Source of the DNA: Xylographa opegraphella
Lineage: Eukaryota
Assembly: GCA_022813865.1 (NCBI GenBank)
Contig: JALDZX010000049.1
Coordinates: 124,001-156,900, forward strand
Reading direction: 5' to 3'
Length of the DNA stretch: 32,900 nucleotides
Positions 1 through 32,900 of the stretch are shown here, one piece after another. A program made the translations under genes and the position numbers. The notes under the pieces were generated by a model, which saw only the letters and a program-made list of their open reading frames with translations, did no database searches and was not told the DNA's origin. Every line of letters begins with the position of its first letter. Within the stretch, counting starts at the first letter, position 1.

Positions 1-1776
1 CTGGCACCAGTGGCTTTCTTGCAGGTGCTGGAGGAACAGCGCTGATCACTACGGGTGCTGTATTATCGGGTGGTACTGTAGCTGTCAGGGCATCGAATCG
101 AAGGATGGGTGCGGTCAAGACTTTTGAGTATCGCCCGTTGCACAACAACAAAAGAGTGAATCTCATTGTCACCGTCTCTGGATGGATGAATGGCAAGGTA
201 GACGATGTGCGATTGCCGTTCAGTACAGTAGACCCCATCATGGGCGATATGTACTCGTTACTATGGGAGCCAGACATGCTACAGAGTATGGGGGATACGA
301 TCAGGATCCTGGCGACTGAGGTATACTCCATCCCCATTCATTGCGTCACACCAGGCTCATGTTGCTCCAGGCTCTTACCCAAGGCTTACAACAGGTTCTT
401 GCTAGCACGATACTGACAGCCTTGATGGCATCTTTGACACTGCCTATTGTCCTAACAAAGCTTTCTTACCTGATTGATAATCCTTGGGCTGTTTCTCTTG
501 ACCGAGCAGATGCCGCAGGCCTGATTCTAGCTGATTCGTTAGTTGACCGGAATCTGGGAGTTCGTCCAATCACGCTCGTGGGGTTTTCTATTGGATCTCG
601 AGTCATATTCTCGTGCTTGCGTGAGCTGGCAAACAAGGGTGCATATGGGCTGGTGCAGAATGTGTATCTTTTCGGATCACCCATAATAGCCAAGAAGGAG
701 GATTACATACGAGCAAGGACGGTTGTCTCAGGCAGGTTTGTCAATGGGTTTGCATCGAATGACTGGATTTTGGGTATTTTACTGTCTTATATGTAGATAC
801 TATTCGACATCAGCGCTGACATTTCTCAGGCTATTTATTTAGGGCCACAAGCGGTGGTATCTCTCGTATTGCTGGTCTTGCTTCAGTGGAAGGTATTCCA
901 GGTGTCGAGAACTTCAACCTCACAGAATTCGTCAATGGCCATATGGCCTACCGTGCTGCGATCCCTCGTCTGTTGCGCGAAGTAGGCTGGGAAGTCGAAA
1001 GTGACGAATTCACAGAAATCGAGGATCCAGATCCAGATAACCACGGCGCTCGCCAGCGTGAACTCATTAAAGAAATCGAAGGTGCCCGGAAAGAGGCCGA
1101 AGCTAAGCCAGAGAAACGTAGGTTTGGGATCTTCAAACGTGGAAAACTTGCCGAGAAGAAGATCTGGGAGACATACGATGAGAAATCGAAACAAGATTCC
1201 GGAGCATCTGATGATCATGATGAGAAACGGCGCGACAGCCGCGTCCTATTCGATATCGACGCCATCCGTGCGGAGCTCGAAAGTGAGCATATGGAAGTAC
1301 GGCAGCTGGAATCTACGTTACCACCTATGAGGCTGGATCTCAATGGCTCCAGAGCTGCAACGGACAAGATCCCTCAAGCCCCATTCAGTACATTACGCGC
1401 AACGAAAAGCTATGACGGGACGGCGCTATCGGCTCACCAGCCAGTGGACAACGAAACATCTGATCTCAGCCATGAGGATGGCGTGCCGCAACACACCTTC
1501 GTGAATACTCCCGACTCCCCCAATACTTCACTGCAACCCGATTCTCAAGTCACGATGTCTTTTGAACCACAATCACCCCTTCCCTCCGCCGTTCTCGCAT
1601 GGCAGAGCCAATCGTTGGCAAGCCCTGACCACCCGGTCACGCCGCAGAGGCCGGAGCTCAGATCATCAGCCACCATGCCAGCGACCAGTAATGGGGCGCA
1701 TCTCACACACAATGCGTGGGCGGATGAGGATGAGGAGTTTGGGCAAGAGAAGGAGATACATATGAGTTTTGAGTAG
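1..1776 (+). CDS. DUF726 / TMCO4 (yeast Mil1-like) membrane-associated alpha/beta-hydrolase-like protein, 5'-truncated by the window edge
   Basis: Exons <1-320, 371-773, 830-1776; introns 321-370 and 774-829 are GT-AG and splice in frame (…LATE|ALTQ…, …DWILG|YLFRAT…). Contains IDNPW, a G-x-S-x-G motif (VGFSIGSRV), NDWILGYLFR and VNGHMAY, which I recognise as typical of DUF726. Confidence 0.85.
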
Positions 1777-2282
1777 GCGAGAACAAGAGAAGGACGAGAC
1801 ATTCAATACAGGAGGTACGCTCCTCTGGTGGAATTCATGTGACCGAATTTAGCGGGGCGTTTTACATCTTTAGACCGGGTACGGTTGGCTTGTTGGAGCA
1901 TATTTGGGGGGGGATCATGGAGATGGCATGTGCGATGGCTTCCTTTTTGTAGAGGTGTCGATGAGGAATGGTGAAAGTCGTGAGGATGTTGGAGGATTAT
2001 GTATATATCGTAGTTGCGGCTTTGGAAGCGGATGAGAAATGCTTTGTCGATACTGATATGGTGTATATTATAATAGCTGTATGACAGCTGGGTAGTTTTA
2101 AATTAGCAATTGCTTTCTGCCCACTTGAATTTTCACAGCCGACGGTGGTGTATTGATATGAATTGTTCGGGTGTCCCCAGTACTCGATATGCCAAGCTCA
2201 TTGACGCATCAAAGTTACATTCGACACCAATAAAGATTTTGAACTTTACGAATCACACTGTTCATTCAGAGAGAAGTATAAG

Positions 2283-5200
2283 ATGTCTCGCGATGTCAGC
2301 CCGAAGAGGCGCAAACTTGATCCGGACCACTTCATCGTTCCCTCTAGACCATCAACAATACGCTACACCAAAGGCTCCCAAACGCCTCTTCGAAACTCTC
2401 CATATCAGAATGGCAGTAGCGCTCGCAGCAAGTTTGGGCATACCCCAGGAACCTCGACTCCTAAATCCTCTCGATACATGTCCACTCCTCATCAGTCCGA
2501 GTTCGATGGGCCGGAACTCATGGTCAATGAGGAGGACTCCAATGCCTTAGATCGAGACTGGTATGCAGGGGACGAGTTCGGACACACTTTCGGCGACGAA
2601 TCGCATAATCCTTTTGGTTCAGCAGACTCTTCATGGGCGGACCGGCAACGAGAGGTAGCGCTGGCGGAGAAGAAGAACGGGAAACGAGTGAGTGCCAGGA
2701 CCGTGCAGAAGCAGCGGGATGCGGACGCCTGGGAAACGAACCGTATGCTCACTTCTGGTGTTGCACAAAGACGAGACTACGATAATGATTTCGTGGATGA
2801 TGAGGAGGCCACCAGGGTCCATTTACTGGTTCATGATATCAAGCCGCCGTTTCTGGATGGAAGGAAGATTTTCACGAAGCAGCTTGATCCGGTCCCTGCG
2901 GTGCGGGATCCGCAGAGTGACATGGCGGTATTCAGTCGCAAGGGAAGTAGGGTTGTCAGGGAGAAACGGCAGCAGAAGGAGAGGCAGAAGCAGGCGCAAG
3001 AGGCTACTAATATGGCTGGAACAGCTTTGGGAAACCTTATGGGCGTCAAAGGCGATGAGGGAGATAGTGCTGCACCGGCACCCGGAGAGGAGGACTACAA
3101 GGGTGGTAGCGGATTTGCCAAACATCTGAAGCAGAATCAAGGCCAGAGCGACTTCAGCAAGAGCAAGACGCTGAAAGAGCAGCGGGAATATCTGCCAGCC
3201 TTTGCTGTGCGGGAAGAGTTACTGCGGGTGATACGAGACAATCAGGTGGTTATCGTTGTGGGTCAGACTGGGTCTGGGAAGACCACACAATTGACTCAGT
3301 TCCTGTACGAGGATGGATACGCAAGAGTTGGTTTGATTGGCTGTACGCAGCCCAGGCGAGTTGCCGCCATGAGCGTTGCAAAAAGAGTGAGCGAAGAGAT
3401 GGAGGTCAAACTCGGTGGCCTCGTCGGGTATGCCATACGCTTTGAGGACTGTACGAGCAGAGAGACTGCGATTAAGTACATGACTGATGGAGTCTTGTTG
3501 CGAGAGTCACTTGTCGAGCCCGATCTAGACAAATATTCCTGTATCATCATGGACGAGGCTCATGAACGGGCACTGAACACCGATGTACTGATGGGACTGA
3601 TCAAGAAGGTACTGGCTCGGCGGCGAGATTTAAAGTTGATTGTTACGTCGGCTACGATGAACGCGGAACGATTTGCACGATTCTATGGTGGAGCACCCGA
3701 GTTCTTCATTCCTGGTCGAACTTTTCCTGTCGACCAGCAATTCTCTCGTTCCCCGTGTGAAGATTATGTGGATAGTGCGGTCAAGCAAGTCTTGGCTATT
3801 CACGTGTCTCAACCTGCTGGCGATATCTTGGTGTTTATGACCGGTCAAGAAGATATCGAGATCACTTGTGAACTTGTGGCAGAAAGACTCAAGCTACTGA
3901 ATGAACCACCACCAATCAGTATCCTGCCGATTTACAGTCAGATGCCTGCCGATTTTCAGGCCAAGATTTTCGAAAAGGCAGCGCCTGGTGTTCGGAAGGT
4001 CATCGTGGCGACTAACATTGCAGAGACGAGTCTTACTGTGGACGGAATCATGTATGTGGTTGATTCTGGTTTCTCAAAGCTCAAAGTCTACAATCCAAGA
4101 ATGGGAATGGATACTTTACAGATCACTCCCATTTCCCAAGCAAACGCATCTCAACGTGCTGGTCGAGCTGGTCGAACAGGACCTGGGAAGGCTTTCCATC
4201 TCTACACTGAGCTTGCATTCAAGAACGAATTCTACATCCAGACTATACCCGAGATACAACGCACGAATCTGGCTAATACCGTGCTTCTTCTGAAGTCACT
4301 TGGGGTCAGGGATCTTCTTGATTTTGACTTCATGGACCCCCCACCACAGGATACGATCACGACTTCTCTTTTTGATTTATGGGCCCTAGGAGCTTTGGAT
4401 AATATCGGTGACCTGACACCAATGGGAAAGAAAATGACTGCGTTTCCCATGGACCCCTCACTTGCGAAACTTATCATCACTTCCGAGGATTATGGTTGTA
4501 GCGAGGAGATGCTCACTATTGTTTCCATGTTGTCTGTTCCCAGCGTCTTTTACCGGCCCAAAGAACGACAGGAAGAGTCGGACGCCGCTCGAGAGAAGTT
4601 TTTTGTCCCTGAATCCGACCATCTAACTCTGCTGCATGTCTATACTCAATGGAAGTCCAATGGTTACTCAGACGGCTGGTGCATCAAACATTTCCTTCAT
4701 CCCAAGGCTCTCCGCCGAGGAAAGGAGATTCGGGAACAACTCAGCGACATCATGAAGATGCAGAAGATGGTCATGTCAAGCTGTGGGACCGACTGGGATG
4801 TCATTCGAAAGTGCATTTGTTCAGGTTACTATCATCAAGCAGCAAAAGTGAAGGGCATTGGAGAGTATATTAATTTGAGAACGAGTGTCACCGTACAGCT
4901 CCATCCTACAAGTGCTTTGTATGGGCTCGGTTATCTTCCCGACTACGTTGTCTACCATGAGTTGATCCTCACGTCGAAAGAGTACATGTCGACTGTCACT
5001 TCTGTCGACCCTCATGTAAGTTCCACCATTATTGTTTTTTTTTTCAATTCACCGCACTGACATGTCCCTCTGTTTCAGTGGCTGGCCGAACTCGGCGGTG
5101 TCTTCTACTCCGTCAAGGAGAAGGGCTATTCGGCGCGTGAGAAGCGTGTGACGGAGCATGAATTCAATCGGAAAATGGAGATCGAGACTCAGATGGCGGA

Positions 5201-5354
5201 GGACAAGGAGAAGGAGGCGCGGAGGCTGGCCCTGTTGGCGGAAACCCCGAAGACGGCCGTGAGGAGGCCTACCACCGCGGCGATTAAGAGAGTCGCGACT
5301 CAAGGGGCGGTGAAGAGGCCGATGACGCCTCGGGTGGGTAGGATTGGGTTTTGA
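2283..5354 (+). CDS. PRP16: Pre-mRNA splicing DEAH-box RNA helicase Prp16 (DHX38)
   Basis: Exons 2283-5015 and 5079-5354 (intron 5016-5078, GTAAGT…CAG; joins VDPH|WLAELGG). Motifs [25 protein letters not shown] and QRAGRAGR. N-terminal [17 protein letters not shown] and PPFLDG segments are characteristic of Prp16. Confidence 0.95.
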
Positions 5355-5702
5355 TATGTGTGTGTGAGCAGTGGTAGATCTCCGATATATATGTAGAAAG
5401 CTGTTCCGAGGCTGCTGAAGTTGATGACAATTGGAATATTCTTGTATCAACTCTAGTGAGATTCATACACATGAAATTCGACTGGGACTGGGCAAGATTT
5501 GGCGAAAGGCAGAGTCACGTCCTCATTCGCCTAATCGGAGCTAGCGCCCACTTGCACTAAGATATCGCGAAAAGTCTCCGTTTTCCAATGTCAGTGGTGT
5601 ATCGGCCGAGGAAATTTTACTTACAGGCCTGGAAGCGTGGCTTAGGTTCACTTAATATATCTTTGAGATCTTTCAGATCTATGAGTATATCTCAGCTACC
5701 TC

Positions 5703-7775
5703 ATGGTTTCTGTCATGGCTCCCAACCCACGAACGGGTGAGCCTGTTCTCCCCCCACCCGCGAAACAGCCTGTGCGGCGCCCAACTCTGGTTCGCAAACG
5801 CGATGATACAGATTCCGGTACCGACAGAGCCCGCACCCCGTCAAGTCCCAGCAAGAGGCTGAAGGTCTCGTTCGACAATGACATTCAAGTCCAGGTGATG
5901 GACGATTGGGAAAAGGCACCGGCTATCGTGCGGGAAGAAGTTCGAAGAGCGTTGGAACGCCATGCTCGGGGTGATGATTCCGCTTATGATCGTATCAAGG
6001 AGATATACACCACGAAGCCCGCTGCGGAAGATGCTCCGAGTTCCACGACACTGAGGAATTACACTGCGGCTCTGGTGTCGAGTATCTCGGGGCTTGATCG
6101 ATCGTGCGCGGGCCTTGTCCATGCTGTGTTACAGAGTGTGTGGATAGTTCGGGACGAAGACTATGTTGCTCTTTTTTCAAGGCTACTGGGGAATCTTGTC
6201 TCGGCTCAGGGCGTGTATTTGGGGGATGTGCTTCGAATGTTGGTAGGACATCTCGCCGACGGTAAGCCTGCCTCCAAGATTAGTTGACGGCAAGGAACTC
6301 ACGCAACGTAAGCGTTGGGACGCGATGGCTTATCACCTGGGGAGTCTCCCGTACCTCGGTCACAAATCCAGAAGCGCGCGCATGCAGCCTTGCGATATCT
6401 CCTCCGCCTAATACCCTCTGCGAGTGGTGTCTTATCCTCAATCCTCACTAGTCTATTCCCGCACTCCTCGGCTTCGAAACGGGCACATGTCGATTATGTG
6501 CAGAACCTGCTGAAGGTGATTGAGTATGCTCCCGAGCTTCAAGCCGATGCCCTGTCGCTTATAACCGAGCGGCTCGTCAAGATTGATGTACAGGTGCAAG
6601 TGGACTTGGAAGATCTGGCAGACGACGTTGGTGATGGAGTTGTTCAGGATATTCCTAATCTCAAGTCCGGACTATCGCAAGACCTGGATGATGAAGATGA
6701 GAGCGAGGACGACACAGATTCCAGCGATGAAGAGATAGATCCGGATGCTCAGAGGGCCAAGGATATCACTACTAACGTGGAAAAGCTGGATTGCATCTTG
6801 GACATTCTTTTTACATACTACGAACCTCAATTCACTGGTATATCTGTACGAGCACGAGACATAGCACTGGACATACTCTTTTCGCAATTCACCACAATTA
6901 TACTCCCCACCTACCGCTCACGACATACGCAGTTCCTTCTCTTCCACTTTGCACAAACTTCCCCTGCTCTTGTCGATAACTTCGTGGGCGCCTGTGTACA
7001 TTATGCTTTCGATAAAGGTCGCCCTGCCATAATGCGCCAATCTGCTGCGGCTTATTTGGCAAGCTTCGTGGCACGAGGTATACATGTTCCATCCCAGATT
7101 GTACGAGACGTATTCGACTACCTTGGAGGGCAGCTTACCATATACCGAGCCGAGTACGAGTCGAGTTGCCGTGGTCCGGATCTTCGACGGTACTCGAACT
7201 ACTATTCCCTGCTACAGGCTCTACTGTACATTTTTTGCTTCCGCTGGCGAGACTTGGAAGCAGGGCCAGAGGAGCAAGCCGACGATGAAGATATTCCTCT
7301 AAGTGATAATCTCGAACACGTATGGATTCCTGGCATCAAAGAGACCTTGACGCAGAACATCTTCTCCAAGCTCAATCCTCTCAAGGTTTGCTCTCCCGCC
7401 ATCGTCAACGAGTTTGCCAAAATTGCAAACCATCTCGGCATCGTCTACGTCTTCCACCTCCTAGAGACCAATAAACGCCTCCGACTCTCACAGTTCAGCG
7501 GTCCTGCCAGTCAAGACTTGACTTTTGGCATTCCCGAGCGAGAGACGGCTCTGAGCGGGAGGAAAGACGAGAGGTACCAGCAGCTAGATGAGTACTTCCC
7601 CTTCGACCCGTATCATCTACCGAGGAGCAAGCGGTGGGTGGAAGGCGATTACAGAGAGTGGAAAGGCATCCCGGGCTTGCACGAGGATGGGGACGCAAGC
7701 GGGAGTGAGGATGAGGAGGACGAGGACAGTGATGCGGAAGAGGGGACGGCGACGGACGAGGAGAGTGTAGACTAA
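5703..7775 (+). CDS. RRN3: RNA polymerase I transcription initiation factor Rrn3 (TIF-IA)
   Basis: Exons 5703-6261 and 6313-7775; intron 6262-6312 (GTAAGC donor, AAG acceptor) joins the two ORFs in frame. Motifs RLVKIDVQ, ILPTYRSRHTQFLLF, RQSAAAYLASFVARG, QALLYIFCFRWRDL, LNPLKVC and YFPFDPY. Confidence 0.93.
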
Positions 7776-8330
7776 TCATGGTTGAGGGACTTGCATAGCG
7801 ACTTGGCTGGGAAAATCGGGGAAAAGCTAAGGGTAGGGGTCGGTTATTTTGGTCTGGTGGATTTAATATCGGGCATCGAAGATGAGTGAATATTGACCTG
7901 ACTGGTTCAAATACACTTTGTTCCTGTCATCGCTTGCTTTTGGTACGCGTAATATGCCATCCCTTCCGTTTTCAATCATAAACTGACTTCCCATTCCCCC
8001 CACTCACCGACCTCGATCTGTGCCCCAACACCCTCCACACTCTCCCAGCCATGCCCTTTGTTTTCCACGAACCAGACGTTTCCTACTCACATGGCAAGCT
8101 CACCCCCCTCCTTCCATCCACCGCATTTGCTTTTCCCCTTTTTTCACAGCTCATGCACCACCACGCAGCGAAGGAGCATTCCGTCTTCAGCGGGCCGACA
8201 GAAACCAGCGCCGGCTCCTGCTCACCGCGAACCACAGGATACACTGCCAACCCTTCAGCTCGTGCTCAAAACACCCAAACACGCGCCTTGGCTATATATA
8301 TACCTCCAACCTAATTCCAAACTCGCTCGG

Positions 8331-8624
8331 CTAAGCACAACCACCACCCCCCCCACCCTCACCCTCACCGCGCGGATCCTCCACCGTCGACGAATGCGTA
8401 TTATGATCCAGAAACACCAACGGCCCCCCCGGCCGGCGCACGGCTTCCCACCGGCTGGGCAGCGGCGCGCCCTCCACCGGCGCGGCCGCGAAGCCGTCCC
8501 CGTGCGGGCCCGGCTCACGCGGGTCGTAGTATGTGCGCAGGTGGAGAGTGGCGCTGACGAAGCAGGAGTGGCCCGCTTGGTCGGTGGTGCGGTGCCAATC
8601 GAGGGGGAGGGGGGAGGGGGGCAT
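8331..8624 (-). CDS. 97-aa protein made almost entirely of two divergent WW-like domains
   Basis: Two repeats fit the WW pattern LPxxW…G+xxFV…TxxDPR: LPLDWHRTTDQAGHSCFVSATLHLRTYYDPR and LPSRWEAVRRPGGPLVFLDHNTHSSTVEDPR. The ATG has an A-rich context, a TATA-like element lies about 120 nt upstream and a TA-rich tract lies downstream (8293-8302). Confidence 0.7.
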   Translation of the reverse strand: MPPSPLPLDWHRTTDQAGHSCFVSATLHLRTYYDPREPGPHGDGFAAAPVEGAPLPSRWEAVRRPGGPLVFLDHNTHSSTVEDPRGEGEGGGGGGCA

Positions 8625-8740
8625 TTTTTGTTGGGGGGTTTTGGGACTCTTGGGGGGCGGGGGGGAGGTGGTGGTGGGTTGATGGGTTTTGAGGGGGGAG
8701 GAGTTGGGTGGGAGGGAATGGGCCTGGGGAGTGAGGTCGA

Positions 8741-8748
8741 TATATATA
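8741..8748 (-). promoter_or_regulatory. Putative TATA element of the WW mini-protein gene; a (TA)9 tract also lies at 8805-8822
   Basis: Isolated TATATATA in a GC-rich region, about 120 nt upstream of the ATG at 8624. Confidence 0.35.
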
Positions 8749-9223
8749 GGGCGGGGTAGGTCGGTCGGTCATGTGGGTGTGGGTGTGGGTTGGGGTGTGG
8801 ATTCTATATATATATATATATATTTTGGTATATGGGGTAGTGTGGCTGGCCTGGTCACGAGGGCTGTTACAGTAGGAGCACACGTCGGTCATGCGTAGAC
8901 CATTTATCAATTTCTTGCTGTTGAACCGGACTGTGGCTATCTGGTACTGGTCCTGTAGAACGGAAAGGGAGAAGCCGGCGTAAAGTAAATTGTGGGGTTG
9001 AGGTCTACGTACTTTAGTAGTGATAGGGTCCGATTTGGATATTTCCGTTGTGCTTTTCTTTTCTTTGGACGGCGCGACTATTATTGTAAATTTGAGCTTA
9101 CTGTGTCGTATCAATCTCTCGAGGCCTACTGAGTAATACGGCGACCGCCGAAGGCGAATTGAATCATCGAAAATCAACCTCATAGGATAGCCTTCCCCAT
9201 TATCCCACCCTCCATCTGTCACT

Positions 9224-10398
9224 ATGCCTTCATCTGTAGCCTCTACGATGGTGCCCGAATCCCCCTTGGTCGAAGCCGCAGCCAATGAAGGAGACGAAGA
9301 AGAAGAAGACTACATGTCCATGGCGATCGCCGAGCCGTCGGCTCCGAAGCAGAAGGAAACATACACCCAGCGGCGGATTCGCAAAGCGCGCGAGGTCTGT
9401 GGCCCAAAGCTTGCTTTACTCTTTCCCAGTCCCCCCATCCGTTGCCTCCTTGCTACACCCCCCAAGGTCCAACGATGCTAACCCCTCCCTCTCCCCAGGC
9501 CGAACTCCGCAGCCGCCAACCCTCCAAAGCCGAGCTCGCCGCCCTCGCCTCCCAGAAGCGCACTGCCGCCCTCTCCACCTCGCTGCCGCAGACCTCCAAA
9601 GGCTTCCAGATGCTGTCGAAACTGGGCTACAAGGCCGGCGGCACGCTCGGCGCGCAGGGCAACCCCCACGCGCGCGTCGAACCCCTCGGCGTGGCCGTCA
9701 AGGAGGACCGGGGAGGCGTCGGGCTGGATACGGAGCGGAAGCGGAAGTTCCGCGAGGAGGCGGAGGGCGAGATGGAGAGGGAGCGGGCGGAGGAGGGGGG
9801 CTATCGGGAACGGGTGGCGAGGGAGAGGGAGGAGAGGAGGGCGGAGGGGCTGGTTAGGGGGGCGATGGGTGTTTTGGAGGGTTTCGAGGCCGAGGCTGGG
9901 GTTGAGGGTGGCGCCATAGCCGTAGAGGAGAATACGGGCGCGACGGAGGAGGAGGAGGAGGAGGAGGAGGAGGAGGAGGAGGAGGAGGAGGAGGAAGACT
10001 CTGCAGCGGAGAGCAGGTCCCCCGAGAAGGAGAAGAAGACACGGACACCGACGCGGCAGATCAACGTCCTCTGGCGGGGCCTCGTCCGGCAGCGCGAAGA
10101 GAAGGAACGCGAACGCCGCATGCGCTACGATCTGCTCCAGAGCTTGTCACGGAACGCCAACTACGAGGATGCGGAGGAGGACGCGCACGACCGGCACGCA
10201 CTCGGCACGGAGGAGGAGGACATCGACGAGGAAGACCCCGACTTGGAGGAGTTCAACGCGCTGCAGCCGGCGGAGAGGTTGAGGAGGCTGGTCGAGTATC
10301 TGAGGGAGAAGTACCAGTATTGCTTCTGGTGCAAATTCCGGTATCCCGACGATGCGATGGAGAGTTGTCCTGGGGTGGCGGAGGATGATCATGATTGA
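9224..10398 (+). CDS. G-patch domain protein, GPATCH11-like, with C-terminal DUF4187
   Basis: Exon 1 runs from 9224 (or 9248) to 9394, intron 9395-9498, exon 2 9499-10398. Contains N-terminal EEDYMS, G-patch KGFQMLSKLGYKAGGTLG…GVG and C-terminal YLREKYQYCFWC…CPG. Confidence 0.88.
9946..9993 (+). repeat. (GAG)16 coding microsatellite encoding a poly-Glu tract
   Basis: Perfect GAG run followed by GAA, giving 17 Glu in the GPATCH11-like protein. Confidence 0.95.
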
Positions 10399-10457
10399 TA
10401 ATTATGTACTTAGACAGCTTCAAGATCTGGACGGAGCTCGATCGCCAATATCATCCT

Positions 10458-12830
10458 TCATCCGACGTTCTGCACACCCGCTGTACCAGCAAAACTGCCC
10501 TTCTCCATCGCCGCCTCCATCATCCTGCCGCCGCTCACAATGCCAGTCGTACATATCAGCACTCTTCTACCATTTTCGCCCCTGCCAAGAAACCTCAATG
10601 CTGCAATTTCCGTTCGAGTGATACCCCCAAGAAACATAACGACGACCGTTTTCTTTCCGCCACTTCCCGCCAGCACAGCGCGCGCCTTCGTTGCCGCCTC
10701 TTCTCCTTTCTGGACTTTGTTGAATGTCTCGCCTTTTACGGCACGCAGGGCGTCTTCAAAGCCTTGCCACCCATGCGCGGCACTGCTGATGCCGTTCGCA
10801 GACTGAGCAGACGACGTTTTCGTCAGGGAGAGGAGGTAAGGCTTCTGTATGATGCACTGGACAAGACGGACAGAAAGAGGTGCATAGCCACTGTAGACGT
10901 AGGCGATGTCGTTTGGATCGGACTCGTTGACCTCGTCGACGATGAGGCGTAGCACTTTACGAAGATAAGTGTAATTGGTTTTCGAGCCTGGAGTACCTCC
11001 AGACGATGATGTGGGAAGCGACAGGACGTTGACAGAAGCACGTGTTTGCAGTAACTGCATTTTTTCAAGGGCATCCAGCGTGAGAAGATGTTGGTAGCCA
11101 TAAGCATTCAGTATGAGGGTCTTGAAATTTTCAAGGTCCTTGGGACGCAGACCACCAGAGACACAAGACTCAAGGCAGAGGAGACGCAGGACTGTGGGCA
11201 AGGGTACATCACGAGCTATTAGCTCTTCGATTGTGTCATGTTGCGAGGAAGGATCGGATCCAGCGGCCAGATTTTGCTGGACTTCGAGAATCCGCGTGAA
11301 GATATCGGACTGCGTACTCTTCATGATTTCTTCAGCGAGGCCGGTGTGTATCTTGAGACTTTGCTGCTCGGCTTGATATCCGGGCAACTTGTTGACGAAC
11401 TCCTTGAGCTCGGAGGTACTTTTTGCCCCATGCCGACTTTCATAATCACTTTCGAGGCGACGCGCAACTTTGTTCAGGAGACTTCCCACAATGGCGAAGT
11501 TAGCGTCGCGAAGCTGGTCATATAATTTGTCCGACGAGTCAAGTTGAATCTTCCGCTTCATTCCCTGCTGAATAGGTGTTGCCGGAGCCTTTCCTAGGCT
11601 TGTCTGCGAAGGATTTTGGCCTGGAGCCGGGCCGACAATCGATACGTCAACTTCTGCTTGATTATCCTTGATAGTGAACATCTCGTCTACCAATCCGTCA
11701 TACGTTAATTGAGTGAGAAGGACAGTGGCAAAATCGATTTCGCGGTCAATAATGATCAGGCTTTCTATTGTTGCGCTCGGCATCAATCCAAGGCGATTCG
11801 ACACAGAGGATTCTTCTGCGGTGACTTCAGATCGCATGCGTAGTAACAACTCCATCAAACGCTGAGCATTATCTCCCTTGCCAATGATCCGTGGAAACAG
11901 TCCATGTTTCTGCTGCAACAGCATCAGAGCACGAGCAGCTAGAAAGATAGAAGTCGGATCTTTACGCTAGAGCTGATTAGAACGTGATCTCGAGATTCGA
12001 TCGAGGAAGAGGTACGAGGTAGAGATCACCAAAGCTGTCTGTAAGTTCCAACGAGAGTACATCTTGTTCTAATGGAATGAAGTAAAGAGGAAATGCCTCC
12101 ACACTGACGTCGCCAAGCACACCGGCATCTTCCAATATCTTGTCGCATACAAGGGTTCGTCTGGGGACGACGAAGATGGAAAATTCATGCTCAATGCTAC
12201 TGCTCTGGCGGAGTTTTTTAATCTGTTCTGTAGGGAAATGTTAGCATGTAATGATGACGTTGAATCTACGGAAAACAAGAAGTACGCTATAGATCATGCT
12301 TTGATATGTTTCTTGGTTGATGTCGGGATCAAGACTGACTAAGTAGGTTGGGAAGCATCTACGTGGTCTACTTTATGATCCTCTGGAGAGAGTTCAATAG
12401 GGTGAGAAAGTTACGGCGGTAGAGATAGGCATTGATATAGCGGCAGCTTGTATGAAATTCATAACCCGTTATGGGGAAAAAAGAGCACGTACATACCGGC
12501 CACAGCAAACGGACGTAGTGCATCTTCTCCGCCAGTTAGGAAGATAACGTTTTTCTGAGATGCATCGACATTGGCGTTCTCTAGAAAGAACACCTTGTCC
12601 ACACCGTAGTCTTGAAGGGTAGAGAATCTGACAAAGATGCCTATCGGCCCCGCGAGGGCTCGCTCAATGACCAAGTTCTTTTTTCCGCGGACCTTTGCCG
12701 TTGTCAGTCTGTCAGACTAGAAGCATGTTTGGGTGTCTTAAGCCTTACATACGCCTTCTAGCAGATCCAGTAGATCTTTGCGTGCCTTCTCCTTGATCTG
12801 GTCCGTGTCAATACCCGGATGAGGCGCCAT
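10458..12830 (-). CDS. VPS33: Sec1/Munc18-family vacuolar sorting protein Vps33 (HOPS/CORVET)
   Basis: Exons 12830-12753, 12692-12497, 12227-12016, 11966-10458. Spliced protein reads MAPHPG…LLEG|VRGKKNLVIE…VA|EQIKKL…VPRRTL…DLYL|RKDPT…IIGKG…IIIDREIDF…LTYDGLVDE…YVYSGYAPLSVRL…FLGGITRTEIAALRF. Confidence 0.95.
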
Positions 12831-13016
12831 GTTGAATGTTAAGGTATATTGAATGGATGAACGTCAAGCGAGTTTCGAGATCGAGGACGCTAGGGTAGGA
12901 CTAAAGCCTAAGTCCGGGTAAGCTTCAGCCCCAAAGTGTACCATTTTTGGAGAGCTGTCGACGAAAGTGAGTCAAAAAGAGATACTGTGGATTACTGGTT
13001 GCACGTTCTGAGTTTT
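12831..13016. promoter_or_regulatory. Compact divergent (probably bidirectional) promoter between VPS33 and HTS1
   Basis: Only 186 bp separate the VPS33 ATG (12830, -) from the first HTS1 ATG (13017, +). Confidence 0.5.
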
Positions 13017-14891
13017 ATGCGGCTTCCTGGCCTATTTCCTCTTAGGCTCTCACGGTCCGGACCGCTTCTCTCCAAGACTCTGAACTTGCCTATCAACTGC
13101 ACAATTTATAAACATTTCTCCAGCCTAGGGCAGCACAAGTTTGAAATCGCAGATATGGGGAAAGAGAAGGTCCAGTTCCAACTGAAAACTGCAAAGGGAA
13201 CCAAAGACTGTGAGCTCATACGAAGCACCTGGTCGGCTTTCGCATTGACATCTCGTTAGGGGAGGGCAAGGATATGGTCATTCGAGATCGAATATTCTCT
13301 ACTATCACTCAGGTCTTCAAGCGCCACGGTGCCGTCACAATTGATACGTTCGCCGTCCCTCGGCCTCTCGTGTACTACGAACACTGACAGTGATCAGTCC
13401 AGTCTTCGAGCTCAAGGAAATTCTTTCGGGTAAATATGGCGAGGACAGCAAACTCATCTACGACCTTTCCGACCAAGGCGGCGAATTATGTTCACTCCGC
13501 TACGATCTTACAGTACCATTCGCTCGTTGGCTTGCTATGAACTCGTCGATACAAAACATAAAGCGGTACCATATTGCCAAAGTCTATCGGAGGGATCAAC
13601 CGGCCATGACGAAAGGGAGAATGCGAGAATTCTATCAGTGTGATTTCGATATTGCTGGACAGTATGATCCTATGTTACCAGATGCGGAGATCTTAAGGAT
13701 CGTATGTGAAGTGTTTAGTGGACTCGGCTGGGACGGGAAATATTCAATCAAAATCAACCATAGGATGATATTGGATGGAATTTTTGCAGTCTGTGGTGTA
13801 CCGGACGACAAAATAAGAACAATTAGCAGTGCGGTGGATAAGTTAGATAAGTTACCATGGGAAGAAGTACGACAGGAGATGGTGGAAGAAAAAGGCTTGA
13901 GTGAGAATGTTGCCGATAAAATCTGGGACTTTGTGCAAAAAAAAGGAGGGAGAGACGTTCTCCAATTTCTGCAAGGAGACGAAGGTCTGAAGGCCAATCC
14001 AAGTATGGTCAAGGGAATGGAGGATATGGAGTTACTCTTCAGCTATTTAGAAGCATTCGGGGTTTCAGACAGAGTTGAATTCAACCTTAGTTTGGCCAGG
14101 GGACTTGACTACTATACTGGTGTTATCTTCGAAGTCGTCACCGAAGGTTCAGCACCTCCAGCTGCATCAGGGCAAAAAGCTGCGCGGTCTTCCAAGAAAG
14201 AAAAGTCCAAGGACGCCGACGAAGATCGCTCGAATGATCCTTCTGTTGGCGTTGGCAGTGTTGCCGCTGGAGGTCGGTATGATGAGCTCGTCGGTATGTT
14301 TTCTGGTAAGGCACAAATACCGTGCGTTGGCATTTCATTTGGAGTGGATCGTATATTCTCTATCACAAAGGCGAGGATGGAAGCAGAGAAGGCAACAGCC
14401 GCTGTGCGCAGCAATGAAGTCGACGTTTACGTCATGGCCTTTGGCGGGAAAGGCTTCACGGGGTTATTGAAGGAGAGGATGGAAGTTTGTAAGATGTTAT
14501 GGGATGCTGGGATCAAGGTGTGTAGTTCTCCTCGTTGATGACTCTAGAACCATTGACCTAACATATCCAGACCGAATTCTCGTACAAATTGAAGCCGAAG
14601 CTACCCGCACAGTTCAAACTTGCAGAAGCTAATGGCGTGCCCTTTGCTGTTATCTTGGGCGAGGATGAAGTGGCTCAAGGGAAGGTGAAGATCAAAGAGA
14701 TGGGTGCCACCGGTACAGAGAAAGAAGGTGTACTTGTCGACTTGAAAGACCTGGTCGCTGAGATGGATACTCGATTGCGACGGGCCAAGGGCTCTGATGA
14801 CACGGAGCACATGACAGTCGCCACGGAAGCACTCGAACTTGAGGATGGAACAGGAAACAGTCGGAATAGAACTGGCGACGATGGAGTTTGA
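13017..14891 (+). CDS. HTS1: Histidyl-tRNA synthetase, probably cytosolic and mitochondrial isoforms from two in-frame ATGs (13017 and 13155)
   Basis: Exons 13017-13209, 13260-13347, 13398-14517, 14571-14891. Motifs [48 protein letters not shown] and GISFGVDR. Confidence 0.95.
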
Positions 14892-15351
14892 GGACAGGTG
14901 GGTGGGAACAGGTGCATTACTTTGGCGTTAGCATTGAGTGGGTGGGCTAGAAGCTCTTGCACTATCATCTGGCTATAACATACACCAGTCTCGAGATGGA
15001 GCTTCACATACCTGACGTTTTCGCAAGTCACGGCAGGGAGAAAGCGTCTCGATACCAAGCAGCGGAACAGTGCCGCTAGACGCTAGGACCCATTCAGGTC
15101 TTTACTTGCAATTAATTCCCAATTGGGACTAGTGTAAGGTACGCAAGTGCTGGGCTGTGAACTGCTGTACCTCACTGTCTGCCGCATCAACGTGACGCTG
15201 GTTTACGTCTTTACCTTAGATATTGGCTACTATTGTGTACGTTACCGAAGGTATTGTGTTCTGTGGGCTTTTTCCTACTCGATTGAAGCCCACTTCAAGC
15301 ACGGTTTTATTCTGCCTACCACGGCTCGTTTCTCTCCATCAGCCTGTTGCA

Positions 15352-16707
15352 ATGGCACAATACCTGACAGATCTGCTGTCATCCTTGACTAGCTGCTTCT
15401 TCTGCTTTCCTAACTCTCCACAACTACGTATCAACTCCAGGAGTTTCAAGATACTCAGGCTCTTGGGAGAGGTAAGCTCGAATGAACAGGACTTGCGTGT
15501 ATTACGGGTCAATGCACAACTGATGTCAGACTGCAGGGCGGCTTCTCATATGTCTACCTCGTGCAAGAAACCTCCACCGGTCATCTCTACGCACTCAAGA
15601 AGATCCGCTGCCCATTCGGCCAAGAATCCGTGTCCTTGGCTTTGAAAGAAGTTGAAGCTTACGCACTCTTCAATCCTCATCCAAATATCATAGCGGCTAT
15701 CGATCACAGTATCACCTCGGCCAAGGATAAGACAGATCCGGGCAGCAAGACAGTTTATATACTTCTCCCATACTACCGCAGGGGCAATCTTCAAGATGCC
15801 ATTAATGCGAATCTTGTCAACCATACGAGGTTTCCGGAGCGGCGGCTCATGATACTGTTCCTCGGGGTAGCTCGCGCTCTCAAAGCAATGCATCAATATA
15901 GAGTCAAAGGGGCTCCGGGGGGACCGCAGGCGTTGAAGAAGGCACGTGGAGTACGGGCGGAGGCAGAAGAGGCAGATGAGGATGCGGCCAGGCAAGCCGG
16001 GCGGAGAAGAGACATGAGTTCTGATCGCCGAGGAGATGGAGATGTCGAAAATGAGCCTCTGATGGATTCCGAAGTGACAAGGAGTCAGGAAGGAGTCCCG
16101 GAAGGAGACATACGGGCATATGCACATCGCGATATCAAACCTGGTGTGTAATCTGAGAATTGAAAAGATTCTACACCACTGATGCGGCACAGGCAACATA
16201 ATTATCGATGATGATGGCAAAACCCCAATACTAATGGATCTTGGATCACTCGCTCCGTCTCCAGTTGCTATCACCTCGCGAAAGCTTGCAATAGCGGTAC
16301 AGGATGAAGCTGGGGAACACTGCACAATGCCATATCGTGCTCCTGAGCTGTTCGACGTCAAAACCGGTTCCATAATAGACACCAAAGTAGATATCTGGTC
16401 ATTAGGATGTACTCTTTACGCATGCTTGGTAGGGAAGAGTCCTTTTGAAGCTCGAAGCGAAGAGACTGGCGGGAGCCTTAGTATATGTGTCCTTGGAGGA
16501 GATTGGAGGTTTCCAGACGAAAGGCAGGCGAACGGAAAGAGTAAAGCGCTTCCGCCACCCACCGAAGAGGTCATCAGTGATTCGGTCAAGGAAATAGTAA
16601 GAAGATGCTTGAGGGTCGAAGCTGCAGAGCGGCCGGATATTGACGAGCTGATTGAGATGGTGGAGAACGTCGTTGTGGAACTGCCACAGGATGAAGGAGA
16701 GGAGTGA
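15352..16707 (+). CDS. ENV7: NAK-family Ser/Thr kinase, Env7/STK16-like
   Basis: Exons 15352-15471, 15537-16143, 16193-16707. Motifs LLGE|GGFSYV, YALKKI, HRDIKP|GNI, MDLGS, CTMPYRAPELF and DIWSLGC. N-terminal Cys pair (SCFFC) resembles the palmitoylated N-terminus of Env7/STK16. Confidence 0.88.
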
Positions 16708-17496
16708 TTATCGACGTAGTGGCGTGTGGAACCGTCCTGGATATATACCTCGGCGTTCTCTGGGTTTGGCGGATCTCGCTTCTGTCCAGTACGATCTCCT
16801 TTCAACTTCGAATATTGACCAGGCATCCGGTTTCAAGTCTAGCACGAGTGAAACGTTATTGAGTGCCCTTTCTGCCCAGCCTGGAGCAGAGCTTGCTGGG
16901 TATTCTTCCGTTGGGAATCTTGTACGGGTGATTTTTCAAATTCTTCAAAAGAGGTACAATCTTGTCGAATGTTCATCTATTATACTTGGTGTCGTTACTT
17001 GGTGCACGGGTGACAAAACCGGGTGAAAACTCGAGAACGATGTAGGGAACGATCCTTCAAGCTCGCCTTTCTCTCGACCTTGTATGGTTGAGCTTCGGGC
17101 ATTCTCGCTATCATAAATTCAACACTCCTCCGTGTTGATATCACCCTCGTGTCCAAGAAGCTAATCGTCGATTCAAGTATAGTGATGGAACAGGCCCCTT
17201 CAATCTCTTGTCAATACCGTGTTGTTGCTCCCTGGCTTCTTCCGAAAATCCGCTAAGAGATGGCTTGGGCATTCACTGCTCTTAGATTGGCCCCTCAACC
17301 GTGCTTTGGCGGCTGCATTCACTACAAATATGGCATTTAAGACGACATCGTGGCGTCGGATTCATGCCGTTGAATAACTACACAACAGCTTGATCGAAGT
17401 CCTGGAGCTCGCATCGAGGATCTTCCAGAATTCTTGGCTCTGCAAACCTGATCCATTCCTACTTGTCAGCTGCGGCCATAGAAAAGACGAATAACA

Positions 17497-18292
17497 ATGT
17501 GTCAAGAAAATTACTACTTCCACTCGTGCGTCACTACCTCAACGAGCAGGGAGCAGGTTGTAACTAATTTCAGTCAGCTGTCAACACCTCACGTACCATG
17601 GAATCCATCCTTGCGACCGGTTTCAGGTCGTTCAACAGCTCTGTGTGACTCTTACCACAACTCCACGGATCACCTCCCTGGCTACGCCCATATATCGTCA
17701 GTGTCTCAAAGGTTACTTTTTGCGGGCTGTCGATACCACATCGTCCTCCACAACGACCTGTTCAAACCCCTACCACCTCCCTATCAACCCACGCCCTGGG
17801 TCTCGCTACCCAGACCTCCCCGATGACCTCGAGATCCCGCCACCACCCTACAGCAAGACAGAGTACAGTAAACCAAGAATGACCAAGCGGACGGTGGCAG
17901 TCAACTTCGATTGCAAGGAGTGCAGGTCCGAGAGGATGAGGCCTGGATGCAAAGGCTTGACAATAGAGGAACAGATGGTGGTGGAGCCGGAGATCGAGCT
18001 GACGATGCGATACCAATTGTGGAAGAGTTGGCATAGCGGATTCCAGGAGTGGTGGAACGACCCGAACACGGTGAGGGAGCGGGAGGAAAGGGAGCGAGCT
18101 GCGAGATTCGTAGAGAATCCGCTGTGGGACGAGAATGGAGAATCCGCGTTGCAGGTGAGGTTTGAGGGGAAGAATGCCGGTGCGGATGGTGGAGCGGAAG
18201 CTGAGAAGGACAAAGGCAAGGCGGTGATGAGGCACAACGGAGACACGGCGGAGGGGCAGGCGTATGTGAGCATTTTTGGCGGGGATAAGTAG
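17497..18292 (+). CDS. Orphan protein with N-terminal MC-x8-C-x-H and later CxxC (possible Zn ligands), plus a PPPPY motif
   Basis: Exon 17497-17525, intron 17526-17577 (GTGCGT…CTAAT…CAG), exon 17578-18292. The splice joins MCQENYYFHS|CQHLTYHGIHPC in frame with ORF 17645-18292. Confidence 0.65.
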
Positions 18293-19147
18293 TCGCAATG
18301 GGTATCAAATAGTGTGGTGTACAAGATAGAATGGAATGGTTGTTCCATAAGCCTAAGAAGGCAGGAAGACTAAGAAAGATGTTGTCCAAGACACTGCGCT
18401 GCTGCCACTTTTATTCATCGCACGCCGAACAGAAGGATGATGTAACAATTCGAGCTGGATTGCTTCTCGTCCCATCCCATCCCATGCCTCTCAATCCTCA
18501 CTCTTCCAGGAGGGTGAATATGGATAGAGTTCTGTAGGTAAGCAGATGAAACCATATTTGATCTCTACTCCTGCGCATGCACCAATCATCGTCGTGAAGA
18601 TGGATCCACAAGCACTAACTTACCAAGGAAGTGAGTCCGACTCCATCGCGCAGGCGGTGCTGCAGACGTCTTTCCCGGAAGTGGGTTTAGCACACCTTCG
18701 AGCCGCCTGCCTGACAATGAGGCGTCCCACGAAGGATCAGGCTTGCAGGGGAGCCCACACCGGAGCACGTTGATCGGAAGGCCGATCCTGCACATTTCTT
18801 CACGAACATACAGAGATTGACTACAACGCCGAGGTTACACAAGCTTGATATTCGATGCTCCAGCAAAGTTCTGGCTGTTCCACCGTTATAGCTGCTCCCC
18901 ACGCTTTCGTCCGCCATTCCGGTGATGCCTATTTATATACGACGGCGTCGCTGGCGGGCAGGCTTTGCTCTCGGGCTGCGGCATGGCCAGAGGAGCGCAT
19001 GAAGGCTAAAATCCTTCAAAGCTCCTTCGAAATCATAGGGCCGTGGTAGTCAGACGGCCGTGGCATATTCCTCCAGCTTCTCTTCTCGATTTTCTTGATT
19101 GTTCGCGCATCCTAACTGTTCTGTAAGTTGGACTACTGCTTGCTGCC

Positions 19148-20903
19148 ATGTCACAAACATTCCCTTCGTGCTCGGTGTCTGTTCCGTCTCCGATCTCGAT
19201 CCCCATCAGCAATGTCTCTCTACAGAACTCTGCTACCAGTCGCGGCTTGGCGGTTTCGATAGGAACACCGCCTCAGCACCTTGCACTGGCCACAAACGTG
19301 TCGGTCAACCTCGAGCGTGGAAGCACGTCTTGATTCTGCTTCAAGCTGATGCTTCAATAGGAGAACGAACAATACTTACGTCTTTAATCAGACTGGCGCA
19401 TGCAGCAGTGACACGACCGCTCAATGTATCCAGCAGCATGGCGGTGGGTTTGACAAATCGTCGTCGTCGACCTGGTCCCAACTCAGTACCTACATCGCAT
19501 CGGAATCAGTCATCTCAACAACAGGGGACGAGTATGGTTCGGACACGTTGGTATTCGCCGGTCAGAACCTCTCTACATATCCCATCGGGTTGCCTCTCAA
19601 GGAGAACGGACTCGGTCTGAATGATGTCTTCGACAATGCCCTCGGACTTGGCTCCAATTCTACGTTCTTGACCGCCTTGTCAAACGTCGGACTGATTGCC
19701 TCGAGGTCGTTTTCCATCTTCTGGGGTTTGACGGGTACGACCGGAAACACCGATGGCAGTCTCATTGTTGGCGGCCTTGACAGTGCGAAGATGTCTGGCT
19801 CCGGCCTCACGGGCCCGATTTCTCCACAAAACAGCGATCCGGTCTCTTCGTGGACCAACAACTGTGGTACTGGCCTTTTCGTCACAGTCAAAGATATCAG
19901 CCTGAATTTCCCAAATGGGTCTACACCCAGTATACTTGGTGGGAACTTCACCCAAGGATTATCAATGTGCATTGACCCAGCATATCCGGGTATCACGCTG
20001 CCTCCGAATACTAATTCAATCATCAACGAGATGCTTGGTACACCGATCCAACATATTGGCGCCGATGAGGCCGGTGACAATAATATTCCATTTTACAACA
20101 GCGATATATACTTGGCTTCTGATGTGTACGTTCCCCTTTCAGCAATCATATCAAACCTAACATCCGCCCCGTCATAGCTATCAAGGCGACCTCACCTTTA
20201 CCTTTGAAAGCGGTCTACAAATTGCAGTCACAAATGATCAGCTGGTCGTACCCGTGTGGGAAATTAACAAAAATGGCATAGCCGTACAGAACAATGACAC
20301 CCTTCGACGGGTATTGATCAATCCTCTCGGCTGTAAGCTAGCTCTAGGGACTCGGCCAGAATTTCTTGCTAAGTTATCTCAGGGCCAATAATCAATGATC
20401 AACCCATTCTCGGCCAAACATTTCTGACGGCCGCCTATTTATCAGTAAACTACGACAGCAACGAGTTCACCATCGCGAACGTGAACGTCACCGAAAGCAG
20501 CAACATCGTCGCCATCGGTCCGTCGGGGACCTGTATCCCGCAGCCTCCAATGTCTATAACCCCCAGCGGTTCGAACACGACCATCACATCCGACAGCAGC
20601 ACATCCATCGCACCCGGCGCCATCGCAGGCATCGTGATCGGCACCGTCGTCATCCTCGCCATCCTAGCCATCGGCCTCTTGTTCTTCCTCCGAAGACGCA
20701 AAGCCCAGCAGCACTCGACTCCCTATCCCACAGACCCGAAGGGACCCACTCCGCCACAATACGCGGCCGATCCCAAATCCGCAGGCTATGCCGGTGAGCT
20801 ACCGGCGGGCGAACATCCCAAGGAACTACCTGGCGGCGCGGCATGGTCCGCGGAACTACCGCCCGGCCAAGATTTCCGCATGGCGCAGGAGCTGCCTACG
20901 TGA
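19148..20903 (+). CDS. Single-pass membrane protein with a pepsin-like (A1 aspartic protease) fold and degenerate catalytic motifs; true start uncertain
   Basis: Exons ~19148-19299, 19361-20125, 20178-20332, 20383-20903. Contains VSIGTPPQ, GGGFDKSSSSTW, LGLG, GSLIVGGLDSAK, CIDPAYP and PILGQTFLTAAYLSVNYD. TM segment GAIAGIVIGTVVILAILAIGLLFFL-RRRK is followed by a tail with repeated ELP. Confidence 0.8.
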
Positions 20904-22076
20904 TCAACTGTCTTTTTCGCGCTCAGCTCGAGTATTACCCAATCTCACGAGGGCGGTGTCGACGACGGAGGCGCGCTCCCCTGTACTATCGCCCACGTGC
21001 TCCGGCCCTGCGAAGTCCCAGCGCGCAGCCGGGGCAAATCACAGGCCGGAGGTCTCGAGTCTCACGCTTGGGGAATGTGTTGTAAGGGGGGGGGGGGCGC
21101 GATTGAGATCGAAACGACCTCTGCTGTGGGTGCTAGTGCAGCGCTCAGCAGGGAACGGACGCGCGGGCAGGTGAGGCGGTGTGGTAGGTCGGGGTCTTTG
21201 GTGGTAAGGGGGGGGGCGGAGTTAGTGGTGTGTTTACGACGAGGAGTGGGAGGCTTCGAAGCTGTTTATATCCTCTTTTCAATATGTCGATATTCGCTCC
21301 GCCTTGTTAGTCTTAGTTCCAGACGGCCTTTCCATCGAAAAATTCAAAAATACTATTTCCGATTCCCAGCGCAAAAGTCCCCTCTCGCGTCTCTCCTGCC
21401 TGTTAAGCCGCGTACCGCCTAAGCTAAGAAACAGACGCTGCCGGGGTATGAATGGGTAGGAGATGCCATGCCATGCCCGACCTATGCATCCACTCGCCGT
21501 GCATCCAAAGCATCCTCTCTTCTACGCTCAGGACGACGTCGAAACCCTCCCAGAAGCATAGAGAGAGAAAGAAAAAAAAGCCCGAGCCGATTGGGAAGCA
21601 GACAGCTGGACGCCATCACTCCCGACGGTATAGATACCTACCAGCATGGAGCTTCCCTCATCTTCGCGTCCTCGTGCATACTCTCAGCGGCTCGGGTTCG
21701 CTTCACCCTTTACCTTTAAGTAGTGCTGGGAATTATGACCGCACGGCACGGGACGCGGCATGCAGGATCCGATCTGTGCTCTGCGGTTGTGGCTCCCACT
21801 GCACTGCACGGCACGGCGCGAGTTGAGACACTCAAGCCGTGGGAGTGGGAGTGGGACAGGGGGGTCCAGCGGCCGGCGACAACGTGTGGGGGGTGTCATG
21901 TATTCGGGACATCGGTATCGCAGAGACGTGGTGGTCGAGAATCAATTCGTGGCAATACCGCTTTGTCCCCCGGCAACGAGAGACGCGTGGGGGAGGAGCA
22001 TGTGTATGTTATTCGCGCGGAGCTGTTATGCTGAAGCAGATATCAGGGGGGCGCCGAGGAGGGAGGTGGGGATACT

Positions 22077-22207
22077 ATGCGTTCGTGAGGTACGGGTAAG
22101 GTAGCTTGAGATATGAATCCCCATGCATTCGTGAGGTACAGATAAAGTAGCTTGAGATGTGAATCCCCATGCATTCGTGAGGTACAGATAAAGTAGCATG
22201 AGATGTG
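22077..22207. repeat. 46-bp tandem repeat, about 2.9 copies
   Basis: Unit ATGCATTCGTGAGGTACAGATAAAGTAGCTTGAGATGTGAATCCCC; the TTCGTGAGG anchor recurs at 22082, 22128 and 22174. Confidence 0.95.
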
Positions 22208-22348
22208 GAAAAACCGGCACACCTGTGTACTCTCTTCTTCCGCTCCCGATCGAGCCTTCGCCAACGCCGTCGCCGTAGAGAAAACTCCTCGCTAAATGCC
22301 ACAATGTCGCATACTCCATCCAACTCAAGATCTACCCAAACGCCGTGC

Positions 22349-22964
22349 CTAGACCGTCAAATCGTCGTAGCTGAAGCGCATGTTCTTCGGCCCCTGCCGA
22401 CTCCGGACCACATCCTCATCGCCCACCGGCCGCTCGTTCTTCGTGTTGCCCGTCAGCATGCTCTGGATGCTCATGCAGATGCTCTCCACGTTCTGCACCG
22501 GGCTCCACCCGGCGCTTCCCAGTAGGTCTAGACATATGATGCCGTTGCTGTAGATGTGCGGGTGCATGGGTATCGGTCGCGGAGGGTCGGTCGTGGTAAC
22601 GAAGACGACCTCGGGAGCTTCGATGGGGTAGTTGTTGGTGAAGCGGAAGCGGAGGCGGAAGGTGAGGTTGAGGTAGATGGGGTTGGGGTCGAGGACTTTG
22701 ATGTCCATGTGCCATTCGGAGAGGTCGGGCGCGGAGACGAGGGCGATGCCTGGGGGAAGGGAGCTTTGGATCTGTGGGGCGGGGTTAGTGAGGTTTCTTC
22801 GGGGTGTCAGAGTACGGGGACGAGATGGGTGTAATAGAGTGTGGGCGGGAGGGACGGCGTACTTTGGCGAGTTCCTGAGATGGACTTAGTAGGCGGAACT
22901 GAAGGTCAGGGAGCCGGTGTGGAGTCGAGGTTCATACCTTGCCTAACCGCTTAGATGCAAACAT
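22349..22964 (-). CDS. UBE2W: Ubiquitin-conjugating enzyme E2, UBE2W-type
   Basis: Exons 22964-22938 (MFASKRLGK), 22874-22863 (12 nt, ELAK), 22771-22349. Contains YPIEAPEV, HPHIYSNGIICLDLL (HPH in place of HPN, as in UBE2W), WSPV and SICMSIQSML. Confidence 0.88.
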
Positions 22965-23728
22965 GGTCGCTGCTGTTCAACTCTGGAGCCAAGGTAGAAA
23001 TTGTGATGAGTTGTAAGAGTGGGAGGCAGAGTCGGAGAGCAGAATTACAGCAGAAGGAGGAAGCAACTTCATCAGAGAGCCATATTGCAGCTGGTTAAGC
23101 AAGTCATCCGCGGGCGATGGAAACGGCGAGTCCGAAGTGAGGCTGAAATGGACGGTAGTCTCAAACTGGTTAGAGGCATATACTGCCTCTACTGTATGGG
23201 ACAAGCGAGATCCACGACAGAGCTATTGTTCCGTTTACTCTCTCCTATCGAATCTCCATTGTCCATAGTCCATAGTCAAACAGAGCACCAGCTCCAGCGC
23301 CCCGACACTTTCTTCCTGATCACAGAACAAACCCGCTTGAACAATAATTCGACCGAGAGATCAATGTCATATGTCATATAGGCCACTAGGTGATATGAAT
23401 TGAATATTCTACCAATACTTGATCATATGTCAGACCGCCTCTGTGATTTCAAAACACCTTACACATTTCTTGCAATCTATCTGTAGGACTGGATTTCATG
23501 ATTATGATGTATTGAATTATATATCCTGATACTGCAACGGTAGTTGAACCAATTCTTTTGCTCAACATGATGTATGAATTAACCCAGCTTCAACCTCTCC
23601 AATTGAGAATTGCGTTCTTTCAATGCCTTACTTTCTCATGAAACAACATGGGTAGTGCTGTAGAAATGCTCCCACGCCCTGCTCGTAGAGCTTGGGTCTC
23701 TCATTCGTTGGTATTTGTACGAAGTGCT

Positions 23729-24367
23729 CTTTGTCTTTGTCACCTGGTTCTGTCTAAAATCACTATCCCGAGTTCCTGTTGTGCCTTGAAGCCGAAAAGG
23801 CCTATCAATACCAACTCAAGCAGCGCGATGAACTTCTTGCTGGACCTTCCGTGTCCTAGGACGAGTGCCACCATTGTTCGTCGATCCCGTCCTCGGTTTC
23901 GCTGCTTTTACCGGGAGTGAACATGGCGCGTGTGTAAGCAATAACCGTAGAAGATGTCCGGGGGTCCCCTAAGCGTGCATTCTTCCCTCCTTCCAAATAA
24001 AATAAGAGATCACTTCTGCCCTCCTGAATATCCTACCGTTCTTCTTTGTCTTTGTCACGTAGTTCTGTTCAAATTTATTGTCCCTAGCCCCTGTCGTGCC
24101 TCCAGACCGAGAAGGCCTACCAATACCGACCCAAAGGTGCGCGGTGATCTTCTTGCTGGATCCCCTGTACCCTGAGAGCAGGTGCAACCATTGTTCATAG
24201 ATTCTGTCCTCTGTCCTCTGTCTGGTTGTTGTCACCGGGAGTGCACTTGGCACGTGTGTGACCAATAACCGTAGAAGATTTTAGGGGATTCTTAAACGTG
24301 ACTTCTTCCCTCCTTCCAAAACACAATAAGAGACCATTCTACCCTCCTTGAAATCCTGCCTTTCTTC
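23729..24367. repeat. Diverged direct tandem duplication of ~315-325 bp (copy A ~23729-24043, copy B ~24044-24367)
   Basis: Shared collinear anchors: CTTTGTCTTTGTCAC (23729/24044), CTTCTTGCTGGA, ACCATTGTTC, ACCGGGAGTG, CAATAACCGTAGAAGAT (23939/24263) and TTCTTCCCTCCTTCCAAA. Confidence 0.9.
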
Positions 24368-24417
24368 TTCCTCCATCCTAAAGTCACATCGCAGCCACAA
24401 TCCTCGCATCGACTCCA

Positions 24418-24420
<3 letters not shown>

Positions 24421-24484
<64 letters not shown>
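24421..24484. repeat. (CA)32 microsatellite
   Basis: Perfect dinucleotide run ending 60 bp upstream of the ATG at 24545. Confidence 0.98.
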
Positions 24485-24488
<4 letters not shown>

Positions 24489-24544
24489 ACGAACTGCAAG
24501 TCCAGTCCTCGAACCTCCACATCGAGTCGAGCGCCCTAGCAGGA

Positions 24545-25036
24545 ATGAATCCATCCCGCACGGCAAGCCAAAGCTTCCAAATCAACCACAAGGGTCGCCC
24601 CTCGATCCCGTTCGAGCACGGCTCTTTCGCATGGTTCGTCCGATCATCCAACCTGTCCAGCCCGAACGACCCAGCTCTTCCCAGCCACCCGATAGTCGTT
24701 CTTGACCACCGATACCGCCTACCGGGCCACAAGTATGATAAGTGCCACCCCTGTCTCGTAATCACCAAGAAGCCACTCCGGCCCAGAGACTCCATGCCTC
24801 TGGCACCCTGGCATCCCAAGCATCACGCCGTGGATCGGATGCTGCATCAACGCACAGACGGCAGGTATGCAGTCCACACCTTCAAGCAGAACAACCACGT
24901 CTCCTTCGCGGTGAAGATGATCGCTCGGGCCGATCTACACCCCATCCGACGTGGTAAGCGCGATGTGTATGCTGGCCTCCGGGCTGATTCGTTACGGGTC
25001 GTGGAGAGAGAACTGGCAGCGCGTGCTCAGAAATGA
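24545..25036 (+). CDS. Intronless 163-aa basic protein with PemK/MazF-like motif order
   Basis: GSFAWF…HPIVVL…CLVITK…NHVSFAVKMIARADL…GLRADSLRVVERELA parallels the PemK/MazF pattern GDIxW…RPVLVL…VVPITS…SxVxxxQIRxIDxxRL…GxL-helix. Recognised by eye only. Confidence 0.55.
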   Translation: MNPSRTASQSFQINHKGRPSIPFEHGSFAWFVRSSNLSSPNDPALPSHPIVVLDHRYRLPGHKYDKCHPCLVITKKPLRPRDSMPLAPWHPKHHAVDRMLHQRTDGRYAVHTFKQNNHVSFAVKMIARADLHPIRRGKRDVYAGLRADSLRVVERELAARAQK

Positions 25037-25102
25037 GTGGCCACGCCGGGAAAAAATCCATCGGGCGGCCACCTTGGTGTTGTATGAGTCACACCGCCGG
25101 TG

Positions 25103-25270
25103 CTTCGAGCATCAGCCTGATTATCAACTTCGGGTACATCTTCGAGATATCAGCTTTGGTTATCAGCCTTGAATATCAGCTTCGAGCATCAGCCTCGAAT
25201 ATCAGCTTCGGGTATCAGCCCCGAATGTCATTTTCGAGCATCAGCCTCGAATGCCAGTTTCGTGTATCAT
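25103..25270. repeat. 13-bp minisatellite, 13 degenerate units, consensus CYTCGRRYATCAG
   Basis: Units such as CTTCGAGCATCAG, CCTCGAATATCAG and CTTCGGGTATCAG lie head to tail; two units are 12 bp and one is 14 bp. Confidence 0.9.
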
Positions 25271-25491
25271 CTTCAGGCGTTCCGGTTCCTGTTGGAGTTA
25301 TCACGTCAGTACTAAAAAACACATGACTGATATTTTCTCGAGGTTGGAGTCTTTCTTCTCATTTGGTCTGAATTTAGCATGAACTTCTTGGATCATCAAA
25401 TTTTTGACATCCGGCGATCAAACACAGTGTACATAGACAGGGGTTTCCTACATACCATATAGAAATTCGTTGATACCCAGATGGAATCCCG

Positions 25492-27012
25492 TCAGCTCCC
25501 AGCAGCTTGCCTCATGAAGAACTCTTTCACCAGTCCCACTTTGTCCACGGTCTCCAAGCCCAGGCTCCTCAGTCCCACGAGCGGCCCACTCCCGACACTG
25601 TAAAGTTTGTGTAGCTTGTCCACCACGCCTAACAGCCGGTTGTTGACTGCATACCGCTCACCTCCGTATCCTTCCAGCGCCATTCCGGCCCCGATATCTC
25701 CTCCATACCTCATACTATCTTCAATATTCCTCACTAGCGCTTCCACATCCCCGAGACCCATGTTGAGCCCCTGACCGGCGAGTGGATGAATAGTGTGCGC
25801 GGCATCCCCGACCAGAGCTACACGGGGGGTGGTATAGGCGTCGGCGTGGCGTAGACGAAGCGGAAAGGAAGCTGTGGAGTTTGCCTGAATATCGACAACC
25901 GAGTGCGGAATCTGCGACCCTTCGACCAAGGAGGGGGTGTGTTGCAGCCGCCACTCTAGCTCGTCGACTTGGCCGGTTGGTATAGTATGCATGTACGCAA
26001 TATCAACGGTGCTCAAGCGGAAGGCGGCGTCGATCATGGCGCAGAAGTCTGGCGGGGAGAGAGATTTGAGGTGAGTGGCGTGGGAGGGGAGTGTGGACCA
26101 GACAAGAGTGGCGTATGGTCCAGGAAGAGCGAGAAGCGCCACCGGTCCGGTTGGCAAGAATCGCTGATAGGCTGTGCGAGGCATGTTTGGCGGAAAGTCA
26201 GCAGCCAACTTGACTGTTGCGACAACGGCATGCCGATCATAATCCCAGCCACGGGAGGGAATGGCGGCGAAAGTACGGACTGGGCTATTGAGACCATCGG
26301 CGCCGATGAGAAGGCGAGCCGCAACGGTACGAGAATTAGAGAGGGTGAGATGTGGCCATGAGGAGAGGTCGGGCGCTGTTATATCTGGTGTAGGATCAGG
26401 GCCGGGGGAGACCGAGGAGACTGACGTCCTGTCGAAGATGGTGACAGGCGGAAGTGAGGAGAGCCTGGTAGCAAGTGCACGAAGAAGATTCGCGTTCTCA
26501 GTCATGTATGCCACCGTAGTGTGCGAGATCTTGGGTGATTGCTCCCAGTCAAAGGAGATGCGGGCTCCCGAGACACCATCCCAGACCTGCATACGATGAT
26601 ACGGCTGCATTCGAGTGTGATCGAGGTGCGGCCATGCTCCGATGTGCTCGAGGAAGGCTTTCGATGCAGGAGTGAGCGAGCTAGCTCGATTAGAGTACTG
26701 GTCTGGAGCGAGGGACCAGGTAGACGTTTTGGAAAGATCTTGGGACTCGACGAGAGCAAGTTTGAGGGACGAAGTAATGGGGGATGCTCCTACGAGAGAT
26801 TAGCGATCCGTATCGTCATGGATGCCGAATCACTTGCGGAGCGCGGTGAGTAGACTCAGACCAGCCGGCCCGCCGCCGACGCAGACTACATCGTAGAGCT
26901 CCGGCTTCGTGGCGGCAGCTGTAGCATAGGTCCATCGACGGTGTCGCAACGCCTTCGCGCACATCCGACATATGAATGGTCTCATCAGAGGTACGACAGG
27001 TAACGGCCCCAT
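25492..27012 (-). CDS. COQ6: Ubiquinone biosynthesis FAD monooxygenase Coq6
   Basis: Exon 27012-26838 (presequence-like N-terminus, YDVVCVGGGPAGL), GC-AG intron 26837-26790, exon 26789-25492. Motifs SNRASSLT, LLIGADG, AYQRFLPTGPVALL and ALVGDAAHTIHPLAGQGLNMG. Confidence 0.95.
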
Positions 27013-27559
27013 TGACGACGTGGCCGCTCTGCAACGACGAGGTAGTGAGATGGTACCTTACTCTGTAAGTACTGAAATCTTCAACCTCGGTGTTGATGTT
27101 TCTTTAGCCTTCTCGCTTGCGAGATGCACCAATCGGGGATGATCCCTGCGGATCTCGATCCTAGCGTCAGATCGACGTTGGACGTGCTTTAACCATTTTG
27201 ACATCATGAACTAGATCTGCGTCTTCGCTGTCTACGGTACTGTAAGGTATGCTGATGGTCTCACTCATGACGAGCGACGAACGACCAACTTCCATAGCAA
27301 GCAATCCGAGCAGTGTCTCGCCACTTCTTTCAGGTGGTCTGATGTATGATGTATGGCGGGAGGCCTCGGCCTATGTGCGGCTCGCTTCCCGCTCATTTGA
27401 ATCATTTGAATGGTCCAGAGATATATGTCCTACTGAATGTCTGTTTTGTGTTTGTTGTCTCCGTCTACTGTCTTCCTTTGCAACTTCATACTGCACCTTG
27501 CCTCTATGTGCTCTTCTCGTCATGTCTGGAAGCTCCCATGGATGATGATTTGAGCCACG

Positions 27560-29349
27560 ATGCGTACGCCAGCCCCAGCCAAAGCTTCGATTTCTCACCC
27601 AGCCGAATCCGGTCATGGAAGTCTCAGCAACCCTCTTGTTGGTGTGACGGCTCGAGTGAGATATCTCCATGCTTTCCGAGACAGTATCCCAGTATCTGGC
27701 GAGGGAAGGACAGAAGGAACACGCAGGCCTCACAGCCAACAAGTGCGTCTCGAATCAATAGTTCTTTTCTACTAAGTCTCTTGCCACCGTCTCTCATATG
27801 TATGCATTTTTGATAAAATGCGGCGTGATCGTAGAGTATGACTAAATTTTGGTTGCTTAACATTTGTAGGACCACGGTATCGCCAACACCCTAACGGTTG
27901 ACGATCCTAGCCTGGGGAAGCGGAGGACGTGGTGTACAGCTTCTTCTTTTCTCGCAGATCTAAACCCGAAACCTCAAGCATCTCCAAGTCCAAAGCCTCG
28001 TTCCTTTTCACGACCCCTTTCAGCTATAGGTATCCTTCACGGCAGCCTGTTTGAGCTTTCTTCCCTCCAACGTGATGGATTTGACCTGAACTCGACACTA
28101 TTTCGGCGCCCACACTCCATCTCATCAGAGTCTAGCTCTGCAACTTCTTTTGTGACCGATGACACTACAATCACCACGATCATGACTCCATCGAAGAAGA
28201 AGCAACCTCTACCCTCATCAAAGGCTGTCGTTGTGCCAAACGATCACTCAGCATCATTCACGATATTGCGACCAGCATTGGAGGAAATTAGAATGCTATG
28301 CTTGGAGCGTCACTGGGAATCTTGTATTGCTCGATGTGAAACACTGCTCGAGAATAGCCATGATAGTGTAAGGACATGCGATCTGGCTGTATGACCTTAA
28401 CTGACATTTTGGACAGATACATCCCATGCACAAATGCTACATGCATTTCTTCCATGCTCTTTCACATGAGCTACTTGCTAGGTCGGTATCTGATCTGTCC
28501 GTCGCTAAAGTACCACACCTTGAGTCGTCCAAACAATCTTATCTGGCGGCTTCAAGCTCTCTGCTCCTGTCAAGTCAACTGTTGAAGGACGAGGAACTGG
28601 AGGAACACACTCTGGAAGAGACGCTCTTCATATCCGGTAACACATCGCCCATGTCGACACCAACGCGCGCTCCGCGCGAGCCGCAAAACATCACTGGCGC
28701 GCAGTCATCGATGCGCTTACCCTCACCATCGTGGAAACCTTCTCCATTGAATTGGGTATCTGCATCACAAGCATCCTTGGCCAACGATCCCACCTTCGGA
28801 TCTCCGCTACGCAAGCTATTGCCACTTCGAATCGCACCAGTCTGGCTTTCCACTTCCCAAGTGTCATTGGCGAACGATCCTGACTTTTGTTCGCCTTTGC
28901 GCAAACCAGCGCCTTTGCGGATTGTGAAGAGGACATCAACACTAGCTGCACCGCCCCAAAAACCCGACATACATCCAAATCCACCTTGTACCCCTCTACC
29001 GACTTCAAGCTATCAACCACGGACACCGGCAACCGTTACATTTTCAGAGGGTACCACGACCTGGCTCCAAGACCGTGCCACCCAACGATACTCTACGTAC
29101 GCGGCGGAATTTGAGCCGATGCTTCTCAGGCACGTCGAAGTGGTGGACATGCTTATAGAATCTACGATGAAGGTCCAAGCCGACAGATATGCTGGCAAAA
29201 GATCAGCGAGCAGCAATGATGATGGCGAGGCGAGCGGAGGGGAGAGACGGGCCAGGCTCGAGAGGCTGAAAGCAAACGGGTGGACAAGGGAGAGGTTTAG
29301 GCCGGAGAGGTATCAAGATCTGTGTGCTCGGGCTCTAGCGGAACTATGA
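27560..29349 (+). CDS. Hypothetical protein with a helical N-terminal region, Ser/Pro-rich middle and C-terminal GWTRERFRPERYQDLCARALAEL; 5' exons uncertain
   Basis: Firm part: frame open 27870-28367, intron 28368-28416 (GTAAGG…CTGAC…CAG), exon 28417-29349. A possible exon 27560-27742 with intron 27743-27869 splices in frame; an alternative start lies near MTPSKK (~28182). Confidence 0.65.
28753..28932 (+). repeat. 90-bp (30-aa) in-frame tandem duplication
   Basis: WVSASQASLANDPTFGSPLRKLLPLRIAPV and WLSTSQVSLANDPDFCSPLRKPAPLRIVKR; Trp codons at 28753 and 28843. Confidence 0.9.
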
Positions 29350-29734
29350 AGCATGATGAGCCTCGACACGGAGCATTTACGAGGACGAATAATGAAGAGT
29401 GTACCATGGAGGAAATGATGAGTATCTGCTGTGGACTGGAAACAACGGACGAGAAAGTGCGTGAGTAGAATGCGGTCTTCAAGCCAACGGAATGGATGGA
29501 TCTTAGCCAAGCGCATAGTTTCTTGATCGCATACTGTCTTGATCGCAGACTGTCTTGATCTAATACACGGGTATATTTCTCCTCACATAGCTGCTCCGTG
29601 GTACTTATCATGGAAACCACCACCAGCGACCGTGGAAGGCCAGCTGCGGCACCAATCCCTCCTGCCGCCGTCTCCCAGCCAAGAGGCACAGCCTGCGTCC
29701 CCCCCCCAACCGGCCATCTCTCACGATGTCCCGC

Positions 29735-30538
29735 TCACACGGCACTCTGGAAGTTGTAGACCAGCCTCGCCTGCTTCCAGTCGTCGTGCGTCCGCACGAC
29801 CACGTGCCGGGTATGGTACCTCACATCGTTGATCTCCTCGAAGCCCCAGATCTAGTCCCAGCACACACAGCCATCAGCATTCCCTCTTCACTCCAATCGC
29901 CACCCTCCCCCTTTCCCCCCACACCCTTCGCACCATCACGACCCGGAAAACTCACCTGCTCTGCCGTCCAACCCGCCTTCTCACTCACGACCCAGCTCTG
30001 CACATGCTCCCCACCACTCTCCTCCAGCCAGCCGCGCGTCAGCCACTCGTAATCGGGCCCCTTGTCCAAGTCCGCCAGCAGCACCCACCGGCTCTTGCCC
30101 TCCACCTCGCCGAAGACGCCGTCCCGGTGCGGCCGCAGCTGCCAGTCCAGCGTGCGCTGCTCCGTCGTGCCTGAGATGCCGCCCGTGGCGGTCTGCTGGA
30201 TGTCGATGTGCGTGAGATTCGTTTCGGGTTCCGTGTATTGTGACACCGTGAGTGTGATGGTCGCCATGGATATTAGTTTGCGCGTGAGCCAGCCGATGCC
30301 TTGCTGTGGGGACACGGGGGGGAGGGGGTTAGTAGAGGTGATGGGGGGGAGAAGGGGTGGGGTACCAATCGGAGGAGCGCGTCGATGTCGTCGGAGAGTT
30401 CTTTGTTCTGTGGTAGGGAGGGGGGTGGTCAGTGGGGGGGTGGTGCGGATTGGGGTGTGAGAGGAAGAGGGGGGGGGGGGTTACCATGACCCATCTGCCG
30501 CTGAGGTCTTTGATCGTTACTTCCGCTGGTGCTGCCAT
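29735..30538 (-). CDS. Lipocalin/FABP-like beta-barrel protein (fungal family)
   Basis: Exons 30538-30485, 30407-30366, 30303-29956, 29851-29735. Spliced protein reads MAAP…LSGRWVM|NKELSDDIDALLRL|QGIGWLTRK…GWTAEQ|IWGFEEINDVRYHTRHVVV…RLVYNF, with the calycin G-x-W motif near the N-terminus. Confidence 0.8.
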
Positions 30539-30974
30539 GCCTGCTGTTGTATGGGAACTCGAGCGATGAGATGTCGTTCCTGGAAGGGAGAATGTTGAAG
30601 TTGCGGCCGATGGCGGTTGTCCGGTGGTTTTGCTAGTCGGTTAGGACTCTATCGTGGAACGACGGCCACGAAGCGTTGTAGCCGCGTACGATATGCCTCA
30701 TACTCCCCCATCCATAGTCGCGTCATCTAAGCCGCAAGTGATTCATGAGATACCAGGAATATACAGCGCTACATAACATCCGTGACCAGATCCCAAGATA
30801 CGCGGCCGTCCATCCAAGTCGTGAACCTCATCACCACCCACCAGGGAACCCGCTCCACCCCCTTCCCACGGGCGCAACAGGAACGTACCTGCCATCCTGC
30901 CACGAGAACCCGCTCCACGTAGCTCAAGATCCAAGTCTGCTGCTCACAATCCCAATCCCAATCCCGCCCCGCCC

Positions 30975-31335
30975 TCACAGACCCTCACTCAGCACCGACC
31001 CCACACCCTCCCCCACCCCCCCCTTCCCCACCAACCCGCCCACCGTATCCGCCGTATCGTTCTGCAAACTGCTAAGGTCCTTATCATCACTAAGCTGCTG
31101 GCCCTTCAACGCACCTGCAGCGCAGTCAGCCACGAAAGGGGCAGGCGATTGGTATCAGCGGGGGGCAAGTAGTCTTACTCTTCAAGCCGTAGGAAGCTCG
31201 GTTTTCGCCCATGGCGTCCAGGGCGTGGTCCTGCGCGATCTTCTGGTACCGGTCGAGGTAGCCGCCTACCCAGGCGCCGACGAGGGCGATGGTCACGAGG
31301 GCGGCGAATAGGGAGATGAGCGTGGTGGTTGCCAT
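30975..31335 (-). CDS. Small (98-aa) protein with an N-terminal membrane anchor and a Gly-rich C-terminus
   Basis: Exons 31335-31179 and 31114-30975; intron 31178-31115 (GTAAGA…GCTGAC…CAG). Protein reads MATTTLISLFAALVTIALVGAWVGG…GENRASYGLK|SALKGQ…VGGLVGKGGVGEGVGSVLSEGL. A TATA-like element lies at ~31420-31425. Confidence 0.75.
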
Positions 31336-31707
31336 GGTTGGCGGTGGTGGTGGGGGGTGCTGTTGTGGAAAGGAGGTTGAGGGCGGATAGCGGAGTAGGA
31401 CTTCCTCGCGTGGCTGGTCTATATAGTCTACTGTAGGTATGTAAATGCAGAACTTCCAATGAGGTGCCCGCTACGCAATTGATCAGGCCCGGGTTTCGCG
31501 TTTACTTGTATTCCCATCCAATAAAGAGTTCTACAGGAAAAGCTATACCCCGCACACCCGCGGGCGTGCTTGAGATACGTTCTATGTCTCTCAGTGCGGC
31601 CGTAGTTCAAGCGACCGGGCCTCGCGAACACCAAACAACCCGACATATGGACCCAACGACAAGAGCCACCGTCCCACACCGCGACAGCAGCGTCCTAATC
31701 CCCCAAC

Positions 31708-32869
31708 ATGCCCCTCCTCCTCCTCCTCCTCCGCCGCCGCCCACCACCCCGTCTCCACACTCTCATCCGCACCGCGCCCCCTCTCCGCTTCTCCACCACC
31801 AGCAGCCCTCCCCCGCCGCCCTCCCCCTCCCGATGGCTGTCCGCCATCAAGCAACGCGTAGGGCAATGCATCATGTTCGGGCTGCACGGAAAACAGATCG
31901 CGGACGCGGCCGCGATAGCGCGCGTGCTGGGCACGGAATGGAGGGGCTTCGTCGCTGGGCGGGAGGGCTTTTTGCTGGATAAGGGGCTGGAGGGGAGGGT
32001 GCGCTGGGGGGAGATGGTATGTGCATGGCTGGTGGGAGTGGGGGAGCGGTGGCTTGTGCGTGAGATGCTGATGCGCTGCTGGGTGATTGTTTAGGATGTT
32101 ATGGTAAGAGAACCTTCGTCCCAGGTGTATGGTTCTCGTCTTGCGTCGCTGATGCTGATGCTGTATTTAGGGTATGTATGTTCCTCACCCTCTACGGAGG
32201 TACCCACCGGTCTTGCTTCCACCCTGGCTTCAACTGCCTACCACACATCGCTGACCCCGCTCCCTCCCTTCCGCCCGCAGGCCACCTGAACAACGCCGCC
32301 TACGTCCGCCTCGCCGAGTCATCCCGCGTGCACTTCTTCCGCGCCATCGCCCCCCCGGGCTCCTCCGCCGAGCACATCCGCCAATGGCAAGACACATGCA
32401 CGCCGCAAGGCCTAGGCCTAATCCTGCGGACCATCGCCATCGACTACAAATACGTAAGCCCCCCCCACCCCCCCTTCTCCCCCCTCCACCACGCACACTA
32501 ACCCCTCCCCCCTTTTTTTTCCAGCCTCTCACATTTCCCAACCACTACACCATCCACCACCGCCTCTCCTCCCTTCCCTCCCCCTCCCCCTCCACCCCAA
32601 CAATCATCCACCTCACCTCCCTCCTCCTCTCCACCCCCGCCCAGCGGCCCGCCGCCCGCTTCCAAGAGGAGATCGTCATCTTCGACTACCGCGCCCAGAA
32701 GCCCGCTCAGCTGCCGGCGCATATGCTACATGCGCTGCATGCGCGCTGGGAGGCGCAGGAGCGCGTGGGTGCGTATTGGCGCGCGCGGGTGGCGGGTGTG
32801 GAAGAGAGGGTGGGGGTGCTGGAGGGAGGGAGTTGGGGGAGGGAGGGGGCAGTGGAGGATCGGGGTTGA
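31708..32869 (+). CDS. Mitochondrial-type hot-dog-fold thioesterase (4HBT-like)
   Basis: Exons 31708-32016, 32095-32103, 32171 (1 nt), 32281-32453, 32525-32869. Spliced protein reads VRWGEM|DVM|G|HLNNAAYVRLAESSR…GLILRTIAIDYKY|PLTFPN…IVIFDYR, with an Arg/Leu-rich presequence-like N-terminus. Confidence 0.85.
32171..32171 (+). other. Predicted one-nucleotide exon (G)
   Basis: Sequence is …CTGTATTTAG|G|GTATGT…: an acceptor with upstream GCTGAT branch-like motifs, one G, then a consensus donor. It is needed to restore the reading frame. Confidence 0.7.
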
Positions 32870-32900
32870 GGCGGTGTCGAGTAGGAAGGGGGGGGGGGGG

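Follow-up and report, generated by a model that had tools for sequence, protein, structure and literature searches.

A predicted single-nucleotide exon beside a 9-nt micro-exon in a thioesterase gene from Xylographa opegraphella, a lichen-forming ascomycete

Introduction

Within a 32.9-kb stretch of Xylographa opegraphella DNA (hereafter, the window), ten coding bases from the middle of a conserved protein motif appear scattered across 264 nt, as a 9-nt exon and a 1-nt exon among three introns. This raises the question of whether a single nucleotide, a G at position 32171, can be a genuine exon. An exon of one base represents the lower limit of what the spliceosome can retain, and very few have been documented. 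In Arabidopsis thaliana APC11, a single base (A333) was demonstrated to be an exon through cDNA sequencing together with substitution and deletion constructs (Guo and Liu 2015, PMC4674806), while the one-nucleotide exon of the Fusarium CYP621A P450 genes, presented by its authors as the second known case and the first from a fungus, is spanned by SRA reads in two species and was found in 20 orthologues (Nelson and Syed 2026, PMC12940212). A long-read annotation of Coprinopsis cinerea lists one-nt exons (13, in as many genes) alongside 57 two-nt exons, and states that leaving out such ultra-short exons creates premature stops (PMC12230235). One-base exons have therefore already been reported in Arabidopsis, Fusarium, and Coprinopsis, and the present exon adds to them. 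It would contribute a case from a lichen-forming ascomycete that is apparently conserved between diverged species, adjoins a second ultra-short exon, and forms part of a putatively catalytic motif.

Here we argue that the locus most likely harbors a real 1-nt exon beside a 9-nt micro-exon, that this exon is probably constitutive, and that its junctions can be predicted from 1) the splice signals, 2) the existence of a unique in-frame solution, 3) the presence of the same layout in another organism, and 4) the occurrence of the expected protein in intronless ORFs of a relative.

Results

Layout of the locus

The locus is a putative nuclear gene of X. opegraphella, a lichen-forming ascomycete, and its predicted product is a 278-residue 4HBT_2 (hotdog-fold) thioesterase. 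The features of the gene model are as follows:

31708..32016, + strand: exon 1 (103 codons), from the translation; presequence-like N-terminus, ending ...V-R-W-G-E-M (GAGATG)
32017..32094, + strand: intron 1, 78 nt, phase 0; GTATGT donor, GCTGAT branch motif at 32067, TTTAG acceptor
32095..32103, + strand: 9-nt micro-exon GATGTTATG (D-V-M), which holds the Asp of D-x-x-G-H-x-N-N
32104..32170, + strand: intron 2, 67 nt, phase 0; GTAAGA donor, GCTGAT at 32148 and 32154, TTTAG acceptor
32171..32171, + strand: single-nucleotide exon G, first base of the Gly codon G|GC, with AG before and GT after
32172..32280, + strand: intron 3, 109 nt, phase 1; GTATGT donor, GCTGAC branch motif at 32250, GCAG acceptor
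32281..32453, + strand: exon 4 (GC plus 57 codons), starting GCCACCTGAAC; H-L-N-N-A-A-Y...I-D-Y-K-Y, core of the hotdog-fold thioesterase domain
32454..32524, + strand: intron 4, 71 nt; GTAAGC donor, CACTAAC branch motif (identified by eye), CCAG acceptor
32525..32869, + strand: exon 5 (114 codons plus the TGA stop at 32867-32869), from the translation; conserved C-terminus G-A-V-E-D-x-G shared with orthologues

Re-reading the sequence recovered exactly the three introns, the GATGTTATG exon, and the lone G at 32171 that a sequence-only reading of the window had proposed. Introns 2 and 3 are each complete, having their own donor, branch motif, and acceptor, and their lengths of 67 and 109 nt may be compared with the 71 nt of intron 4. 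When the five exons are joined by their coordinates, the product is 837 nt or 278 codons with zero internal stops, and it is only after the three-intron splice that D-x-x-G-H-x-N-N arises in this gene.

The remainder of the model can be anchored to a close relative represented by two uninterrupted ORFs, P0171 (225 aa, from a 907-nt Logan contig) and P0175 (278 aa, from a 1195-nt JGI contig), both of which read G-E-M-D-I-M-G-H-L-N-N and are regarded here as transcript-like due to their absence of introns. Exon 1 can be aligned along its full length to P0175, and the intron-4 join D-Y-K-Y|P-L-T-F-P is uninterrupted in both P0175 and P0171. The position of intron 1 is shared more broadly, as ten ORF fragments from other fungi continue from W-G-E-M into V-[C/S/R], which corresponds to a donor at the same place.

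Both predicted failures of the junction that had been proposed from the sequence were recomputed and do end in stops: omission of the lone G yields D-V-M-A-T-stop (a stop after 5 codons), and retention of intron 3 yields a stop after 30 codons. Skipping the 9-nt exon alone keeps the frame and gives G-E-M-G-H-L-N-N.

Uniqueness of the splice solution

All combinations of one to three GT/GC-AG introns, each at least 40 nt long, were enumerated within 32005-32300. Among the 6454 combinations, 1421 are in frame without a stop, 7 of these have the length of the orthologues, and a single one gives the family motif (W-G-x-x-D-x-x-G-H-x-N-N). This sole motif-giving combination is the three-intron model with the lone G, which also has the best consensus sites. 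Single-intron solutions were considered over the slightly wider interval 31960-32330 (256 candidates, 54 of them in frame), and the motif occurs in none of the junction peptides among the matches listed.

The arrangement of the sites was also considered as a pattern in its own right. YAG-G-GTRWGT has one match on both strands of the whole window, at 32168-32177, where 0.42 would be expected and where at least one match was found in 33 of 100 shuffles; by our own arithmetic, the chance of finding it on the right strand of the 177-nt gap is approximately 0.001.

The predicted protein

The predicted product is identical to P0175 at 168 of 278 positions (60%), the two being of equal length. Across 27 orthologues, the 12-residue segment W-G-[ED]-x-D-x-x-[GASNR]-H-x-N-N is free of gaps, and via P0175 the solved thioesterases 2fuj_A and 3qy3_A likewise align without a gap over the motif. 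Judging from its sequence, the product belongs to the 4HBT_2 thioesterase-like superfamily (PF13279). Exon 4 alone scores 26.6 bits against this Pfam profile, or 30.4 bits with 2 extra residues (cut-off 25.5), and exon 5 alone scores 22.3 bits, below the cut-off, over profile positions 58-122 (E 1.9e-4). In P0175 the 4HBT_2 match starts at the motif, residues 96-230 corresponding to profile positions 1-120 with 80 bits, and the orthologue P0167 reaches 101 bits. By analogy with 4HBT/YbgC enzymes, we take the motif Asp, which is encoded by the micro-exon, to be catalytic.

Orthologous loci and gene models

A scan of genome contigs with the close-relative alignment A3 produced 34 pattern matches, none of them from a relative, and a metagenome scan with the same alignment retrieved one orthologous locus, L001. 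This contig is clearly diverged from the window: over the final 62 codons of exon 1, 64 of 186 sites differ, of which 15, 16, and 33 are first, second, and third codon positions, respectively (an excess at third positions), and the introns cannot be aligned. Its sequence reads GAGATG|GTACGT..TGTAG|GATGTTATG|GTGAGC..GCTGCTGAC..TATGCAG|G|GTA, at which point the contig ends. Intron 1 of L001 (864-969, GTACGT..CTGAC..TGTAG) lies at the same position as that of the window, the micro-exon (970-978) is identical to the window's in 9 of 9 bases, and intron 2 (979-1039, GTGAGC..GCTGCTGAC..TATGCAG) is 61 nt long. It is followed by CAG-G-GTA at 1037-1043, such that the counterpart of intron 3 is visible for the three bases GTA. 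The comparison with an orthologous locus that the sequence-only reading had in view thus turned up a 9-nt micro-exon and then a lone G between AG and GTA. In this one orthologous DNA locus, and up to the GTA, the lone-G layout is apparently kept in a diverged organism despite introns that have become unalignable. In conjunction with P0171/P0175 and the unique splice solution, L001 also supports the earlier proposal that a true 1-nt exon and a 9-nt micro-exon build D-x-M-G-H-x-N-N.

Additional indications come from shorter ORFs. P0049, whose first 51 residues are identical to those of the relative behind P0171/P0175, reads G-E-M-D-I-M and then continues with V-R-T-N into an intron; the genomic side of this relative is known through this short ORF only. 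The ENA ORF P0020, from a third organism, runs in a single frame from intron 1 through exon 4 and contains S-G-C-H-G-E-R, L-G-Y-V, and Y-L-G-H. When the peptides are read back into DNA, allowing for degenerate codons, they are consistent with AG|GATGCCATG|GTGAG, TAG|G|GTATGT, and TTAG|GC CAC, which would imply introns of 72 and 86 nt. In other lineages, exon-1-type and exon-4-type ORF fragments were compared by the length of their contigs in search of loci combining a phase-0 donor with a phase-1 acceptor, and the 10 fragments examined yielded no pair.

It had also been anticipated that gene predictors would mis-model the junction, and this is amply confirmed by the Xylographa gene models, 6 of 6 of which (opegraphella, soralifera, trunciseda, carneopallida, pallens, and bjoerkii) are aberrant at this junction, each in a different manner. 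The NCBI model of X. opegraphella, P0003, begins at an internal Met of exon 1 (M-F-G-L-H-G-K) and carries 41 spurious residues from read-through of introns. The peptides of X. soralifera (..A-G-C-H|G-H-L-N-N) and X. trunciseda (..L-G-Y-H|G-H-L-N-N) would be explained if the predictor took the micro-exon out of frame and then omitted the lone G, as judged by back-reading of peptides with degenerate codons.

Discussion

The present locus offers a concrete example of annotation failure, in that all six public Xylographa models of one gene are wrong at one junction. Whether the three-intron model is the correct replacement depends upon how it compares with other explanations for the same DNA. It is quite unlikely, in our estimation, that introns 2 and 3 are instead one 177-nt intron (32104-32280) removed by a non-canonical cleavage shifted by one base, either after ATGG (a TA donor) or between the A and the G of the terminal CAG (a CA acceptor). 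Such a cleavage would yield an mRNA and protein identical to those of the three-intron model, and it is accommodated by the fact that the acceptor base 32280 and base 32104 are both G. However, U2-type introns almost always use GT/GC-AG, as is well established and also noted in PMC5587772, and a donor moved by one base would read TA in the window versus TG in L001, whereas it is ATG|GT that is conserved. Furthermore, an intron of 177 nt would exceed the 61-109 nt of the other introns at the locus, and it would leave unexplained why the "intron" of both the window and L001 should contain a branch site followed by YAG, a G, and GTA(TGT). We consider it very unlikely that P0003 or another in-frame variant, such as one retaining most of intron 3 or one skipping the 9-nt exon, represents the real product. 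P0003 is free of stops and, by our reconstruction, its donor at 32128 and acceptor at 32170 are GT-AG sites, and the form skipping the 9-nt exon alone stays in frame and could coexist as an isoform. However, P0003 places its 41 extra residues inside a motif that shows no gap across 27 orthologues or in solved structures, and it relies on a weak donor (GTATGG) for an intron of 43 nt. The transcript-like ORFs of the relative have D-I-M-G-H with no insertion, and the form skipping the micro-exon would be left without the motif Asp.

An extremely unlikely explanation is that the gene is a frameshifted pseudogene, or that a base is missing from the assembly, with the three-intron solution arising by coincidence. 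The frame does break without the lone G, and as GC-rich DNA leaves many frames open, 1421 of the 6454 combinations enumerated above are stop-free. However, L001, an independent assembly from a different organism, is likewise one base short and shows an identical AG-G-GTA arrangement, and the X. soralifera and X. trunciseda models, as well as P0020, imply this shortfall too. The same ATG|GT count in L001 also renders very unlikely the specific assembly error envisaged beforehand, an extra G at 32103-32104. Furthermore, the five exons are intact, their product is equal in length and 60% identical to the intronless ORF of a relative, and the differences between exon 1 and L001 are concentrated at third codon positions, all of which argues against a pseudogene.

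For the three-intron model, we infer that such splicing takes place in X. opegraphella itself, that inclusion of the exon is constitutive, and that the mechanism is sequential. The three introns would be ordinary short U2-type introns processed by plain intron definition, in which a donor is joined to the first branch site and acceptor that follow it. During removal of intron 2, the "3' exon" would consist of the G plus intron 3, and during removal of intron 3, the "5' exon" would consist of the tail of intron 2 plus the G. Only one base separates the intron-2 acceptor from the intron-3 donor. The two sites are unlikely to be occupied simultaneously, and therefore the two introns are likely removed successively. 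Either order of removal should result in the same mRNA, since neither excision creates or destroys a signal of the other. Joining the intron-2 donor to the intron-3 acceptor would skip the G and place a stop five codons later; the frame switch towards NMD suggested in the sequence-only reading is a hypothetical role. An RNA structure that brings the splice sites together was considered and rejected, as the fold of 32005-32295 has a z of -0.06 and 84 of 200 shuffles fold equally well or better. A 22-nt inverted repeat with 77% complementarity is present in the folded region.

The sequence-only reading had further claimed an ordered splicing related to that of stwintrons, which is the part of its interpretation that did not hold. 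As defined by Fekete et al. (2017, PMC5587772), a stwintron has an internal intron that interrupts the donor, branch point, or acceptor of an external intron, such that the order of splicing is forced; in the [D1,2]/[A2,3] type, two alternative internal introns overlap by one G, and each of them interrupts a splice signal of an external intron. By comparison, the X. opegraphella introns are complete, with one exonic G between them and nothing interrupted, and the signals are intact both before and after removal of the other intron (ATG|GTAAGA and TTTAG|G for intron 2; G|GTATGT and GCAG|GC for intron 3), such that no order is forced. There are parallels with the [D1,2]/[A2,3] stwintrons described in that report, as these also involve two successive U2 introns in Pezizomycotina, two intron-definition reactions, a decisive single G at the joint, and related species having single introns 1 nt apart (PMC5587772). 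The likeness of the mechanism is limited to two adjacent introns that both need to be removed by intron definition. Our literature searches found nothing combining "stwintron" with "thioesterase".

A second point of comparison is recursive splicing at zero-length exons, in which AG|GT ratchet points, such as those of Drosophila Ubx, leave no base behind. The present case is similar in that an acceptor nearly touches a donor and a long stretch is removed in two steps. Unlike recursive splicing, one coding base stays in the mRNA here.

The closest precedents are the known one-base exons. As with APC11, a single exonic base lies between AG and GT within an annotated single intron, is essential for the frame, and is handled incorrectly in the public annotation (PMC4674806). 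APC11 is a plant gene with an A as the lone base and an upstream intron of 333 nt (PMC4674806), whereas the X. opegraphella case is from a fungus, has a G between introns of 67 and 109 nt, has a 9-nt micro-exon directly upstream, and draws upon comparative evidence only. Resemblance to Fusarium CYP621A is greater in some respects: both are found in Pezizomycotina, both place the lone base within the Gly codon of a conserved motif in an AG..GT context, both were argued from an orthologue alignment and an over-long "intron", and both were missed by predictors (PMC12940212). The lone base is at the center of its codon in CYP621A versus the first base here, and the gene families differ; in addition, the CYP621A exon is backed by reads (PMC12940212), whereas the X. 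opegraphella exon has a neighboring 9-nt exon and is predicted here from genome comparison. The Coprinopsis cinerea data provide a genome-wide long-read count from a basidiomycete (PMC12230235), as opposed to a single locus of a lichen-forming ascomycete with apparent conservation across species. Judging by their search entries, the three papers that mention X. opegraphella do not deal with genes of this species.

When the junction is examined in other fungi, the two introns flanking the lone G appear to occupy positions 1 nt apart that are otherwise used singly. At the peptide level, a phase-0 donor directly after D-x-[MF] is indicated by eleven ORF fragments and two models, while models of Aspergillus fumigatus read D-S-M-G-M-S, i.e. 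ATGG|GTATGT, in phase 1. Since the phase-0 donor after D-x-M is widespread, an origin of the lone exon by gain of an intron 1 nt from an older one is plausible. Intron 2 was also compared with intron 1 as a possible source by duplication, but the two have in common only the 11-nt exact repeat GATGCTGATGC, which overlaps the branch motif and is too short to be telling. For A. fumigatus itself, the conflict among gene models suggests that something comparable may occur at the corresponding glycine codon. An intronless Logan ORF, P0167 (502 contigs), reads D-S-M-G-H-V-N-N; taken together with it, the three rival A. fumigatus models are irreconcilable by any one canonical GT-AG intron, and by our decoding these models leave the transcript one G short. 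In Stachybotrys elegans (P0046) and Cladobotryum mycophilum (P0024), the gene models are likewise unusual at this place.

It is conceivable, albeit rather doubtful at present, that the Met-Gly-His junction is a long-lived hot spot for neighboring-phase introns in Pezizomycotina. In this case, Xylographa, by keeping two introns with the lone G between them, could represent a live intermediate of a one-nucleotide shift that involves no stwintron, and exons of 1-2 nt might be found at the same Gly codon in distant fungi. If so, the locus would provide a natural system for the one-base sliding of intron positions, and the A. fumigatus orthologue (XP_751554.1 in Af293), a gene with abundant RNA-seq, would be worth re-annotating.

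Gene structure at the thioesterase motif

Direct reading of the sequence places three introns, a 9-nt micro-exon and a lone G exactly at the coordinates that an earlier sequence-only reading had assigned to them, within a 4HBT_2 thioesterase-type gene (31708-32869, +) organized as follows.

Predicted features of the gene (window coordinates)
31708-32016, +, exon 1, ending ...V-R-W-G-E-M by translation
32017-32094, +, intron 1, 78 nt, GTATGT...GCTGAT...TTTAG
32095-32103, +, micro-exon GATGTTATG, between introns 1 and 2
32104-32170, +, intron 2, 67 nt, GTAAGA...GCTGAT twice...TTTAG
32171, +, lone G, between introns 2 and 3
32172-32280, +, intron 3, 109 nt, GTATGT...GCTGAC...GCAG
32281 onward, +, exon 4, GC, then H-L-N-N-A-A-Y...
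32454-32524, +, intron 4, the fourth intron of the gene

Exon 5 follows intron 4 and completes the gene. When joined by script from these coordinates, the five exons yield 837 nt, or 278 codons with no internal stop, and a profile search matches exons 4 and 5 to Pfam PF13279, the 4HBT_2 thioesterase-like superfamily. The first 55 codons (31708-31872, from ATG 31708) are open and lie upstream of the start of P0003, the deposited NCBI model of this gene; the peptide they encode can be aligned to the N-terminal part of the orthologue P0175 (F-S-T-S...P-S-R-W-L-S..K.R.G.C-I-M-F-G-L) and looks like an organelle-targeting presequence. Introns 1 and 2 share an exact 11-nt repeat, GATGCTGATGC (32064-32074 and 32151-32161), which overlaps both branch motifs and is too short to prove a shared origin. 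A run of 13 G (32888-32900) ends the window, 19 nt past the stop codon of the gene.

G32171 is likely a real exon, as the sequence-only reading had proposed, and three lines of evidence support this: the uniqueness of the splicing model that yields the motif, the layout of an orthologous contig and the product encoded by a close relative. All sets of one to three GT/GC-AG introns, each at least 40 nt, were enumerated in 32005-32300, giving 6454 combinations. An open frame alone is little proof, since the DNA is GC-rich and many frames stay open; 1421 combinations are both in frame and stop-free. Seven match the orthologue length, and exactly one (1/6454) generates W-G-x-x-D-x-x-[GASN]-H-[LVI]-N-N. 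This is the model proposed originally, whose splice sites are moreover the closest to consensus. The string YAG-G-GTRWGT has a single match in the entire window, counting both strands, at 32168-32177 (expected 0.42 per window). It had also been predicted that skipping the lone G or retaining intron 3 would lead to a stop, and these stops are found after five and 30 codons, respectively. Skipping the micro-exon alone (donor 32017 to acceptor 32170, joined to 32171) remains in frame as G-E-M-G-H-L-N-N, without the Asp of the motif, and thus an inactive isoform would be possible in principle.

Searched without a profile, 1.84 billion representatives yielded 340 relatives at E <=0.001. Of 169 proteins collected, 27 have the gap-free 12-residue motif. 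Of 19 aligned sequences, two are Xylographa models (P0003 and P0004); the remaining 17 have no insertion between D-x-x and G-H. The solved thioesterases 2fuj_A and 3qy3_A align without gaps over V-R-W-x-D-M-D-x-x-G-H-V-N-N, and the Pfam 4HBT_2 match of P0175 starts at the motif.

Conservation of the arrangement in relatives

A metagenome scan found one locus, L001, a 1043-nt contig from a diverged relative and the single orthologous DNA locus read. Over the last 62 codons of exon 1 (186 sites), 64 differences separate it from the window (15, 16 and 33 at codon positions 1, 2 and 3), and 38 of 62 residues are shared; its introns could not be aligned with those of the window.

Features of L001 (contig coordinates)
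before 864, end of exon 1, GAGATG
864-969, intron, GTACGT...CTGAC...TGTAG
970-978, micro-exon GATGTTATG, nine bases identical to the window
979-1039, intron, GTGAGC...GCTGCTGAC...TATGCAG
1040, lone G
1041-1043, GTA, where the contig ends 3 nt past the lone G

Up to the contig end, the exon-intron layout is equal in both. The comparison shows a putative branch site, acceptor, single G and donor start held in place while the neighbouring intron sequence drifted. An assembly error at the joint of the micro-exon and intron 2 is very unlikely, because the window and L001, which are separate assemblies, have the same ATG/GT count.

In P0020, an ENA ORF of another relative, a single frame runs from intron 1 into exon 4 and contains the stretches S-G-C-H-G-E-R, L-G-Y-V and Y-L-G-H. 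By codon back-reading, these would be expected from AG/GATGCCATG/GTGAG in a shifted frame (at this place the window ORF has L-G-C-Y-G-K-R), TAG/G/GTATGT and TTAG/GC CAC, respectively, and the implied introns would measure 72 and 86 nt. Two ORFs of a close relative, P0171 (225 aa, 907-nt Logan contig) and P0175 (278 aa, 1195-nt JGI contig), fall in one 90% cluster; both are unbroken and contain G-E-M-D-I-M-G-H-L-N-N, and both cross the intron-4 position unbroken as well. P0049, a short ORF on another contig, equals P0171 over the first 51 residues, and its G-E-M-D-I-M continues as V-R-T-N into an intron. On these grounds, P0171 and P0175 are taken to be transcript-derived, in which case the expected mRNA product would be present in this relative. 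The predicted spliced product of the window and P0175 have equal length and share 168 of their 278 residues.

Probable splicing of the lone G

As all three introns are complete, ordinary intron definition, the mode argued for in Pezizomycotina by stwintron work (PMC5587772), would presumably be enough, with each donor using the first branch site and acceptor that lie downstream of it. Introns 2 and 3 are probably excised one after the other, because the intron-2 acceptor and intron-3 donor are 1 base apart and could hardly be bound simultaneously. Excising one intron should neither create nor remove a signal of the other, the sole changes being TAGG/GT to ATGG/GT at the intron-3 donor and AG/GGTA to AG/GGCC at the intron-2 acceptor, so either order would work. 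If the donor of intron 2 were instead paired with the acceptor of intron 3, a premature stop would result, and this product could enter nonsense-mediated decay. No special RNA structure favouring the arrangement was found in the fold of 32005-32295 (z = -0.06).

The sequence-only reading had further suggested ordered, stwintron-related splicing. This is not supported: no splice signal is interrupted by an intron, and lacking that defining interruption, the arrangement is not a stwintron. In the [D1,2]/[A2,3] stwintron, as described in PMC5587772, two introns overlap by one G, whereas here one exonic G lies between them. The candidate instead joins one-base exons already documented in Arabidopsis APC11, proven through mutagenesis (PMC4674806), in Fusarium CYP621A, where the evidence comprises 20 orthologues together with SRA reads and the authors name theirs the second known case and first in fungi (PMC12940212), and in Coprinopsis cinerea, whose long-read annotation reports 13 (PMC12230235).

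ORF fragments from many fungi leave the exon at two points. In 10 fragments this happens past W-G-E-M, at the intron-1 position; in 11 fragments and 2 annotated models it happens past D-x-[MF], corresponding to a phase-0 donor at the intron-2 position. Aspergillus fumigatus models show D-S-M-G-M-S, which, read back from the peptide, would be ATGG/GTATGT and put a donor of phase 1 at the position of intron 3. The introns flanking the lone G in Xylographa therefore seem to occupy positions, 1 nt apart, that other fungi use singly. For the A. fumigatus orthologue (P0005, P0156, P0166, P0167), three rival models of the junction exist: D-S-M-V-R-H, D-S-M-G-M-S-V-L-P-I-Y-G-H and a 131-aa truncation. 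A Logan ORF without introns, present on 502 contigs, reads D-S-M-G-H-V-N-N. By our own decoding from the peptides, the two full models would set the donor at phase 1 and the acceptor at phase 2, and with one canonical intron a G would then be missing; as a lead, this orthologue may contain a 1-nt exon as well. The ORFs P0086 (Fusarium sp.) and P0115 (Logan/ENA), which enter exon 4 from upstream, have R-V-C 17-18 residues ahead of G-H-V-N; as a weak hint, this peptide could come from AG-G-GTATGT, with an intron of 46-49 nt after it.

Misannotation of the junction

Gene predictors had been expected to mis-model this junction, and they have done so in all six annotated Xylographa species. With exon 1 as the query, a single longer protein was matched, the 100% identical P0003 (hypothetical protein, Xylographa opegraphella), which begins at an internal Met (M-F-G-L-H-G-K) and at the junction has 41 intron-derived residues between D-V-M and G-H-L-N-N.

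Junction in the deposited Xylographa models
X. opegraphella, X. soralifera, X. carneopallida: insertions
X. trunciseda: truncated
X. pallens: E-M-D-x-M-G deleted
X. bjoerkii: exon 4 skipped

The spurious parts end A-G-C-H/G-H in X. soralifera and L-G-Y-H/G-H in X. trunciseda. Codon back-reading suggests that these peptides fit a predictor that translated the micro-exon (D-A-M and D-I-M, respectively) in the wrong frame and next joined the base following ATG to GC CAC, leaving out the lone G. One frame is open for 145 codons (32064-32501): starting in intron 1, it crosses the micro-exon, intron 2, the lone G and intron 3 and enters exon 4, which explains how predictors and ORF callers can pass over the junction without a break. 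In P0024 (Cladobotryum mycophilum), P0046 (Stachybotrys elegans) and P0044 and P0071 (Fusarium spp.), the annotated models also have short spurious insertions placed precisely between D-x-M and H-V-N-N, and the junction is therefore mis-modelled well beyond the Lecanoromycetes.
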